Assembly: GCA_038236005.1 (NCBI GenBank)
Contig: JBBSTI010000002.1
Coordinates: 1-58,676 of the forward strand
From: Mycobacteriales bacterium
GTDB taxonomy: Bacteria > Actinomycetota > Actinomycetes > Mycobacteriales > SCTD01
DNA: 58,676 nucleotides
Direction: 5' to 3'
Position numbers and translations under genes: made by a program
Notes under the pieces: generated by a model
Database searches by the model: none
What the model saw: the letters and a program-made list of their open reading frames with translations, nothing else
Told to the model about the DNA's origin: nothing
In this document: positions 1 through 58,676 of the stretch, one piece after another
Layout: every line of letters begins with the position of its first letter
Numbering within the stretch: the stretch's first letter is position 1

Positions 1-2
1 AG

Positions 3-1406
3 GCCCGCGGCATCTCCATCAGCTCGGCGGCGCTGCAGTTCGGCTACGGCCCGCCCGGCGCCGAAGCGGTTATCAACCTGGTCGACACGCCGGGCCACGC
101 CGACTTCTCCGAGGACACCTACCGGGTGCTGGCCGCGGTCGACTCCGCCGTGATGCTGCTCGACGCCGCCAAGGGCCTCGAGCCGCAGACGATGAAGCTG
201 TTCGACGTCTGCCGTCACCGCGGCATCCCGGTGATCACGGTGGTCAACAAATGGGACCGGCCGGGGCTCGAGGCCTTGCAGCTCATGGACGAGATCCGCG
301 ACCGCACCGGCCTGGAGCCGACCCCGCTGACCTGGCCGGTCGGGATCGCCGGAGACTTCCGCGGCGTGCTGGAGCGCAGCAGCGGCGACTTCCTGCGCTT
401 CACCCGTACGGCTGGAGGTGCCACGGTCGCCCCCGAGGAGCGAGTGCTGCCCGAGGCCGCGCTGGCCCGTGAGGGTGACGCCTGGTCCACGGCGGTCGAG
501 GAGAGCGAGCTGCTCACCGCGATGGGCCAGCAGCACGACGAGGAGAGCTTCCTCGCGGGCGTGTCGACGCCGGTGCTGTTCGGCTCGGCGGTGCTCAACT
601 TCGGGGTGCACCAGCTGCTCGACGTGCTGGTGTCGCTCGCGCCGCCCGCCGGCCCGCGGATCGACGCGCACGGTGAGCCGCGACCTCTGGACGACCCGTT
701 CAGCGCCTTCGTGTTCAAGATCCAGGCCGGGATGGACAGCAACCACCGGGACCGGCTCGCCTACGTGCGGGTGTGCTCGGGCGTCTTCGAGCGCGGCACC
801 GTCGTGACACATGCGGCGACCGGAAAACCCTTCGCGACAAAGTACGCGCAACAGGTGTTCGGGCGTGACCGCGAGACCGTCGACGTCGCCTACCCGGGGG
901 ATGTCGTCGGTCTGGTCAACGCCACGGCGCTGCGGGTCGGCGACAGCCTGTATGTCGACCAGCCGGTGTCCTTCCCGGAGATCCCGAGCTTTGCGCCGGA
1001 GCACTTCGTGGTCTGCCGAGCGGTCGACTCCGGCCGCTACAAGCAGTTCCGCCGGGGCATCGCGCAGCTGGAGCAGGAGGGCACGGTGCAGGTCTTGCGC
1101 AGCGACGCCCGCGGGGACCAGGCCCCGGTGCTGGCCGCCGTCGGACCGATGCAGTTCGAGGTCGCCGAGCACCGGATGGCCGGCGAGTTCAACTCCCCGG
1201 TGCGCCTGGACCACCTGCCCTACTCGCTGGCCCGGCTGACCGACCGGGCGAGCGCGAAGATGCTGGTCGGACAGAGCGGGGTCGAGGTGTTCGAACGAGG
1301 CGACGGCGAGCTGCTGGCGCTGTTCGCTGACAAGTGGCGGCTCTCGCGCGTGGAGCGGGACCTGCCGGACGCCGTCCTCGCCCCCCTGGTCGCCGCCACG
1401 TCCTGA
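3..1406 (+). CDS. prfC: Peptide chain release factor 3 (GTPase), 5' end cut by the window edge
   Basis: The frame is open from position 3. The translation shows GTPase motifs DTPGH and NKWD and overall RF3-like sequence (INLVDTPGHADFSEDTYR..VVNKWDR). GC3 is high throughout. Confidence 0.9.
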   Translation, partial: ARGISISSAALQFGYGPPGAEAVINLVDTPGHADFSEDTYRVLAAVDSAVMLLDAAKGLEPQTMKLFDVCRHRGIPVITVVNKWDRPGLEALQLMDEIRDRTGLEPTPLTWPVGIAGDFRGVLERSSGDFLRFTRTAGGATVAPEERVLPEAALAREGDAWSTAVEESELLTAMGQQHDEESFLAGVSTPVLFGSAVLNFGVHQLLDVLVSLAPPAGPRIDAHGEPRPLDDPFSAFVFKIQAGMDSNHRDRLAYVRVCSGVFERGTVVTHAATGKPFATKYAQQVFGRDRETVDVAYPGDVVGLVNATALRVGDSLYVDQPVSFPEIPSFAPEHFVVCRAVDSGRYKQFRRGIAQLEQEGTVQVLRSDARGDQAPVLAAVGPMQFEVAEHRMAGEFNSPVRLDHLPYSLARLTDRASAKMLVGQSGVEVFERGDGELLALFADKWRLSRVERDLPDAVLAPLVAATS

Positions 1407-1566
1407 CGGCTGCTCGCCAGGCGTGCGACGGTGCCGGTCGACCGTCACGGAGCTGCAGAGCGGCGGCCCCGACGCGGCCGAGGTTTCCGCGGGCGATCTG
1501 GCCGCCAGCCGCCGGTATCCTCCGCGGATGGACGCACCGCCGTACGGCCCAGGGGACTGAGCCCGC

Positions 1567-3063
1567 TTGGACGCCCAGCTCAACCTGTCCATCCTCGTGG
1601 GCTGTCTCGTCCTGCTCGTCGCCGTGCTTGCCGTCCGGGTCTCCCGGCGCACCGGTCTGCCGGTCCTGCTGCTCTACCTCGCGATCGGGCTCGCGGTGGG
1701 CAGCGGCGGGCTGGGCGTCGACTTCCAGGACTATGGGCTCACCGCTGACCTTGGGCTGCTCGCCCTCGCCCTGATCCTGGCCGAGGGTGGGCTGACGACC
1801 CGGTGGGCTGCCGTCCGCCCGGTGCTCCCGTTCGCCGGGGTGCTCGCCACTCTGGGGGTGGCGATCTCGGTCGGCGTCGTGACCGGGGTGACGCTGCTGC
1901 TGCTCGACGTGGACCTGCGGACCGCGGTCATCCTCGGGAGCATCGTCTCCTCGACCGACGCGGCGGCAGTCTTCTCGGTGCTGCGCAAGCTGCAGCTGAG
2001 CGAGCGTGTCAAGAGTGCCCTGGAGGTCGAGTCGGGGCTCAACGACGCCCCCGTGGTCGTGCTGGTCGTGCTGGCCAGCTCGGACGCGTGGGGCGAGGAC
2101 AGCCTGGCCCTGATCGCGTTCGAGATCCTGTCCGAGCTGGCGCTCGGCGCCGGGGTCGGGCTGCTGGTCGGGTGGCTCGGGATGCAGCTGCTCGGGAGGG
2201 CGGCGCTCGGCACGGCCGGGCTCTATCCGCTCGCGACCGTCGGGCTGGCCGTGCTCGCCTACAGCACGGCCAATGCCGTGCACGGCAGCGGCTTCCTGGC
2301 GGTCTACCTCGCCGGGCTCGTGCTCGGGAACTCCCACCTGCCGCACCGTCGGGCCGTGATCGGCTTCGCCAGCTCGGTCGCGCTGCTCGCCGAGGCAGGG
2401 TTGTTCGTCCTGCTCGGGCTGCTGGTCGCCCCGGGTCGGCTGACCGGCGCGTTGCTGGACGCGCTGGTGGTCGGTGCGGCCGCCACCTTCCTGGCCCGGC
2501 CGCTCGCGGTCGCCGTCTCGGCCCTCGCGTTCCGCGGCAGCGCTCAGCGGTGGCGCTGGCGGGAGCAGGTGTTCGTGTCCTGGGCCGGGCTGCGGGGAGC
2601 CGTGCCGATCGTGGTGGCGACCGTCCCGGTCACCCAGGGCGTGCCGGGAGGAGCGCGCGTGCTGGACGTGGTGTTCGTGCTCGTCGTCGTCTACACGCTC
2701 ATCCAGGCGCCCACGCTGCCGTTCCTGGGCCGGCGGCTCGGTCTCGTCGACACCTCCACGCCCTTCGACCTGGAGGTCGAGGCGGCCCCGCTGGAGGAGA
2801 TGGACGCGGACCTGCTCCAGCTGTCGGTGCCGCTCGGGTCCCACCTGGCCGGGGTGTACGTCACCGAGCTCCGGCTGCCCCCGGGCGCGCACATCACCCT
2901 GATCGTGCGCAACGGTTCCTCGCTGGTCCCACGCGGCGAGACCAGGTTGCTGCCCGGCGACCAGCTGCTCGTCGTGGCCGCCGACGGCGTGCGCGACGTC
3001 GCTGAGGCGCGGCTGCGTGCGGTCGCCCGCGGCGGCAAGCTGGCCCGGTGGTACGGAGCATGA
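1567..3063 (+). CDS. K+/H+ (cation/proton) antiporter, CPA1 NhaP2/CvrA type, with a C-terminal TrkA-C-like domain
   Basis: Polytopic hydrophobic N-terminal part with the ESGLNDAP exchanger motif and a soluble C-terminal about 80 aa. The start is TTG in the ORF track. Confidence 0.8.
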   Translation: MDAQLNLSILVGCLVLLVAVLAVRVSRRTGLPVLLLYLAIGLAVGSGGLGVDFQDYGLTADLGLLALALILAEGGLTTRWAAVRPVLPFAGVLATLGVAISVGVVTGVTLLLLDVDLRTAVILGSIVSSTDAAAVFSVLRKLQLSERVKSALEVESGLNDAPVVVLVVLASSDAWGEDSLALIAFEILSELALGAGVGLLVGWLGMQLLGRAALGTAGLYPLATVGLAVLAYSTANAVHGSGFLAVYLAGLVLGNSHLPHRRAVIGFASSVALLAEAGLFVLLGLLVAPGRLTGALLDALVVGAAATFLARPLAVAVSALAFRGSAQRWRWREQVFVSWAGLRGAVPIVVATVPVTQGVPGGARVLDVVFVLVVVYTLIQAPTLPFLGRRLGLVDTSTPFDLEVEAAPLEEMDADLLQLSVPLGSHLAGVYVTELRLPPGAHITLIVRNGSSLVPRGETRLLPGDQLLVVAADGVRDVAEARLRAVARGGKLARWYGA

Positions 3064-3069
3064 GGGGGC

Positions 3070-3726
3070 TCAGCTGCCGCAGGTCCGCGGGCAGGTGAGC
3101 AGCACGCGGAGCCCGGCAGGCAGCTCGGACAGCGCGGTCACCGAGCCGGGGAAGGCCAGCCGGGCGTCGGTGACCCCGTCCTCGGTGACGACCGACACGC
3201 GCAGGCCGAACCGGTCGAGCGAGACCGGTTCGACGAACAGGGCCCACGGGTCCAGCTGCGAGCGCACGCAGGCCAGCAGGGCGTCGGCGTGCGTCTGGCG
3301 TACGTGACGCACGAGCTCGTCGGACAGCGGTGCCAGCGGGTCCGGCTGCGCGGCGCGATAGTCCGACAGGGCGACCGGCAGCGGGGACCCGCCCAGCTTG
3401 ATCGACACCGGGTCGACGCGGAACCTCAGCCGACCCTCCGGGTCGCGCCCGGGCAGCCGCCTCGACCCGCCGGCCAGGATCGTGGCCGGGTGCCCGGCAG
3501 CGGCGACCGTGAGCGTCGCGAGCGGTCGGCGGAACAGGTCCACCGCGGCCTGGCTCCCGTACCGCAGCGAGACCTGCACCCCGCCGTCACCCAGGTCGTG
3601 CACGGACACCAGCGTCGTCCGCACCGGAGCGGCCCCTCCGCAGGAGGCGCGCCCGTAGGTGTGCAGGGTCCCCACCCGCGACACCGACACCGCGGTCCGG
3701 GCCCGCTCGGCGGCAGAAGGTTCCAT
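3070..3726 (-). CDS. DUF2470-containing, HugZ-like (PNPOx-like split barrel) putative heme-utilisation protein
   Basis: 218-aa ORF with high GC3. The family is recognised from overall sequence only. An iron-box-like site lies directly upstream. Confidence 0.5.
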   Translation of the reverse strand: MEPSAAERARTAVSVSRVGTLHTYGRASCGGAAPVRTTLVSVHDLGDGGVQVSLRYGSQAAVDLFRRPLATLTVAAAGHPATILAGGSRRLPGRDPEGRLRFRVDPVSIKLGGSPLPVALSDYRAAQPDPLAPLSDELVRHVRQTHADALLACVRSQLDPWALFVEPVSLDRFGLRVSVVTEDGVTDARLAFPGSVTALSELPAGLRVLLTCPRTCGS

Positions 3727-3761
3727 CGGTGCTCCTCAGGTCCACTCCCGGGCAGTCCGGG

Positions 3762-3780
3762 TTAGGGCAACCTAACCTAG
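3762..3780. promoter_or_regulatory. Candidate IdeR/DtxR iron box
   Basis: TTAGGGCAACCTAACCTAG matches 14/19 (15/19 on the other strand) of the mycobacterial consensus TTAGGTTAGGCTAACCTAA. It lies 36-54 nt upstream of the ATG at 3726. Confidence 0.5.
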
Positions 3781-3802
3781 TGCCCGGGGGCCGTCCAGGG
3801 AG

Positions 3803-5224
3803 TCACCAGGCGCAGGGGGCGTAGTCCTTCAGGAACACCCCGAACACGTCCTCGCCCGCCTCGCCGCGAACCACCGGGTCATAGACGCGGGCGGCTCCGT
3901 CGACCAGGTCGAGCGGCGCGTGGAACCCCTCGGCGGCCAGGCGCACGCGGGTGGGGTGCGGTCGCTCGTCGGTGATCCAGCCGGTGTCGACCGCGGTCAT
4001 CAGGATTCCGTCGGTCTCGAACATCTCCCGTGCGCTGGTGCGGGTCAGCATGTTCAGCGCGGCCTTGGCCATGTTGGTGTGCGGGTGCCCGGGGCCCTTG
4101 TAGCCCCGCCCGAACTGGCCCTCCATCGCGCTGACGTTCACGACGTACGTCCGACGCGCGGCCGAGCTCGCCAGACAGGCCCGCAGGCGCGAGATCAGCA
4201 GGAACGGGGCCGTGCTGTTGCACAGCTGCACCTCGAGCAGCTCGACCGGGTCGACGGCCTCGACGCCCTGCACCCAGCTGTTGCTGTGCGCGAGGTCCGG
4301 CACGAGCCCGCCGGCGTCGATCGCTGTGCCGTCCTCGATCCGAGCCAGGCTCGCCGAACCGGCGGTCAGCGCGAGCGTGACCAGCTCGGGATGCTCCGAC
4401 AGCGCGCCGGTCAGCGCGTGCGGGTGCCCGTCCCGCACCGCGTCGAAGCTCTCGATCTCCGGCATCGGACCGGCCGGCAGCGGGAGCGACTCGGCGTCGA
4501 CCAGCGGCTGGTAGGCGCCCGGAGAGCGACGGACGGTCTGGGCCGCGTTGTTGATGAGCACGTCGAGGCTGCCCTGCGCCGCGACCGAGTCGGCGAGCGC
4601 CAGCACCTGCGCCGGGTCGCGCAGGTCGATGCCGACGATCCGCAGCCGGTGGAGCCAGTCGGCGCTGTCGTCCATCGCGGCGAACCGCCGCGCCGCGTCC
4701 TTGGGGAACCGAGTGGTGATCGTCGTGTGCGCGCCGTCGCGCAGCAGGCGCAGCGCGATGTACATGCCGATCTTCGCGCGCCCCCCGGTGAGCAGGGCGC
4801 GACGACCGGTCAGGTCGGTGCGGGCCTCGCGACGCGAGAAGTTGAGCGCCGCGCAGGCCGGGCACAGCTGGTGGTACCAGGCGTCCACCCGGGTGTACTT
4901 CTGCTTGCAGACGTAGCAGCCGCGAGCGACCAGCAGCTCGCCGGCGCTCTCGCCCACGACCCGGCTGCCCAGCGGCAGCCCGGCGGTCTCGTCGTCGACC
5001 CGGTCCGGTGCCGCGGTCGCGGTCGCCGCGAGCACGGCCCGGTCGGCCGCCTGGACCCGCTCGTGGTGGTCCTTGCGCCGACGCACCTTGACCGCCTTGA
5101 ACAGTCCCGCCGTCGCCTGACGGACCGCGACACCGTCGGGGTCCTCGGGCGACAGCGCGGTCGCGTGAGCGACGACGCGGTGGAAGGCCGCAAGGTCGGC
5201 GGGGTCGATCGGCACGGCAACCAC
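3803..5224 (-). CDS. SDR-family oxidoreductase with an N-terminal CxxC..CxxC zinc-ribbon-like extension
   Basis: Rossmann motif [10 protein letters not shown], an INNAA motif, and CYVC..CPAC upstream of the Rossmann fold. The start is taken as the GTG at 5224. The 646-aa ORF in the track runs further into msrA antisense and was trimmed. Confidence 0.75.
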
Positions 5225-5258
5225 ACTAGGGACGTCGATCAGGGACGTGACGGCGCCG

Positions 5259-5284
5259 GGAACGCGCTCGGCCGGACCGCTGTT
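5259..5284 (+). promoter_or_regulatory. Candidate SigH/SigR-type promoter (GGAAC-N18-GTT) for msrA
   Basis: GGAAC at 5259-5263, exactly 18 nt, then GTT at 5282-5284. The RBS GAGGAG and the msrA ATG follow about 30 nt downstream. Confidence 0.5.
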
Positions 5285-5314
5285 GTGCAGGACAGTCGAT
5301 CTGAGGAGCTTCCC

Positions 5315-5968
5315 ATGTGGTTCAGCAAGCCCACCGCCCTTCCCACCGCGGAGCAGGCCCTGCCCGGTCGGGACGAGACGATCACCCTGCCCGAGCGTCA
5401 CGAGGTGCTGGGGAGCCCGCTCACCGGCCCGTACGCAGACGGCCTGGAGGTCCTGGACCTCGGCCTGGGCTGCTTCTGGGGCGCGGAGCGGATCTTCTGG
5501 CAGACCCCCGGCGTCGTCACCACGCTGGTCGGCTACGAGGGCGGGCTGACGCCCAACCCGCGCTACGAGGAGACCACGACCGGTCTCACCGGGCACGCCG
5601 AGGTGGTCCGGGTGGTCTTCGACCCGAAGCAGATCACCGCCGAGCAGCTGCTGGTGCTGTTCTTCGAGTCGCACGACCCGACCCAGGGGATGCGCCAGGG
5701 CAACGACGTCGGCTCGACCTACCGCTCGGCCGTCTACACGCACTCGGCCGAGCAGCTGGCGACCGCCAAAGAGGTCCGGGCCCGCTACCAGGGCGCGCTG
5801 ACCGCCTCACGCAAGGGCACGATCACCACCGAGATCCTGCCGGCCACCGCGTTCTACAACGCCGAGAGCTACCACCAGCAGTACTTGGCGAAGAACCCGA
5901 GCGGCTACTGCGGTATCGGCGGCACCGGGGTGTCCTGCCCGATCGGGACCGGCGTCACGTCTTCGTGA
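5315..5968 (+). CDS. msrA: Peptide methionine (S)-sulfoxide reductase
   Basis: GCFWGAE active-site motif, typical MsrA length, and RBS GAGGAG before the ATG at 5315. Confidence 0.95.
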
Positions 5969-6022
5969 CAGATCGTCGCTGGCAGGTCGCGCTGGCAGGA
6001 CGCCACTGACAGACTGGACGGC

Positions 6023-6730
6023 ATGAGCGACCGTCGGGACCTTGGTGTCCCGGCGGTCGTCGTGCTGTGGGTCCCGGCCGTGCTGGGCCTCGACACCGGG
6101 GCGTCGCACCTGCAGCAAGCCTTGTTGGGTGTCGGCACCTGGGTGCTCCTGGGCGTGCTGCTGCTCGGCGAACGACTCGCCACCCGGGTGCAGGTCGGTG
6201 TGGTCGTGGTTTTCGCGACGATGATCGAATACGTCTTCAGCGACTGGCTGCACACCTACGTCTACCGGCTGGACAACGTGCCGGCTTTCGTGCCGCCCGG
6301 TCACGGGTTGGTCTACCTCGCGGCGCTCTGCATCGGACGCTCGGCGTTCGCGCACCGCCGCGGAAAAGCCCTGCTGACCGTCGTCCTGGTGGGTCTGGGT
6401 CTGTGGTCGCTCTGGGGGGTCACCTTCGCCGAACGCCCGGACGTGCTCGGGATGTTCTGGTTCCTCTGCCTTCTCGCGTTCGTGCGCTGGGGGCAGAGCC
6501 CGCTGCTCTACCTGGGGGCTGCGCTCGTCGTGACCTATCTCGAGCTGATCGGGACCGGGCTCGGCACCTGGGCCTGGGGCGCGTATGACCCGGTGCTCGG
6601 GGTGATCAGCATGGGCAACCCGCCGAGCGGTGTCGCCGGCGGCTACGGCTTCTTCGACGCCGCTGCCCTCGTTCTGACGCCCAGGCTGCTCGGACGACAG
6701 ATGGACCTGGCGGCCCCCGAACGTCCGTGA
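6023..6730 (+). CDS. Hypothetical polytopic membrane protein
   Basis: 235-aa ORF with about 6 hydrophobic helices and high GC3. No family recognised. Confidence 0.55.
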   Translation: MSDRRDLGVPAVVVLWVPAVLGLDTGASHLQQALLGVGTWVLLGVLLLGERLATRVQVGVVVVFATMIEYVFSDWLHTYVYRLDNVPAFVPPGHGLVYLAALCIGRSAFAHRRGKALLTVVLVGLGLWSLWGVTFAERPDVLGMFWFLCLLAFVRWGQSPLLYLGAALVVTYLELIGTGLGTWAWGAYDPVLGVISMGNPPSGVAGGYGFFDAAALVLTPRLLGRQMDLAAPERP

Positions 6731-6825
6731 TCATGATCATCTGCACCCTCGGTGACCGTTCTGGGGGTGCAGACGGCCATGATCACCGGAAAGGGAACCG
6801 GCCGACGACCGGCCGACGACCGGTC
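6728..6825. repeat. Structured intergenic block holding a 12-bp palindrome, a hairpin flanked by ATGATCA direct repeats, and an 11-bp tandem repeat
   Basis: TGATCATGATCA at 6728-6739. A 9-bp stem pairs tctgcaccc (6740-6748) with gggtgcaga (6765-6773). ATGATCA recurs at 6779-6785. ccggccgacga occurs about 2.5 times at 6798-6825. Confidence 0.7.
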
Positions 6826-7147
6826 ACGAGCGGCGCGTCAGCTCGGTGTCGACGGCCGCCAGGTCGTCGCGCAGCGCGGCCGCCCGCTCGAAGTCCAGCT
6901 CGTGGCTGGCCCGTCCCATCGCCGCGACCAGCCGCTCCCGTTGCGTCATGAGCTGGGTGACGGTCCGCTGGGCCAGCTGCACCGCAGCGGTCTCGACGTA
7001 GGCCGAACCGTTCTCGTCGAGCATCGGCTGGCGGTCCGGAGCCGCTCCGATGTGGTGGTGACGCCCGGTCTCCGGTGCCCGGTAGATGCCGCTGCGCCGG
7101 CGGACCAGGTCACGGGCCCGCCCGGAGGAGGGTGGCAGCTCGGTCAC
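6824..7147 (-). CDS. UVR (UvrB/UvrC motif) domain-containing small protein
   Basis: The C-terminus [18 protein letters not shown] is a UVR motif. Its GTG start overlaps the hisN stop (GTGA). GC3 is high from 7147 down. Confidence 0.6.
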
Positions 7148-7977
7148 GGTTGGAGGCCGGTCGTTCGGGGTCCAGGATCGAGACCGTCGAGCAGCGCCGG
7201 GTGCAGCAGCCCGTTGCTGCAGACCACGCTGCCGCCGTCCGGGCCCGTACGGCCGGCAAGGTCGGTGAACCTGCCGCCAGCCTCGGTCACGATGGGCTCC
7301 AGCGCAGCGAGGTCCCACACGCTCACCTCCGGCTCGAAGGATCCGTCGACCGCCCCCTCGGCGACGAGCACGTGGCTCCAGAAGTCACCGAAGGCGCGGG
7401 TGCGCCAGACCTGTTCGGACAGCACCAGCAGCCCGTCGAGCCGCCCCTGCTGCTGCCAGCCGGTCAGGGAGCTGTAGGCAAGGCTCGCGTCCGACAGCGA
7501 CGCCACCCCGCTCACCGACAGCTGCGTCCCGTCGCCCGGCCCGGTCCCCGCCCACGCCCCGTGGCCGAGCGCCGCCCACCAGCGGCGACCGAGCGCGGGA
7601 GCGCTCACCACCCCGACCTGCGTCCGTCCACCGATCTGCAGCGCGATCAGGGTCGCCCACACCGGCACGCCTCGTACGAAGTTCTTGGTGCCGTCGATCG
7701 GGTCGATCACCCAGCGCCTCGGGCCGTCGCCGATCAGGCCTGCCTCCTCCCCGAGAACGGCGTCTCCGGGGCGGTGCTCGGCGATCAGCGTCCGCAGCAG
7801 CGTCTCGACCGCGGTGTCCGCGTCGCTGACCGGGGTCAGGTCCGGCTTGCTGTCCACCCGCAGGTCGCCCGCCCGGAACCGGGCCGTCGTGATCGCGTCG
7901 GCGGCGTCGGCCAGCACATGGGCCAGGGCCAGATCCGCACCGGCAGCGTCGTTGTCCTGGTCAGGGGGCACGGTCAC
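7144..7977 (-). CDS. hisN: Histidinol-phosphatase, inositol-monophosphatase family
   Basis: IMPase signature [25 protein letters not shown] and [13 protein letters not shown]. Confidence 0.75.
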
Positions 7978-8018
7978 GACCCTAAGGTGAGCGGCATGGT
8001 GCCGACCGTGCAGCGCGC

Positions 8019-8231
8019 ATGACCCGCGACGAGGTCGTCGCCGTTCTCGTCGAGAAGATGCCGACAGAGGACCCGGACCTGGAAGCGGCGTTCCCCGGTG
8101 ACTCGCTGGCCTTCATCGAGCTCGTGATGGACCTCGAGGACGCGCTCGGCGTCGAGCTGGACGAGCAGCAGGTCAGTCAGACGCAGACGCTGGAAGACCT
8201 GGTGCTGCTCTGCTTAGCCGCGGCGGCCTGA
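8019..8231 (+). CDS. Stand-alone acyl/peptidyl carrier protein-like ORF (70 aa)
   Basis: [19 protein letters not shown] resembles the phosphopantetheine attachment motif (DSL). The protein is acidic and GC3 is high. Confidence 0.6.
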
Positions 8232-8798
8232 GGCTCTCAGCAGCACGACCGCGCCGGTCACCGACCACAGGTCGAACAGGGTGAGCCCACTGCGCTGGAA
8301 CAGCCCGGTCAGGTCATCGAAGGACACGCTCGCCACCAGGCACGCGGCCATCGCGGCCGACAGCGCGTAGGACGCCTTGCGCGCCGCAGGCGACCGCAGG
8401 TGCCGGGCCACCACGATCGGGGCGATCACATTCGCGAGGTAGGCCGTGCCGGCCGCGACGGTGTGCCAGGTGTCGATGCGCTGGTCTCCCTCGGCAGACA
8501 GCGGCAGGGCGGCGACCGCGAGGGTCCCGAGCGCCGTGACCGTGACCGCCACGTGCGCGCTCCGGGAGCAGAGCGCGACCCCGAGCTCGCGCGCGTAGAA
8601 CGGCATGGCGAGGCCGAAGACGACGAAGCCCGTGGTCATCAGCGGCTGCGTGGAGGTGCCCTGCTCGGCGAGCCGACTGATCGCGTCCGAGACGGGGGAG
8701 TAGCCGTCGTCGCGCAGCAGGCCCCCGGTCACCCATGCCCCGACGAAGGCCGCCGGCCCGACGATCCCGGTGAGCGTGGCTGCGCGGCGTCTGATCAC
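8214..8798 (-). CDS. DUF998-like membrane protein
   Basis: 194 aa with about 6 TM helices. The family call rests on overall similarity only. Confidence 0.55.
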   Translation of the reverse strand: MIRRRAATLTGIVGPAAFVGAWVTGGLLRDDGYSPVSDAISRLAEQGTSTQPLMTTGFVVFGLAMPFYARELGVALCSRSAHVAVTVTALGTLAVAALPLSAEGDQRIDTWHTVAAGTAYLANVIAPIVVARHLRSPAARKASYALSAAMAACLVASVSFDDLTGLFQRSGLTLFDLWSVTGAVVLLRASGRRG

Positions 8799-8815
8799 CG
8801 GGTCACGGTAGGCGG

Positions 8816-11335
8816 TCAGGCCCAGGCGTCCTGACGGGTGAGACCGGTGACGTGCACGACCGCGAACCCGGCCTCGTCGCTGGCGGCGAGGTCGACCTCA
8901 GCGTCGATCCCCCAGTCGTGGTCGCCGGCCGGGTCGTCGATAACCTGACGCACCGTCCATCGCTCCGGGCCGGTGGCGACCCGGTAGTAGGCCGGACCCC
9001 GGGCGTCCGGGCCGGTGCCGATCACCTGGTGATCGGCGTAGTAGGCCTCGATCGCCGCGAACCAGTCCACGTCCGGGTCCAGCTCGGCCAGCTGGTCCGG
9101 ACGCCGCAGCGCCAGCGCCTCGACCCGCCGGAAGACGGCATTGCGCACGAGCACGCGAAAGGCTCGGACGTTGCCGGTGACCGGACGCGGGATCGCCGGT
9201 ACGGCTGCCACCGGTCCCTCCGGGTCGGTCGGGTTGCTGAGCTGCTCCCACTCGTCCAGCAGGGAGCTGTCGACCTGGCGCACCAGCTCGCCGAGCCACT
9301 CGGTGAGGTCGATCAGCTCCTCGGTGCGCAGCTCGCTCGGCACGGTCTGCTTGAGCGCCTTGTAGGCATCAGCGAGATAACGCAGCACCGTGCCCTCGGA
9401 GCGGGCCACCCCGTAGAAGGAGACGTACTCGTTGAAGGTCATGGCCCGCTCGGACAGGTCGCGCGCGACCGACTTGGGCGACAGCGTGTGGTCGAGCACC
9501 CACGGGTGGCCGCGCCGGTAGGCGTCGTAGCCCGCCTCCAGCAGCTCGGCCAGCGGCTTGGGCCAGGAGATCTCCTCCAGCAGCTCCATGCGCTCCTCGT
9601 ACTCCTTGCCGCGGGCCTTCATCTCGGCGACCGCCTCACCCCGCTCCTTGTTGCGCTGCGCCTTGAGCACCGGCCGCGGGTTGTCCAGCGTGGCCTCGAG
9701 CACGGACAGGACGTCCAGGGCGTACGTCGGTGACTCCCGGTCCACCAGCTCGAAGGCGGCGAGCGCGAACGGGGCCAGCGGCTGGTTGAGCGCGAAGTCA
9801 CGCTGCAGGTCGACGGTGACCCGCACCGTGCGGCCCTGCTCGTCGGGCGAGGCCAGCCGTTCCAGCACACCGCCGGCGACCAGCGCCCGGTAGTGCCCGA
9901 TCGCCGTGCGGACCAGCGCCCGCTGGTGCGCTCGGTCCTCGTCGTTGTCGAGCAGCAGATGGCGCATGTGTGCGAAAAAGTCGCCGGGACGCTGGGCGAC
10001 GTTGAGCAGCATGGCGTGGGACACCTGGAAGTGGCTGGTGAGCTGCTCGGGCTCGGCCGACCACAGCCGCTCGTAGGTCGGTTCGCCCCACGAGACGAAG
10101 CCCTCGGGCGGCTTCTTGCGCGTATAGCTACGGCGCTTCTTCGCATCGTCGCCGATCTTGGCGAGCTTGCGCGCGTTCTCGATGTCGTGCTCAGGAGCCT
10201 GGACCACGACGCCACCGGCGGTGTCGAAGCCCGCCCGCCCAGCGCGACCGGCGACCTGGGCGAACTCGCGCGCCTTGAGGTGACGCGTACGCACTCCGTC
10301 GTACTTCGAGAGCGACGTCATGACCACGGTGCGGATCGGGACGTTGATGCCCACGCCGAGCGTGTCGGTGCCACAGATGACCTTGAGCAGGCCGGCCTGG
10401 GCGAGCACCTCCACCAACCGGCGGTATTTCGGGAGCATCCCAGCGTGGTGCACCCCGATCCCGTGGCGAACCAGCCGAGACAGCGTCTTGCCGAACCCGG
10501 TCGCGAACCGGAACCCGCCGATCTGCTCAGCGACCGCGTCCTTCTGCGCACGGGTGAGCATGTTGATGCTCATCAGCGACTGGGCCTGCTCGATCGCCCC
10601 GGCCTGGGAGGGGTGCACGACATACACCGGCGCCTGCCCGCCGGACAGCAGGCTCTCCACGGTCTCGTGCAGCGGCGTGAGGACGTACGAGCCATACAGC
10701 GGGACCGGACGCTCGAACCCGGTGACGACCGCCGTGGGACGACCGGTGCGCTCGGTCAACCGCTTCTCGAACCGGGTGACGTCGCCGAGGGTGGCGCTCA
10801 TCAGGAGGAACTGCGCCTGCGGCAGCTCGAGCAGAGGCACCTGCCAGGCCCAGCCACGATCAGGGTCCGCGTAGAAGTGGAACTCGTCCATGACGACCTG
10901 CCCGAGGCGCGCCGACGAGCCCTCGCGCAGCGCACGGTTGGCGAGCACCTCAGCGGTGCAGCAGACGATCGGCGCGTCGCTGTTCACGCTCGCGTCCCCG
11001 GTCGCCAGCCCGACGTTCTCCGCGCCGAAGACGTCCACCAGGGCAAAGAACTTCTCGCTGACCAGCGCCTTGAGCGGGGCGGTGTACCAGCTCTGCTCCC
11101 CCCGGGCGAACGCCGCCAGGTGGGCCCCGATCGCGACCAAGGACTTGCCCGACCCGGTCGGCGTCGACAGGATGACGTTGCTGCCGCTCACCACCTCGAT
11201 GAGCGCCTCGGTCTGCGCGGGATAGAGCGTGAGCCCACGCCCCTCGGCCCAGAACTCGAAGCTCGCGAAGACGGTGTCGGGGTCGGCATCCGGTGGCAGC
11301 AGCTCGGGCAGCCGCGGTCGGTCGGCAGAGGTCAC
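8816..11335 (-). CDS. DEAD/DEAH-box (Ski2-like) helicase with a DUF3516-type C-terminal region
   Basis: Walker A TPTGSGKS, a DEFH box and helicase C motifs (HHAGM), followed by a long helical C-terminus. Confidence 0.85.
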   Translation of the reverse strand: MTSADRPRLPELLPPDADPDTVFASFEFWAEGRGLTLYPAQTEALIEVVSGSNVILSTPTGSGKSLVAIGAHLAAFARGEQSWYTAPLKALVSEKFFALVDVFGAENVGLATGDASVNSDAPIVCCTAEVLANRALREGSSARLGQVVMDEFHFYADPDRGWAWQVPLLELPQAQFLLMSATLGDVTRFEKRLTERTGRPTAVVTGFERPVPLYGSYVLTPLHETVESLLSGGQAPVYVVHPSQAGAIEQAQSLMSINMLTRAQKDAVAEQIGGFRFATGFGKTLSRLVRHGIGVHHAGMLPKYRRLVEVLAQAGLLKVICGTDTLGVGINVPIRTVVMTSLSKYDGVRTRHLKAREFAQVAGRAGRAGFDTAGGVVVQAPEHDIENARKLAKIGDDAKKRRSYTRKKPPEGFVSWGEPTYERLWSAEPEQLTSHFQVSHAMLLNVAQRPGDFFAHMRHLLLDNDEDRAHQRALVRTAIGHYRALVAGGVLERLASPDEQGRTVRVTVDLQRDFALNQPLAPFALAAFELVDRESPTYALDVLSVLEATLDNPRPVLKAQRNKERGEAVAEMKARGKEYEERMELLEEISWPKPLAELLEAGYDAYRRGHPWVLDHTLSPKSVARDLSERAMTFNEYVSFYGVARSEGTVLRYLADAYKALKQTVPSELRTEELIDLTEWLGELVRQVDSSLLDEWEQLSNPTDPEGPVAAVPAIPRPVTGNVRAFRVLVRNAVFRRVEALALRRPDQLAELDPDVDWFAAIEAYYADHQVIGTGPDARGPAYYRVATGPERWTVRQVIDDPAGDHDWGIDAEVDLAASDEAGFAVVHVTGLTRQDAWA

Positions 11336-11363
11336 GCGGACCAGTCTCGCCGAGACCCGCGTA

Positions 11364-11406
11364 CGCCCGCCCGACGCGGACCGTGCTGCGGCGTGTCGGG
11401 CGGACG
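11364..11406 (-). terminator. Hairpin downstream of the HtrA-like gene
   Basis: A 12-bp GC stem with 1 mismatch pairs cgcccgcccgac with gtcgggcggacg around a 19-nt loop. There is no U tract. Confidence 0.4.
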
Positions 11407-11426
11407 CAAGGGGAGGCCGGGTCGGC

Positions 11427-12602
11427 TCAGGTGGTGGGCGCAGTCTCCAGGGTCGCGGTACCGGTCTGGCTCTGCCCGCCGCGCAGATAGGTCAGCGTCA
11501 CCTGGTCACCGGGGGCGTGGTCCCGCACCGCAACGATCAGGGTGTCCGCGTCGGTCACCGCGCGGCCGCCGACCGACGTGACGACGTCGCCGTCCTGCAG
11601 ACCTGCGGCCTGTGCGGCGCCGGTCACCTGCTGGACCACGGCGCCGGACCCGTCCTGGGTGTTCCCGACGCTGACGCCGAGCAGCGGGTGCGTGGCGTGC
11701 CCGGTCTTGACGATCTGGTCGGCGACCCGGGTGACGTCAGCCGCCGGGATCGCGAACCCGACCCCCACGTTGCCGGTCGAGCCCCCGCTGGTCGCGATGG
11801 CGCTGTTGATGCCCACGACCTTGCCGGACAGGTCGACCAGAGCGCCGCCGCTGTTGCCCGGGTTGATGGCTGCGTCGGTCTGCACCGCGTCGATGACGGA
11901 CTGGCTGTCGGCGTTCTCGCCGGTGCGCACGGCGCGACCGATCGTCGAGACGATGCCCTCGGTGACGGTGTTCGACAGCCCGAGGGGTGCGCCGACAGCG
12001 AGCACCGGCTGGCCGACCGTGAGCGTGCCGCTGTCGAACGTCGCCGGGACGAGCTTGTCGGACGTGGCGACCTTGACCACCGCCAGATCGCTGGTCGGGT
12101 CGGTGCCGACGATGGTGGCCGGCACGGTGGTCCCGTCCTGGAAGGTGACCGTGGCCCTGCCCCCGGCGGCGGCTGCGGCGACGACGTGGTTGTTGGTGAC
12201 GATGAACCCGTCCTTGCTCAGGACGATCCCGGAGCCGGTGCCCGCGATCTGTCGACCCTGCTGCACGCCGACCTCTTTGATCGTCACGACGCTCGGTCCG
12301 ATCACCGCGGCAGCGGACTGCGCCGTGCCGGCCCCGGCGGCAGGCGCAGACGCTGCGCTCACCTGGGTGACACCCAGGGCCGGGGTGCCGACGCCTGCGC
12401 CCCGACCGTCGGCGGCCAGCGTGATCCCCGCCCCGAGGGCGCCTGCCCCCAGTGCTCCGGCAAGCAGCAGAGCGGCGGTGCGACGCCGTAGACCGGTCCG
12501 GTCGGGCGGCGCGGGGGTCTGCGGGGTCGGCACCGGCCACGGCGAGCTCTCGTAGCCGGGTCCGTAGGGCGGCGGGGTCGTCATGCTCGTCAGGTCCTCC
12601 AT
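11427..12602 (-). CDS. HtrA/DegP-like trypsin-type serine protease with a PDZ domain and an N-terminal membrane anchor
   Basis: Catalytic motifs TNNHV, SDLAVVKV and GNSGGALV, plus a C-terminal PDZ-like segment. Confidence 0.9.
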   Translation of the reverse strand: MEDLTSMTTPPPYGPGYESSPWPVPTPQTPAPPDRTGLRRRTAALLLAGALGAGALGAGITLAADGRGAGVGTPALGVTQVSAASAPAAGAGTAQSAAAVIGPSVVTIKEVGVQQGRQIAGTGSGIVLSKDGFIVTNNHVVAAAAAGGRATVTFQDGTTVPATIVGTDPTSDLAVVKVATSDKLVPATFDSGTLTVGQPVLAVGAPLGLSNTVTEGIVSTIGRAVRTGENADSQSVIDAVQTDAAINPGNSGGALVDLSGKVVGINSAIATSGGSTGNVGVGFAIPAADVTRVADQIVKTGHATHPLLGVSVGNTQDGSGAVVQQVTGAAQAAGLQDGDVVTSVGGRAVTDADTLIVAVRDHAPGDQVTLTYLRGGQSQTGTATLETAPTT

Positions 12603-12684
12603 CGGGGTTGGACCTAGCCTGCGCCCGGCGAGTTGAGGTGGACGTGAGCGTTCTCAGCAACGGGTTGTGACGCTGCGCACGCCG

Positions 12685-13665
12685 CTAGTCGGTCGTGGTG
12701 CCGAGCAGCCGACGCAGCGAGTCCAGTCGCGCCGGCGTCGCGTGACCGCGCCGCACCTGCTCGTCCAGCGCGCACCCGGGTGCGTCCGCGAGGTGCGTGC
12801 AGCCGGGCGGGCACGCCTGCGACGCCTCGGCGAGGTCGGGAAAGGCCGCGAGCAGTCGCTCCGGCGAGGTGGCACCGAGCCCGAAGGACCGGACACCCGG
12901 GGTGTCGATCACGATGCCCCCGCCGGGCAGGGACAGTGCGATCGCCGAGCTGCTGGTGTGCCGACCTTTTCCTACCCCGGTGACCTCGCCGACCGCCCGG
13001 AAGGCGTCCGGGACCAGCCGGTTCACCAGCGTGGACTTCCCGACGCCGGACTGTCCGAACAGCACGCTGCTGCGCCCGGCGAGCCGCCGGGCCAGCGCGT
13101 CCACCCCGACGTCGTCCGGGCCGGGTCCGGTCACGATCGCCTCGACCCCGAGCGGGGTGTAGAGCGCGAGCAGCTCGTCCGGAGGAGCCAGGTCGGCCTT
13201 GGTGAGGCACAGCAGGGGGACCAGGCCCCCGTCGTACGCCGCCACCAGGCACCGGTCGACGAGCCGCGGGCGCGGCTCGGGATCGGCGAGCGCGGTGACG
13301 ACCACGAGCACCTCGGCATTCGCGACGACCGGCCGCTCGATCGGGTCGGTGTCGTCCGGCGTCCTGCGCAGCAACGAGGTCCGTTCGGCCACCCGGACGA
13401 TCCGGGCCAGCGCGTCGGGCCCGCCCGACAGGTCACCGACGACCGAGACGACGTCGCCCACGACCACCGCTCGTCGACCCAGCTCTCTCGCCCGGACGGC
13501 GGTGAGCAGGGTGCCGCCGTCCGCTCGGAGCCGGAAACGGCCACGGTCGACGGTCACCACCTGCGCGGATCCGGCACCCTCGTGGGCCGGCCGGGTCCGG
13601 GTGCGCGGCCGTGAGCCGCGGCCCGGCCTGACCCGTACGTCGTCCTCGTCCAGCTCGCGGGCCAC
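12685..13665 (-). CDS. rsgA: Ribosome small-subunit-dependent GTPase A
   Basis: GQSGVGKSTLVN P-loop and a C-terminal Cys/His zinc cluster (CPPGCTHLADAPGC). It lies immediately downstream of aroA, as in mycobacteria. Confidence 0.9.
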   Translation of the reverse strand: MARELDEDDVRVRPGRGSRPRTRTRPAHEGAGSAQVVTVDRGRFRLRADGGTLLTAVRARELGRRAVVVGDVVSVVGDLSGGPDALARIVRVAERTSLLRRTPDDTDPIERPVVANAEVLVVVTALADPEPRPRLVDRCLVAAYDGGLVPLLCLTKADLAPPDELLALYTPLGVEAIVTGPGPDDVGVDALARRLAGRSSVLFGQSGVGKSTLVNRLVPDAFRAVGEVTGVGKGRHTSSSAIALSLPGGGIVIDTPGVRSFGLGATSPERLLAAFPDLAEASQACPPGCTHLADAPGCALDEQVRRGHATPARLDSLRRLLGTTTD

Positions 13666-13670
13666 CGGCC

Positions 13671-14942
13671 TCAGCCTCCGGCGAGCATGCGGTCCCAGGA
13701 CCCCACGAAGTCGGGCACGGTCTTGCGCGTGGTCGCGACGTCTTCGACGAGCACGCCGTCGACGGCCAGGCCGAGCACCGCCCAGGCCATCGCGATCCGG
13801 TGGTCGTCGTGGGTCGGCAGCCGCCCGCCGACGAGCCTCCTGGGCCGGATCTCCAGACCGTCGTCGCGCTCGCGCACGTCCCCGCCCATCGCGTTGACCC
13901 CGTCGGCGAGGGCCCGCAGTCGATCCGTCTCGTGCCGCCGGAGGTGGGCCACGCCGGTGAAGGTGCTCGGTCCGTCGGCCAGCGCCGCGACCGCGGTCAG
14001 CACCGGCGTCAGCTCACCGGCGTCGCGCAGGTCGGCATCGATGCCGACCAGCCGGTCGCCCGCGCTGACCGTCACGGTGTCGCCGTCACGGGTGACGTGC
14101 GCGCCCATCGCGGCCAGCAGGTCGGGCAGGACGCTGCCGGGCTGAGTCGTGCTGGCGGGCCACCCGGCCACGCTGACCTGACCGCCGGCCACCAGCGGGG
14201 CGGCGAGGTAGGCGGCCGCGGTGGACAGGTCGGGCTCGACGACCGCGTCACGCGGACGGAGCCGGCCCGGCTCGACCACCCAGGTGCCGGGAGTGCTGTC
14301 GTCCACGACGCCGCCGACGCCGCGAAGCGCCTCGACCGTCATCGCGAGGTGCGGTGCGCTCGGCAGCGTCGGGCCGACGTGGCGAACCACGACGCCGCGG
14401 TCGTAGCGGGGTGCCGACAGCAGCAGGCCGCTGACCAGCTGGCTCGAGCTGGAGGCGTCGAGCGCCACCTCACCACCTCGTAGAGCGCCGGTCCCGCGCA
14501 CGTGGACCGGCAGGGCGTCGGTGTCGGACAGGTCGGCCCCCAGGCTCCGCAGGGCGGCGAGCAACGGTCCGAGCGGCCGCTCCCGCACCCGCGGGTCCCC
14601 GTCGATCGTGACGCCACCGAGCACGAGGGCTGCCAGCGGGGGCACGAAGCGCGCGACGGTTCCCGCGTTGCCGACGTCGATCCGGTCACCCCGGGTGTGC
14701 CCGTCTGTGCCGACGACCTCCCAGTCGCCCTCGCCCGTGTCCCGGACGTCAGCCCCCAGCACCCGCAGGGCGGCCACCATCAGCTCGGTGTCCCTGCTGC
14801 GCAACGGCCGGCGGACGACCGAGGTGCCGTCGGCGAGCGCTGCCAGCACCAGGGCGCGGTTGGTGACGCTCTTGCTTCCCGGGAGCAGGACCGTGGCGCT
14901 CAGCGCGCTCCCGCGCGGGGCCGGCCAGGGATCCAGGGTCAT
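13671..14942 (-). CDS. aroA: 3-phosphoshikimate 1-carboxyvinyltransferase (EPSP synthase)
   Basis: LPGSKSVTNRAL motif and full-length EPSPS-like sequence. The start is taken at the ATG at 14942, the second M of the ORF. Confidence 0.9.
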   Translation of the reverse strand: MTLDPWPAPRGSALSATVLLPGSKSVTNRALVLAALADGTSVVRRPLRSRDTELMVAALRVLGADVRDTGEGDWEVVGTDGHTRGDRIDVGNAGTVARFVPPLAALVLGGVTIDGDPRVRERPLGPLLAALRSLGADLSDTDALPVHVRGTGALRGGEVALDASSSSQLVSGLLLSAPRYDRGVVVRHVGPTLPSAPHLAMTVEALRGVGGVVDDSTPGTWVVEPGRLRPRDAVVEPDLSTAAAYLAAPLVAGGQVSVAGWPASTTQPGSVLPDLLAAMGAHVTRDGDTVTVSAGDRLVGIDADLRDAGELTPVLTAVAALADGPSTFTGVAHLRRHETDRLRALADGVNAMGGDVRERDDGLEIRPRRLVGGRLPTHDDHRIAMAWAVLGLAVDGVLVEDVATTRKTVPDFVGSWDRMLAGG

Positions 14943-15082
14943 GTCGGTCCTTCCGGTCGATCGCTCCGCGGGCAGCCCGCCGTGTGCGATCATGCCAGGC
15001 CACCGAACGTCTACCGCCTCGCTCCGCGCCGGCGGCGGGGCCGGGAGGTCCGGTCAAGGACCCTCCGCACGGGGCGTCGCGC

Positions 15083-15104
15083 CGGGCTAGCGTCGGGCTA
15101 GCGT
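15083..15104 (+). promoter_or_regulatory. Duplicated 11-bp unit (cgggctagcgt x2) carrying -10-like TAGCGT boxes in front of the SRAP gene
   Basis: Perfect tandem copies at 15083-15093 and 15094-15104. The second TAGCGT ends 7 nt before the GTG at 15112, a leaderless-type geometry. Confidence 0.35.
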
Positions 15105-15111
15105 CTGTCGG

Positions 15112-15816
15112 GTGTGCGGTCGTTACGCGAGCAGCCGGAGCGCGGCAGACCTCGCCGCCTTCTTCGGGGTCGAGGAGGCGCCCGAGGAGGAGCTGACGCC
15201 CAGCTGGAACGTGGCGCCGACCGACCCGGTCCCGATCGTGCTCGCCAGGCAGGGCCGTCGACTGCTGCGGGTGGCCCGGTGGGGACTGGTGCCGTCCTGG
15301 GCCAGAGACACCAAGGGGGCGGCCCGGCTGATCAACGCCCGGCAGGAGACGGTGGCCGACAAGCCGTCCTTCCGGGCCGCGTTCCTCCGCCGCCGCTGTC
15401 TGGTCCCGGCCGACGGCTACTACGAGTGGCAGCGCGAGGGCGGACGCAAGGTCCCGTGGTTCCTGAGCGCCCGAGACACCTCGCCGCTGGCCATGGCCGG
15501 GCTGTACGAGCTGTGGCGCGCGGACGAGCAGCACCCGTGGCTGCTGACCACGACGGTGCTGACGACCGAGGCGGCCGACGACACCGGCGAGATCCACGAA
15601 CGCACCCCGTTGCTGGTGGCCCGCGACGACTGGACCGCGTGGTTGGACCCGGCTCGTGAACGCGCGGACAGCGCCGTGCTGTCGCCGGCGGTGCCCGGTG
15701 TCCTGACGGCCTGGCAGGTCGACCCGGCGGTCGGCAACGTGCGCAACGAGGGGCCGGAGCTGTCCCGCCCGCTCCGGGGACCTGCTGACCGGGTGACCGA
15801 CGCCGGCCAGGGGTAG
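15112..15816 (+). CDS. SOS response-associated peptidase (SRAP/YedK/HMCES family, abasic-site sensor)
   Basis: N-terminal MCGRY with the catalytic Cys2. WNVAPT and ADGYYEW motifs are present. Confidence 0.9.
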   Translation: MCGRYASSRSAADLAAFFGVEEAPEEELTPSWNVAPTDPVPIVLARQGRRLLRVARWGLVPSWARDTKGAARLINARQETVADKPSFRAAFLRRRCLVPADGYYEWQREGGRKVPWFLSARDTSPLAMAGLYELWRADEQHPWLLTTTVLTTEAADDTGEIHERTPLLVARDDWTAWLDPARERADSAVLSPAVPGVLTAWQVDPAVGNVRNEGPELSRPLRGPADRVTDAGQG

Positions 15817-15896
15817 GGCTGTCAGGACGCGCGTCCGGGACCGGACGCGCACCACCGCGCACGACCAGGCACCACCGATCCGAAGGAGCGCTGACA

Positions 15897-16256
15897 GTGG
15901 CCACCGAGGTTGACGTCCAGCAGGCCCGCACGACCCTGGAGAAGGTCCTTGCCGACCTGGAGAGCACCACGACGACGCTGGAGGGCGAGCACGCTGAGGA
16001 AGGCTCCGAGCTGAGCAGCGTGAGCCAGCACGCCGGCGACACCGACGCCGGCGACGTCGACCGCGAGCACGCGATGCTCGAGGCGACCGCGTCACAGCGC
16101 GAGGAGGTCACGTCGGCGCTCGGACGTATCCAGGACGGCACGTACGGCCGGTGCATCGACTGCGGCGAACAGATCGGCACGGCCCGACTGGAGTTCAAGC
16201 CCGAGGTGGCTCGGTGCCTGGAAGACCAGCAGAAGCACGAGGCGGAGCAGGCCTGA
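15897..16256 (+). CDS. DksA/TraR-family zinc-finger protein
   Basis: Acidic coiled-coil N-terminus and a C-terminal CIDCGEQI..ARC finger. RBS GAAGGAG lies before the GTG. Confidence 0.7.
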   Translation: MATEVDVQQARTTLEKVLADLESTTTTLEGEHAEEGSELSSVSQHAGDTDAGDVDREHAMLEATASQREEVTSALGRIQDGTYGRCIDCGEQIGTARLEFKPEVARCLEDQQKHEAEQA

Positions 16257-16268
16257 GCTCCCGGCTGG

Positions 16269-17048
16269 TCAGCCGGGACGGACCGCGCTCGCCACCAGGT
16301 GCAGGCCGACGTCCTCGCCAGCGTGGATCGGGGCCATCTCCTTCTCGCTGGCGACCAGCCGCGACAGGGTGGCTCGCCCGCCCTGTTCGAGGGCCCGGTC
16401 GACGGCGTGCGGGGTCAGGACGGTCCGCGGACGCACCCAGGCGACGTCGAAGCCGCTCTGCTCCAGGAGCAGCCGCAGCTCGTCGGCCAGGAAGCAGCGG
16501 GTGAGCGCGCCGTCGGACTGCTCGACGAGCAGGACGTCAGCGCTGCTGACGTCCGCAAGCTCGGCCCACCGCTCCTGCTCGGCGAGCTGACCTAGGCCGT
16601 GCAGGAGCGAGTCGACGACGATGAGCAGCCGGCCGCCGGGCGCCAGCACGCGGAACAGGTCGTCCGCGAGCACCTCGAGACCGAGGCACGGCAATGTCCG
16701 CGACTCGGCGAGCACGGCCGCACAGCTGCCATCGGCGAGCCATCCCAGCGTGGCGGGGTCGGCTTGCACCCGGACCACACCTGGCGTGCCGGGGGCGTCG
16801 CCCGAAGGCGCGACCGGAGACACCCGCAGGACCGTGTGGCCCGCCCCGGCCAGCCTCGCCGCGTGCCCTGACTTCGAACCGGACAGGTCCAGCAGTGTCC
16901 CAGGGACGCTCGGGGCCCAGTCGGCCACCTGGCCCGTGGCGACCCGCTCGTAGAAGGCCCAGTATGCCGCGGTGTCCTTGGGCAACGTCTTGGACGAGCG
17001 TGTCCCGAGGGCGCGTCGTTGCCCTGGTCCGTCCTGCTGCAGCAGCAT
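16269..17048 (-). CDS. Class I SAM-dependent methyltransferase
   Basis: LLDLSGSKSGHAARLA resembles methyltransferase motif I. Length is 259 aa. Confidence 0.6.
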   Translation of the reverse strand: MLLQQDGPGQRRALGTRSSKTLPKDTAAYWAFYERVATGQVADWAPSVPGTLLDLSGSKSGHAARLAGAGHTVLRVSPVAPSGDAPGTPGVVRVQADPATLGWLADGSCAAVLAESRTLPCLGLEVLADDLFRVLAPGGRLLIVVDSLLHGLGQLAEQERWAELADVSSADVLLVEQSDGALTRCFLADELRLLLEQSGFDVAWVRPRTVLTPHAVDRALEQGGRATLSRLVASEKEMAPIHAGEDVGLHLVASAVRPG

Positions 17049-17071
17049 CCTGCGTGTCTACCCTCCCGTCC

Positions 17072-17785
17072 GTGGAGGTCAACCCCGGCGAGCCTGCGTG
17101 TCACTGCTTCGACACACCCCGTGGTCCTGCGGTGGTTCGGTCGTGGGCGGGAACGGGACGGGGAGGCAGGCTGGTGCTGGGCCACGGCGCCGGAGGAGCC
17201 GCGTACGGGGGCGCCGGAGGAGCCGCGTACGGGGGCGCCTCGTTGGAGCCGGACCTGATCGCGGCGAGGGACGCGGCGCTGCGGTCCGGGCTGGACGTGG
17301 TGCTCGTGGAGCAGCCGTGGCGGGTGGCGGGGCGACGGGTGGCCGAGTCGCCGGCCCGGCTCGACGAGGCGTGGCTGGCCGTGCTGGGATCGTTGCCGAC
17401 CGGGGTCGCGACGGTGGTCGGCGGACGCAGCGCCGGGGCGAGGGTCGCGTGCCGGACGGCCAGCCTGCTCGCGGACGTGGTGGGCGTGCTGTGCCTGGCC
17501 TTCCCGCTGCAGCCGCCGAGGTCGAAGGGTCCGGCCCCGTCCCGGGCGGCCGAGCTCGACCTCCCGCGGGTGCCGGTGCTCGTGGTGCAGGGCGGCCGGG
17601 ACCCGTTCGGCGTGCCGGGCGGGGCTCCAGGACGCGGGGTGGTGACGGTGCCGGGTGCGGACCACTCTTTCGACGTGCGCCGCAGGGACGGTGAGCGCAC
17701 CGAGGCGCTGCGCTCGGTCGAGAGCGCGGTGCGCGACTGGTTGGTCGAGCTCGCCCGACCGGGCAACGGCCGCGTCAGACGCTGA
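17072..17785 (+). CDS. Alpha/beta hydrolase-fold protein (KANL3/Tex30 or dienelactone-hydrolase-like)
   Basis: GHGAGG.., [10 protein letters not shown] (nucleophile elbow-like) and a PGADHSF motif. The start is taken at the GTG at 17072, after the divergent methyltransferase. Confidence 0.6.
17187..17239 (+). repeat. Perfect 24-bp tandem duplication inside the hydrolase CDS
   Basis: gcgccggaggagccgcgtacgggg occurs at 17187-17210 and 17211-17234, with 5 nt of a third copy. It duplicates 8 aa in frame (GGAAYGGA). Confidence 0.95.
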
Positions 17786-18452
17786 CGAACACGCCGCGGG
17801 CGATGTCGGCGTCGACGAGCAGCGGTTCGGTGGCGCCAGCGACCCGCAAGCTCATCCGACCGTCCTCGGAGGCGGCCACCTGTGCGGTGACGCCGGGCCT
17901 GATCTGTGCGTTCTCCAGCACCAGCATCGGTTCGGCCATGGTCTGCAGGTGCTCGTCGATGCGTCGGACGACGACGGCCTGGCCGGGGCGCACCTCGGCG
18001 AGCGGGACCAGCGGGCCGTGGTCCACGGTGTTGGCCGACCCGGGGATCGGCAGACCGTGCGGGCTGGTGCCGGGGTCGCCCAGGAGCGCCACCAGGTAGG
18101 TCTCGAGGTTGTCGCTGATGGCGTGCTCGAGCCGGCACGCCTCGTCGTGCACCTGCGACCAGGGGACGTGCAGCACCTGCACGAGCAGCTGCTCGGCGAG
18201 GCGGTGGCGCCGCAGGATCCGCGAGCCGTACTCGCGGCCGGTCTCGGTCAGCTGCAGGACCCGGTCGCTGTCGAGGTTGACGTAGCCCTCGCGCTCCAGG
18301 CGTTTGACGGTCTCGCTCACGGCGGGGGCGGACACGCCGAGCCGCTCGACGAGGCGGGCGCGCATCGGCGCGATACCAGCCTCCTCCAGCTCGAGGATGG
18401 TCTCCAGGTATTGCTCGACCGCCGGATGGTGACCTGCGCTCCGCTCGGACAT
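17775..18452 (-). CDS. DtxR/IdeR-family metal-dependent transcriptional regulator with a C-terminal SH3-like domain
   Basis: [10 protein letters not shown] and the HDEACRLEH metal-site motif. Length is 225 aa. Confidence 0.85.
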
Positions 18453-18458
18453 GCGATC

Positions 18459-18464
18459 ACCCTA
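18459..18464 (-). promoter_or_regulatory. -10-like TAGGGT box 6 nt upstream of the regulator ATG (leaderless-type)
   Basis: The minus strand reads TAGGGT-GATCGC-ATG. Confidence 0.35.
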
Positions 18465-18483
18465 GGTCGGTCGGGGGTGAAGG

Positions 18484-18509
18484 GGAATCGAGCCCCGACC
18501 CGGCCTGTT
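18484..18509 (+). promoter_or_regulatory. SigH/SigR consensus promoter GGAAT-N18-GTT upstream of sigH
   Basis: GGAAT at 18484-18488, exactly 18 nt, then GTT at 18507-18509. This is the published SigR/SigH consensus. Confidence 0.6.
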
Positions 18510-18689
18510 GGCACAGGTGTGACCAGGAGCCCACGGCGTATGCCGACCCGCCCCCCCGAGCGTCCTGCCCAGGTGCGTCGCAGAGCGCCTTCGGCGGTCG
18601 CGACGATAGGATCAACCTCGTCGGACACCGGCCCCGGTGGTCCGCTCGGCGGCGCTGTCTCGACGGTGCCCTTCGGACGAGGAGAGACT

Positions 18690-19313
18690 GTGAGCCTCGA
18701 CTCCCCGCCGGCTGGGCAGGAACAGACGCCTGAGGAGACTCCCGTGGAGCGCTCCGCGAGGTTCGAGCGCGACGCGCTCCCGTTCCTGGACCAGCTCTAT
18801 GCGGCGGCTCTGAGGATGACCCGCAACCCGGCCGACGCCGAGGACCTGGTCCAGGAGACGTTCGTCAAGGCGTTCGCGGCCTTCCACCAGTTCCGTGAGG
18901 GCACCAACCTCAAGGCCTGGCTTTACCGGATCCTGACGAACACCTTCATCAACACCTACCGCAAGAAGCAGCGTCAGCCGCTCCAGTCGCCCACCGACGA
19001 GATCACCGACTGGCAGCTGGCCGCCGCCGAGGGGCACACCTCCAGCGGCCTGAAGAGCGCAGAGACCGAGGCGCTCGAGCACCTGCCCGACAGCGACGTG
19101 AAGCAGGCCCTGCAGGATCTGCCCGAGGACTTCCGGATGGCCGTCTACCTCGCTGACGTCGAGGGGTTCGCCTACAAGGAGATCGCGGAGATCATGGGCA
19201 CCCCGATCGGCACCGTGATGAGTCGGCTGCACCGGGGCCGGCGCGGCCTGCGGGAGAAGCTGGGGGCGTACGCCAAGGACCGGGGGCTCGTCAAGGCCGG
19301 CGAGCAGTCGTGA
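18690..19313 (+). CDS. sigH: ECF sigma factor, SigH/SigR type
   Basis: Region 2 ([14 protein letters not shown]) and region 4 ([23 protein letters not shown]) are present. RBS GGAGAG lies before the GTG at 18690. A ZAS anti-sigma gene follows. Confidence 0.9.
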
Positions 19314-19594
19314 GCTGCGGCAACCCGCACGGCACGCCCTGCAGCGAGGTGATCGAGCAGGTCTACCTCTATCTCGACGCCGAGCAGGACGACATCGACC
19401 GCAACCTGGTGCGCATCCACCTCGACGAATGCGCCCCGTGCCTGCGGCAGTACGGCTTGGAGCAGGCGGTCAAGGCGCTGGTGGCGCGGTGCTGCGGCGG
19501 TGACCCGGCGCCCGAGGAGCTGCGCTCGCGGGTGCTGGTGCGGCTGCGTGAGGTGCGGATCGATCTTGAGCACGTGGAGTACCGCGCCGACTGA
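19310..19594 (+). CDS. rshA: Zinc-associated anti-sigma factor (RshA/RsrA type)
   Basis: HLDECAPC (HxxxCxxC) motif. Its GTG overlaps the sigH stop (GTGA). Confidence 0.85.
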
Positions 19595-19618
19595 CCAGAC
19601 CTGTCGCCGCACCCCCGT

Positions 19619-19624
19619 TATCCT
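19619..19624 (+). promoter_or_regulatory. -10-like TATCCT box 7 nt upstream of the galE ATG (leaderless-type)
   Basis: The sequence reads TATCCT-cgtggcc-ATG. Confidence 0.35.
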
Positions 19625-19631
19625 CGTGGCC

Positions 19632-20594
19632 ATGACATGGCTGGTGACGGGCGGGGCGGGCTATATCGGGGCGCACGTGGTGCGGGCGTTGGTCGAGGAC
19701 GGGGAGCGCGTCGTCGCGCTGGACGACCTCTCGACCGGACGGGCCGACCGGGTGGACAGCCGGGCGACGTTCGTCCAGGGCACGCTCCTGGACCGGGCGC
19801 TGGTGGGGCAGGTGCTCACCGAGCACGACGTCACCGGCGTGGTGCACATCGCGGCGAAGAAGCAGGTCGGGGAGTCGATGGCCGACCCGCTGCTCTACTA
19901 CCGGGAGAACGTCGAGGGCCTGGTGGCCCTGCTGGACGCCTGCCGTGCGCACGGCGTCGACCAGGTCGTGTTCTCCTCCAGCGCCGCGACCTACGGGCTG
20001 CCGGACGTCGACCTGGTCACCGAGGACACCCCGGGGGCGCCGCTGTCGCCCTACGGCGAGAGCAAGCTGGTCGGGGAGTGGCTGCTCCGGGACTGCGAGC
20101 GGGCGTTCGGCATGCGAGCGATGTGCCTGCGCTACTTCAACGTGGCCGGCGCGGCGACCCCCGAGCTCGGTGACCCCGGGGTATTCAACCTGGTGCCGCT
20201 GGTCTTCCAGGCGCTCGCCGACGGTGTGCGACCGACCGTGTTCGGGACGGACTACGCGACGCCGGACGGCACCTGCGTGCGCGACTACGTCCACGTCGAA
20301 GACATCGCGGACGCGCACCTGCTGGCGGCCCGCGCGCTCGCTGCCGGAGCCCCCGGCGCCACCTACAACATCGGCCGCGGAGTGGGTTCCAGCGTGCTCG
20401 ACGTGCTCGGGGTGGTGGCAGGCGTCACCGGGCTGGACACCACGCACGAGGCGGCGCCCCGGCGGGCCGGCGACCCGGCGAAGGTGGTGGCCGCGGTCGA
20501 CGCGATCCACACCGGGCTCGGTTTCGCGGCGCAGCACGACCTGCGATCGATGGTGGCGTCGGCGTGGGCGGGCTGGCAGCTGAACCACCGCTGA
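19632..20594 (+). CDS. galE: UDP-glucose 4-epimerase
   Basis: VTGGAGYIGAH Rossmann motif and YGESK catalytic motif. Confidence 0.9.
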   Translation: MTWLVTGGAGYIGAHVVRALVEDGERVVALDDLSTGRADRVDSRATFVQGTLLDRALVGQVLTEHDVTGVVHIAAKKQVGESMADPLLYYRENVEGLVALLDACRAHGVDQVVFSSSAATYGLPDVDLVTEDTPGAPLSPYGESKLVGEWLLRDCERAFGMRAMCLRYFNVAGAATPELGDPGVFNLVPLVFQALADGVRPTVFGTDYATPDGTCVRDYVHVEDIADAHLLAARALAAGAPGATYNIGRGVGSSVLDVLGVVAGVTGLDTTHEAAPRRAGDPAKVVAAVDAIHTGLGFAAQHDLRSMVASAWAGWQLNHR

Positions 20595-20618
20595 GCCGCC
20601 CCTGCGTGGACCCGGAAC

Positions 20619-20653
20619 GCAGAAGGACCCCGGCGCTGCCGGGGTCCTTCTGC
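20619..20653. terminator. Bidirectional hairpin between convergent galE and bL37
   Basis: A perfect 15-bp stem pairs gcagaaggaccccgg with ccggggtccttctgc around the 5-nt loop cgctg. Confidence 0.8.
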
Positions 20654-20660
20654 ACTCACG

Positions 20661-20735
20661 TCAGGCGTTGGGACGCTTGCCGTGGTTGGCGGCGTTCTTC
20701 TTGCGCGCGCGGCGCTTGCGGCCTCGCTTGGCCAT
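20661..20735 (-). CDS. 50S ribosomal protein bL37 (24 aa)
   Basis: MAKRGRKRRARKKNAANHGKRPNA closely resembles the mycobacterial bL37 peptide, including the ANHGKRPNA tail. It has its own RBS GAGAGGGGG 5 nt upstream. Confidence 0.8.
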   Translation of the reverse strand: MAKRGRKRRARKKNAANHGKRPNA

Positions 20736-21296
20736 GACGGCCCCCTCTCGGTCGGTCCTCAAGACTGGCACACTCCGACCCGGGCCCGACAGCATCCCGA
20801 GCACCACGAGCTGGCCGGCGCCGGCGACCAGGAGCACGTCGCCGATGCTCACCACCTCCGGGCGGACCGGCAGAGCGACCGGGAGCACGTCTCCCAGCAC
20901 GGGCAGGCGGGTCTGCGACGTCATCTGCTGGTGCCGGGGGTGCTCCGGTCCCGCGATCACCGCCAGGTCGAGCCCGAGGCGCTCGGCCGCGGCCGCACGG
21001 ACCGGCATCGCTCCGTTCACGCCGACCACCAGGGCGTTGCTCGCGAGCCCCAGCGCGATCAAGGCTGTGCCACGCCGGCGGTTGCTCGCCAAGAACGCTG
21101 CGGCCAGCAGCGCCGAGACCGCGAGGCCGATCCGGTAGGCGGCTCCTCCGAGGGCAGCACCGAGCACCTGTGCGGCCACCGCCAGGAGCACGAGCAGGGC
21201 CCCGGTCAGAGGTAGGGCGCCGAGCCGGGCCAGCGAGCCCCCGAGCGCCCGGCCGAGGATCAGGGCCAGGACCAGGACGACCAGGAGCAACGACAC
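20661..21296 (-). CDS. DUF5317-like polytopic membrane protein whose frame runs without a stop into the bL37 ORF
   Basis: The GTG at 21296 opens a hydrophobic protein (VSLLLVVLVLALILG..). The same frame continues through ..REGAV-MAKRGRK.. to the stop at 20661. Confidence 0.5.
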   Translation of the reverse strand: MSLLLVVLVLALILGRALGGSLARLGALPLTGALLVLLAVAAQVLGAALGGAAYRIGLAVSALLAAAFLASNRRRGTALIALGLASNALVVGVNGAMPVRAAAAERLGLDLAVIAGPEHPRHQQMTSQTRLPVLGDVLPVALPVRPEVVSIGDVLLVAGAGQLVVLGMLSGPGRSVPVLRTDREGAVMAKRGRKRRARKKNAANHGKRPNA

Positions 21297-21339
21297 GTCG
21301 ATAGTCTCCCGCGCACGGGCGTGCGGAGCGGAAGAACGG

Positions 21340-21714
21340 GTGGTCCTGGTGCTGCAGGTGGTTCTGGTGGCAGATCGTGGGCCGGCTGCGGCGCGCCTGC
21401 TCGAGGCGTACGCAGAGCTGGGCGTGAAGGCGGTCGGCCTCGGGTGCGCCGACGACCCTGATGCCGCGCACGTGCGCGCAGCGGACGAGGTGGTATTGCT
21501 GCGTGACGCTGCGGGATATGCCGACGTCGACCAGGTCGTGGAGGCCGCCCGCAGGTCACGCGCGCAGGCCGTCCACCCCGGTTCCGGGCCGTTGGCCGCC
21601 CGCTCGGCCCGGGCTCTGCTCGAGGAGGCGGGGCTCGTCGTGCTGGCCCCGCACCCACCGTACGACGCAGGACCTGCTCTGCTCGCGCAGCTGCGCGCGG
21701 GGCTGGAGCAATGA
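21340..21714 (+). CDS. Stand-alone biotin carboxylase N-terminal domain protein
   Basis: VLVADRGPAAARLLEAYAELGVKAVGL...HPGSGPLAARSARALLEEAGLVVLAP aligns with the Biotin_carb_N consensus. No ATP-grasp part follows. Confidence 0.6.
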   Translation: MVLVLQVVLVADRGPAAARLLEAYAELGVKAVGLGCADDPDAAHVRAADEVVLLRDAAGYADVDQVVEAARRSRAQAVHPGSGPLAARSARALLEEAGLVVLAPHPPYDAGPALLAQLRAGLEQ

Positions 21715-21768
21715 TGCCGCAGGACCGCTGACGGGATCGATCCAGCGCCGGGTCGTACGCTCGGCCCC

Positions 21769-23175
21769 ATGACCGAGGAGCGCCAGGACGGAACCGTCAG
21801 TCACGACCCCAAGACCCCGGAGCGGCTGCAGACGCTGATGTCGTCCGGGTGGGCTGAGCGGCCGGTGCTCGAGACGACCGAGGGCCGGGGTGCGGCGTTC
21901 CGGGTCGCTCGGCGACGGGCGCTGTCCGACCGCTTCCCGGGGGAGTGGCTGGTCATCCCCTCCGGCGGCTACAAGATGCGGGCCAATGACACCGAATATC
22001 GCTTTCGGCCTGGCACCGAGCTGACCTGGCTGGCCGGCGCGGCCGAGCCCGACGTGGTGCTGGTGATCGACCCGCAGGGCGAGGCGGTGCTCTACCAGGC
22101 ACCCACGATGGACCGCAGCACGCCCGCGTTCTTCACCAACCGGATGTATGGCGAGCTGTGGGTCGGGCCGCGACCGTCCCTCGCGGTGACGGCGACCGAG
22201 CTCGGGCTGACGGTCCGGCCGTTGGAGCACCTCGAGGAGCTGAAGGGCACCGACGTGCGGCTGGTCCGTGGCTACGACCCACGCGTCGAAGAGATGTTCG
22301 TCAGCGAGCCCCAGGCCGACGGGGAGCTGATCGAGGCGCTGTCGGAGCTGCGTCTGGTCAAGGACGCCTACGAGGTCGAGCAGCTGCAGGAGGCGGTCGA
22401 CGCGACGGTGCGCGGCTTCGAGGACGTCGTGCGCGGCTTGGGCGAGGCCCGTCGGACGTCCGAGCGTCATCTGGAGGGGGTGTTCGGGCTCCGCGCCCGG
22501 GTCGAGGGCCACGACGTCGGCTACGGCTCGATCTGCGCGGCCGGGGCGCACGCCTGCACGCTGCACTGGACAGACAACGACGGGCCGGTGACCGACGGCG
22601 ACATGGTGCTGCTCGACATGGGCGTGGAGGGCCGCGAGCTCTACACCGCCGACGTCACCCGCACGCTGCCGGTCAACGGCGCCTTCACACCACGTCAACG
22701 GCAGGTGTATGACCTGGTGCACGCCTCCCAGGAGGCCGCCTTTGCGGCGTGCCGACCCGGCGCCGACTTCCTGGCCCCGCACCAGGCCGCGATGGCCGTG
22801 CTGGCGCACGGCCTGGTCGAGCTGGGGATCCTCGAGGACGCCGAGGCGGCGCTGGCTGAGGACGACCAGTCCTACCGTCGGTGGACGCTGCACGGGGTCA
22901 GTCACATGCTCGGGCTCGACGTCCACGACTGTGCGCACGCCCGGGAGGAGCACTACCGCAAGGGTCCTCTGGCGGTGGGTCACGTCCTGACCCTGGAGCC
23001 AGGGCTCTACTTCCAGCCCGATGACCTGCTCGTGCCCGAGGATCTCCGCGGCATCGGGGTCCGGATCGAGGACGACGTCCTGGTCACCGAGGAGGGCTGT
23101 CGCAACCTGAGCCACGCTCTGCCGCGTGACAGCGCCGCCGTCGAGGCTTGGATGGCCGCTCTGCTGGAGACGTAG
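21769..23175 (+). CDS. pepP: Xaa-Pro aminopeptidase (M24B, aminopeptidase P)
   Basis: M24 metal-ligand motifs (VLLDMGVE, HGVSHMLGLDVHD, GIGVRIEDDV). Confidence 0.85.
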   Translation: MTEERQDGTVSHDPKTPERLQTLMSSGWAERPVLETTEGRGAAFRVARRRALSDRFPGEWLVIPSGGYKMRANDTEYRFRPGTELTWLAGAAEPDVVLVIDPQGEAVLYQAPTMDRSTPAFFTNRMYGELWVGPRPSLAVTATELGLTVRPLEHLEELKGTDVRLVRGYDPRVEEMFVSEPQADGELIEALSELRLVKDAYEVEQLQEAVDATVRGFEDVVRGLGEARRTSERHLEGVFGLRARVEGHDVGYGSICAAGAHACTLHWTDNDGPVTDGDMVLLDMGVEGRELYTADVTRTLPVNGAFTPRQRQVYDLVHASQEAAFAACRPGADFLAPHQAAMAVLAHGLVELGILEDAEAALAEDDQSYRRWTLHGVSHMLGLDVHDCAHAREEHYRKGPLAVGHVLTLEPGLYFQPDDLLVPEDLRGIGVRIEDDVLVTEEGCRNLSHALPRDSAAVEAWMAALLET

Positions 23176-23234
23176 CGCCCGTCGGCCCGATGCACGGCGT
23201 AAAGGCCGGCGGCAACGGGACCGATGAGGGGTGT

Positions 23235-24317
23235 GTGACGACGACCTCGATCGAGCCTTTCCTGCGCGCGCTGGTGGACTGCGGCGGCTCGGACCTGCAC
23301 TGCAAGGTGGGTTCGCCCCCGCGCGTGCGGATCGACGGCAAGCTGCGCAAGCTGCAGACCCGTGACCTGACGCCCGAGGACACCGAGCACATGGTGAGCG
23401 AGGTGCTGCGTGAGGATCTCCGCGAGGAGTTCCACCGCACCAACGAGGCCGACTTCGCCTACTCGATCTCGGGCGTCGGCCGGTTCCGGGTCAACGCGTT
23501 CCGCTCGCGCGGCTCGGCCGGGCTGGTGTTTCGTCGGGTGAGCGTCGGGGCGATCCCGCTGCTCGACCTGGGTCTGCCCCCGGTCCTTGCCTCGCTCGCC
23601 ATGGAACCGCGCGGGCTGGTGCTGGTGACCGGTCCCACCGGGTCCGGCAAGACCACGACGCTCGCCGGGATGATCGACCACATCAACAGCAGCAAGGAGT
23701 GCCACGTCGTCACGGTGGAGGACCCGATCGAGGTGCTCCACTTCGACAAGCTGGCGATGGTCAACCAGCGCGAGGTGCGGGTCGACACCGAGGATTTCGT
23801 CACAGCGATGCGCGCCGCGATGCGTCAGGACCCGGACGTCATCCTGGTCGGGGAGATGCGCGACCACGAGACCGTGAAGGCTGCGCTGGCCGCCGCCGAG
23901 ACCGGTCACTTCGTCATGTCGACGCTGCACACCACCGACGCTGCCGAGACGATCAACCGCATCATCGACTTCTTCCCGCCGCACGAGCAGAAGCAGGTGC
24001 GGCTCGCGTTGGCCGCCTCGCTGCGCGGGATCATCTGTCAGCGTCTGGTCCCCCGGGCCGACGGCGAGGGCCGGTGCGTCGTGATGGAGATCGCCGTCGG
24101 CACCGGCCGGATCGCCGACGCGATCGCCGACCCCGACAAGACGTCCACGATCTCGCAGCTGATCGCCGAGGGGACCTATTACGGCATGCAGAGCTTCGAC
24201 CAGCACCTGGTCACGTTCCTGCGCGACGGCGTCGTGACGCTCGAGGACGCGATGGCGGCAGCGACCTCGCCCCACGACCTCACCGTCGAGCTGCGGCGCC
24301 TGGGCCTGGTCGCCTGA
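23235..24317 (+). CDS. pilT: PilT-type secretion/twitching ATPase
   Basis: Walker A GPTGSGKTTT, Walker B ILVGEMRD and His box GHFVMSTLHT. GTG at 23235 follows GAGGG. The ATG at 23190 is an alternative start. Confidence 0.85.
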   Translation: MTTTSIEPFLRALVDCGGSDLHCKVGSPPRVRIDGKLRKLQTRDLTPEDTEHMVSEVLREDLREEFHRTNEADFAYSISGVGRFRVNAFRSRGSAGLVFRRVSVGAIPLLDLGLPPVLASLAMEPRGLVLVTGPTGSGKTTTLAGMIDHINSSKECHVVTVEDPIEVLHFDKLAMVNQREVRVDTEDFVTAMRAAMRQDPDVILVGEMRDHETVKAALAAAETGHFVMSTLHTTDAAETINRIIDFFPPHEQKQVRLALAASLRGIICQRLVPRADGEGRCVVMEIAVGTGRIADAIADPDKTSTISQLIAEGTYYGMQSFDQHLVTFLRDGVVTLEDAMAAATSPHDLTVELRRLGLVA

Positions 24318-24371
24318 GCCCTGCCGCCTGGCCGAGGCGTGCCCCGTGCCTGCCCGGGCACAGGGCCTGGC

Positions 24372-24797
24372 ATGGCCCACTACGTCGCGACCGTCCCCTC
24401 GCCCCGCTCCTACGACGACGTGCGCGACTACATGACCGACTTTCGCTGCGTCGCCGACTGGGACCCGTCGATCGAGAGCTGCACGCTGACCGGCGGTGAC
24501 GACCCCCGCGCGGTCGGTGCCAGGTTCCACGTCGCCATGAAGAAGATGCAGCTGGACTACGTGCTTACCGAGGTGGCACCGGACCGCATCGTGCTGCGGG
24601 GGGAGAACAGCACCCTGGTCTCCTTCGACACCATCACCGTGAAGGCCGTCGGCAGCGGCAGCGAAGCGACGTACGACGCCGTGCTCGAGCTCAAGGGCTG
24701 GCGCAAGATCGGCGAGCCGCTGCTGCGCCTGTTGTTCGGACGGATCGGTGACAACGCCGCCGAAGGTCTGCGCACGCAGCTGTCGGGGCAGTCCTAG
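24372..24797 (+). CDS. SRPBCC (polyketide cyclase/START-like) family protein
   Basis: About 141 aa with the typical MAHYVATV.. start. The family call rests on overall pattern. Confidence 0.55.
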   Translation: MAHYVATVPSPRSYDDVRDYMTDFRCVADWDPSIESCTLTGGDDPRAVGARFHVAMKKMQLDYVLTEVAPDRIVLRGENSTLVSFDTITVKAVGSGSEATYDAVLELKGWRKIGEPLLRLLFGRIGDNAAEGLRTQLSGQS

Positions 24798-24828
24798 GGT
24801 CGAGCGCAACCGACCCTGAGGAGACCCT

Positions 24829-25611
24829 GTGCTGGACCTGGCTGGAACGAGCTCGATCGTCACCGGAGGGGCCAGCGGCCTCGGGGAAGCGAGCGTGCGG
24901 CTGCTGGCCGAGCGTGGCGCGCACGTCGTGGTCGTCGACCTCAACGACGACAAAGGACAGGCGGTCGCGGCTGAGGTCGGCGGCGAGTATGTCCGCGCCG
25001 ACGTCGCGGACCCTGACCAGGTGATCGAGGCGGTGCGCACCGCCGAGGGCCTCGGCCCGCTGCGCAGCCTGGTCTGCGCCGCCGGCATCGGCTGGGCGAC
25101 CCGCACCGTCGGCCGCGACGGCGAGTTCTCCAGCGCGCACGACCTCGACGTCTACAAGAAGGTGATCACGGTCAACCTGATCGGCACCTTCAACTGCGTC
25201 CGGCTCGCCGCGACGGCGATGGGGCGCACCCAGCCGGTCGACGAGGACGGCGCGCGGGGCGCGATCGTCACGCTCGCGTCGGTCGCGGCCTTCGACGGTC
25301 AGGTCGGCCAGGCGGCCTACAGCTCGAGCAAGGGCGGGATCGTCGGGATGACGTTGCCCGTGGCGCGTGACCTCGCTGCGATCGGCGTGCGGGTCAACTG
25401 CGTCGCGCCCGGACTGATCGACACGCCGATCTACGGCGAAGGCCCCGACAGCGAGGCCTTCAAGGACAAGCTCAAGCGCGACGTGCTGTTCCCCAAGCGG
25501 CTCGGCAAGGCCGACGAGCTGGCCTCGATGGTGATGGAGCTGCTGACCAACACCCACCTCAACGGCGAGACGGTGCGGGTGGACGGCGGGATCCGGATGC
25601 AGCCCAAATAG
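24829..25611 (+). CDS. SDR oxidoreductase, 3-hydroxyacyl-CoA dehydrogenase type-2-like
   Basis: TGGASGLG and YSSSKGG motifs. RBS GAGGAG lies before the GTG. Confidence 0.85.
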   Translation: MLDLAGTSSIVTGGASGLGEASVRLLAERGAHVVVVDLNDDKGQAVAAEVGGEYVRADVADPDQVIEAVRTAEGLGPLRSLVCAAGIGWATRTVGRDGEFSSAHDLDVYKKVITVNLIGTFNCVRLAATAMGRTQPVDEDGARGAIVTLASVAAFDGQVGQAAYSSSKGGIVGMTLPVARDLAAIGVRVNCVAPGLIDTPIYGEGPDSEAFKDKLKRDVLFPKRLGKADELASMVMELLTNTHLNGETVRVDGGIRMQPK

Positions 25612-25612
25612 C

Positions 25613-26299
25613 TCAGCTCGTCCCGCCCGTTGTGGTGCCGTGCTCCACGCACCGGGCCGACCAGCCGGTCGGGAACACCTGCACCACCCGGCGGCGACGG
25701 CACTGGGGGCAGTAGCGGGGCGGCTCCAGCTCGCGGGCCGCCCCGCACCGCTCGTGCCCGGTCAGCGTGAGCGTCTCGCCGCACGCGTCGCAGAACGGCA
25801 CGAGCGCCACCGCGTACGCGTACAGCTGCAGACCCGGCACGGGAGACCAGTCCAGCCACGGCGTCGCCTCGAAACCGGCCCGTAGGTAGATGCTGCGGGC
25901 GGCGTCCATCCCGGCCTGGGTGCACAGCCGCAGCACCCGGCAGCCGTCGGTCCGCGCCCGGTCCAGGCATGCGGCCACCAGGGCGGTCCCCGCGCCGCTG
26001 CCCCGCGCGGCGGGCGCCGTCGCGAGCATCCGCATCACCGCCTCGCCAGGGGAAGCCAGCTCGGCGAGCGGCCCCAGCCTGGTCGCCACGGTCACTGTCC
26101 CGAGCAGGATGTCGTCACCGTCGACCGCCACCAGCACGTCGGCGATGCGCGCCCGGCCGGCGGCGTCGCGCAGCTGCTCGGCGTACGCCTCGTCGCCCCA
26201 GCCGTCCCGCAGGTAGACCTCGGCGACCAACCGGCCTGCGGCGCTCAGCTCGTCGGGTCGGGCCGAGCGGACAGCGAGGCCGGAGATCGGGGTAGGCAC
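25613..26299 (-). CDS. GNAT N-acetyltransferase with a C-terminal Cys-rich zinc-ribbon
   Basis: [11 protein letters not shown] acetyl-CoA motif. The C-terminus carries CDAC..C..CPQC. Confidence 0.7.
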
Positions 26300-26304
26300 C
26301 GGAC

Positions 26305-27165
26305 GTGTCTACCCCTTCGCCCGGTCTTCGGGCGTTGGCGAGAGACGTGGCGCACAGCATCCGCGGGCACGATCTGGTCCTCTACGCCGCCGGGATCACA
26401 TTCTTCGCGGCGATCGGTGCGATCCCGCTCCTGCTGCTCGCAGTGCGCCTGGCCGGCCTGGTCACCGGCGAGGGCACCCTGCTCCGGCTGTCGCAGGACC
26501 TCACCTCGCTGATCCCCGCCAACCTCGGGGCGCGACAGGCTGGCGAACGGCTGGCCGAGGTCGGCACCCGGCTCCCGTGGACGGGGGTGCTCGCGGCGGT
26601 GCTGCCCGGCAGCCTGTACGGCGAGGGGCTGGTGCGGGCCTTCGACCGGCTGTCGGTGCGCGGTGAGCGTGGTCGACGCTCGATCCGGGGGCGGCTCGGC
26701 TCCGCGGTGTTCATCGTGCTCAGCCCGTTCCTGCTGCTGGCCGCGATCCTGCTGGCCGATGCGCTCACCAACGCGCTCGGGGTCGGCAGGGCACCACGAA
26801 TGCTGGGGATCTACCTGGCGTTCCTGTTCCTCTGGCTGGCGGTGAGCCCGCTGCTCGCGCTCGCCTACCGGGCGTTGGCTCCGGAGCGACCGGGCACCCG
26901 AGCGGTCCTCTGGGGGGCGTACGGGACGGGCTCGCTGATCGCCGGGTTCATGCTGGGGTGGGTGCTGTTCCTGTCGATCCGGGTGCCGCTCGAGGCCGCG
27001 TTCGGGGGCTCGGTGCCGCTGGCCGCGGCCGCGGTCAGCATGGGTTGGCTGCTGCTTCTGCACGTGCTCATGCTGGTCGGGTACGTCACCACCCTGCGGC
27101 TGGACGCGCGGGGTGGGCACCCTCGCGGTGCGGTGGTCCGGGCGACCCGGGTGCGCAGGGCCTGA
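26305..27165 (+). CDS. YihY/BrkB-family membrane protein
   Basis: [22 protein letters not shown] is a typical YihY N-terminus. The protein is polytopic. Confidence 0.7.
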
Positions 27166-29726
27166 CGCAGCCCGTCCCACAGTCGCGTGGCGAGCAGTCC
27201 TGCGGCGACGGAGGCGACCAGCACGAGCAGCCGAGGGTCGCCGACGGTCAGGTCCAGAACCTGCCACTGCACCAGGTAGATGAACAGCGAGGCGCTGGCG
27301 ACAGCGCCGAGCGCCGTGCGCAGCAGCGGGAGCCGCCGGGGGAACGGGACCGTCGGGCGCCACACCAGGAGCAGCACGCCGAGCAGGACGACCGCGTCGT
27401 GGCTGGGCCGGCTGAAGAACCCTGGCACCGAGAGGACGGCCACGGCGGTGATCACCATCCGGTGCCGACGTCGGGTCGCCCGGGCGGCGGACCACCCCAG
27501 CACGAACAACCAGAGCACGGCGACGGAGGACTGGGTCTGCGCCGGGCCAGGACCGAGGTCGACGACCCCGATCCGGGGGAGCAGGCCGAGCCCGAGAAGC
27601 AGGACCGGCAGCGCGAACGGGTGCCGCCGCTCGAACCGGTCCACCTGCGGGATCGCCATCAGCACGCTCATGACGATCAGCAGCTGGATCAGGGCTTCGA
27701 GGAACCAGTAGCGCCAGGCGGGGCCGAGGACGTCCGGGCCCAGCCAGGCGTTGAGCTGCAGCACCTGGACGATCCCGACGCCGGGCGTGACGATCGAGGC
27801 GGCGGCGACGATCAGGACCACCGGCGTCACCAGCCGCGTGATCGACCGGGACGTGCCCGAGAGCCGCTCCCGGCGGGACAGGGCGTTGGGCCGGAACCGG
27901 GCGAAGTTGTAGCCCGCCACCGCCAGCAGGGTGTGCGCCCCGCCGAGCAGCGGCGACAGCTTTGCGTGCGACGCGACGACGAGCAGGATGCCGACCGCGC
28001 GGAGCACCACGGTGGTGTCGACCGGCACGTATCGAGACCGAGCCGATGAGCGTCCCGCCTCGCCGGTGGGACCTGCTGCCGTGCCGTCTGAGGCAAGCAG
28101 CGCCTGCAGGCCGCTGACGCTGCGGGTCGGCCAGTCGTCCGGGACGGTCGGCAGCAGGTCCGACAGCCGCAGGCTCACCTCGACGTAGGACAGCGAGTCG
28201 CCCCCGAGCCCGACGAACGTGTCGGTGGGTCCCGCCGGCCTGCCCAGGACGGCGGCATACAGCCCGCGCACCTCGTTGCCGGGCCTCTGGTGCGAGGGGC
28301 CTGCTGTCTCGTCCAGGGTCGCCCGGGCCATGCGGTCGGCGTCGCGCGCGTCGATCTTCCCGTTCACGGTCCGGGGCAGTGCCTCGACCCTCACGGCTCG
28401 CACGGCGTGCACGGGCAGCCCGCTGGCCTGACAGATCGCCTGTCGGGTGGTTCCGACGTCCTGCTCAGCCACCGCCACGAGCCGGCCGTCCAGCAGCCCG
28501 CACCAGGCGGTGATGCCGCGTTCCCGCACCCGGGACGTCACCTCGTCGAGATCGATGCGCAGCCCGAACAGCTTGACCTGACGGCCGGTTCGTCCGACCA
28601 GCTCGAGCATCCCGTCGGGTCGGAGCCGGCCCCGGTCGCCGGTCCTCAGCTCGTGCACCGTCCTGCCGCGCGCCAGGTCGTGCGGGCCGTCCGCGTAGCC
28701 CATCATCACGTTCGGCCCGCGGTAGACCAGCTCCCCGTCCTCGGCCAGCGTCAGCTCGCCGCCGGGCACCGCCACGCCGAGCGCACCGGTGTGGCGAAGC
28801 GCCAGGTGTGGTGGCAGATACGCCATCCGGGCGGTCGCCTCGGTCTGCCCGTACATCACGAACAGCTGCCGACCCTGGTTCGCGCACGCCTGCGCATAAC
28901 GGTGGGCCTGCTCGTCGGGCATCGCGCCGCCGGCCTGCAGGAGCCGCTTCAACGACGGCAGCGCAGACAGCCGACCGTGCAGGAGATCGGTGCGATCGAG
29001 CAGGTCGAAGGTGTAGGGGACCCCGGCGACCGAGCTGACCCGGTGCTCGTGCACGAGGTCCCAGAAGCACCGGTCCACGACCGACAGCTCGGTCAGCACC
29101 AGGCCCGCTCCGGCCATCAGGTGCGAGTGCAGCACGGACAGGCCGAAGCAGTAGGCCATCGGCAGGGTCGTGATGCCGACGTCGTCCCGGCCCAGCTCGA
29201 GGTAGGAGGCGATCGAGCCGGCGTTGGCCAGGACCGCCTCGTACGACAGGCGCACCAGGCGCGGGGAACCGGTCGACCCGGACGTCGTGAGCAGCAGGAC
29301 CAGGTCGGGGTGCAGGTCGTGCACCGTGCCGGCGCGACGCTCGGTCGTCCTCGCCACGCGAAGATCGTCCGGGTCGGTCTGCAGGACCACGTCGGGGTCG
29401 TAGCGGTCGATCCACCGCTGGACGTGCTGCCCGGACGGGACCAGCAGCACGACGTGCCCGGCGCAGATCGCCCCGAGGTAGGCGGCGATCAGCGACACGT
29501 CGTGCGACCCGACGACCAGGACCAGCCGACGGCCGCGGCCCGGCCCGCGATCGTTGTCAAGCCGGGCCGCCGCATCGTCGACACGTCGCGCCAGCTCGCC
29601 GTAGGACACGGTGACGTCACCCTGCACGAGGGCGGTGCGCGAGCCGTGCGCGGCGAGTCGGCGCGTGAGGTCGCTCACCTGGCGGAGCGGGGCGGGGCTT
29701 TCGAGTTGAACCGGCACGCGAAGCAC
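26865..29726 (-). CDS. Fusion of an adenylation domain, a peptidyl carrier domain and a membrane acyltransferase-3 (AT3) domain
   Basis: Adenylation-domain motifs TSGSTGSPR, MYGQTEAT, LRTGDRG, GRQVKLFGLRIDLDEV and NGKIDA. PCP motif GLGGDSLSY (Ser511). AT3-like TM1 motif DTTVVLRAVGILLVVASH followed by about 8 TM helices. The last about 99 aa are antisense to yihY and look like unconstrained read-through. Confidence 0.8.
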   Translation of the reverse strand: MLRVPVQLESPAPLRQVSDLTRRLAAHGSRTALVQGDVTVSYGELARRVDDAAARLDNDRGPGRGRRLVLVVGSHDVSLIAAYLGAICAGHVVLLVPSGQHVQRWIDRYDPDVVLQTDPDDLRVARTTERRAGTVHDLHPDLVLLLTTSGSTGSPRLVRLSYEAVLANAGSIASYLELGRDDVGITTLPMAYCFGLSVLHSHLMAGAGLVLTELSVVDRCFWDLVHEHRVSSVAGVPYTFDLLDRTDLLHGRLSALPSLKRLLQAGGAMPDEQAHRYAQACANQGRQLFVMYGQTEATARMAYLPPHLALRHTGALGVAVPGGELTLAEDGELVYRGPNVMMGYADGPHDLARGRTVHELRTGDRGRLRPDGMLELVGRTGRQVKLFGLRIDLDEVTSRVRERGITAWCGLLDGRLVAVAEQDVGTTRQAICQASGLPVHAVRAVRVEALPRTVNGKIDARDADRMARATLDETAGPSHQRPGNEVRGLYAAVLGRPAGPTDTFVGLGGDSLSYVEVSLRLSDLLPTVPDDWPTRSVSGLQALLASDGTAAGPTGEAGRSSARSRYVPVDTTVVLRAVGILLVVASHAKLSPLLGGAHTLLAVAGYNFARFRPNALSRRERLSGTSRSITRLVTPVVLIVAAASIVTPGVGIVQVLQLNAWLGPDVLGPAWRYWFLEALIQLLIVMSVLMAIPQVDRFERRHPFALPVLLLGLGLLPRIGVVDLGPGPAQTQSSVAVLWLFVLGWSAARATRRRHRMVITAVAVLSVPGFFSRPSHDAVVLLGVLLLVWRPTVPFPRRLPLLRTALGAVASASLFIYLVQWQVLDLTVGDPRLLVLVASVAAGLLATRLWDGLRQALRTRVARTTAPRGCPPRASSRRVVTYPTSMSTCRSSSQPMLTAAAASGTEPPNAASSGTRIDRNSTHPSMNPAISEPVPYAPQRTARVPGRSGANAR

Positions 29727-29751
29727 CCTAACTTAGGGAAGCCTCACTTGA
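29726..29751. promoter_or_regulatory. Palindrome CCCTAAcTTAGGG plus a degenerate iron-box-like 19-mer in the 50-bp divergent region
   Basis: The palindrome spans 29726-29738. TTAGGGAAGCCTCACTTGA (29733-29751) matches 13/19 of the IdeR consensus and 13/19 of the box at 3762. Confidence 0.35.
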
Positions 29752-29776
29752 CCCCTCCCTCGGAACGAGGATCGCC

Positions 29777-30781
29777 GTGCCCCGCCGCACCACACCGCTC
29801 GTGCTGCTCGCCCTGACCCTTGCCCTCACGCTCACCGGCTGCGGCAGCAAGGACGACTCTCTGGTGGTCTACAACGCCCAGAACGGTCGCCTGATGGGCA
29901 CCCTGGTCGACGCCTTCACCCAGCAGACCGGCATCAAGGTCCAGATGCGCAACGGTGGCGACACCGAGCTGGGCAACCAGCTCGTCACCGAGGGCGGCAA
30001 GTCGCCGGCTGACGTGTTCACCACCGAGAACTCGACCGCGATGGCCATGGTCGACCGCGCAGGCCTGTTCACCCCGTTGGAGCCTGCCGCGCTCGAGGGG
30101 GTCGCGCCGCAGAACATCGCGGACGACAAGGGCTGGGTAGGCGTGGCCGCCCGCTCCACGGTCCTGGTCTACAACACCGATCTGGTGAAGGAGAGCGACC
30201 TGCCGGCCTCCATGCTCGACCTGGAGCAGCCGGAGTACAAGGGCAGGTTCGGCTATGCCCCGTCCGGCGCCGACTTCCAGGCGATCGCCTCCGCCGTCTA
30301 TGCCGCCAAGGGCGACGAGGCCGGGCAGGCATTCGTCGACGGGTTGGCCGCGAACGGCAAGGAGTACGCGAACAACATCGCGATCCTCAAGGCGGTCAAC
30401 TCTGGCGAGATCCCGACCGGGATCATCTACCACTACTACTGGTTCCAGGACCAGGCCGACACCGGTGCCGACAGCGACAAGGCTGCGCTGCACTACTTCG
30501 GCAACCAGGACCCCGGTGCCTACCTGTCCGTCGCCGGCGCGGGCGTCCTGGCCTCCAGCCAGAAGCAGGCCGACGCCCAGAAGTTCGTGGCCTTCCTGAC
30601 CAGCCGTAAGGGTCAGGAGGTGCTGGCTCAGAGCAACGACTTCCAGTACGCGATCAACAACGGCGTGTCCTCCAACCCGGTGCTCAAGCCGTTGGCCGAG
30701 CTTGACCCCCCGGTCGTCCCGCTGGGGCGGCTCGACGGTCCGAAGCTGCTGGACGCTTTCCGCGCGGCCGGGATCCTGTGA
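29777..30781 (+). CDS. Fe(3+) ABC transporter substrate-binding lipoprotein (FbpA/AfuA type)
   Basis: Lipobox LTLTGC and a family-1 SBP sequence typical of ferric-binding proteins. Confidence 0.85.
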   Translation: MPRRTTPLVLLALTLALTLTGCGSKDDSLVVYNAQNGRLMGTLVDAFTQQTGIKVQMRNGGDTELGNQLVTEGGKSPADVFTTENSTAMAMVDRAGLFTPLEPAALEGVAPQNIADDKGWVGVAARSTVLVYNTDLVKESDLPASMLDLEQPEYKGRFGYAPSGADFQAIASAVYAAKGDEAGQAFVDGLAANGKEYANNIAILKAVNSGEIPTGIIYHYYWFQDQADTGADSDKAALHYFGNQDPGAYLSVAGAGVLASSQKQADAQKFVAFLTSRKGQEVLAQSNDFQYAINNGVSSNPVLKPLAELDPPVVPLGRLDGPKLLDAFRAAGIL

Positions 30782-30916
30782 CCCGACCTCCGGCCGGGCT
30801 GTGACGTGGCCCGACCTCCGGCGGGCTGTGACGTGGCCCGACCTCCGACCGGGCTGTGACGTGGCCCGACCTCCGGCCGGGCTGTGACGTGGCCCGACCT
30901 CCGGCCGGGCTGTGAC
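30776..30916 (+). repeat. Tandem array of a 28-bp hairpin-forming unit (about 5 copies) between the SBP and permease genes
   Basis: Units ctgtgacgtggcccgacctccggccggg start at 30776 (23 nt, contains the SBP stop), 30799 (27 nt), 30826, 30854 and 30882 (28 nt each). A partial unit starts at 30910. There are no spacers. Confidence 0.95.
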
Positions 30917-30976
30917 AAGGCGGCCGGACCGCCTGAACCCGCCAGAACGTCTGACCCGAAAGAGCGGCTGCCACGC

Positions 30977-32533
30977 ATGAGCGTCACGTCCCGGCGGGCT
31001 GAGGGGACCCCTCGGCTGCTGCTGGTGAGCGCTGCGCTGGTCGCCGCCTTCTGCGTGCTGCCCCTGGTCTACATCGCGCTGGACACCTTCAGCCTGGGCT
31101 GGAGCGCCGCGTACGACCTGATCGTGCGGCCCAAGGTCGGGCAGCTGCTCACGACCACGGTCGCGCTGACCGTCCTCGGCGTGCTGACCAGTGCCATGCT
31201 CGGCACGGCGCTGGCCTTCCTGGTCGCGCGCACCACGCTGCCGGGTCGACCGGTCTGGAACGTGCTGCTGGCCGCCCCGCTGGCGGTCCCAGCCTTCGTC
31301 ACCAGCTATGGCTGGGTGTCCCTCACGCCCGAGGTCGCCAGCTTTCCGGGGGCGCTGCTGGTCCTGACCCTCGCCTACTACCCGCTGGTCTACCTGCCGG
31401 TGCTCGCGACGCTGTCCGGGCTCGACCCGGCGCTGGAGGAGACGGCCCAGGCGCTCGGGCTGAGCCCGGTGCGGATCTTCCTGCGGGTGGTCCTGCCGCA
31501 GCTGCGTCCGGCCCTGCTCGGCGGCGGCCTGCTCGTCGGCCTTCACCTGCTCTCGGAGTACGGCGCGCTGCAGCTGCTCCGGGTGGAGACCTTCACCGTC
31601 GCGATCTTCGACTCCTACCAGTCCTCCTTCGACGGGCCCTCGTCCAGCACGCTGGCGGCCGTGCTGCTCGTGCTCTGCGCGGTGCTGCTCACCGTGGAGC
31701 TGCGCGCCCGCGGGCTCCGGCGATATGCCCGGGTCGGCTCCGGCGCCGCCAGGGAGCAGCAGCGGCAGCTGCTCGGGCGGGGGCTGGTCCCGAGCCTGCT
31801 GAGCGTCGGCGCGGTCGTCGTGCTCGCGCTGGGCGTGCCCGCCTACAGCCTCGGCCGGTGGCTCGTCCTGGGCGGCAGCACACGCTTCCCGGCGGCCGAC
31901 CTGCTCGGGACGACCGTGACCTCGCTGGGCCTCGGGGCGCTCGCGGCTCTCGCCACGACGCTCTGCGCGCTACCGGTGGCCCTGCTCTCGGTCCGCTACC
32001 GGAGCCCGCTGACCAGTGCCCTGGAGCGCACCAGCTATCTGTCCAACGCGCTCCCGGGCATCGTCGTGGCGCTGGCCCTGGTCTCGGTCTCGCTGCGCTT
32101 CCTCTCACCGACCTACCAGACCACCGGCCTGCTGGTCTCGGCGTACGTCCTGCTGTTCCTGCCCCGTTCGGTCATCAGCCTGCGGGCGGCACTCGCGCAG
32201 GCGCCGGTCGAGCTGGACGACGTCGCCCACGGGCTCGGGCTCGGGACGCTCGCCACGCTGCGCCGCGTCACGCTGCCCCTGATCGCCCGGGGGATGGGGG
32301 TCGGTGCCGCGCTGGTGTTCCTCGGCACGGTCACCGAGCTCACCGCCACGCTGCTGCTCGCCCCGCTCGGCACCGCGACGCTCGCGACCGAGTTCTGGGC
32401 GCAGAGCAGCCAGGTGCAGTACGGCGCGGCGGCTCCGTACGCTGTGCTCATGGTCCTCGTGTCTGTACCGGCGACCCTGCTGCTCAGCCGGTCCCCGTCG
32501 CGTCGCGCCCAGAGCGCGGCCCTGCTGCGGTGA
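30977..32533 (+). CDS. Iron ABC transporter permease (two fused permease halves, FbpB type)
   Basis: 518 aa with about 12 TM helices and two EAA-like loops. ATG at 30977 was chosen over the GTG at 30884, which lies inside the repeat. Confidence 0.85.
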   Translation: MSVTSRRAEGTPRLLLVSAALVAAFCVLPLVYIALDTFSLGWSAAYDLIVRPKVGQLLTTTVALTVLGVLTSAMLGTALAFLVARTTLPGRPVWNVLLAAPLAVPAFVTSYGWVSLTPEVASFPGALLVLTLAYYPLVYLPVLATLSGLDPALEETAQALGLSPVRIFLRVVLPQLRPALLGGGLLVGLHLLSEYGALQLLRVETFTVAIFDSYQSSFDGPSSSTLAAVLLVLCAVLLTVELRARGLRRYARVGSGAAREQQRQLLGRGLVPSLLSVGAVVVLALGVPAYSLGRWLVLGGSTRFPAADLLGTTVTSLGLGALAALATTLCALPVALLSVRYRSPLTSALERTSYLSNALPGIVVALALVSVSLRFLSPTYQTTGLLVSAYVLLFLPRSVISLRAALAQAPVELDDVAHGLGLGTLATLRRVTLPLIARGMGVGAALVFLGTVTELTATLLLAPLGTATLATEFWAQSSQVQYGAAAPYAVLMVLVSVPATLLLSRSPSRRAQSAALLR

Positions 32534-33642
32534 CCGGCGCCCTGGCCCTCGTGCTGAGCGCGGTCGACAAGAGCTTCGGCAGCACGCAGGTGCTGCGCGG
32601 CGTCGACCTCGAGGTGCCGGTCGGCAGCCTCACCGCTGTGCTCGGCCCGTCGGGCTGCGGCAAGACGACCCTGCTGCGGCTGGTGGCCGGTTTCGCGGAC
32701 CCGGACGCCGGCACGATCTCGATCGGTGGCCGGACGGTGGTCAGCGCCGGCTCCGACGTGTCCCCTCGACGCCGGGGCGTCGACAGCGTGCCTGGCCGAC
32801 ACAGGGGCGTCGACAGCGTGCCTGCCCGACGCCGGGGCGTCGGGTATGTCCCGCAGGAGGGGGCGCTGTTCCCCCACCTGTCCGTCGCCGACAACATCAT
32901 GTTCGGCCTGCCGAAGGCCGACCGACGCGGACCACGACTGGTCACGCTGCTGGACCTGGTCGGACTGCCAGCGGTGGCGGCGGAGCGCTACCCGCACGAG
33001 CTGTCCGGCGGTCAGCAGCAGCGGGCCGCCCTCGCCCGGGCGCTCGCACCGCAACCGGCCGTGGTCCTGCTCGACGAGCCGTTCTCCGCGCTGGACGCCG
33101 GGCTGCGCGAGGAGACCGGTCGTGCGGTCGCGGGCGTCCTGCGGGCCAGCGGGGCGACCGCTGTGCTGGTCACCCATGACCAGGGTCAGGCGCTGTCGCT
33201 CGCCGACCGGGTCGCGGTGCTCCGGGACGGTGTGCTGGTCCAGGTGGATCATCCGGACGTGCTCTACCGACGGCCGGCCGATCCCGGGGTCGCCGCCTTC
33301 GTCGGGGGCGCGGTGCTGCTCCCCGCCCGGGTCAGCGGGCTGGTGGCCACCTGCGTGCTCGGTGACGTCGCGCTGGTCGAGGCGGCGCCCGAGGGGGAGT
33401 CGCTGCTCCTCGTGCGTCCGGAGCAGCTCGTCCTCGGTGCGGTCGGCGCGCCGGCGCAGGTGCTCGAGGTCTCCTACTTCGGGCACGACGCGTCGGTGCG
33501 GCTCCGGCTGCGGCCCGACGGGCCCGAGGTGCTCGCGCGGGTGTCCGGGCTGACCCTGCCGCGGGTCGGCGACCAGGTGCACGTGTGCGTGCGCGGACCC
33601 GCCCCGGTGTTCCCCCTGCCGCAGCAGGAGGTCCCGGCGTGA
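32530..33642 (+). CDS. Iron ABC transporter ATP-binding protein (FbpC type) carrying an in-frame tandem repeat
   Basis: Walker A GPSGCGKTT, signature LSGGQQQR and Walker B LLDEPFSALD. Its GTG overlaps the permease stop (GTGA). Confidence 0.9.
   Translation: MTGALALVLSAVDKSFGSTQVLRGVDLEVPVGSLTAVLGPSGCGKTTLLRLVAGFADPDAGTISIGGRTVVSAGSDVSPRRRGVDSVPGRHRGVDSVPARRRGVGYVPQEGALFPHLSVADNIMFGLPKADRRGPRLVTLLDLVGLPAVAAERYPHELSGGQQQRAALARALAPQPAVVLLDEPFSALDAGLREETGRAVAGVLRASGATAVLVTHDQGQALSLADRVAVLRDGVLVQVDHPDVLYRRPADPGVAAFVGGAVLLPARVSGLVATCVLGDVALVEAAPEGESLLLVRPEQLVLGAVGAPAQVLEVSYFGHDASVRLRLRPDGPEVLARVSGLTLPRVGDQVHVCVRGPAPVFPLPQQEVPA
32767..32843 (+). repeat. 30-bp tandem repeat (2 full copies plus a 17-nt partial copy) inside fbpC
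   Basis: cgacgccggggcgtcgacagcgtgcctggc at 32767-32796, a second copy at 32797-32826 with 4 mismatches, and a third partial copy from 32827. It encodes RRRGVDSVPG/RHRGVDSVPA/RRRGVGYVPQE. Confidence 0.95.
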
Positions 33643-33821
33643 CCCACCTGCAACCCAACAGCAAGGGCGCCCTCGTCGGGCTCGCGGTCGTGCTGGTCTT
33701 CCACCTGGCCCTGGTTCTCACCGGGCAGGGCGGGTTCAGCACGCCGGTGCTGGCGGGCATCGCGTTCGCTGCGGCCTGCCTGATCGTGTGGAGCGAGTAC
33801 CAGGCCGGTCGCCGGGGGTAG
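33639..33821 (+). CDS. Small two-helix membrane protein (60 aa), translationally coupled to fbpC
   Basis: Its GTG overlaps the fbpC stop (GTGA). The sequence has two hydrophobic segments. No family recognised. Confidence 0.4.
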   Translation: MTHLQPNSKGALVGLAVVLVFHLALVLTGQGGFSTPVLAGIAFAAACLIVWSEYQAGRRG

Positions 33822-33852
33822 TCGCAGCTGCTCGGCGGGGTAGGAGCCGGTC

Positions 33853-34305
33853 ATGCCGAAGACCGCCACCACGACCAGCGTCAGCCGCGAGGACCTGGTC
33901 ACCTTCCTCGCACCACGTCACCACGTCGTCCTGGTGACCGACCGGGCGGACGGGCGCCGGCAGATGTCACCGGTGACGGCGGGCGTCGACGACGACGGGC
34001 GCGTCGTGATCAGCAGCTATCCGTCCCGTGCCAAGGTCGTCAACGCACGGCGCTGCCGGGACGTCTCCCTGCTGGTGCTCTCCGACAACTGGGACGATGC
34101 CTGGGTCCAGGTCGAGGGCACCTGCGAGGTGCTGGACCTGCCGGACGCGCTCGACCCGCTGGTCGACTACTACCGCGCGATCTCCGGCGAGCACCCCGAC
34201 TGGGACGACTACCGCGCGGCGATGACCCGCCAGGGCAAGGTCCTGCTCCGGGTCACACCGGTCTCCTGGGGCCCGGTCGCCACCGGCGGCTTCCCGCCCG
34301 CGTGA
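33853..34305 (+). CDS. PPOX-class F420-dependent oxidoreductase (pyridoxamine 5'-phosphate oxidase-like)
   Basis: 150 aa with a typical split-barrel family pattern (HHVVLVT..DGR..SPV). RBS GGTAGGAG is present. Confidence 0.65.
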   Translation: MPKTATTTSVSREDLVTFLAPRHHVVLVTDRADGRRQMSPVTAGVDDDGRVVISSYPSRAKVVNARRCRDVSLLVLSDNWDDAWVQVEGTCEVLDLPDALDPLVDYYRAISGEHPDWDDYRAAMTRQGKVLLRVTPVSWGPVATGGFPPA

Positions 34306-34634
34306 GCCTGGCCGAGGACGGCGTCCGGTGCGACCACCCGCACGTCGACGCCACGGACTGGGTCGCACGGCGTCGGGCCCGGCTGCTGGCACGGGGCGCC
34401 GGGCAGGTGCTCGCGGTGAGCAGCGGCTGCGCCGTTTCCGGTGCCGGTCGGCACGCCACCCAGCTCGCCGAGGACGCCGCTCGGGCGCTGGCCCGGCTCG
34501 ACGAGGGGCTCGCGACCCGCTGCGAGGTGTGCTTCGAGGTGCTGAGCCTGGAGCGGCTGGACGCCGCGCCCGCCGCCGTCCGGTGCACCCGGTGCGCGCG
34601 CCCCTACGTCGTCGACACCCGCTGGTGCCGCTGA
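34302..34634 (+). CDS. TraR/DksA-type C4 zinc-finger protein
   Basis: CEVC-x17-CTRC finger near the C-terminus. Its GTG overlaps the preceding stop. Confidence 0.5.
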   Translation: MSLAEDGVRCDHPHVDATDWVARRRARLLARGAGQVLAVSSGCAVSGAGRHATQLAEDAARALARLDEGLATRCEVCFEVLSLERLDAAPAAVRCTRCARPYVVDTRWCR

Positions 34635-34650
34635 GCGACTGGCGTAGGCG

Positions 34651-35211
34651 CTAGAGGGACAGGGCTGCTCGGCGTTCCGCCTGGACCTCGGCGCGGACCG
34701 GGCAGCCGACCAGGTGGTCACCCACCAGGCCGCAGGCCTGCAGCATCGAGTAGGCGGTCACCGGACCGACGAAGGTGAACCCGGTCCGCTTCAGCTGCTT
34801 GGCCAGGGCTGCCGAGGCGGGGGTGCTCGCCGGCAGGTCCGCGAAGCGGTCCTTCGCGGGCTCGTCGGTCGCGAACGCCCGTACGAGGTCCGGCAGCGCG
34901 CCACGCAGCGCGAGCGTCGCACGGGCGTTGGTGACGCAGGCCGTCAGCTTGGCGTGGGAGCGGATCAGCCGGGCGTCGGCCATCAGCGGCTCGACGTCGA
35001 GCCCGGTGACCGCGACCGGGTCGAAACCGGCGAACACCTCACGCAGGGCATCGCGCTTGCGCAGCACGGTGATCCAGGCAAGGCCGGCCTGAAAGCCCTC
35101 CAGGCAGATCTTCTCGTACAGCTGACGCTCGGACAGCTGCGGTCGACCCCATTCGGTGTCGTGGTAGGTCTCGTAGAGCGGGTCGCCGTCGCCGAAGCAC
35201 CGCCCGGTCAC
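34651..35211 (-). CDS. tag: DNA-3-methyladenine glycosylase I
   Basis: YHDTEWGRP and EGFQAGLAW motifs. Confidence 0.9.
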   Translation of the reverse strand: MTGRCFGDGDPLYETYHDTEWGRPQLSERQLYEKICLEGFQAGLAWITVLRKRDALREVFAGFDPVAVTGLDVEPLMADARLIRSHAKLTACVTNARATLALRGALPDLVRAFATDEPAKDRFADLPASTPASAALAKQLKRTGFTFVGPVTAYSMLQACGLVGDHLVGCPVRAEVQAERRAALSL

Positions 35212-35251
35212 CCGTGTGACCGACGGCAGCGACGGCTCGACGGCACGGCGG

Positions 35252-36346
35252 TCACAGCGTCTCGGCGAGGCCCTTGAGCGGCATCTTGAGGTCGGCGAGC
35301 ATGTCGAGGTCGGAGGTTGCCGGACGTCCCAGCGTCGTCAGGTAGTTGCCGACGATCACCGCGTTGATCCCGCCCAGCATGCCGTCGCGGGCCAGGTCAC
35401 CGAACGTGAGCTCGCGACCTCCCGCGAAGCGCAGGATGGTGCGCGGCAGCACCAGCCGGAAGGTGGCGACGGCGCGCAGCGCGTCGTCGGCCGACATGAC
35501 CGGGCGGTCGCCGAACGGCGTGCCGGGGCGGGGGTTGAGAAAGTTCAGCGGCACCTCGTCCGGGTCTAGCGACGCGAGCTGCACGGCCAGCTCGGCCCGC
35601 TGAGCGAGGCTCTCTCCCATGCCGAGGATGCCTCCGCAGCAGACCTCCATGCCGGCGTCCCGAATCATCTCCAGGGTGCTCCAGCGCTCCTCCCAGGAGT
35701 GCGTGGTCACCACCTGGTCGAAGTAGGAGCGGGCGGTCTCCAGGTTGTGGTTGTAGCGGTGCACACCGGCGGCCACCAGCCGGTCCACCTGCTCCTGGGT
35801 GAGCATCCCGAGCGAGCAGGCGACCTGGATGTCGACCGCCTCGCGGATCGCCTTCACGCCCTGCTCGACCTGGACCATCAGCCGCTCGTCCGGACCGCGG
35901 ACGGCGGCGACGATGCAGAACTCGGTCGCGCCGGTGGCACGGGTCTCGACCGCGGCCTGGACCAAGGACGGGATGTCCAGCCAGGCCGCGCGCACGGGGG
36001 AGGCGAACAGCCCGCTCTGCGAGCAGAAGTGGCAGTCCTCCGGGCAGCCGCCGGTCTTCAGGCTGATGATGCCCTCGACCTCGACCTCCGGCCCGCAGTG
36101 CTTCACCCGCACCTCGTGGGCGAGCTGGAGCAGCCCAGGCAGGTGTTCGTCCCCGAGCTGCAGGCACGCGAGCGCCTGTGCCTGGTCCAGGCCGACCCCG
36201 CGCTGGAGGACCTGCTCACGGGCGACGGCGAGCACCTCGGGCAGATCTGCCCGGGTGTCGTCGGGAAAGAGGTCAGGGTCGGGCCGCAGCGAGGTCACCG
36301 GGGCAGTCTGCCAGCCGGGAGCGGGTCCTCGTGGCTGCTCGAGCAT
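35252..36346 (-). CDS. bioB: Biotin synthase (radical SAM)
   Basis: [11 protein letters not shown] radical-SAM cluster motif in a full-length BioB-like sequence. Confidence 0.95.
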
Positions 36347-36379
36347 GCTGAGGCTCCGGCCGCACTAGCGTCCATCGAC

Positions 36380-37837
36380 GTGTCCACCCTGGCTGATCTG
36401 CTGCGCCTGCGGACAGGTTTGCGGCCTGGTCAGATCGAGCAGCTGCACCGGCTGGTGGGACAGTGGCAGCTGATCGCCGACCTGTCCTTCGCCGACCTCG
36501 TGCTGTGGGTGCCGAGCGGTGACGCCTGGCTCGCCGTCGCGCACCAGCGGCCGACGACCGGTCCGACGACGCATCCGGACGAGGTGGTCGGGCAGGTGCG
36601 TGAGGGCGACGACGCGAAGGCCATGGAGTGGGCCTTCGCCGGGCCGAGGATCGTCCGGGAGGGCGGAGCCGCGGGACCGGGCCCGTTGCGGGTGCGTCAG
36701 GAGACCGTTCCGGTCCTGCACGACGGGGTCGCCGTCGCGGTGCTGTCCCGCGAGACCCCGCTCGCCGCAGGGCGGATGCCGAGCCAGCTGGACCTGGCCT
36801 ATCTCAGCAGCGCTGGAGAGTTGCTGCAGATGGTCTCGGAAGGCTCCTTCCCGCATGCTGAGCACGGCCTGGACGCCGAGACGGCACCCAGGGTCGGCGA
36901 CGGTGCCCTGCGTCTGGACCGCACCGGGCACGTCGTCTACGCGAGCCCCAACGCACTGTCGGCGTTCCGCCGCCTCGGCGTCGTCGGGGACGTGCTCGGG
37001 GCCCACCTCGGGCAGACGATCGCCTCGCTGCCCGCGGACGGTCCGATCGACGAGCCGCGCGGCTCCGCGGCCGTCGCCGCAGCTCTGCGCTTTCTCGAGC
37101 CGCGTGACGCAGAGCTGGAGAGCAGCGGGAGGACGGTGCTGCTCCGGGTGCTACCGCTCGTCCCGGGTGGTGAGCCGCGCGGCGCGCTCGCCCTGGTCCG
37201 CGACGTGAGCGAGCTACGCAGCCGCGACCGCGCACTGCTCGGCAAGGACGCCACGATCCGTGAGATTCACCACCGGGTGAAGAACAACCTGCAGACGGTG
37301 GCCGCGCTGCTGCGGCTCCAGGCGCGACGGCTGGACGACCCGGCCGCCCGGGCCGCGCTGGAGGAGTCGGTCCGACGCGTGGGCAGCATCGCGCTGGTGC
37401 ACGAGACGCTGTCCACCACCTTCGACGAGCAGGTGGCCTTCGACGAGGTTGCCGACCGGGTGCTGTCGATGTGCGCCGAGGTTGCGGCCCCCTCGACCGG
37501 CGTACGGGTCCTGCGCACCGGGAGCTTCGGGGTGCTGGCGGCCGAGACTGCCACCGCGATGGCGCTGGTGCTGACCGAGCTCGTCCAGAACGCCGTCGAG
37601 CACGGCTACCCGTCAGGTCGTCGCGGCACCGTCGAGGTCGTCGTGTCCCATCAGGGCGGGGGGATGACCGTCGTGGTGGCCGACGACGGGCAGGGTCTGC
37701 CGGCCGAGCCGGTGACCGGACGGCTCGGGCTGCAGATTGCCCGGACCCTGGTCGAGAGCGAGCTGCGAGGGACGCTCACGGTGGACCCGGGCGAGCGAGG
37801 TGCCCGGGCCACCGTCGTGCTGCCCGCGTCCGGCTGA
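36380..37837 (+). CDS. pdtaS: PdtaS-type soluble sensor histidine kinase (GAF-PAS-HisKA_2)
   Basis: H-box IHHRVKNNLQ and an ATPase N-box LVQNAVEHG. It is adjacent to whiB1, as in M. tuberculosis. Confidence 0.8.
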   Translation: MSTLADLLRLRTGLRPGQIEQLHRLVGQWQLIADLSFADLVLWVPSGDAWLAVAHQRPTTGPTTHPDEVVGQVREGDDAKAMEWAFAGPRIVREGGAAGPGPLRVRQETVPVLHDGVAVAVLSRETPLAAGRMPSQLDLAYLSSAGELLQMVSEGSFPHAEHGLDAETAPRVGDGALRLDRTGHVVYASPNALSAFRRLGVVGDVLGAHLGQTIASLPADGPIDEPRGSAAVAAALRFLEPRDAELESSGRTVLLRVLPLVPGGEPRGALALVRDVSELRSRDRALLGKDATIREIHHRVKNNLQTVAALLRLQARRLDDPAARAALEESVRRVGSIALVHETLSTTFDEQVAFDEVADRVLSMCAEVAAPSTGVRVLRTGSFGVLAAETATAMALVLTELVQNAVEHGYPSGRRGTVEVVVSHQGGGMTVVVADDGQGLPAEPVTGRLGLQIARTLVESELRGTLTVDPGERGARATVVLPASG

Positions 37838-37850
37838 GCCGGCGAGCGTC

Positions 37851-38093
37851 TCAGGCCGTGCGGACCGGCGGACGTCGAGCCAGGGCGCGCCGCTCCAGCT
37901 CGTCGGTCGCACCCCACACACCGCTGTCCTGACCGGACTCGAGCGCCCAGTCGAGGCAGTCGGTGACCACCGGGCACCGGCGACAGATCATCTTCGCCTG
38001 CTCGACCTGAGCCGCAGCGGGTCCGTGGGTGCCGATCGGGAAGAACATCTCAGGGTCTTCTTCGCGGCAGATCGCGTGGTGTCGCCAGTCCAT
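37851..38093 (-). CDS. whiB1: WhiB1-like Fe-S transcription factor
   Basis: MDWRHHAICREEDPEMFFP..CRRCPVVTDCL..GVWG. Four Cys are conserved, and the sequence is very close to WhiB1. Confidence 0.9.
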   Translation of the reverse strand: MDWRHHAICREEDPEMFFPIGTHGPAAAQVEQAKMICRRCPVVTDCLDWALESGQDSGVWGATDELERRALARRPPVRTA

Positions 38094-38234
38094 CGGTCAA
38101 GCTCCTCTTCGGGCACGACGCTCGCCTCGGTGCGTCGTCGCACCGGGATGACACCGGAGGGGCGCCCGAGGGCGTCCCAGGCCTCACCTTTGCACCGGTC
38201 CCTCGGCCGTGGCAAGGACAAAGCGGACCTAGGT

Positions 38235-39176
38235 CTAGACGATCACGTCGAGCGCGTCCGGGACGCTGGACAGCACCACCCGGGTGCGGTCACCGAGGTG
38301 GTCGCCGTCGAGCTGGAACGGCAGGCCCGCGGGGCCAGCAGCAGGCAGCGCCGACAGCGTGAAGCTCGACAGGTCGTGCAGGCTGACGACCTGGGCACCG
38401 CGCGGACGAGGGTTCTTGCTCAGGATCTGCCCGAGGTGGCGCAAGGTCGACAGCGTCCGCAGGCGGCGCAGCCCGAACAGGTCCAGACCGCTGTCGAAGC
38501 CGGCGCGGGGGCAGGCCTGCACGGGGCGGCTGTCGAGGTAGGTCCACGGCGTCGTGTTGCACACCAGCGCCAGCGACAGCTGCTCGTCCTGTGCTCCGTC
38601 ACGCTCCAGCAGCAGGGTGGGGGCACCGCGTTCGACCGAGAGGAAGAACTGCCGGACCCCGGAGCGCACGTAGAGCGCGGTGGTGGCTCGGCGTCCGACC
38701 GAGCGTCGCGTCTCGACGCGTCGCACCACGTCGGCGTCGAGGCCGAGGCCGGCGTTGAAGCAGAAATAACGATCATCAGCGAGCCCCAGGCCGATGCGCC
38801 GTCGGCTGCCCCGCTCCAGCGCGTCCAGCAGCTCGGCGGTGGCCTCGACGGGGTCGTCGGTCATGCCGAGCGACCGGGCGAAGACGTTCGCGCTGCCGCC
38901 GGGCACGACCCCCAGCGCTGGCCGGTCGGGGCCAGGGCCGTCGGCCATGAGCCCGTTGACGACCTCGTTCACGGTGCCGTCGCCGCCCAGCGCGACGACC
39001 GCGTCGAAGGAGTCGGCGACCGCCTGTCGGGCCAGCTCGGTCGCGTGACCACGCGCCTTGGTCTCCGCCACCTCGAGCCGACAACCGCTGGCCAGGGCGT
39101 GCGCGAGCACGTCCCGCGCTCTCGTCGTCGTCCCGGTAGCCATCGGGTTGACGACAAGCATCAGACGCATGTCCAC
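38235..39176 (-). CDS. Diacylglycerol/lipid kinase family protein (Rv3218-like)
   Basis: GGDGTVNEVVNG catalytic-domain motif. Confidence 0.8.
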   Translation of the reverse strand: MDMRLMLVVNPMATGTTTRARDVLAHALASGCRLEVAETKARGHATELARQAVADSFDAVVALGGDGTVNEVVNGLMADGPGPDRPALGVVPGGSANVFARSLGMTDDPVEATAELLDALERGSRRRIGLGLADDRYFCFNAGLGLDADVVRRVETRRSVGRRATTALYVRSGVRQFFLSVERGAPTLLLERDGAQDEQLSLALVCNTTPWTYLDSRPVQACPRAGFDSGLDLFGLRRLRTLSTLRHLGQILSKNPRPRGAQVVSLHDLSSFTLSALPAAGPAGLPFQLDGDHLGDRTRVVLSSVPDALDVIV

Positions 39177-39192
39177 AGGTTAACGTGCCGGG

Positions 39193-39603
39193 GTGGACGA
39201 GAGCAGCGACGCGCGCGGGCGGCCGGGAGCACCTCCGCTCCCCTTACGGGTAGCCGGGCTCGGGGTCGTGGTCGAGGCGTTGGCCGTGGTGGTGCTCTCC
39301 GGGATCCTGCTGGGGCTGGGTCTTCTTCGGTCCTCCGACGACCGGGTCGGCACCGTGCTTGCGGGACTGCTGGGACTGGGTCTCGGCGGTGCCCTGGTGG
39401 CGACCGGCGTGGGTCTGTTCCGTGGCCGTGGCTGGGCCTGGTCGCCGTCGGTCCTGCTGCAGGTCTTCCTGGTCGTGGTGACGGTCAGTCTGCTGCGCGC
39501 CGGTGACAGCTTGCTCGCTCTCGCACCCGGGGCCCTGGTGCTGCTGGTCGGCTATCAGCTGCTGACCCCGCACGCGCGAGCTGCCTACAGCGAGCGGGAC
39601 TGA
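39193..39603 (+). CDS. Hypothetical membrane protein (4 TM)
   Basis: 136-aa hydrophobic ORF with high GC3. No family recognised. Confidence 0.5.
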   Translation: MDESSDARGRPGAPPLPLRVAGLGVVVEALAVVVLSGILLGLGLLRSSDDRVGTVLAGLLGLGLGGALVATGVGLFRGRGWAWSPSVLLQVFLVVVTVSLLRAGDSLLALAPGALVLLVGYQLLTPHARAAYSERD

Positions 39604-39610
39604 GCCCGCG

Positions 39611-40603
39611 CTACTCCTCGGCGAGCAGGCCGGTGCGCAGCTGCGCGAGCGTGCGGGCCAGCAGGCGCGACACGTGCATCTGACTGATGCCGAGCTCACC
39701 GGCGATCTGGGACTGCGTCATGCCGCCGAAGAACCGCAGCAGCAGGATCTTCTTCTCGCGTGCCGGCAGCTGCTCGAGCAGCGGCTTCAAGGACTCCCGG
39801 TATTCGACGCCCTCGAGCGCGTCGTCGGTCATCCCGAGCGAGTCGGCGACCGCAGGGCTGTCGTCGTCCCCACCGTCCGGCGCGTCCAGGCTCACCGCGG
39901 AGTAGGCGTTGGCCGACTCGAGCCCCTCGAGGATCTCCTCCTCGGTGAGTCCCAGGTGCCCGGCCAGCTCGGCCACCGTCGGGCTGCGACCGTTCTTCTG
40001 CGACAGGTCGCTGGTCGCCTTGGTCAGGCTGAGCTTCAGCTCCTGCAGGCGACGGGGGACCCGGATCGCCCAACCCTTGTCCCGGAAGTGGCGCTTGATC
40101 TCCCCGACGATCGTCGGGGTCGCGTACGTCGAGAACTCGACCCCTCGCTCGAGGTCGAACCGGTCGACGGACTTGATCAGACCGATGGTGGCGACCTGCA
40201 CGAGGTCGTCGAGCGGTTCGCCACGGTTGCGGAACCGGCGCGCGAGGTATTCCACCAGCGGCAGGTGCTGCTGCACCAGCTGGTGCCGGAGGGTCTCGCG
40301 CCGAGGGCTGTCGGCGGGCAGCTCGGCGAGCTCGGCGAACATCGCCCGCGCACGAAGCCGGTCGGCCGCCGTCTTCTCGCTGCGGGCCGTCGGGGCGGGC
40401 TTGCCGGGGGCAGCCGCGGGATGGGGGCTGACGCTCTGCAGCCCGACCGGCTGACCGTCGGCAGCATGGCCTGCGAGTGCCTCGGGCGGCAAGGGTGTCG
40501 TGGGTGCTGCTGAGCCTTGCTCAGGCACGTGCACGGTGAGGTCGACGACGGCGGCGTCGTCTGCCACCCCCGGTGCCAGGCCCTGGTCCTGCGCTCCCGT
40601 CAT
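39611..40603 (-). CDS. sigF: SigF/SigB-group RNA polymerase sigma factor with an N-terminal low-complexity extension
   Basis: YATPTIVGEIKRHFRD and QSQIAGELGISQMHVSRLL motifs. Its ATG overlaps the anti-sigma stop (ATGA). Confidence 0.85.
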   Translation of the reverse strand: MTGAQDQGLAPGVADDAAVVDLTVHVPEQGSAAPTTPLPPEALAGHAADGQPVGLQSVSPHPAAAPGKPAPTARSEKTAADRLRARAMFAELAELPADSPRRETLRHQLVQQHLPLVEYLARRFRNRGEPLDDLVQVATIGLIKSVDRFDLERGVEFSTYATPTIVGEIKRHFRDKGWAIRVPRRLQELKLSLTKATSDLSQKNGRSPTVAELAGHLGLTEEEILEGLESANAYSAVSLDAPDGGDDDSPAVADSLGMTDDALEGVEYRESLKPLLEQLPAREKKILLLRFFGGMTQSQIAGELGISQMHVSRLLARTLAQLRTGLLAEE

Positions 40604-41028
40604 GTCAGCGCCTCGCGTCGCTTGCGCAAGGAGAGGGTCACCCGTCGGTCGGCATCCACCGAGCTGTCGACGTCGCCGACGAGCGCGGTGAGCACCGTCC
40701 AGGCGAACGTGTCCCGCGACGGCTCGGTCCCGTCCAGCGTCGGGACCGTCACGAGCACCGCCAGCTCGTCGCCGGTGACCGAGAACTCGCACGTGAGGTC
40801 GGATCCTGGGACGGCCTGGGCAAGGAGCATCGCGCACGCTTCGTCGACCGCGATGCGCAGGTCCTCGATGTCGTCGATGGTGAAGTCCAGCCGCGAGGCG
40901 AGGCTCGCGGTAGCGGTGCGCAGCACCGAGAGGTAGGCGCTCGCCGCCGGCAGCCGAAGGCTGACCACGTCGCTCAGCGCACCGGACAGCGACGGCCGTC
41001 CTGCCACGCTGCTAGGGGTGTTGTCCAC
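40600..41028 (-). CDS. rsbW: Anti-sigma factor, RsbW/UsfX type
   Basis: The sequence is collinear with mycobacterial UsfX (LRIAVDEAC..FAWTVLTALV). RBS GGGAGAGGAA lies before the GTG at 41028. Confidence 0.75.
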   Translation of the reverse strand: MDNTPSSVAGRPSLSGALSDVVSLRLPAASAYLSVLRTATASLASRLDFTIDDIEDLRIAVDEACAMLLAQAVPGSDLTCEFSVTGDELAVLVTVPTLDGTEPSRDTFAWTVLTALVGDVDSSVDADRRVTLSLRKRREALT

Positions 41029-41136
41029 AGGTTCCTCTCCCGCTCGACGTTCTCGCCAGAGCAGCCTACGGCGCAACCATGATCCGTACGCACCGGTGGC
41101 CGCTGCAGCCGAGGACCGGCCGCGGCAGCGACCGGC

Positions 41137-41634
41137 TCAGCCCTCGGCTGGGCCGTCGTCCCGGGCACGGGACGCGAGACGTACGAGGGCCTCGTCGTCC
41201 ACCCGCATCGTCGTCCAGCCGTCCTGAGAGACCGCCCCCAGCGCGCGGTAAAAACCGATCGAGGGGGTGTTCCAGTCCAGCACCCACCACTCGAACCGGC
41301 CGTAGCCGCGCTCCACCGCGACCGCTGCCAAGGTCTGCAGGAGCGTCTTGCCGAGCCCGGTGCCGCGGGCGGTCGGACGCACGAACAGGTCCTCGAGCCA
41401 CAGGCCGGGCTTGCCCGTCCAGGTGGAGAACGTGACGTACCAGAGGGCGAAACCGACCACCTCTCCCTCGATCTCCGCCACATGGCACGAGGCGGTGTGG
41501 GCGACGAACAGGGCCCGGTGGAGGTCGGCTTCGGTGGCCTGAACCGCGTCGGGCTCCTTCTCGTACGCGGCCAGCTCGTGGACCAGGGCGAGCAGGACGG
41601 GGATGTCGGCCGCGACGGCGGGACGGATGCTCAC
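41137..41634 (-). CDS. GNAT acetyltransferase (diamine/SSAT-like)
   Basis: RGTGLGKTLL acetyl-CoA motif. Its GTG overlaps the upstream stop. Confidence 0.8.
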   Translation of the reverse strand: MSIRPAVAADIPVLLALVHELAAYEKEPDAVQATEADLHRALFVAHTASCHVAEIEGEVVGFALWYVTFSTWTGKPGLWLEDLFVRPTARGTGLGKTLLQTLAAVAVERGYGRFEWWVLDWNTPSIGFYRALGAVSQDGWTTMRVDDEALVRLASRARDDGPAEG

Positions 41635-42203
41635 GACGGCAGCTGGTTGCTGCGGACGATCACCGGGTGGCCGTGGTGGGTCCCGAGGACCGTGACCGAC
41701 CCGGCGGCGAGCGTGAGCAGCCCACCGCCGGAGGCGGGCAGGTCGAGCCAGGCCGCGGCCAGGGCGGCGCTGGTGTGGCCGTGACCGACGAGCGCGACGT
41801 CCCCGCCGAGCAGCAGCGGTCGCACCCGGTGCAGCACGCGTCGGCACCGGGCCTGCACCTGCTCCGGGCTCTCGCCGCCCGGCGCCCCGTCGGTCCAGAG
41901 CCACCAGCCAGGTCGGTCCTCGCGGATCTGCGGGGTGGTGAGTCCTTCGTACGCCCCGTAGTCCCACTCGACCAGGTCGTCGTCGACCGTGGGCTCCGGT
42001 CCGTCCGGGAAAGCGAGCCGCGTGGTGCTCAGAGCCCGCTGCAGCGGCGAGGTCACCACGTCGGCGACCTGACCGAGCAGGGCCGCGAGCCGGCCCGCCT
42101 GCGCCTCCCCCTCGTCGGTCAGCGGCAGGTCGGTGGTGCCGGTGTGCTGACCGGTCTGCGACCAGGTCGTCTGACCGTGCCTGACGAGAACGAGCTCACC
42201 CAT
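41631..42203 (-). CDS. Histidine phosphatase (phosphoglycerate-mutase-like) family protein
   Basis: LVRHGQT catalytic motif. Confidence 0.85.
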   Translation of the reverse strand: MGELVLVRHGQTTWSQTGQHTGTTDLPLTDEGEAQAGRLAALLGQVADVVTSPLQRALSTTRLAFPDGPEPTVDDDLVEWDYGAYEGLTTPQIREDRPGWWLWTDGAPGGESPEQVQARCRRVLHRVRPLLLGGDVALVGHGHTSAALAAAWLDLPASGGGLLTLAAGSVTVLGTHHGHPVIVRSNQLPS

Positions 42204-42213
42204 GGGTCCATCT

Positions 42214-42259
42214 CACACCAACGGCCCGACCCCCGGACGGGGATCGGGCCGATGGTGTG
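42214..42259 (-). terminator. Long imperfect hairpin downstream of sodN
   Basis: A stem of about 21 bp (2 mismatches) pairs cacaccaacggcccgacccc with ggggatcgggccgatggtgtg around the loop ggac. Confidence 0.55.
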
Positions 42260-42274
42260 TGCGGAACAGGTGCC

Positions 42275-42703
42275 TTACGCGGCCGACTGCGGCAGCGCGT
42301 ACTCCTTGTCCTTGGTCTCCCAGAAGATCGTCGCGATCTGGTCGATGCCATCGAGCAGCGCCTGGCCGGTAGCCGGGTCGGTGCTGTTCTTGGCACCGGT
42401 GCCGCTGGCCTTCTTGATGGTCTCGTTGAACAGACCGTGCAGCTCGGGGTACTTCTCGAAGTGCGGGGGCTTGAAGTAGTCGCCCCACAGCACGGACAGG
42501 TGGTGCTTCACGAGGTCGGCGCGCTCACCGATGATCGTCACGGCCCGCTCGCGGAAGACCGCGTCGTCGTTGCCCTGGTATTTCTCTTGCATGGCCTTCA
42601 CCGACTGTGCCTCGATCCGGGCCTGCGCCGGGTCATAGACGCCGCAGGGAAGGTCGCAGTGCGCCGAGACGGTGGTGATCGTGGGTCGCTGGAAGAGTCT
42701 CAT
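42275..42703 (-). CDS. sodN: Nickel superoxide dismutase precursor
   Basis: The leader MRLFQRPTITTVSA is followed by the Ni-hook HCDLPCGVYDP. Confidence 0.95.
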   Translation of the reverse strand: MRLFQRPTITTVSAHCDLPCGVYDPAQARIEAQSVKAMQEKYQGNDDAVFRERAVTIIGERADLVKHHLSVLWGDYFKPPHFEKYPELHGLFNETIKKASGTGAKNSTDPATGQALLDGIDQIATIFWETKDKEYALPQSAA

Positions 42704-42763
42704 GCGTGTGTCCTGTCCGTTCCTCGGCTGCGGCAATCCCCCGCTGACGCGGTCAGGCACCCT

Positions 42764-43084
42764 GTGATCGTGCGGTTCGCGGTGGTCCGGGTCGAGGGCT
42801 CGTCGATGCTGCCCACGCTGCGGCCAGGCGACCTGCTGCTGGTGCACCGCGGTGCGATCGTGCGGCCGGGTGCGCTGGTGACCGCTCGGCCGCTCGCGCG
42901 TCCCGAGCTGATGGTGGTCAAGCGCGCCCGCCTCGAGCTCGGTGACGGGGACTGGGACGTCACGGCCGACAACGCCGAGGTCGCAGGTCGGGGGTGGACG
43001 AGCGGGCCGGCGACCGTGGTCGCCACCGTGATCGCCCGTTGGCCACCGCGGCGAGGAGCCCGCCAGCGCGGCCCCGCCGTGTGA
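42764..43084 (+). CDS. sodX: S26-family signal-peptidase-like NiSOD maturation protease
   Basis: GSSMLPTL serine motif. The gene is divergent from sodN. Confidence 0.75.
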   Translation: MIVRFAVVRVEGSSMLPTLRPGDLLLVHRGAIVRPGALVTARPLARPELMVVKRARLELGDGDWDVTADNAEVAGRGWTSGPATVVATVIARWPPRRGARQRGPAV

Positions 43085-43209
43085 CACGATCATTGGCCTA
43101 CGGGCGATCCCCGGACCCATGCGTGCCGCACCCCGCACGCCCGCCCCGTCCGGCCGTCAGCCGGCCAGCGCCGACCGGGACGTCCTGGTCGGCGGGAGGA
43201 GAAGAGCTC

Positions 43210-44370
43210 GTGGCACGAGACGACGATCCCGCTTTCGCCCTGCACCGCGGAGGCAAGCTCGAGACGGTGTCCCGGGTCGAGGTGACCCCGGCCGCCCTGG
43301 CGCTCGCGTACACACCCGGTGTCGCCAAGATCTGCACGGCGATCGCGGGCGAGCCAGACCTGGCTTACGACTACACGTGGAAGTCCCGCACGGTGGCCGT
43401 CGTCACCGACGGGACCGCGGTGCTCGGGCTCGGAAACCTCGGCCCGCTGGGCGCCCTGCCGGTGATGGAGGGCAAGGCGATCCTGTTCAAGCACTTCGGC
43501 GGCGTCGACGCCGTGCCGATCTGCCTCGACGTCACCGACGTCGACGAGCTGGTCGAGACGATCGTCCGGCTCGCGCCGGCGTTCGGCGGCATCAACCTCG
43601 AAGACATCAGCGCTCCCCGGTGCTTCGAGATCGAGCGGCGGGTGCAGGAGCGGCTCGACATCCCGGTCTTCCACGACGACCAGCACGGCACCGCCATCGT
43701 GGTCACCGCGGCGCTGCGCAATGCGGCCCGGCTGACCGGTCGGTCGATGTCGAGCCTGCGGGTCGTGACCAGCGGCGCCGGCGCGGCCGGCATCGCGGTG
43801 TCGCGGATGTTGCTCGAGGGCGGGGTCGGAGACCTGGCGATCGCCGACAGCAAGGGCATCGTGCACCTGGGTCGTGACGATCTCCACGAGTCCAAGCGTG
43901 ACTTCGCGCAGAGCAGCAACCGAGCTGGTCTGACCGGCTCCCTGATCGAGGCCCTCCGCGGTGCGGACGTGTTCGTCGGGCTGTCGGGCGGCACGATCCC
44001 GGTGGAGGCGGTGCGCTCGATGAACCCCGACGCGATCATCTTCGCGATGGCCAACCCGGACCCGGAGATCCATCCGGACGTGGCGCACGCCTGCGGCGCG
44101 TCGGTCGTCGCGACCGGCCGCAGCGACTTCCCGAACCAGATCAACAACGTGCTCGCCTTCCCCGGCGTGTTCGCGGGCGCGCTCGGCGTGCGGGCCACGT
44201 GCGTCACCGAGGGGATGAAGCTGGCTGCCGCTGACGCGTTGGCCGGCGTTGTCGGCGACGACCTGTCCGCAGAGATGGTGATCCCGTCGGTCTTCGACCC
44301 GCGGGTGGCTCCGGCCGTGTCCGAGGCGGTCGCCCGCGCCGCGCGCGCGGAGGGCGTCGCCCGCGTCTGA
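43210..44370 (+). CDS. NAD(P)-dependent malic enzyme (short form)
   Basis: VVTDGTAVLGLGNLG, FHDDQHGTA and AFPGVFAGAL motifs. RBS GGAGGAG is present. Confidence 0.9.
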   Translation: MARDDDPAFALHRGGKLETVSRVEVTPAALALAYTPGVAKICTAIAGEPDLAYDYTWKSRTVAVVTDGTAVLGLGNLGPLGALPVMEGKAILFKHFGGVDAVPICLDVTDVDELVETIVRLAPAFGGINLEDISAPRCFEIERRVQERLDIPVFHDDQHGTAIVVTAALRNAARLTGRSMSSLRVVTSGAGAAGIAVSRMLLEGGVGDLAIADSKGIVHLGRDDLHESKRDFAQSSNRAGLTGSLIEALRGADVFVGLSGGTIPVEAVRSMNPDAIIFAMANPDPEIHPDVAHACGASVVATGRSDFPNQINNVLAFPGVFAGALGVRATCVTEGMKLAAADALAGVVGDDLSAEMVIPSVFDPRVAPAVSEAVARAARAEGVARV

Positions 44371-44376
44371 CCCGCA

Positions 44377-46314
44377 TCAGGCAGGTGCCCCCGGGGTCGG
44401 TCGCCCTGGGTCACGAGCTGGCTCCTCCGTCGGGTCGAAGGTGGGCTCGACGCGGTTGCGGCCACCCTTCTTCGCTGCGTAGAGATGGTGGTCGGCCCGG
44501 CGGAGCAGCTCGGCCCGGTCCGGTGGCGGGGGGTGCGTCCCGACGGTGCTGGCCAGGCCGATGCTCGCGGTCAACGGGACGGTCGGTGCGAGCGGGGACC
44601 AGTCGTAGGCGTGGATCTGCTGGCGCAGACCTTCGGCGACCTCGCGCGCCGCAGCCAGGTCCAGAGCTGGCAGCACCAGGAGGAACTCCTCGCCTCCGAG
44701 GCGCGCCGCATAGGCATCCGGGACCGTCCCCGTTGCGTCTTTGAGCATGCTTGCGACATGGGTGAGGACGATGTCGCCGGTTTCGTGGGAGCAGGTGTCG
44801 TTGACGCGCTTGAAGTGATCGAGATCGACGAGGGCGACCGAGAGCGGCTGCGTAGGTGTGGTGTGCACCGCGAGACGTCGCTCGAGGTCCTCGTCCACGT
44901 GACGGCGGTTGAACAGTCCGGTCAGGGGGTCCAGGTAGGACATCTCCCGATAGCGGGTGCTCGTGCGTCTGGCCTCGTCAGCCTCGAACATGGCGTGCAG
45001 GGTCTGCGCCCGTGCCTCGCCGGCGTCCGAGCGCAGGCGCAGGGTCTCGTCGTGGAAGGCGCGGTGGAGGTCATAGGCGCCGGCCAGGTCGCCAAGGGCT
45101 GCGAGCAGCTCGGCGCGCTCGCCCATCGCCTCTACGGCCAGCACGTGGATCGCGTGAGCACCGGTCAGACGGTCGGCAGCGTCCAGGCTCCGGCTGGCCG
45201 CCTCGAGGTTGCCGATCGCCCGTTCGATCTGCGCCAGGGTGAGCCAGCAGCCGGAGGCGACGATCGGGGCGTGCCGGCGGTCCTCGTCCAGGCTCTTGCG
45301 CAGCATCGCCGCCGCCTCTGCCGACCGGCCGAGGGCATGGAGCACCTCGGCGGCGGTCTCGGAGGTGCTCAGGTCCAGCGGCACACCGCGATGCCGGGCG
45401 ATCGCCTGCAGCTGCTGCACCAGCTCCATGGAAGCGTCGAGCTCGCCGGCGAGCAGCTCGGCATAGGCCCAGTTGTTGAGCACCAGCACGGAGAGCCACG
45501 GGGTGTCCACGGACCTGGCGTGCGCCAGTGCGTCGCGGAAGCGAGGGCGCGCGTCGTCGAACGACCCACACTCGACGAGCGCATCGGCCAGCGCCAGCCT
45601 CACACGGCACCGCAGCGGCGCGTCGAGGTCGTCGCCGTCCAGGGCCAAGGCGGCAAGAGCGTGCTCGAGGGCCACCGACGGGTCGCCGACCTTGCGGGAC
45701 AGCCAGCTCAGCGATCGCCACGCACCGACCTGGACGGCACGGTGCCCGCGGGCGGCAGCCCGGTCGCGGATCTTCACCAGGACCCGCGCGGCCTCGCCGG
45801 GGCCGTGGTCACGGACGAGCTCGTCGACCCCGAGCAGCGTGAGCCGTGAGCGCTGGACCCAGGAGCCGGCTGTGTCGGGCAGCCTGCGAAGGAGGCCGCG
45901 CAGCACGGTCGGGGCACCGTCGCGACCCTCGTACGATGTCTCGAGGTCCAGGAGCAGGCGGGCGAGATCCTCGTCTCCGCTCGCTGCCCCGGATGTCTCC
46001 CCCTCGTCGAAGAGCGCGTTGACGGCGACCGTCGCTACCTCCGTCGGCGACTCGAGCGTCTCGACGTCCGGCCCGGTGATGGTCGGCTGGACACGGTTGC
46101 GGCCGCCGTCCTTGGCGGCGTACAGGTGGTGGTCGGCTTCTCGGAGCAGGTCGGTGCGGTCGCGCGGAGGGCCTGTGGTCGGCGCGACGGCCAGCCCGAT
46201 GCTGGCGGTCACCGGGACGTCACGGGCGAGGTCGGACCAGTCCAGGCCGGCGATCTGACGCCGGAGGCTCTCGGCGATCCTGTGTGCTGCGGACAGGTCG
46301 AGGCAGGGCAGCAC
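44377..46314 (-). CDS. Open frame holding the 3' part of GGDEF domain 1 and then a complete second TPR-like + GGDEF (GGEEF) module
   Basis: The N-terminal 80 aa of this ORF is the end of a GGDEF domain (ASIGLA..HHLYAAKDGGRNRV). Then come helical repeats and a second domain with LVDLDHFKRVND and RLGGEEF. Confidence 0.75.
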   Translation of the reverse strand: MLPCLDLSAAHRIAESLRRQIAGLDWSDLARDVPVTASIGLAVAPTTGPPRDRTDLLREADHHLYAAKDGGRNRVQPTITGPDVETLESPTEVATVAVNALFDEGETSGAASGDEDLARLLLDLETSYEGRDGAPTVLRGLLRRLPDTAGSWVQRSRLTLLGVDELVRDHGPGEAARVLVKIRDRAAARGHRAVQVGAWRSLSWLSRKVGDPSVALEHALAALALDGDDLDAPLRCRVRLALADALVECGSFDDARPRFRDALAHARSVDTPWLSVLVLNNWAYAELLAGELDASMELVQQLQAIARHRGVPLDLSTSETAAEVLHALGRSAEAAAMLRKSLDEDRRHAPIVASGCWLTLAQIERAIGNLEAASRSLDAADRLTGAHAIHVLAVEAMGERAELLAALGDLAGAYDLHRAFHDETLRLRSDAGEARAQTLHAMFEADEARRTSTRYREMSYLDPLTGLFNRRHVDEDLERRLAVHTTPTQPLSVALVDLDHFKRVNDTCSHETGDIVLTHVASMLKDATGTVPDAYAARLGGEEFLLVLPALDLAAAREVAEGLRQQIHAYDWSPLAPTVPLTASIGLASTVGTHPPPPDRAELLRRADHHLYAAKKGGRNRVEPTFDPTEEPARDPGRPTPGAPA

Positions 46315-47636
46315 GAGGAGGAACTCCTCACCACCGAGCCGGGCGGCGTAGGCGTCGGACGCTCCGGCTGCAGCTCTCGCGAGGAGGCCGGCGATGCGGA
46401 CCAGGACGGCGTCACCGGCCTCGTGGGAGCAGGTGTCGTTGACGCGCTTGAAGTGGTCGAGGTCGACCAGGGCGACGGCGAGGGGGCGCCATCGGCAAGG
46501 CGTCGGTCGAGGTCCTCGTCGACGTAGCGGCGGTTGTAGAGGGTGGTGAGCGGGTCGCGGTGCGACATCTCGCGGTAGCGAGTGCTCTCGCGGCGGGCTT
46601 CGCTGACCTCGTGCACAGCCCGCAGGGTGCGGGCGCGGGTCTCTCTGGCACCGGACCGCAGCTCGAGGGCCTCGCTGTGGAAGCAGCGGTGGAGGGCGTA
46701 CGCGCTGACGTGGTCGCCGCGGGCGGCGCAGAGCTCCGCGTGCAGGCGCACCGCATGGACCCGCAGCGCGGGCAGGTCGTACGTCGTAACGAGCTCGTCC
46801 GCCCTAGCGAGGCTCTCGCCGGCGGCCACGAGCGCGCCGGTCTCGCGCTCGATGTCGGCGAGGATCAGCCAGCAGCCGGCGGCGTCGATGAGGGGGTGCG
46901 GCTGGTCGCCGCTCAGGTGCCTGCGCAGCAGCGCGATCGCCTCGCCGGAGCGCCCACGGGTGTGCAGGATCTCGGCAACGGTGCCGACGTAGACGAGCAG
47001 CACCGGCATGGCGTGCTGGTCAGCGAGCGTCTGCAACCGGTCGGCCAGGCCGGCCGCCGCCTCGAGGTCTGCGGCCCTCAGCTCCGCGTAGGACCAGTTG
47101 TTGAGAACGTGCAGTGTCATCCACGGGACGTTCATGGTCTCCGAGCGATCGAGGGCTTCGCCGTAGTGGCTCCGCGCGTCGTCGTGTCGACCGCTCTCGG
47201 CGAAGGCGTCGGCCATCGCGAGGGGGAGGCGGCACCGCAGCACCGGATCGAGCTCGTCGTGGTCGTGGTGGAGGGCGGCTACCGCGTGCTCCACCGCCGC
47301 GGAAGGGTCGCCGATCTCGCGGAAGAGGACGCTCAGGGCGTGCTCCGCTCGGGCTCGGAGCGCCCGGTGAGCGCCACTCATCGCCTGGTCCCGCACCCTA
47401 CGGATCGTCCGCGCGGCGTCAGCCGGGCTGCGTGCCCGGACGACCTCGTCGATGCTCAGCAGCGTCAGACGGGCGCGCTGCAGCGCGGTGAGAGCATCCG
47501 GTGGCTGACCGAGAAGGTCGTAGGCGGCCGTCGGGGCGCCCGAACGCCAGGCGAGCGACGACTCCAGAGCGTCGATGAGGGCGTCGAGCTGCGACTCGTC
47601 CACACGATCCCCTCCGTCCGCACCCGTCATCAGCAC
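46209..47636 (-). pseudogene. First TPR-like + GGDEF module, frameshifted inside the GGDEF domain
   Basis: The frame is good to ..YNRRYVDEDLDRRLADGAP. It then gives a Ser/Pro/Thr-rich nonsense tail. The domain continues in another frame (PLAVALVDLDHFKRVNDTCSHE..RLGGEEF) after the G5 run at 46482-46486. Confidence 0.7.
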
Positions 47637-47853
47637 GGTCTCACGTGCTCGTCGGGTCCATCGTCACCGGCCGCTGCGATCTTGAAGCGCGCTGCTCAGG
47701 GTGCGTTTTTCCCCGGCGCACCAAGGGTGCTCGGCGTGCAGCGGTCGGGACCGTGCCGTGCCGTGCTCATCACGGTCCGTCGTCATCGACCAGGGGCGCG
47801 TCGAGCGCGAGCGGCCGGTGCTGGAGGTGCGCACCCGACGCGACCCACGGCCC

Positions 47854-47859
47854 TAGGCT
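47854..47859 (+). promoter_or_regulatory. -10-like TAGGCT box 7 nt upstream of the ATG at 47867 (leaderless-type)
   Basis: The sequence reads TAGGCT-gcacgcc-ATG. Confidence 0.35.
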
Positions 47860-47866
47860 GCACGCC

Positions 47867-48832
47867 ATGCTTGCCGTGACGTGTGTCAGCCAGTCCGTCG
47901 ACGACCCGCTCAGCGGTCTGCAGGTGGGGGAGCGACCGGCGCCCGAGGCCCCCGACGGCTGGGTGACGATCGACGTCCGTGCGGCGAGCCTGAACCACCA
48001 CGACCTGTGGTCTTTGAAGGGTGTCGGCCTCGCCGCGGACCGGCTCCCCATGACGCTCGGCTGTGACGCCGCCGGGGTGACGGCCGACGGGCGTGAGGTG
48101 GTCGTGCACGGCCTGGTCGGTGACCCCGCCTGGGACGGTGACGAGACGCTCGACCCGAGGCGCACGATCCTGTCCGAGCTGCACCAGGGCACGCTCGCCG
48201 AGCAGGTCGTCGTGCCCGCGCGCAACCTGGTCGACAAGCCGGCGGACCTGAGCTTCCAGGAGGCCGCCTGCCTCCCGACCGCCTGGCTGACCGCCTACCG
48301 GATGCTCTTCACGCAGAGCGGTCTGCGACCCGGTGACCGGGTGCTCGTCCAGGGCGCAGGCGGTGGTGTCGCGACCGCGGCGATCACGCTCGCCCGGGCC
48401 GCCGGGTTCGACGTGCACGCCACCAGCCGTGACGCGGACAAGCGGGCGAGGGCGCTCCAGATCGGGGCGCACGAGGTCTACGAGAGCGGGGCCCGGCTCC
48501 CGGTCAAGATGGACGCGGTGATCGAGACGGTGGGCAAGGCGACCTGGGCGCACTCGCTGCGGGCGCTGCGTCCCGGCGGCACGCTCGTCGTCTCGGGGGC
48601 GACCAGCGGGGCCGACCCGTCTGCCGACCTCAACCGGGTGTTCTTCCTGCAGCTGCGGGTGGTGGGATCCACGATGGGCACCAAGAGCGAGCTCGCGGGC
48701 CTGCTGCGGTTCTGCGCGGCGACCGGCGTACGGCCGTTGGTCGACAGCGTGCGTCCGCTCGCTTCCGCCCGGGAGGCGTTCGCGCAGCTGGCGACCGGCG
48801 AGGTCTTCGGCAAGCTCGTCCTCACGCCGTGA
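47867..48832 (+). CDS. Zinc-type alcohol dehydrogenase/quinone oxidoreductase family protein
   Basis: MDR fold with the VQGAGGGVATAAI cofactor motif. Confidence 0.8.
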   Translation: MLAVTCVSQSVDDPLSGLQVGERPAPEAPDGWVTIDVRAASLNHHDLWSLKGVGLAADRLPMTLGCDAAGVTADGREVVVHGLVGDPAWDGDETLDPRRTILSELHQGTLAEQVVVPARNLVDKPADLSFQEAACLPTAWLTAYRMLFTQSGLRPGDRVLVQGAGGGVATAAITLARAAGFDVHATSRDADKRARALQIGAHEVYESGARLPVKMDAVIETVGKATWAHSLRALRPGGTLVVSGATSGADPSADLNRVFFLQLRVVGSTMGTKSELAGLLRFCAATGVRPLVDSVRPLASAREAFAQLATGEVFGKLVLTP

Positions 48833-48843
48833 CCCAGCGCTAG

Positions 48844-49635
48844 GTGGTCCTGCCGGTCCGGGACACCAACCCCCGCCGCCGTACGCCGGTCGTGACGTAC
48901 GCCTTGATCGTCGTGAACGTCGTCGTCTTCCTGGTCGGCCCGATCGCGACCCACGTGCTGTCCAGCGGCAGCGCGGCGGCGCAGTGCTCGCAGCTGGCCT
49001 ACCTCCAGGAGTACGCGGCGATCCCCGACGAGCTGATCGGCAACGACCCGGCACGGGTGGTCGCGACCGGACAGGCTGCCCCGGAGGGTTGTGTCGCTGG
49101 CCCGCCGGACTACGACAAACGTCCGTGGCTGTCCGTGCTGACCGCGATGTTCCTGCACGGGGGGTGGTTGCATCTGGCCCGCAACATGCTCTTCCTCTCT
49201 GTCTTCGGCGACAACATCGAAGACCGGCTCGGCCGGGTGCGGTACCTGATCTTCTATCTGGTCTGCGGTTATGCTGCGACGTACGGCTTCGCGCTCGCGG
49301 ATCCCGGCAGCTCTACCCCGCTGGTCGGGGCGTCCGGGGCCATCGCTGGCGTGCTCGGCGGATACCTCGTGCTGTATCCGCGGGCTAAGGTGTGGTCGCT
49401 GCTGACCTTCTTCTTCTTCCTGCCGGTGCGTCTCCCCGCCTGGCTCGTGCTGGCGAGCTGGTTCCTGCTGCAGCTGGCCTACTCGACCGGCGCCGGTCTG
49501 ACCGACGCGGGCGGCGGGGTGGCCTATCTCGCGCACGTCCTGGGCTTCGCGCTCGGTGCCCTGCTGTGTTACCGCCTCCGCGGTACCGGTCGGGACCGGC
49601 GCATCGCGAGGCCCCGCTACGGAAGGTTTGCATGA
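48844..49635 (+). CDS. Rhomboid-family intramembrane serine protease
   Basis: HxxxN (HLARN) and GASGAIAG motifs. Confidence 0.85.
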   Translation: MVLPVRDTNPRRRTPVVTYALIVVNVVVFLVGPIATHVLSSGSAAAQCSQLAYLQEYAAIPDELIGNDPARVVATGQAAPEGCVAGPPDYDKRPWLSVLTAMFLHGGWLHLARNMLFLSVFGDNIEDRLGRVRYLIFYLVCGYAATYGFALADPGSSTPLVGASGAIAGVLGGYLVLYPRAKVWSLLTFFFFLPVRLPAWLVLASWFLLQLAYSTGAGLTDAGGGVAYLAHVLGFALGALLCYRLRGTGRDRRIARPRYGRFA

Positions 49636-51383
49636 CCAGCCCCACTCAGCACGACACGGAACACCCCTCCACCAGCTTCGACGACCTCGGGCTGCGTCCC
49701 GAGCTCGTCGCACAGCTGCACACCCTCGGGTACGAGGAGCCGACGCCGATCCAGGCCGAGGCGATCGTGCCGCTGCTGGACGGCAAGGACCTGATCGGCC
49801 AGGCTGCCACCGGCACCGGCAAGACGGCCGCCTTCGCGCTGCCGGCGCTCCAGCTGCTCGGCGAGGGCCACCGCGGGTCGCGGCCGGTCGCCCTGGTTCT
49901 CGCACCGACGCGAGAGCTGGCCATGCAGGTCAGCGAGGCCACCCACAAGTACGGTCGACCGCTCGGCGCCCGGGTGCTCCCGGTCTACGGCGGCCAGCCG
50001 ATCGGACGTCAGCTGCGCGAGCTGCAGCGCGGCGTCGACATCGTCGTGGCGACCCCCGGTCGAGCGATCGACCACCTGCAGCGCGGCACGCTGCGGCTGG
50101 ACGATCTCAAGATCGTGGTGCTCGACGAGGCCGACGAGATGCTCGACATGGGCTTCGCTGAGGACATCGAGCAGATCTTGTCCGCGGCGCCGAAGGACCG
50201 GCAGACCGTGATGTTCTCGGCCACCATGCCCCGTGCGGTCGAGAAGATCGCCCAGAAGCACCTGCGCGAGCCCGTACGCATCCAGATCGCCCGCGAGAAG
50301 GTGGCGCCGGGCGAGGGACCGCGGGTGCGCCAGAGCGCCTACATCGTGGCGCGGCCGCACAAGCCGGCCGCGCTCGGTCGCGTGCTCGACGTGGAGTCCC
50401 CGGGTGCGGCGATCGTCTTCTGCCGGACGAGGGAGGAGGTCGACACCCTGACCGAGACGCTCAACGGTCGCGGCTACCGCGCCGAGGCGCTGCACGGCGG
50501 CCTCACCCAGGGCGATCGCGACAAGGTGATGAGCCGGCTTCGCAACCAGACTGCCGACCTGCTCGTGGCGACCGACGTCGCGGCCCGCGGGCTCGACGTC
50601 GACCACCTCACGCACGTCGTGAACTACAGCGTCCCCTCGGCCGCCGAGGCCTACGTCCACCGGATCGGCCGGGTCGGTCGCGCCGGCCGCGAGGGCGTCG
50701 CCATCACGCTGGCCGAGCCCCGCGAGCACCGGATGCTCAAGCAGATCGAGCGGCTCACCGGCCAGCGGATCGCGGTCGAGACCTTGCCGACCGTCGCGGA
50801 CCTGCGGGCCCGTCGGATGGAGCTCACCCGCGCCTCGCTGCGCGAGGTGCTGCTGGCCGGCGAGTTCGAGAGCTTCCGCGGCGTCGTCGAGCAGCTGACC
50901 GACGAGTTCGACGTGATGGACGTGGCGCTCGCCGCGGTCCAGATGGCCCACGAGGCCAGCGGCCCGGACACCGACGAGCAGGAGCTGCCGACCGCGCCGC
51001 CGCCGTCCGCACCCTCGAGCCGGCCGGAGCGGGGCCGTCCGGACCGTCAGGACCGCGGCGGTTCCTCCCACGGATCGTCCCACGGTGGGACGTCACAGGG
51101 CGGGCCGTCCCGCCCGGGCCGGACGCGGGCCAGCAACGCCGAGACCACTCGGCTGTTCATCGGCGCCGGTCGGGTCGGCGGCATCCGGCCGCAGGACCTC
51201 GTCGGGGCGATCGCGGGGGAGTCCGAGCTCACCGGCCGCGACATCGGCGCGATCGAGATCGCTGAGCGCTTCTCGCTCGTCGAGGTGCCGTCCGGTCGCG
51301 CGGACGAGGTCATCGAGGCCCTACGCGGCACCCTGGTCAAGGGCCGCAAGGTCACCGTGCGTCGGGAGAAGTTCGAGCGCTGA
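49632..51383 (+). CDS. deaD: DEAD-box RNA helicase with a DbpA-type C-terminal RNA-binding domain
   Basis: AATGTGKT, DEAD, SAT and HRIGRVGRAG motifs. Its ATG overlaps the rhomboid stop (ATGA). Confidence 0.9.
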   Translation: MTSPTQHDTEHPSTSFDDLGLRPELVAQLHTLGYEEPTPIQAEAIVPLLDGKDLIGQAATGTGKTAAFALPALQLLGEGHRGSRPVALVLAPTRELAMQVSEATHKYGRPLGARVLPVYGGQPIGRQLRELQRGVDIVVATPGRAIDHLQRGTLRLDDLKIVVLDEADEMLDMGFAEDIEQILSAAPKDRQTVMFSATMPRAVEKIAQKHLREPVRIQIAREKVAPGEGPRVRQSAYIVARPHKPAALGRVLDVESPGAAIVFCRTREEVDTLTETLNGRGYRAEALHGGLTQGDRDKVMSRLRNQTADLLVATDVAARGLDVDHLTHVVNYSVPSAAEAYVHRIGRVGRAGREGVAITLAEPREHRMLKQIERLTGQRIAVETLPTVADLRARRMELTRASLREVLLAGEFESFRGVVEQLTDEFDVMDVALAAVQMAHEASGPDTDEQELPTAPPPSAPSSRPERGRPDRQDRGGSSHGSSHGGTSQGGPSRPGRTRASNAETTRLFIGAGRVGGIRPQDLVGAIAGESELTGRDIGAIEIAERFSLVEVPSGRADEVIEALRGTLVKGRKVTVRREKFER

Positions 51384-51533
51384 GAGCGGCGGTCTGCAGC
51401 CGGCGGCCGGCAGGAGCGGGCTGAGCCCGGAGTCGAGGCGTGCCGGGACGGCGGCGAGCCAACCGGCCGGGGCGTGCTGACCCCCGAACGACCTGCGAGC
51501 AACCACCGGAAGGGCGCAGCAGAGGCCGTGCGC

Positions 51534-52175
51534 TCAGACCACGCCGTAGAGGCGGTCGCCGGCATCGCCGAGGCCCGGGTAGATGTAGCCCTTGTCGGTC
51601 AGCCGCTCGTCGACCGCCCCGGTGACGACGGTGACCGGGCAGCCGGCGTCGTCAGCGAACGCGGCGTCGACCACGGCCAGACCCTCCGGCGCGGCAAGCA
51701 GGCAGATCGCGGTCACGTTGGTGGCGCCACGGGCGACCATCAGCTCGATCGTGGCGACCAGGGTGCCGCCGGTCGCCAGCATCGGGTCGAGCACGAACAC
51801 CTCGCGGCCGGAAAGGTCCTCCGGAAGTCTGGTCGCGTAGGCGGTCGCCACCAGCGTCCCCTCGTCGCGGACCATCCCGAGAAAGCCCACCTCGGCGGTC
51901 GGCAGCAGCCGGGTCATCCCGTCGAGCATGCCGAGCCCGGCGCGCAGGACCGGGACGACCAGCGGCATCGGTCGGGACAGCCGCACGCCGGTGGTCGGGG
52001 CGACCGGGGTCGTGACGTCGACCGGCTCGGTGCGGATCTCCCGGGTCGCCTCGTAGGCCAGGAGCGTCACCAGCTCGTCGGCGAGCCGCCGGAAGGTCGG
52101 GGAGTCCGTCGTCTCGTCCCGCAGCGTGGTCAGCTTGTGGGCGACGAGCGGGTGGTCGATGACGAGGGTGCGCAC
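51534..52175 (-). CDS. upp: Uracil phosphoribosyltransferase
   Basis: [15 protein letters not shown] motif and a [13 protein letters not shown]-terminus. The GTG at 52175 is preceded by TACCCT plus 7 nt. Confidence 0.9.
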
Positions 52176-52182
52176 ACCGGCG

Positions 52183-52188
52183 AGGGTA
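52183..52188 (-). promoter_or_regulatory. -10-like TACCCT box 7 nt upstream of the upp GTG (leaderless-type)
   Basis: The minus strand reads TACCCT-cgccggt-GTG. Confidence 0.35.
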
Positions 52189-52243
52189 TCGTCCTCGGTC
52201 ACCGGGCCCCTCGATCGACCGACTCCTCGCTGCGGGCCTCGGG

Positions 52244-52537
52244 TCAGCGGCGGCGCGCGCGGTCGAGCAGCAGCTGGACGACCGGCTCTAACGGTTCGGG
52301 CAGCTCCCGCTCCCCGCAGGTCAGCTCGTAGCGGGTCTCCATGGTCTCGAGCACGAGCTGGTAGGTGAAGCGGTCTGCCTCGCTCGACCCGACGGAGACG
52401 GCGAGCGCGGGCACGTCGACCCCGGTGAGCAGCCCGGAGACCTGCGCCAGCTCGGGGTCGCCGTGCTCGACCTGGGTGGACAGCGTCAGCCCCGCGAACC
52501 CGCCGGTGCGACGGAACTCCAGCCGTTCCAGCCTCAT
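52244..52537 (-). CDS. Emfourin-like protealysin (M4 protease) inhibitor
   Basis: 97 aa starting [17 protein letters not shown].. with DRFTYQL. Its ATG overlaps the protease stop (ATGA). Confidence 0.6.
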
Positions 52538-53550
52538 GCCCTGACGCCGACCTGCGCCCAGGCGTCGGCGACCGCCTGGTGCGTGCCGTAGACCCGGGCC
52601 GAGCGCACGGTCGCCCGTGCGAACGCGCTGAACCGGGTCGTCGGACGCAGCTGTGCGTCCCGGATCGTGTCGTACCAGACCTGCCCCGCTCCCTCCCACG
52701 CGTTGCCGCCGATCGCGGTGGCCGCCAGGTAGAACGCGCGGTTCGGGATCCCGGAGTTGAGGTGCACGCCACCGTTGTCGCGGGTCGTCTCGACGTAGTC
52801 GTCCATCGCTGCCGGCTGCGGGTCCTTGCCGAGCACCGGGTCGTCGTACGCCGTGCCGGGCGCCTTCATCGACCGCAGCGCGACCCCCTGGACGGTCTCG
52901 GTGAACAGCCCCTCGCCGATCAGCCAGTCAGCCTCGGACGCGCTCTGCGCGAGCGCGTGCTGCTTCACCAGCGCACCGAACACGTCCGAGACCGACTCGT
53001 TCAGCGCCCCGCTCTGACCGGAGTAGACCAGCCCGACCTCGTCCTGCGTCATGCCGTGCGCCAGCTCGTGCCCGATCACGTCGACCGCGACGGTGAAGCG
53101 CCGGAACAGCGAGGCGTCGCCGTCGCCGAAGACCATCTGGGCGCCGTCCCAGAACGCGTTGTCGTAGTCCTGCCCGTAATGGACCGTCGCGATCAGCGGC
53201 AGCCCTTCGTCGTCGATGCTGCTGCGACCGTAAGCCTCGCGCAGCAGCGTCCAGGTCGCGCCGAGACCGTCGTAGGCCTCGTCGACGGCCGGGTCGCCGG
53301 TCGCGGCGGCGCCTTCGGCCCGGACCAGCGTGCCGGGCTGGGTCTCGGTCCCGGCGGCCGTGTGGATGCTGCGCTGCAGAACGTCGCTGCGCGGCAGGAG
53401 CGTCGCGCGCGCGGGCGGGGTCTGCAGGCGCACGGTGCGCATCGAGGCGTCCAGCAACAGCGTCGAGAGCGCGCTGTCGGCCGCCGTCGGGTCGGCGTGC
53501 CGGACGACCCGGGCCAGCAGCTCGGGCGGCAGGAAGCAGGAGAGCGTCAT
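52534..53550 (-). CDS. Protealysin-like M4 (thermolysin-family) metallopeptidase without a signal peptide
   Basis: HELAHG zinc motif with the downstream GALNES glutamate. The short propeptide carries a PPL-type motif (FLPPELL). Confidence 0.85.
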
Positions 53551-54119
53551 CGCCACCCACCCTGTGTGCGCAGGGCCGCGGCAACCCGGTCGAAGCGGTC
53601 GCGGGCGAGGATCGCGCCCTCGCGTCGGATGTCGTCCTCGGCCAGCTCGAGGACCCGGTCCAGCCGCACGTACGAAGGGCGGTCCTCGCGGTCCCAGGCA
53701 CCGGGGCCGAGCGCGATCCAGTCGCGCTGACCGTCGCGTCGAGCGTTGGAGGACAGCATCAGGGCGAGCACGTGGTTGCCCTCGCGGCCCACCACCAGCA
53801 CCGGTCGGTCCTTGCCCCGACCGTCCTCCTCCTCGTACGCCACCCAGGTCCAGACCACTTCGCCCGGATCGGCGCGACCGTCCAGGTCGGGGGAGTAGGT
53901 GATCGTGCGCCCGCCAGCCGGAGCGCGTCGGTGCGACGCCCCCGTCCCGTCCGGGCGGTCGCGGGACGTGCCGGCCCTGTCCGAACGGCTCGAGCGCTTC
54001 CCTGCCCCCGTCGGTCGGCCCGAGGGCTTGGGTCCGCCGGTCTGCCCCTGCAGCTGCTGGAGCAGCCTCGGCGCCTCCCGCTGCGCCAACCGTGCCAGCC
54101 GTCCCCAGTTGATCGCCAT
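53547..54119 (-). CDS. PemK/MazF-fold protein with a disordered basic N-terminus
   Basis: PGEVVWTWV..GKDRPVLVV..LALMLSS..RPSYVRLDRV resembles the PemK SH3-like barrel. Its stop overlaps the protease ATG (ATGA). Confidence 0.55.
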   Translation of the reverse strand: MAINWGRLARLAQREAPRLLQQLQGQTGGPKPSGRPTGAGKRSSRSDRAGTSRDRPDGTGASHRRAPAGGRTITYSPDLDGRADPGEVVWTWVAYEEEDGRGKDRPVLVVGREGNHVLALMLSSNARRDGQRDWIALGPGAWDREDRPSYVRLDRVLELAEDDIRREGAILARDRFDRVAAALRTQGGWR

Positions 54120-54188
54120 GGCCTGACCGTACGTGGTGCGCCCCTGACGGGGTAGGGGCGTCAGGTCCGTCCACACGAAGGAGAAAAC

Positions 54189-55031
54189 GTGCCCGTCCCC
54201 ACCGTCACCCTCAACAACGGCGTCCAGGTCCCGCAGCTCGGCTACGGCGTGTTCCAGGTCCCGCCGGAGGAGACCGAGAAGCACGTCAGCGTCGCCCTCG
54301 AGGCCGGCTACCGGCACATCGACACCGCCAAGATCTACGGCAACGAGACCGGGGTCCGCAAGGCGATCGAGAGCTCCGGCATCGCCCGCGACGAGCTGTT
54401 CGTCACGACCAAGCTCTGGAACTCCGACCAGGGCAAGAAGACTGCCGTCCCGGCCTTCGAGAAGAGCTTGTCCAAGCTCGGGCTCGAGAAGCTCGACCTC
54501 TACCTCATCCACTGGCCCGCCCCGGCCAAGGCTGAGTGGATCGACACCTACCTGGCGCTGCAGGACGGGCCCTACGCGAACGGGCAGGTGCGCGCGCTCG
54601 GGGTCTCGAACTTCACCCACGTGCACCTGCGCAAGCTGCTGCTGGCAGCGGACGTGAAGCCGACCGTCAACCAGATCGAGCTGCACCCGCGGTTCCCGCA
54701 GGACGAGGCGCGGGCCTTCCACGCCGAGCACGAGATCGTCACCGAGGCCTGGAGCCCGATCGGTCAGGGCCAGGGACTGCTGGAGGACCCGGTGCTGGCG
54801 ACGATCGGCCGGTCGTACGACAAGAGCCCGGCCCAGGTCGTGCTCCGCTGGCACGTCCAGCTCGGCAACGTCGTCATCCCCAAGTCGGTCACGCCGTCGC
54901 GGATCGCCGACAACATCGACGTCTTCGATTTCGAGCTGTCCACCGACGACATGGCCCAGATCAGCGGGATGTCGGCGACGGACGGCACCGGGCGGCTCGG
55001 TCCCGACCCGGACGACTTCAACATCGAGTAG
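54189..55031 (+). CDS. Aldo/keto reductase (2,5-diketo-D-gluconate reductase-like)
   Basis: GYRHIDTAKIYGNE and LYLIHWP motifs. A strong RBS GAAGGAG is present. Confidence 0.9.
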   Translation: MPVPTVTLNNGVQVPQLGYGVFQVPPEETEKHVSVALEAGYRHIDTAKIYGNETGVRKAIESSGIARDELFVTTKLWNSDQGKKTAVPAFEKSLSKLGLEKLDLYLIHWPAPAKAEWIDTYLALQDGPYANGQVRALGVSNFTHVHLRKLLLAADVKPTVNQIELHPRFPQDEARAFHAEHEIVTEAWSPIGQGQGLLEDPVLATIGRSYDKSPAQVVLRWHVQLGNVVIPKSVTPSRIADNIDVFDFELSTDDMAQISGMSATDGTGRLGPDPDDFNIE

Positions 55032-55036
55032 GCACC

Positions 55037-56017
55037 GTGTCGATCCTGCTCACCGTCCTCGGCGTCGCGGTCATCGCTCTGGTCCTGTGGGACGTGTTGA
55101 TCACGGTGTTCAGCGCCAGCGGTGCCGGGGTGCTCACCCGGGCCTGGACGCAACCGGTGTGGGCAGGCCTGCTGACCGTGCACCGTCGCCGGCCCATCCA
55201 CGGGCTCCTGGCCCTGGCGGGTCCGGCGATGGTGCTGGTCGGGATCCTGCTCTGGTACGGGCTGCTGGGGGTCGGTACCTTCCTCGTCTTCAGTGCCGAC
55301 CCCGCGTCGGTGGTCCGGAGCGGCGACCGGTCGCCGGTGGACTCGATCAACGACGTCTACTTCGTCGGGACGGTCCTGTCCGGACTGGGCTACGGAGACC
55401 TGGTGCCCTCGGGCTTCCCCTGGACCTTGTGGTCGTCTGTCTCGGCCCTGCTCGGGACGGTCGTGCTGACCACGTCGCTGTCCTACATCCTGGCTGTGCT
55501 CAACCCCGCGGTTCAACGCAAGTCGCTCGCCTCCGGCGTGCGGGTGCTCGGCAGCTCGGCGTCGGAGATCGTCGAGACCGCCCAGCTGCACGACCCGTCG
55601 GCCTCGCTCCAGCCCTTCGTCACCAGCCTCACGACGCAGCTGAGCGACCTCACGGCCAAGCACCTGGCGTTCCCTGTGCTGCGGCACTTCCACTCCGCGC
55701 GCGTCGAGGCCTCGCCGACCCGCTCGGTGCTGCTCCTGTCGGACGCCACCTTCCTCATGGCCCAGCGGGTGGCGCCGCACCACCCGCCCGCTGGTCTGCT
55801 GAAGATCGTGCGTTCGACCATCAACGAGTACGCCGAGATCAAGTCCGGGGACCCGTCCGCAGTGCTGGACCACGATGTCCAGCGACGGCACCTGCGCGTC
55901 GAGGCCGAGCGGCTCGGCATCGTGACCGGCCCGGACTACCTCGCCGCCGAGACCGACTATCTGGACTGCAGGGACCGGCTCCTGACCCTGTGCGACGACG
56001 ACGGGTGGCCGCTCTGA
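55037..56017 (+). CDS. Potassium-channel family protein (pore loop GYGD) with an uncharacterised C-terminal domain
   Basis: TVLSGLGYGD selectivity filter between TM helices. The C-terminal about 170 aa is soluble. Confidence 0.75.
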   Translation: MSILLTVLGVAVIALVLWDVLITVFSASGAGVLTRAWTQPVWAGLLTVHRRRPIHGLLALAGPAMVLVGILLWYGLLGVGTFLVFSADPASVVRSGDRSPVDSINDVYFVGTVLSGLGYGDLVPSGFPWTLWSSVSALLGTVVLTTSLSYILAVLNPAVQRKSLASGVRVLGSSASEIVETAQLHDPSASLQPFVTSLTTQLSDLTAKHLAFPVLRHFHSARVEASPTRSVLLLSDATFLMAQRVAPHHPPAGLLKIVRSTINEYAEIKSGDPSAVLDHDVQRRHLRVEAERLGIVTGPDYLAAETDYLDCRDRLLTLCDDDGWPL

Positions 56018-56037
56018 GCGGGCGCGGCAGGCGCGTC

Positions 56038-56475
56038 TCAGGCGCCGCCGCGGTCGAACAACCGGGAGAGCACGATGACGCTCTCGGTGTGGTCGACGTT
56101 GGGCTTGTCGCGGACCCGCTCGATCGCGCTCTCGAGGTGGTGGTTGTCCGTCGCCCGCAGGTGGAGCATCGCGTCGGCGGAGCCGGAGACGGTGGCCGCG
56201 GCCAGCACCTCGGGGATGTCCTGCCAGGCCTTCTTCAGGGTCGCCGGGGAGATGATGCCCTTGCAGAACACCAGGACGTAGGCCTCGGTCGTCCAGCCCA
56301 TGGCGGCGTGGTCCACGACGACCGTGAACCCGCGCAGCGTCCCGCTCGCCCGTAGCCGGTCGACCCGACGCTTCACGGCCGGCGCGGAGAGGCCGACCTC
56401 GTCGCCCAGCTCGGCAAAGGTCGCCCGCCCGTCTGCGGTGAGCAGGGACACCAGCTGTTGGTCGATGCGGTCCAT
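56038..56475 (-). CDS. Lrp/AsnC-family transcriptional regulator
   Basis: HTH segment ATFAELGDEVGLSAPAVKRRVDRL plus an RAM domain. The ATG at 56475 was chosen. Confidence 0.9.
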   Translation of the reverse strand: MDRIDQQLVSLLTADGRATFAELGDEVGLSAPAVKRRVDRLRASGTLRGFTVVVDHAAMGWTTEAYVLVFCKGIISPATLKKAWQDIPEVLAAATVSGSADAMLHLRATDNHHLESAIERVRDKPNVDHTESVIVLSRLFDRGGA

Positions 56476-56609
56476 GCATCCATCCTGCAACAGATCGCCG
56501 CTGACAGTCTTCAGATGCAACGGAACGGCAGCCGGGACGCAGGAGAACGGGGGTCACAGGGGCTCCGGTGCTTCGTACGCTGTGAGTCCCTGATCCCGAG
56601 GAGACGCGC

Positions 56610-57479
56610 GTGACCACGACCCTGCCCGTGCTGCAGGCACAGCCCAGCACGTCGGAGGGCCGCCGCCCCCGCAGCTCCCATTTCCTGATGTGCCGTCCGG
56701 AGCACTTCGCCGTCGAATATGCGATCAACCCGTGGATGGACCTGACCGCCCCGGTGGACCCGGCCCGCGCGATCGCACAGTGGGAACAGCTGCGGGCGAC
56801 CTACGAGCGGCTCGGCCACCGGGTCGACCTGATCGACCCGATCCCTGGTCTGCCCGACATGGTGTTCGCGGCGAACGGTGGAACGGTGGTCGCAGGGCGC
56901 TCGCTCGCAGCGTCCTTCACGCATCCCGAGCGGCGGCCGGAGGGCGCGGCCTACGCCACCTGGCTGACTGCAGCCGGCTACGGCCCGGTCGAGACCGCGA
57001 CCGGGAGCAACGAGGGGGAGGGCGACTTCACCCTGGTCGGCGACCTCCTGCTGGCCGGAACCGGCTACCGCACCGAGCGCAGCGCGCACGCCCAGGCGCA
57101 GGAGCTGTTTGGCGTCCCGGTGGTCAGCCTGCAGCTGATCGACCCGCGCTTCTATCACCTGGACGTCGCTCTGTTCGCGCTCGGGGACGACAACGTCGCC
57201 TACTACCCGGCGGCTTTCAGCCCTGGCAGCCTGGCCGCGCTCGAGAAGCTGTTCCCGGACGCCGTGCTGGCCTCCGCCGACGACGCCTCGGTGCTCGGGC
57301 TCAACGCGGTCTGCGACGGTCGGCACGTCGTGCTCGCCCACACCGCGGAGCGCCTTGCCGAGCAGGTCGCCTCGCGCGGCTACGTCCCCGTCCCGGTCGA
57401 CCTGTCCGAGCTGCTCAAGGCGGGCGGCGGCGCGAAGTGCTGCACCCTCGAGATCCGTCCTGCACGAGAGGTTTCCTGA
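56610..57479 (+). CDS. Amidinotransferase/dimethylarginine dimethylaminohydrolase (DDAH)-family protein
   Basis: C-terminal GGGAKCCTLE with the catalytic Cys. The Lrp-DDAH-rocD arrangement matches M. tuberculosis Rv2324-Rv2321c. Confidence 0.75.
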   Translation: MTTTLPVLQAQPSTSEGRRPRSSHFLMCRPEHFAVEYAINPWMDLTAPVDPARAIAQWEQLRATYERLGHRVDLIDPIPGLPDMVFAANGGTVVAGRSLAASFTHPERRPEGAAYATWLTAAGYGPVETATGSNEGEGDFTLVGDLLLAGTGYRTERSAHAQAQELFGVPVVSLQLIDPRFYHLDVALFALGDDNVAYYPAAFSPGSLAALEKLFPDAVLASADDASVLGLNAVCDGRHVVLAHTAERLAEQVASRGYVPVPVDLSELLKAGGGAKCCTLEIRPAREVS

Positions 57480-58676
57480 TGACTGCCCTGCTGAACCGCA
57501 CCGAGATCATGCTCGCGGAGGCCGACGAGCACAGTGCGCACAACTACGCGCCGCTGCCGGTGGTGGCGCACTCGGCCGAGGGCGCCTGGATCACCGACGT
57601 CGACGGCCGACGCTTCCTCGACGTCCTGAGCGCCTACAGCGCACTGAACTTCGGGCACAGCCACCCGCACCTGCTCGCGGCCGCCCACGCGCAGCTCGAC
57701 CGGGTCACCCTGGTCAGCCGGGCGTTCCAGCACGACCAGATGGGCCGCTTCTGCGCGCGGTTGGCGCGGCTGTGCGGGAAGGATCTTGTGCTGCCGATGA
57801 ACACCGGCGCCGAGGCCGTCGAGTCTGGCATCAAGGTCGCTCGACGCTGGGGCTACCAGGTCAAGGGCGTCCCGGAGGGCCGCGCACAGATCACCGTGAT
57901 GGCCGGCAACTTCCACGGTCGCACGACCACGATCGTCGGCTTCTCCGACGACGAGCAGGCGCGGGCCGGCTTCGGTCCGTTCGCCCCTGGCTTCCGGATG
58001 GTCCCGTACGGCGACCTCGAAGCGCTCAAGGCCTCGCTGGACGGTGACAGCGTCGCGGTGCTGCTCGAGCCGGTGCAGGGTGAGGCCGGCGTGATCGTGC
58101 CGCCGGCCGGATATCTTGCAGCGGTGCGCAAAGCCTGCGACGAGGCCGGCGTGCTGATGATCGCCGACGAGGTGCAGGCCGGGCTCGGTCGCACGGGCAG
58201 GACCTTCGCCTGCGAGCACGAGGACGTCGAGCCGGACATGTACCTGCTCGGCAAGGCGCTCGGCGGCGGCGTGATCCCGCTGTCCGCGGTCGTCGCCAAC
58301 AGCGACGTCCTCGGGGTGCTGGAGCCTGGGAGCCACGGCAGCACGTTCGGCGGCAACCCGCTCGCCTGCGCGGTCGGCAACGCGGTGCTCGACCTGCTGG
58401 AGGACGGCTGGCCGCAGGAGCAGGCGCGGGTGCTCGGCGAGCACCTCACCGAGCGCTTGGAAGCCCTGGTCGGTCACGGCGTCACGGCCGTACGCACGAC
58501 CGGTCTCTGGGCCGGCGTCGACATCGACCCCGCCCTGGGCACCGCGCGCGAGGTCTGCAAGGACATGCTCGCGCTCGGCGTGCTGGCCAAGGACACGCAC
58601 GGCGTCACCGTCCGGATCGCGCCGCCGCTGATGATCTCCGAGGCCGACCTCGACCACGCCGTGGACGTCCTGGCCC
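57479..58676 (+). CDS. rocD: Ornithine--oxo-acid aminotransferase, 3' end cut by the window edge
   Basis: Not in the ORF track because it has no stop. I translated it by eye: MTALLNRTEIMLAEADEHSAHNYAPLPVV.., DEVQAGLGRTG, and the PLP lysine in LLGKALGGG. Its ATG overlaps the preceding TGA by 1 nt. Confidence 0.9.
   Translation, partial: MTALLNRTEIMLAEADEHSAHNYAPLPVVAHSAEGAWITDVDGRRFLDVLSAYSALNFGHSHPHLLAAAHAQLDRVTLVSRAFQHDQMGRFCARLARLCGKDLVLPMNTGAEAVESGIKVARRWGYQVKGVPEGRAQITVMAGNFHGRTTTIVGFSDDEQARAGFGPFAPGFRMVPYGDLEALKASLDGDSVAVLLEPVQGEAGVIVPPAGYLAAVRKACDEAGVLMIADEVQAGLGRTGRTFACEHEDVEPDMYLLGKALGGGVIPLSAVVANSDVLGVLEPGSHGSTFGGNPLACAVGNAVLDLLEDGWPQEQARVLGEHLTERLEALVGHGVTAVRTTGLWAGVDIDPALGTAREVCKDMLALGVLAKDTHGVTVRIAPPLMISEADLDHAVDVLA

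Follow-up and report, generated by a model that had tools for sequence, protein, structure and literature searches.

A predicted iron-regulated adenylation–carrier–AT3 protein encoded next to a Fe3+ importer: a possible carrier-fed envelope acyltransferase

In the window, i.e., the whole stretch of 58,676 nucleotides analysed here, one open reading frame (ORF) joins an adenylation domain, a carrier domain and a polytopic membrane domain, and runs divergently from an operon for Fe3+ import. The locus thus raises the question of what this chain (A-PCP-AT3) activates, to what it transfers the acyl group, and how such a reaction may relate to the uptake of ferric iron.

Domain architecture

The coding features of the A-PCP-AT3 gene are as follows.

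26865..29726, minus strand: whole A-PCP-AT3 ORF, 953 codons from GTG 29726 plus stop
28332..29666, minus strand: ANL adenylation domain, residues 21-465, from Pfam AMP-binding and motifs A3, A5, A7, A8 and A10
28083..28280, minus strand: peptidyl/acyl carrier domain, residues 483-548, PP-binding (PF00550)
27132..28031, minus strand: AT3 domain (Acyl_transf_3 / TmAT fold), residues 566-865, about 10 helices
26868..27122, minus strand: C-terminal tail, residues 869-953, predicted to be disordered, reads the YihY/BrkB 3' end in antisense

A preliminary description of the locus had described a single chain with ANL adenylation, PCP and AT3 parts, in this order, and the same continuous architecture recurs in over 100 homologues of full length, spread over many genera, at 44-69% identity. 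Every motif that it quoted is present in the window protein at the residues it had assigned; the end of the ORF, which it had placed at 27166, needs correction, since the stop codon lies at 26865-26867 and the interval 27166-29726 is not divisible by three. The gene caller starts the ORF at an alternative GTG, 29717, which yields a protein of 950 amino acids (P0001). The ORF overlaps the 3' end of a convergent YihY/BrkB gene by 300 nt, and the C-terminal tail of ~85 residues (pLDDT about 30, low confidence) is limited to the window protein and its closest relatives, P0002 and P0003.

The profile search proposed at the outset (AMP-binding, PP-binding and Acyl_transf_3) was run on the window protein and 20 homologues, and an AF2 model of the window protein is confident in all three domains. 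A fold search with the whole protein returned matches to the adenylation domain only, hence a separate model of the AT3 domain was needed, and NCBIfam models cover neither the PCP nor the AT3 part. A look-up of the window protein itself gave no existing record.

The architecture family comprises 268 clusters at 50% identity, with members in Streptomyces, Micromonospora, Frankia, Arthrobacter, environmental Mycobacterium, Nocardia and Rhodococcus, all annotated merely as "AMP-binding protein". The possibility that it is a well-characterised family with known chemistry finds no support: full-text literature searches on AT3, carriers, IdeR/DmdR1 and iron limitation retrieved no description of the architecture, no A-PCP-AT3 fusion is among those listed in the AT3 reviews, and the family gene is absent from the list in the paper on the S. 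coelicolor DmdR1 regulon.

Adenylation and carrier domains

The motifs that define the two cytoplasmic domains are located as follows.

Residues 148-156: A3 motif, TSGSTGSPR
Residues 292-296: A5 motif, YGQTE
Residues 362-364: A7 motif, TGD
Residues 378-391: A8 motif, GRTGRQVKLFGLRI
Residues 455-459: A10 motif, NGKID, with Lys457
Residues 508-512, Ser codon 28194-28196, minus strand: GGDSL, predicted phosphopantetheine attachment site Ser511

The N-terminal part matches AMP-binding (PF00501) with E 7e-43 and carries all the core motifs of the ANL superfamily as tested here, i.e., A3 (T/S-S-G-S/T-T-G-x-P-K), A5 (YGxTE), A7 (TGD), A8 (GRxxxxxKxxGxRI) and the catalytic Lys of A10. Foldseek matches of this domain include PltF, MenE and LgrA at E 1e-20 to 1e-22.

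Activation of an alpha-amino acid by NRPS adenylation domains was judged by Asp235 in the A4 motif FDxS, which binds the alpha-amino group, together with the family cut-off. The window protein reaches 138 bits on TIGR01733 (NRPS alpha-amino-acid adenylation) against a cut-off of 317 and falls outside this family, and the position equivalent to Asp235 is Gly195, within YCFGLS; across the aligned homologues it is an invariant Gly in YC(Y/F)GLS. Because of this invariant Gly, an aminoacyl donor for the A-PCP-AT3 protein appears unlikely, and the activated acid is probably small, with no alpha-amino group expected. The Stachelhaus-type positions read roughly G-L-L-Y-T/L-A-M-A-R-K and include an invariant Arg. 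A dicarboxylate substrate, considered on the basis of this Arg, was rejected since the same residues occur in A-only relatives within flagellin-glycan islands and elsewhere. The pocket signature (YxYGLS, VMYGQTEATAR) is common to A-only relatives in unrelated glycan loci, and therefore carries no iron-specific information; the nearest A-only relatives reside in a Maf/NeuB flagellin-glycan island with an ACP.

The carrier domain scores 21.6 bits on PP-binding (cut-off 20.8), a profile that matches 19 of the 20 aligned homologues. Its helices, residues 482-545, are visible in the predicted model, and the hallmarks of a phosphopantetheine carrier domain, i.e., a GGDSL-type motif, a Ser at the start of helix 2 and a small helical bundle, are all present. 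G-D-S-L (Gly509-Leu512, with Ser511) is invariant in 109 sequences and Gly508 nearly so, and in five loci the divergent neighbour of the A-PCP-AT3 gene encodes an Sfp-type phosphopantetheinyl transferase (PPTase).

Membrane domain

One further motif identifies the membrane domain.

Residues 576-587, Arg576 to His587, His codon 27966-27968, minus strand: R-X10-H motif, RAVGILLVVASH

Taken alone, the window protein scores 28.3 bits (E 1e-6) on Acyl_transf_3 (PF01757), 2.7 under the cut-off of 31 bits; however, the profile matches 20 of 20 aligned homologues, with a best E of 2.7e-14, and the AT3 domain proposed earlier is thus solid at the level of the family, as judged by sequence profiles. The earlier placement of the AT3 hallmark in the first helix also stands, with R-X10-H ending at His587, but the estimate of about eight TM segments gives way to about ten helices. 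An R-X10-H motif in transmembrane helix 1 is absolutely conserved in AT3 proteins (PMC9833829). Arg576 and His587 are invariant in the 109 sequences, about 30 invariant residues are distributed over the ten helices, and an Arg cluster, RRxRxRxxLRSxAR, is conserved at the start of helix 3, although it does not keep the exact spacing of the RXXR motif by which AT3 proteins are recognised at the cytoplasmic face of this helix.

An AF2 model of residues 555-870 (pLDDT 94.9, about 10 helices) displays the ten-helix pore core of the TmAT fold. Its sole confident match in the PDB is HGSNAT with acetyl-CoA (prob 0.99, TMq 0.43), an acetyl-CoA-bound transmembrane acetyltransferase, and no AT3 structures are among the PDB matches of this model. 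The AT3 clade to which the window protein belongs occurs only fused behind a PCP, and it is from this obligatory fusion that we argue for a tethered rather than a free acyl-CoA donor.

Iron box and Fe3+ importer

The intergenic region and the divergent operon hold the following features.

29733..29751, no strand assigned: candidate IdeR/DmdR-type iron box TTAGGGAAGCCTCACTTGA, within the 50 bp between the divergent genes
29777..30781, plus strand: Fe3+ binding lipoprotein, SfuA/YfuA-type, lipobox LTGC
30884..32533, plus strand: fused two-domain ABC permease, SfuB/FbpB type, likely true start near 30977 (MSVTSRR)
32530..33642, plus strand: ABC ATPase with TOBE_2 domain, SfuC/FbpC type

The preliminary description had reported a divergent Fe(3+) ABC operon across 50 bp, an iron-box-like palindrome between the two, and a conceivable link to iron. 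The operon is confirmed, with a gap of 29727-29776 and a neighbour that matches SfuA/YfuA, and the cautiously suggested link to iron has proven to be the strongest signal in the analysis. With the 19-bp consensus TTAGGTTAGGCTAACCTAA and five or fewer mismatches allowed, a predicted IdeR box is found in 36 of 44 promoters of actinobacterial orthologues, against none in 762 kb of flanking DNA. The window box itself, read on the minus strand, has 5 mismatches of 19 and is among the weaker ones. This distribution places the A-PCP-AT3 gene in a predicted IdeR/DmdR (DtxR-family) iron regulon across Actinobacteria. A scan of the 50-bp region for a sigma-70 promoter and a terminator found neither. Iron motifs at alpha-proteobacterial loci, i.e., TGA-N9-TCA at -57 and -61 in two related Rhizobiaceae loci and a Fur-like palindrome at the Kiloniella locus, are weak evidence and are not relied on.

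The neighbouring binding protein matches SfuA (1xvy) with E 1.6e-98, has the adjacent Tyr-Tyr pair and the close similarity to solved Fe3+ binding proteins that characterize the FbpA/SfuA group, and keeps the H-Y-Y residues, Glu59 and Asp141, with Asn at the position of His11; by sequence it is a genuine Fe3+ binding protein of the SfuA/YfuA type. The FbpA-type binding protein, the permease and the ATPase are the only conserved neighbours of the A-PCP-AT3 gene and accompany it in 29 of 54 loci, in four gene orders (divergent, upstream-operon, downstream-operon and convergent) and with binding proteins of three different FbpA sequence classes. Further importer-adjacent cases were found in Frankia, in Glutamicibacter and at least 12 metagenomic loci, and the stop codon of the ATPase gene overlaps the A-PCP-AT3 start in several genera. 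The adjacent importer is missing in about 15 of 44 actinobacterial loci and in all alpha-proteobacterial loci. Genomic coupling to a Fe3+ importer, together with predicted control by an iron repressor, points to a so far undescribed step of iron acquisition.

Other neighbourhoods broaden the picture. Distant homologues lie within polysaccharide biosynthesis clusters (L093 and Asticcacaulis L045), and for this reason the gene contexts support glycan acylation as the generic chemistry of the family. The Kiloniella homologue adjoins an imelysin-DHOR-imelysin-DUF1513 cluster, which we take to be a proposed iron-uptake cluster; a metagenome scan revealed no second imelysin neighbourhood of this kind. 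In Rhodococcus (L087), the gene comes after an ABC-2 exporter, not an importer.

Proposed mechanism and alternatives

We consider it an evenly balanced proposition that the A-PCP-AT3 protein is a transmembrane acyltransferase, induced by iron starvation and fed by its PCP, that acylates an acceptor outside the cytoplasm and supports Fe3+ uptake with the adjacent importer. We infer where and in which direction the acyl group is transferred, that its acceptor is a glycan, and how iron uptake is aided, as follows. Upon iron limitation, the IdeR/DmdR repressor would leave the box in the 50-bp divergent promoter, and its release would allow expression of the sfuABC-like operon and the A-PCP-AT3 gene. 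The N-terminal ANL domain would adenylate the carboxylic acid, and the acid would be loaded as a thioester onto the phosphopantetheine arm of Ser511. The arm would then insert into the fused AT3 pore through its cytoplasmic cavity and take the position that the pantetheine of acyl-CoA otherwise occupies. [quoted passage not shown] The modification may help to capture or solubilise Fe3+, or to hand it to the FbpA-type lipoprotein.

The most economical mechanism for such a chain is acyl transfer across the membrane fed by the carrier domain, and this suggestion of the preliminary description gains support from the PCP-only AT3 clade, the PPTase in five loci and the homologues in polysaccharide clusters. 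Counting against the proposed mechanism, the protein contains no SGNH or other periplasmic partner domain. Furthermore, SfuA-type proteins, as known from the YfuA/SfuA structures, are anion-independent and need no organic co-ligand, and a requirement for the acyl product is therefore not obvious.

An alternative, which we regard as rather unlikely, is a minimal synthetase-exporter for a metallophore or co-ligand, in which A-PCP loads a chelating acid and the AT3 pore releases it to water or to a small soluble nucleophile, giving a diffusible low-affinity Fe3+ ligand or a synergistic anion for the FbpA-type protein. The predicted IdeR control and the coupling to the importer are consistent with this, as are the partner binding proteins of Streptomyces, Micromonospora and Lentzea, in which only His-Tyr-Tyr is kept and the His, Glu and Asp ligands are gone, a pattern that characterises anion-dependent FbpA classes. 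The surroundings contain no other conserved biosynthetic gene, which would require the acid to be a common metabolite. However, ATP and a thioester spent just to export an acid would be uneconomical, the SfuA-class partners as in the window do not depend on an anion, and the distant homologues belong to polysaccharide clusters. Moreover, the reviewed AT3 enzymes use sugar-containing acceptors, mostly envelope glycans but also glycosylated antibiotics, and none releases the acyl group to water or to a free small nucleophile.

It is quite unlikely, in our estimate, that the protein instead remodels envelope charge or permeability in a Dlt-like manner, as part of a general iron-starvation response that does not directly feed the Fe3+ importer. 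Such a role would agree with the parallel to DltA/DltC/DltB, with homologues in polysaccharide loci that tie the chemistry to no intrinsic iron function, and with the predicted iron box found also at loci without ABC genes (L006, L012, L013, L015, L018, L021, L039 and L083). However, adjacency to the FbpA-type genes survives four gene rearrangements and three binding-protein classes, and this retention, together with the ATPase-stop overlaps, argues for a specific functional partnership over mere co-regulation.

A cytoplasmic site of action for the AT3 domain, or a role as a membrane anchor only, with the acyl group passed to a lipid or an imported compound inside the cell, is improbable. Models put acylation by PglI and TmaT in the cytoplasm, a placement that a review questions (PMC9558356), and the Rhodococcus gene follows an exporter in place of an importer. 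Nevertheless, the invariant R-X10-H and the pore fold shared with HGSNAT are hallmarks of transmembrane transfer, and a mere anchor would not need the ~30 invariant residues across the helices. Finally, an artefact in which separate genes were joined by a frameshift or lie together by chance, which the 300-nt over-run and the marginal AT3 and PP-binding scores of the window sequence might suggest, is refuted by the architecture of the homologues and the confident three-domain model, and the over-run involves the tail only and recurs in P0002 and P0003.

A more far-reaching version, which we consider less likely than not, is siderophore-independent, envelope-based Fe3+ capture in Actinobacteria. 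Here, a carrier-tethered chelating acid would be threaded through the AT3 pore of the IdeR-controlled single-chain enzyme, decorating a wall glycopolymer or being released, to provide the FbpA-type lipoprotein with a co-ligand or iron-binding site as its source of Fe3+. If this holds, AT3/TmAT enzymes would gain their first member with a carrier protein as donor, and iron acquisition a new class of component. The supply of "free" Fe3+ to FbpA-type importers in Gram-positive Actinobacteria lacks an explanation, for which the predicted IdeR-controlled enzyme is a testable candidate. The always-fused clade would demonstrate that a phosphopantetheine arm tethered to a protein is acceptable to the AT3/TmAT pore, and a carrier-fed AT3 would widen the range of bacterial surface acyl groups beyond those available as CoA esters.

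Comparison with known systems

The operon next to the A-PCP-AT3 gene is a member of the SfuABC/YfuABC/FbpABC systems, with a fused two-domain permease and a TOBE-containing ATPase. The Gram-negative systems have no known A-PCP-AT3 partner, and the window binding protein differs in being a Gram-positive lipoprotein with a His ligand replaced by Asn.

Characterised AT3 enzymes (OafA/OafB, OatA, Oac, IcaC, CmmA and TmaT) share with the family of the window protein PF01757, the invariant R-X10-H in helix 1, a core built from about 10 helices, basic residues where helix 3 faces the cytoplasm and a pore expected to take a pantetheine arm. Free acyl-CoA is, however, the donor of the known members, and reviews speak against donation by carrier proteins (PMC9558356). 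Another difference is that known fusions carry a C-terminal SGNH or alanine racemase domain, whereas the window fusion has an N-terminal A-PCP and no SGNH domain.

An activating enzyme and an envelope-modifying membrane transferase are also united on single chains in E. coli Aas (acyl-ACP synthetase and membrane acyltransferase) and mycobacterial LysX (lysyl-tRNA synthetase and MprF), but these have PlsC-type and MprF transferases, respectively, with lipids as acceptors, and Aas uses free ACP and LysX tRNA.

The preliminary description had also drawn a parallel to AlmEFG and Dlt, with a different transferase family and a single chain, and in these functional respects it holds, while membership in Dlt does not. 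In AlmEFG of Vibrio cholerae, which adds glycine to lipid A, an adenylating enzyme and a carrier likewise feed an inner-membrane acyltransferase that modifies the envelope; this is a three-protein system with an amino acid substrate, and AlmG, whose target is lipid A, is a member of the lysophospholipid acyltransferase family. In Dlt, the D-alanylation system of teichoic acids, an ANL enzyme likewise loads an acid onto a phosphopantetheinyl carrier, and a polytopic acyltransferase of the membrane, which uses a catalytic His, then delivers the acyl group to an envelope polymer on the other side. DltB, however, is an MBOAT protein and the window membrane domain AT3/TmAT; DltA, DltC, DltB and DltD are separate proteins; no DltD/SGNH partner or DltD-like conserved neighbour was found for the window gene; and its adenylation domain reaches 72 bits on DltA models with cut-offs of 476 and 560 and is devoid of the Asp that binds the amino group. 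Judged by these comparisons, the A-PCP-AT3 protein, placed under predicted iron-repressor control, would work like Dlt, yet it is not a member of that system.

Domain architecture and fold

The adenylation (A), carrier (PCP) and AT3 acyltransferase parts lie on one chain, A-PCP-AT3, and the motifs named in the preliminary description are all present. The lower boundary of 27166 given there is incorrect, as the ORF goes 300 nt further to its stop codon.

Features of the A-PCP-AT3 gene, its protein and the flanking genes
29726 (GTG) to 26865-26867 (stop), minus strand, A-PCP-AT3 ORF, 953 codons
Residues 148-156, A-domain motif TSGSTGSPR
Residues 292-296, A-domain motif YGQTE
Residues 362-364, A-domain motif TGD
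Residues 378-391, A-domain motif GRTGRQVKLFGLRI
Residues 455-459, A-domain motif NGKID
Residues 508-512, carrier motif GGDSL with Ser511
Residues 576-587, AT3 helix-1 motif RAVGILLVVASH with His587
26305-27165, plus strand, YihY/BrkB membrane-protein gene (PF03631, 67 bits)
29733-29751, predicted iron box, 5 mismatches to consensus
29777-30781, plus strand, Fe3+ binding lipoprotein gene, divergent to A-PCP-AT3, lipobox LTGC

The Pfam match to AMP-binding is clear (E 7e-43), and those to PP-binding (21.6 bits, cut-off 20.8) and Acyl_transf_3 (28.3 bits, E 1e-6, cut-off 31) are marginal; the latter two are settled at the family level, since PF01757 is matched by all 20 aligned homologues (best 2.7e-14) and PP-binding by 19 of the 20. 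A whole-protein AlphaFold2 model based on 109 homologues is confident (mean pLDDT 85.4), and the best superpositions of its A domain are with thioester-forming ANL structures, e.g., PltF-PltL, MenE and LgrA (E 1e-20 to 1e-22). Modeled separately, the AT3 part (residues 555-870; pLDDT 94.9, pTM 0.91) has about ten helices rather than the eight or so TM segments counted earlier, and the one solved structure that it matches with confidence is human HGSNAT with bound acetyl-CoA (prob 0.99, TMq 0.43). HGSNAT and AT3 have been united in the transmembrane acyltransferase (TmAT) fold in a 2025 paper (PMC12423673). The helix-1 motif R-X10-H that characterizes AT3 proteins (PMC9833829), here Arg576/His587, is invariant across 109 A-PCP-AT3 sequences, and an arginine cluster, without strict RXXR spacing, is conserved where helix 3 begins on the cytoplasmic side. 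Motif, fold and family-level HMM evidence therefore assign the protein to the AT3 family.

The 3' end of the ORF overlaps that of the convergent, genuine YihY/BrkB gene by 300 nt (26865-27165); the gene-caller version of the protein (P0001, 950 aa) begins three codons after the GTG. The 85 extra C-terminal residues are missing in most homologues and predicted to be disordered (pLDDT about 30, AlphaFold2). They are kept in the two closest relatives (P0002 and P0003) and therefore represent lineage-specific read-through, not a sequencing artefact. At the closest relative's locus, L001, the ORF over-runs the YihY gene in the same way, and the gene caller omitted YihY.

A widespread family

A-PCP-AT3 proteins form a real, widespread and uncharacterised family. 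The best 120 matches in a first search, all 820-960 aa with the same domains, come from hosts including Streptomyces, Micromonospora, Frankia, Kineococcus, Arthrobacter, Rhodococcus and Nocardioides, and are annotated just as "AMP-binding protein" or "acyl-CoA synthetase"; full-length homologues with 33-37% identity occur also in Alphaproteobacteria. With the AT3 part alone as query against 1.84 billion cluster representatives, 268 clusters were found at E ≤ 1e-30 and 719 at E ≤ 1e-10. The domain lies at about residues 540-860 in the long matches, and of eight short matches inspected, six are truncated calls in which the GGDSL region still forms the start, a seventh (P0161) is cut immediately ahead of the AT3 domain, and the eighth is a long read-through ORF. 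All inspected members are thus consistent with an AT3 clade that always follows a PCP. The literature searched yielded no description of this architecture. In a review that describes AT3-only, AT3-SGNH and AT3-racemase forms, acyl-CoA and not a carrier protein is argued to be the AT3 donor (PMC9558356); both the proposed donor type and the fusion are undescribed for the AT3 family.

Coupling to ferric-iron import

The divergent neighbor encodes part of what its sequence identifies as a real ferric-iron importer of the SfuABC/FbpABC type. The binding protein matches the crystal-structure sequences of SfuA and YfuA (E 1.6e-98) and HitA and FbpA (E 1e-55 to 1e-73), and its gene is followed by those for a fused two-domain permease and a TOBE-containing ATPase. 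It keeps the His-Tyr-Tyr motif and Glu59 and Asp141 of SfuA; the position of the iron ligand His11 is Asn here and in L001, and His in SfuA, YfuA and most actinobacterial orthologues.

In a survey of 84 loci (one genome per species; tblastn with the three ABC proteins), the importer directly adjoins the A-PCP-AT3 gene in most actinobacterial loci, in four arrangements.

Arrangements of importer and A-PCP-AT3 genes
Divergent: the window, Streptomyces, Micromonospora, Phytohabitans
ABC upstream, same strand, ATPase stop overlapping A-PCP-AT3 start: Mycobacterium, Lentzea, Arthrobacter
ABC downstream, same strand: Nocardioides, Georgenia, Janibacter, Citricoccus
Convergent: Agromyces, Microbacterium

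When the ORFs of 54 full-length loci were all clustered against one another, the binding protein turned up in 29 loci and the permease in 29, and no neighbor besides the importer was conserved, with the small exception of an Sfp-type phosphopantetheinyl transferase in five loci. Frankia and Glutamicibacter add two operonic cases, and a metagenome scan at least 12 importer-adjacent loci. Among the partner binding proteins, three FbpA sequence classes can be distinguished, with only the His-Tyr-Tyr motif in common, so the association extends to FbpA-type iron import as a whole and is not tied to a single orthologue. This link to ferric-iron uptake is strong and previously unreported.

Several local features were also observed. 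Five tandem copies of a 28-bp unit, GTGGCCCGACCTCCGGCCGGGCTGTGAC (95% match, 30778-30916), separate the binding-protein and permease genes; as these are almost contiguous in L001, the array is specific to this genome. The ATPase gene contains a 30-bp in-frame tandem repeat (2.5 copies, 32767-32842) that duplicates the peptide RRRGVDSVPG immediately ahead of the Q-loop region. Past it lie three ORFs (33585-34634), shared with L001 and not with other genera: a small two-helix membrane ORF (33585-33821, overlapping the ATPase 3' end), an F420-dependent PPOX-class oxidoreductase (TIGR03618, 106 bits) and a 110-aa Cys-rich ORF. The iron locus is flanked, as in L001, by a fusion of a GNAT domain with BsaP, the biotin-synthase auxiliary protein (25613-26299, minus strand; 80.6 bits, cut-off 39), and by a minus-strand ORF (35252-36346) whose positional counterpart in the syntenic L001 locus is a Radical_SAM/BATS (BioB-type) gene. 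In Rhodococcus chondri (L087, 1940-6367) the homologue follows a DrrAB-like ABC-2 exporter in place of the Fe3+ importer; it has no AT3 match on record and may belong to a diverged sub-branch.

Iron regulation

Both strands were scanned for the 19-bp IdeR/DmdR box (≤5 mismatches), and boxes were counted within 300 bp upstream of A-PCP-AT3, or of the leading binding-protein gene where the ABC genes come first. Predicted boxes occur in 36 of 44 actinobacterial loci and nowhere in the other 762 kb of these loci; on this basis A-PCP-AT3 belongs to the DtxR-family iron regulon throughout the phylum. Loci without adjacent ABC genes also carry them, e.g., L039 with one mismatch, and the window's box and that of its closest relative are identical but for one base. 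Together with the conserved importer coupling, these boxes support the iron link that was considered conceivable from the sequence, where an iron-box-like palindrome had been noted. A second IdeR-like box (3757-3780; two overlapping 5-mismatch matches, CCGGGTTAGGGCAACCTAACCTAG) lies 30-55 bp upstream of a minus-strand ORF (3070-3726) that has no NCBIfam match.

Beyond Actinobacteria the iron evidence is thinner. In Kiloniella sp. (L050, 7866-15677) a full-length homologue directly precedes imelysin, di-haem oxidoreductase, imelysin and DUF1513 genes, which form a proposed iron-uptake cluster; a Fur-like palindrome, GATTGATTATCAATA, is located 54 bp upstream of the homologue. In the Rhizobiaceae loci L052 and L077 (Ensifer and Rhizobium), a RirA-like TGA-N9-TCA at -57 and -61, followed by GGA(A)TTATA, is a low-information motif in two related hosts.

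Donor acid and glycan context

Alignment to LgrA places an invariant Gly (A4, YCYGLS) at the position of Asp235 of amino-acid-activating domains, which makes a canonical α-amino acid an unlikely substrate; of the acyl- or aminoacyl-S-PCP donor envisaged previously, the α-aminoacyl part is therefore disfavored. Bulky residues (Leu, Leu, Tyr, Met, Arg) fill the other pocket positions; they are common to A-only relatives, and hence mark a clade of acid-ACP ligases for glycan decoration rather than one acid. In Marinomonas these relatives belong to a Maf/NeuB flagellin-glycan island that also contains ACP, SDR, LuxE and LuxC. The A-only proteins closest to the adenylation domain lie in M. atlantica (L056, 2305-12524) in the string Maf, NeuB, GNAT, ACP, SDR, A, LuxE, LuxC, E1, which resembles an island for flagellin/nonulosonic-acid modification in which an ACP-dependent acylation branch is uncharacterised.

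Two distant full-length homologues reside in polysaccharide clusters, L093 (GT2, pyruvyl transferase, A-PCP-AT3, GT2, GH10, Wzy) and Asticcacaulis L045 (GT2, GT2, GT25 and a Wzx flippase beside A-PCP-AT3), which independently supports the earlier idea that the architecture acylates exported glycans.

Proposed mechanism

In the most likely mechanism, iron limitation would relieve IdeR repression of A-PCP-AT3, and the A domain would adenylate a non-amino, probably small, carboxylic acid and load it on Ser511. The phosphopantetheine arm would then occupy the place of CoA pantetheine in the AT3 pore, and His587, at the outer end of helix 1, would catalyze transfer to an extracytoplasmic acceptor, the product presumably helping to capture Fe3+ or to pass it to the FbpA-type lipoprotein. 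Of this scheme, the analysis shows the architecture, the motifs, the coupling in the genomes and, from the predicted boxes, the regulon membership; the side of the membrane on which transfer occurs, the acceptor and the way in which iron uptake benefits are inferred. Alternatively, the protein could be a minimal co-ligand or metallophore exporter, which is attractive for Streptomyces-type binding proteins, in which the His, Glu and Asp ligands have been lost. General Dlt-like envelope remodeling under iron stress is a further, less likely alternative, and a cytoplasm-facing role is less likely still.

Comparison with Dlt and AlmEFG

We propose that A-PCP-AT3 is a new form of carrier-protein-dependent transmembrane acylation. 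It shares with Dlt and AlmEFG the order of ligase, carrier and membrane transferase, as suggested in the preliminary description, but its adenylation domain scores far below the cut-offs of DltA models, its transferase is an AT3 and not an MBOAT or LPLAT, and there is no DltD; the protein is therefore a member of neither system.

Follow-up and report, generated by a model that had tools for sequence, protein, structure and literature searches.

Three co-directional genes on the minus strand of the window (the whole 58,676-nucleotide stretch of Mycobacteriales DNA analyzed here) encode, in gene order, a MazF/PemK-fold protein (g1), a protealysin-like M4 metalloprotease (g2), and an emfourin-family inhibitor (g3). 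Their arrangement probably reflects the landing of a known protease-inhibitor pair beside a resident, stand-alone MazF-like gene in one narrow lineage. The first-pass annotation had instead read the triplet as a regulated PemK/protease/inhibitor module. This proposal is not supported by comparison with other genomes, since g1 is not conserved beside the protease: neither an M4 protease nor an emfourin lies within 8 kb of g1-family genes at any of the 80 best representative loci, a g1-family gene occurs at none of 83 related protease loci, and a syntenic site in the Frankiaceae genome L006 is empty of the pair. Functional coupling of g1 with g2 and g3 is thus improbable, and the comparative data suggest none.

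Organization of the Gene Cluster

The open reading frame map places g1 at 53547..54119 (190 aa), g2 at 52534..53550 (338 aa), and g3 at 52244..52537 (97 aa), and all three proteins pass their Pfam gathering thresholds. The genes are tied by two ATGA stop/start overlaps on the minus strand, which were reported in the first pass and can be read directly in the sequence. The first, at 53547..53550, joins the g1 stop to the g2 start, and the second, at 52534..52537, joins the g2 stop to the g3 start. The g1/g2 overlap, as [A/G]TGA, recurs in each of the four lineage members (the window, L001, L085, and L086). L001 and L087 also have a called 4-nt overlap of the g2/g3 type, and in L090 the protease and emfourin genes abut. 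Elsewhere in the window, a 4-nt overlap occurs in 1 of 20 same-strand neighbor pairs, a rough baseline, as the simple GC3-based gene calling behind it overlooked several genes, those of the target cluster included. At this frequency, the tight packing of g1-g2-g3 is not the local default. Compared with two relatives, the three genes show dN/dS values of 0.17-0.44, which indicates that they are real genes. All three are under purifying selection over a dS of ~0.5; together with the kept g1/g2 overlap, this suggests that the arrangement is stable and that a lineage-specific function could have arisen.

Upstream of the cluster, non-coding sequence is limited to the 69-nt spacer at 54120..54188, between g1 and a divergent aldo/keto reductase gene, which is presumed to hold the promoter. 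A consensus scan of 51300-54400 for promoters and terminators returned nothing, including no sigma-70 match, though this consensus is uninformative for an actinomycete of 73% GC. All matches to the cluster sequence in a public read search came from DNA runs of soil metagenomes, and none came from an RNA run. Co-transcription of g1-g2-g3 is likely, and co-expression of the three genes within the triad lineage is plausible. PADLOC gave no match to any of the three genes at E up to 0.01, and the hypothesis of an anti-phage defense system was dropped on this account.

The Protealysin-Like Protease and Its Putative Inhibitor

The identification of g2 as a protealysin-like M4 protease with a short propeptide of the PPL type, made in the first pass, is borne out by its M4 domains and by a full-length alignment that includes the propeptide. 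g2 matches Peptidase_M4 (2.4e-27, 96.6 bits) and Peptidase_M4_C (3e-51, 174 bits) far above the gathering cut-offs, and its alignment with the protealysin precursor 2VQX (E=1e-116) pairs residues 2-336 of g2 with residues 5-340 of the precursor. The zinc-binding motif HELAH (residues 161-165; 53056-53070, minus strand) and the third zinc-ligand Glu, E185 in GALNES (52996-52998, minus strand), fall opposite the equivalent positions of 2VQX, which reads HALAH at the former. The propeptide motif FLPPELL is encoded at 53515-53535 (minus strand), and in the propeptide region of the alignment a 13-residue stretch of g2 stands opposite VIPPYMLRRIIEH of the protealysin precursor. The N-terminus of g2 therefore appears, from its sequence, to be a short protealysin-type propeptide instead of a signal peptide followed by a long FTP/PepSY propeptide. 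The Pfam protealysin propeptide family (PF16485) is not reported for g2 at E up to 1; it is present in many g2 homologs of 60-65% identity. Identity to g2 is 85-88% within the triad lineage and at most 70% elsewhere, among homologs that span several phyla.

The product of g3 was likewise taken for an emfourin-like inhibitor, and profile comparisons support this assignment. g3 matches Pfam Emfourin (PF20242) at 6.2e-10 and 39.8 bits (gathering cut-off 27), and the profile of the g3 lineage matches PDB 6ZYG, ‘Protealysin-associated protein’ (E=7e-13). A word-seeded search with g3 gave just five lineage sequences, and the distant emfourins were gathered from open reading frames downstream of related proteases, of which 42 are recruited by an iterative HMM started from the g3 of the window lineage. 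Direct search of PDB sequences with g3 returned nothing. The AlphaFold model of g3, built from five sequences, has a pLDDT of 85; Foldseek against the PDB matched it to nothing below E=0.04, and 6ZYG was not among the hits. Membership of g3 in the emfourin family is thus settled by profile search and not by Foldseek.

An emfourin gene is present at 64 of 83 related protease loci; counted over 75 such loci, 64 (85%) carry it next to the protease gene, in the position of g3. The protease and emfourin genes also occur together in unrelated contexts in L087, L088, and L090. This frequency, the unrelated contexts, and the spread of homologs of 60-65% identity across phyla fit a view of emfourin as akin to an immunity protein for a cytoplasmic protease that could be toxic to its own cell.

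The Solitary MazF/PemK-Fold Protein

The first-pass description of g1 as a PemK/MazF fold with a disordered N-terminus agrees with both its Pfam match and its predicted structure. Residues 85-185 match PemK_toxin (1.3e-11, 45.1 bits, gathering cut-off 23.1). In the AlphaFold model, residues 1-74 (53898-54119, minus strand) form a basic helix of low confidence and then a disordered Gly/Arg/Ser/Pro linker of 45 residues, while residues 75-190 (53550-53897, minus strand) form a MazF-like barrel with a core pLDDT >90. Foldseek matches this core to MazF-mt3, Bacillus subtilis MazF, and Staphylococcus aureus MazF with a probability of 1.0 and TM scores of 0.68-0.77. At the sequence level, no solved MazF was matched by PDB phmmer with g1 or by a profile search with the g1 family, and hhalign of the family against B. 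subtilis MazF aligned just 15 columns. Against the B. subtilis MazF sequence, the invariant R105 of g1 aligns to Arg25, with GKDRPVLVV of g1 opposite the GGVRPVLVI that surrounds the catalytic Arg in MazF. S123 and S124, each at least 90% conserved in the family, sit at the end of strand 3 of the predicted structure. They may occupy the place of Thr48 in MazF, an equivalence taken from topology and not from a structural alignment.

The absence of a visible antitoxin beside g1, also noted in the first pass, holds as well. The upstream spacer is divergent and just 69 nt long, so it leaves no room for an antitoxin-sized open reading frame 5′ of g1. This solitary state is shared by a large actinomycete family of antitoxin-less MazF-like proteins to which g1 belongs, with >6,800 homologs, 820 clusters at 50% identity, and members in at least 592 actinomycete species by genome scan. 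Identity of g1 to members from Mycobacterium, Rhodococcus, Micromonospora, and Pseudonocardia is 45-57% over the full length and 65-75% in the core, and core identity across orders lies in the same 65-75% range. Hundreds of species without the protease carry the same N-terminal extension and invariant core residues, and nothing in g1 thus looks adapted to the protease. At 29 Mycobacteriales loci, the family gene is fixed beside lepA. No conserved small neighbor that could serve as an antitoxin was found at the loci examined from Rhodococcus, Mycobacterium, Micromonospora, Actinoplanes, Pseudonocardia, and Frankiales. A Phd/YefM-like open reading frame was considered as a family-wide antitoxin and rejected, as in Pseudonocardia L035 it lies directly 3′ of the family gene but in L063 it is 2 kb away and on the other side.

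Mycobacterium tuberculosis Rv2405 is listed as an orphan PemK toxin, ‘T’, in TASmania (PMC6504116). This entry, together with synteny (the gene order in L066 is lepA, PemK-like gene, CBS protein, and RNase Z-like gene), suggests that Rv2405 is a member of the g1 family.

The Syntenic Slot and the Origin of the Triad

The cluster occupies a slot with conserved edges. On the left, the divergent aldo/keto reductase gene (54189..55031, plus strand) is 88% identical to its counterpart in L001 and 80% to that in L006. Downstream on the cluster strand, the next gene is upp, encoding uracil phosphoribosyltransferase (51534..52175, minus strand; tblastn identity 95% to L001 and 85% to L006), which starts 68 nt after g3, or 41 nt after it should translation begin at the GTG at 52202. 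On the right, a DEAD-box RNA helicase gene (49632..51383, plus strand; 95% to L001 and 72% to L006) is convergent with upp. Pfam domains were assigned on orthologs of these genes: Aldo_ket_red on the aldo/keto reductases, UPRTase on the upp products of L001 and L086, and DEAD, Helicase_C, and DbpA on the L001 helicase.

A survey of triad conservation, which the module proposal made decisive, confines the arrangement to one narrow lineage: beyond the window, it is found only in the close relatives L001, L085, and L086, and always in the same slot. L006 has the same flanks, with an aldo/keto reductase gene, a PemK-like gene (1955-2479), upp (2496-3137), and a DEAD helicase gene, and it carries no protease-inhibitor pair. 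Only 16 nt separate the PemK-like stop from the upp start of L006, where the window holds g2 and g3. The pair is also absent around the g1-family genes of L002-L004 and L171-L173. Within the window, GC content is flat at 70-75% with no shift at g2 and g3, insertion scars were not found, repeats flanking the two genes are only at chance level, and no tRNA or Rfam features are present.

These observations point to two units with separate histories. The first is g1, a resident, antitoxin-less MazF/PemK-fold gene between the aldo/keto reductase gene and upp in a Frankiaceae-like lineage, with upp probably its ancestral downstream neighbor. The second is the known protealysin-emfourin bicistron, whose protease is presumably synthesized in the cytoplasm as a zymogen carrying a short propeptide and whose inhibitor, with a start codon that overlaps or abuts the protease gene, would block the active site 1:1, as shown for Serratia. 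The bicistron was probably inserted, in a recent ancestor of this lineage, into the ~16-nt spacer between g1 and upp, with the g2 start codon fused onto the g1 stop. The result would be a g1-g2-g3-upp array, probably read from the g1 promoter, in which the pair appears to have been gained rather than retained and g1 seems to have no functional interaction with it.

Alternative Readings

Findings that weigh against a simple insertion include the g1/g2 overlap kept in four of four members and the purifying selection on all three genes. Both, along with retention of the triad itself, would fit if a lineage-specific three-component module had formed after insertion, with the MazF-like g1 having become a substrate of the protease, for example through N-terminal clipping that switches an RNase-like core under the gate of emfourin. 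The 45-residue disordered linker of g1 and its Arg aligned with the catalytic Arg of MazF suit this scheme, and protealysin is reported to cleave bacterial cytoplasmic proteins at a flexible linker, such as FtsZ (PMC9505478). A literature search found no paper linking protealysin or emfourin with MazF or PemK. Co-occurrence is nil outside the one lineage, the extension and core of g1 are unchanged in the protease-free species, and the site in L006 is empty. Overlapping starts, moreover, are a frequent by-product of compact actinomycete operons. A module of this kind is accordingly improbable. Its specific form, in which protease freed from emfourin under stress removes the disordered extension of g1 and thereby unleashes or silences the RNase, is more doubtful still; if it did operate, the extension might be a cis-acting, antitoxin-like element and the locus a protease-triggered, antitoxin-less MazF switch.

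The direction of change can also be reversed. The triad could be ancestral to the Frankiaceae-like clade, with the pair removed from L006 by clean deletion. The recovery of just one empty-site genome and the absence of insertion scars, repeats, or a GC shift around the pair are compatible with this history, under which the association would be somewhat older and still confined to a small clade. It is nevertheless unlikely: the pair is absent from all the other Frankiales and actinomycete relatives of g1 that were examined (L171-L173 and the 80 genome loci), the nearest outside protease relatives, at no more than 70% identity, lie in unrelated contexts, and a single gain requires fewer events than repeated losses. 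Hardly credible, finally, is a conventional type II toxin-antitoxin system in which g1 would be the toxin and the antitoxin was missed or replaced by g2 and g3. PGAP does label homologs ‘type II toxin-antitoxin system PemK/MazF family toxin’, and the MazF fold and conserved Arg are consistent with this label. However, the 69-nt spacer leaves no space for an upstream antitoxin, every clade examined lacks a conserved small neighbor, the family holds a fixed position beside lepA in Mycobacteriales, its core identity across orders is unlike that of mobile toxin-antitoxin toxins, TASmania has Rv2405 as an orphan, and PADLOC gives no match. Local insertion of the pair beside g1 therefore stays the preferred reading.

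Its value is mostly corrective. Tight ATGA-linked triplets invite guilt-by-association, and the comparative data here indicate a local insertion and not a system. Under the insertion reading, the locus is also a clean natural example of a protealysin-emfourin bicistron moving as a self-contained two-gene unit.

Comparison With Known Systems

The protealysin and emfourin genes are described as one operon and their products as a 1:1 complex (PMC9505478, citing Chukhontseva 2021). g2 matches the protease of this operon (pln-m4in of Serratia proteamaculans) over its whole length, propeptide included, and both loci place the protease before the inhibitor on one strand, tightly abutting. Unlike in pln-m4in, no intergenic sequence precedes g2, as its ATG overlaps the stop codon of the unrelated g1. 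The host here is a high-GC soil actinomycete, in contrast to S. proteamaculans, and the 97-aa g3 is short and too diverged for a direct PDB sequence or fold match.

With canonical MazEF/PemIK systems, such as MazF-mt3 (Rv1991c) and B. subtilis MazF/EndoA, g1 has the fold in common. Those systems include an antitoxin gene, whereas g1 has none, and g1 carries a 74-residue N-terminal extension that canonical MazF lacks. The distribution of the g1 family is vertical and core-genome-like, which also sets it apart from the canonical systems. g1 also resembles the solitary PemK-like proteins of the Rv2405 type, which share with it a variable basic N-terminal extension, a MazF-like core, and the lack of an antitoxin neighbor. 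The Rv2405-type gene is divergent from lepA in Mycobacteriales, whereas g1 is divergent from the aldo/keto reductase gene and has the protease pair inserted on its 3′ side. The locus also draws notice to an actinomycete MazF-fold family that lacks antitoxins, is highly conserved and very widespread, adjoins lepA throughout Mycobacteriales, and probably includes Rv2405.

Organization of the g1-g2-g3 Locus

Three ORFs on the minus strand of the window are linked end to end: g1, encoding a MazF/PemK-fold protein of 190 aa (53547-54119), g2, encoding a protealysin-like protease of 338 aa (52534-53550), and g3, encoding an emfourin-family inhibitor of 97 aa (52244-52537). Consecutive genes share ATGA stop/start overlaps, at 53547-53550 (g1/g2) and 52534-52537 (g2/g3). 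The only stretch upstream of g1 is a 69-nt spacer (54120-54188), beyond which an aldo/keto reductase gene is transcribed divergently (54189-55031, plus strand). On the same strand as g3, upp (51534-52175) begins 68 nt past it, or 41 nt if an alternative GTG at 52202 is taken as the upp start, and is convergent with a DEAD-box helicase gene (49632-51383, plus strand). Many long overlapping ORFs can be read in other frames near the cluster (e.g., 53547-54854, minus; 52579-53730, plus); they are artefacts of the kind expected in high-GC DNA. Across the 58.7-kb window, no tRNA genes and no Rfam families at gathering score were detected. A defence-system reading of the three genes was unsupported by PADLOC, and among public reads the sequence occurs only in soil-metagenome DNA runs and in no RNA run.

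Protein Families Encoded at the Locus

Profile searches, which the first-pass annotation had recommended, returned all three Pfam families above curated thresholds. Its three minus-strand ORFs and both overlaps stand, as do its calls of a PemK/MazF-like barrel with a disordered N-terminus, a protealysin-like M4 protease, and an emfourin-like inhibitor.

The g1 product is a MazF-fold protein. It matches PemK_toxin at residues 85-185 (1.3e-11), and its AlphaFold model, built with 99 homologs, has a core (residues 75-190) with pLDDT above 90, preceded by a helix modelled with low confidence (6-27) and then by a disordered linker. With Foldseek, the core retrieved MazF-mt3, B. subtilis MazF/YdcE, S. 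aureus MazF, and E. coli MazF (probability 1.0, TM 0.68-0.77). The motif GKDRPVLVVGR lies opposite GGVRPVLVIQN of B. subtilis MazF, where the invariant R105 presumably faces the catalytic Arg25. Judging from topology, S123 and S124 would lie where strand 3 ends, the position held by the catalytic Thr in MazF. Across 99 sequences the family core has 37 columns without variation, and it is 65-75% identical between orders, a degree of conservation that is unusual for a toxin.

For g2, matches to Peptidase_M4 (2.4e-27) and Peptidase_M4_C (3e-51) are accompanied by an alignment of residues 2 to 336 with 5-340 of the protealysin precursor structure 2VQX (E=1e-116), which extends through the propeptide, where 13 letters of g2 stand opposite VIPPYMLRRIIEH. 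Because this full-length alignment includes the propeptide, and both HELAH and the GALNES Glu are preserved, g2 is assigned as a protealysin-like protease rather than a secreted thermolysin. The g3 product matches Emfourin (6.2e-10; 39.8 bits vs. a cut-off of 27) and gave no match in a direct PDB sequence search. Its AlphaFold model, made from 5 sequences (pLDDT 85), drew no Foldseek hit in the PDB below E=0.04 and none to 6ZYG. An emfourin HMM seeded from the window lineage alone recruited 42 ORFs downstream of related proteases, and the resulting profile matches PDB 6ZYG, "Protealysin-associated protein" (E=7e-13), which we take to be the Serratia emfourin structure.

Conservation of the Protease-Emfourin Pair

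The first-pass annotation had proposed that the three genes form a proteolytic module and had called for a survey of their conservation. Besides the window, the triad occurs only in three nearest relatives, L001 (GCA_038235705), L085, and L086, whose g1 is 63-77% identical and in which the genes occupy the same reductase-to-upp slot every time. In all four members of this lineage, the start codon of g2 overlaps the stop codon of g1 as [A/G]TGA. dN/dS is 0.17-0.44 for the three genes (g1 core, 0.19), and purifying selection acts on all of them within the lineage. In L085, the M4 protease and upp (6486-7813 and 8002-8479) are each called as two genes; since its contig name points to a long-read assembly at 2x, sequencing frameshifts are likelier than pseudogenes.

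Beyond the lineage, no M4 protease or emfourin was detected by tblastn in the best 80 g1-family loci (up to 8 kb on each side), nor beside the g1 homolog of Rhodococcus ruber and three further metagenomic relatives. From the protease side, g2 identity is 85-88% within the lineage and at most 70% outside it, followed by a plateau of 55-65% among homologs in Pseudomonas, Chloroflexi, Alphaproteobacteria, and Frankiaceae. Three long-flanked loci carry protease and emfourin in unrelated contexts without a PemK gene, and a metagenome scan added 80 protease loci, for 83 in total. The emfourin HMM, run in six frames, matched 64 of the 83 (64 of the 75 with at least 300 nt downstream), and Pfam Emfourin, independent of the HMM, matched 42 of 60 ORFs picked downstream of proteases. 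The g1-family HMM matched none of the 83 in six frames, tblastn with g1 none of the 58 with at least 600 nt upstream, and PemK_toxin none of 56 co-directional upstream ORFs, among which no Pfam family recurred. Because emfourin is present in 64/75 loci, a PemK-like gene in 0/83, and the protease in 0/80 g1-family loci, the conserved unit is the two-gene protease-emfourin pair. On this comparison the PemK-like gene is an unrelated resident.

A Frankiaceae MAG (L006) retains the flanks of the window: the reductase (80% identity), a PemK-like gene (1955-2479) whose product is 57% identical to g1, upp (2496-3137; 85%), and the DEAD helicase. Only 16 nt separate the PemK-like stop from the upp start, and the pair is absent. 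With this empty site and the two null surveys, the three-component module is not borne out. That L006 lost the pair, rather than the window lineage gaining it, is unlikely, and even then the association would be restricted to a small clade.

Several side observations concern the pair elsewhere. Protealysin-like proteases that share 60-65% identity with g2 are found in Pseudomonas, Skermanella, Benzoatithermus, Kouleothrix/Roseiflexaceae (Chloroflexi), and Frankiaceae; this flat cross-phylum similarity points to frequent horizontal transfer of the pair. The two genes do not always come in the same order: at three loci an Emfourin-family ORF lies directly upstream of the protease, and in L160 and L163 the match lies just downstream on the opposite strand. 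DUF6438 matched 9 of 61 ORFs downstream of proteases (L094-L170; best E=1.4e-05), beside 43 Emfourin matches. Either these are the same proteins, which would suggest a relationship between the two Pfam families, or DUF6438 marks an alternative partner. Two metagenomic proteins, P0190 (486 aa) and P0216 (510 aa), have M4 domains and Emfourin annotated in one polypeptide, and are either natural fusions or run-together gene calls.

The Solitary g1 Family

Word-seeded searches gave more than 6,800 g1 homologs, and 820 clusters at 50% identity match at E up to 1e-3. Those with names are from Actinomycetes without exception. With one genome scanned per species, the family turned up in at least 592 species, among them members of Rhodococcus, Mycobacterium, Nocardia, Dietzia, Micromonospora, Actinoplanes, Pseudonocardia, and Frankiaceae. 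A conserved "MAxxW...PRLL" helix lies within its variable basic N-terminal extension. The neighbourhood varies by clade. In 29 of 29 Mycobacteriales loci the gene is divergent from lepA, mostly at 80-160 nt and in a few cases up to about 1.1 kb, with rpsT and holA usually a few kb away; in a Frankiales MAG it lies upstream of hrcA-dnaJ, and in the remaining clades examined the neighbours are unrelated. In M. asiaticum, lepA is followed by the PemK-like gene, a CBS-domain protein gene, and an RNase Z-like gene, an order that we take to be that of Rv2404c-Rv2407 in M. tuberculosis. In TASmania, Rv2405 is entered as a 189-aa "conserved protein" that has a PemK_toxin domain and belongs to an orphan "T" pseudo-operon (PMC6504116). 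The g1 family probably includes Rv2405; it is catalogued as orphan and seems functionally uncharacterised.

The family is solitary at every locus examined, in agreement with the earlier remark that g1 has no antitoxin-like partner. An adjacent antitoxin was sought and not found, so g1 falls outside canonical type II toxin-antitoxin pairs; that an antitoxin is hidden is highly improbable. An ORF of ~90 aa that by eye resembles a Phd/YefM-type antitoxin directly follows the PemK-like gene of Pseudonocardia kunmingensis (L035, 8508-8792), and a similar ORF lies about 2 kb upstream in P. aurantiaca (L063, 5483-5755); because the position differs, it is an inconsistent partner. The g1 product probably serves a conserved cellular function by binding or cleaving RNA, and is probably regulated by means other than a cognate antitoxin. 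This solitary Rv2405-type family is the most interesting thing left from the locus.

Proposed Function and Comparison With the Serratia Operon

Lineage-specific co-option of g1, for example through clipping of its linker by the protease, would fit the stable, tight packing of the genes, given that a 4-nt overlap is found in 1 of 20 other same-strand pairs in the window (a crude baseline). It has, however, no positive comparative support: nothing sets g1 of the triad lineage apart from that of hundreds of protease-free species, with which it has its N-terminal helix, linker, and invariant core residues in common. Co-option is thus quite improbable, and co-expression of g1 with the pair is most readily explained by the site at which the pair landed. 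Since the pair lacks a separate intergenic region in the window lineage, it is presumably transcribed from the g1 promoter with upp, and the g2/g3 overlap would favour coupled translation.

By homology with the Serratia proteins, g2 would be synthesized as a zymogen in the cytoplasm, with g3 acting as its stoichiometric inhibitor. According to PMC9505478, which cites Chukhontseva et al. (2021), one Serratia operon encodes protealysin and emfourin, and emfourin binds the protealysin active-site region 1:1. The same paper reports that protealysin cuts both RecA and FtsZ, the latter within its flexible linker, and that emfourin loss leads to lower FtsZ levels and lower culture density (PMC9505478). 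The first-pass annotation held the arrangement to be undescribed; the juxtaposition is real and apparently undescribed, as no paper was found that links protealysin or emfourin with MazF or PemK. The evidence points to a local insertion rather than to a novel type of system. As in the Serratia operon, the protease and inhibitor genes of the window are grouped, and the pair is a new actinomycete member of this known operon type.
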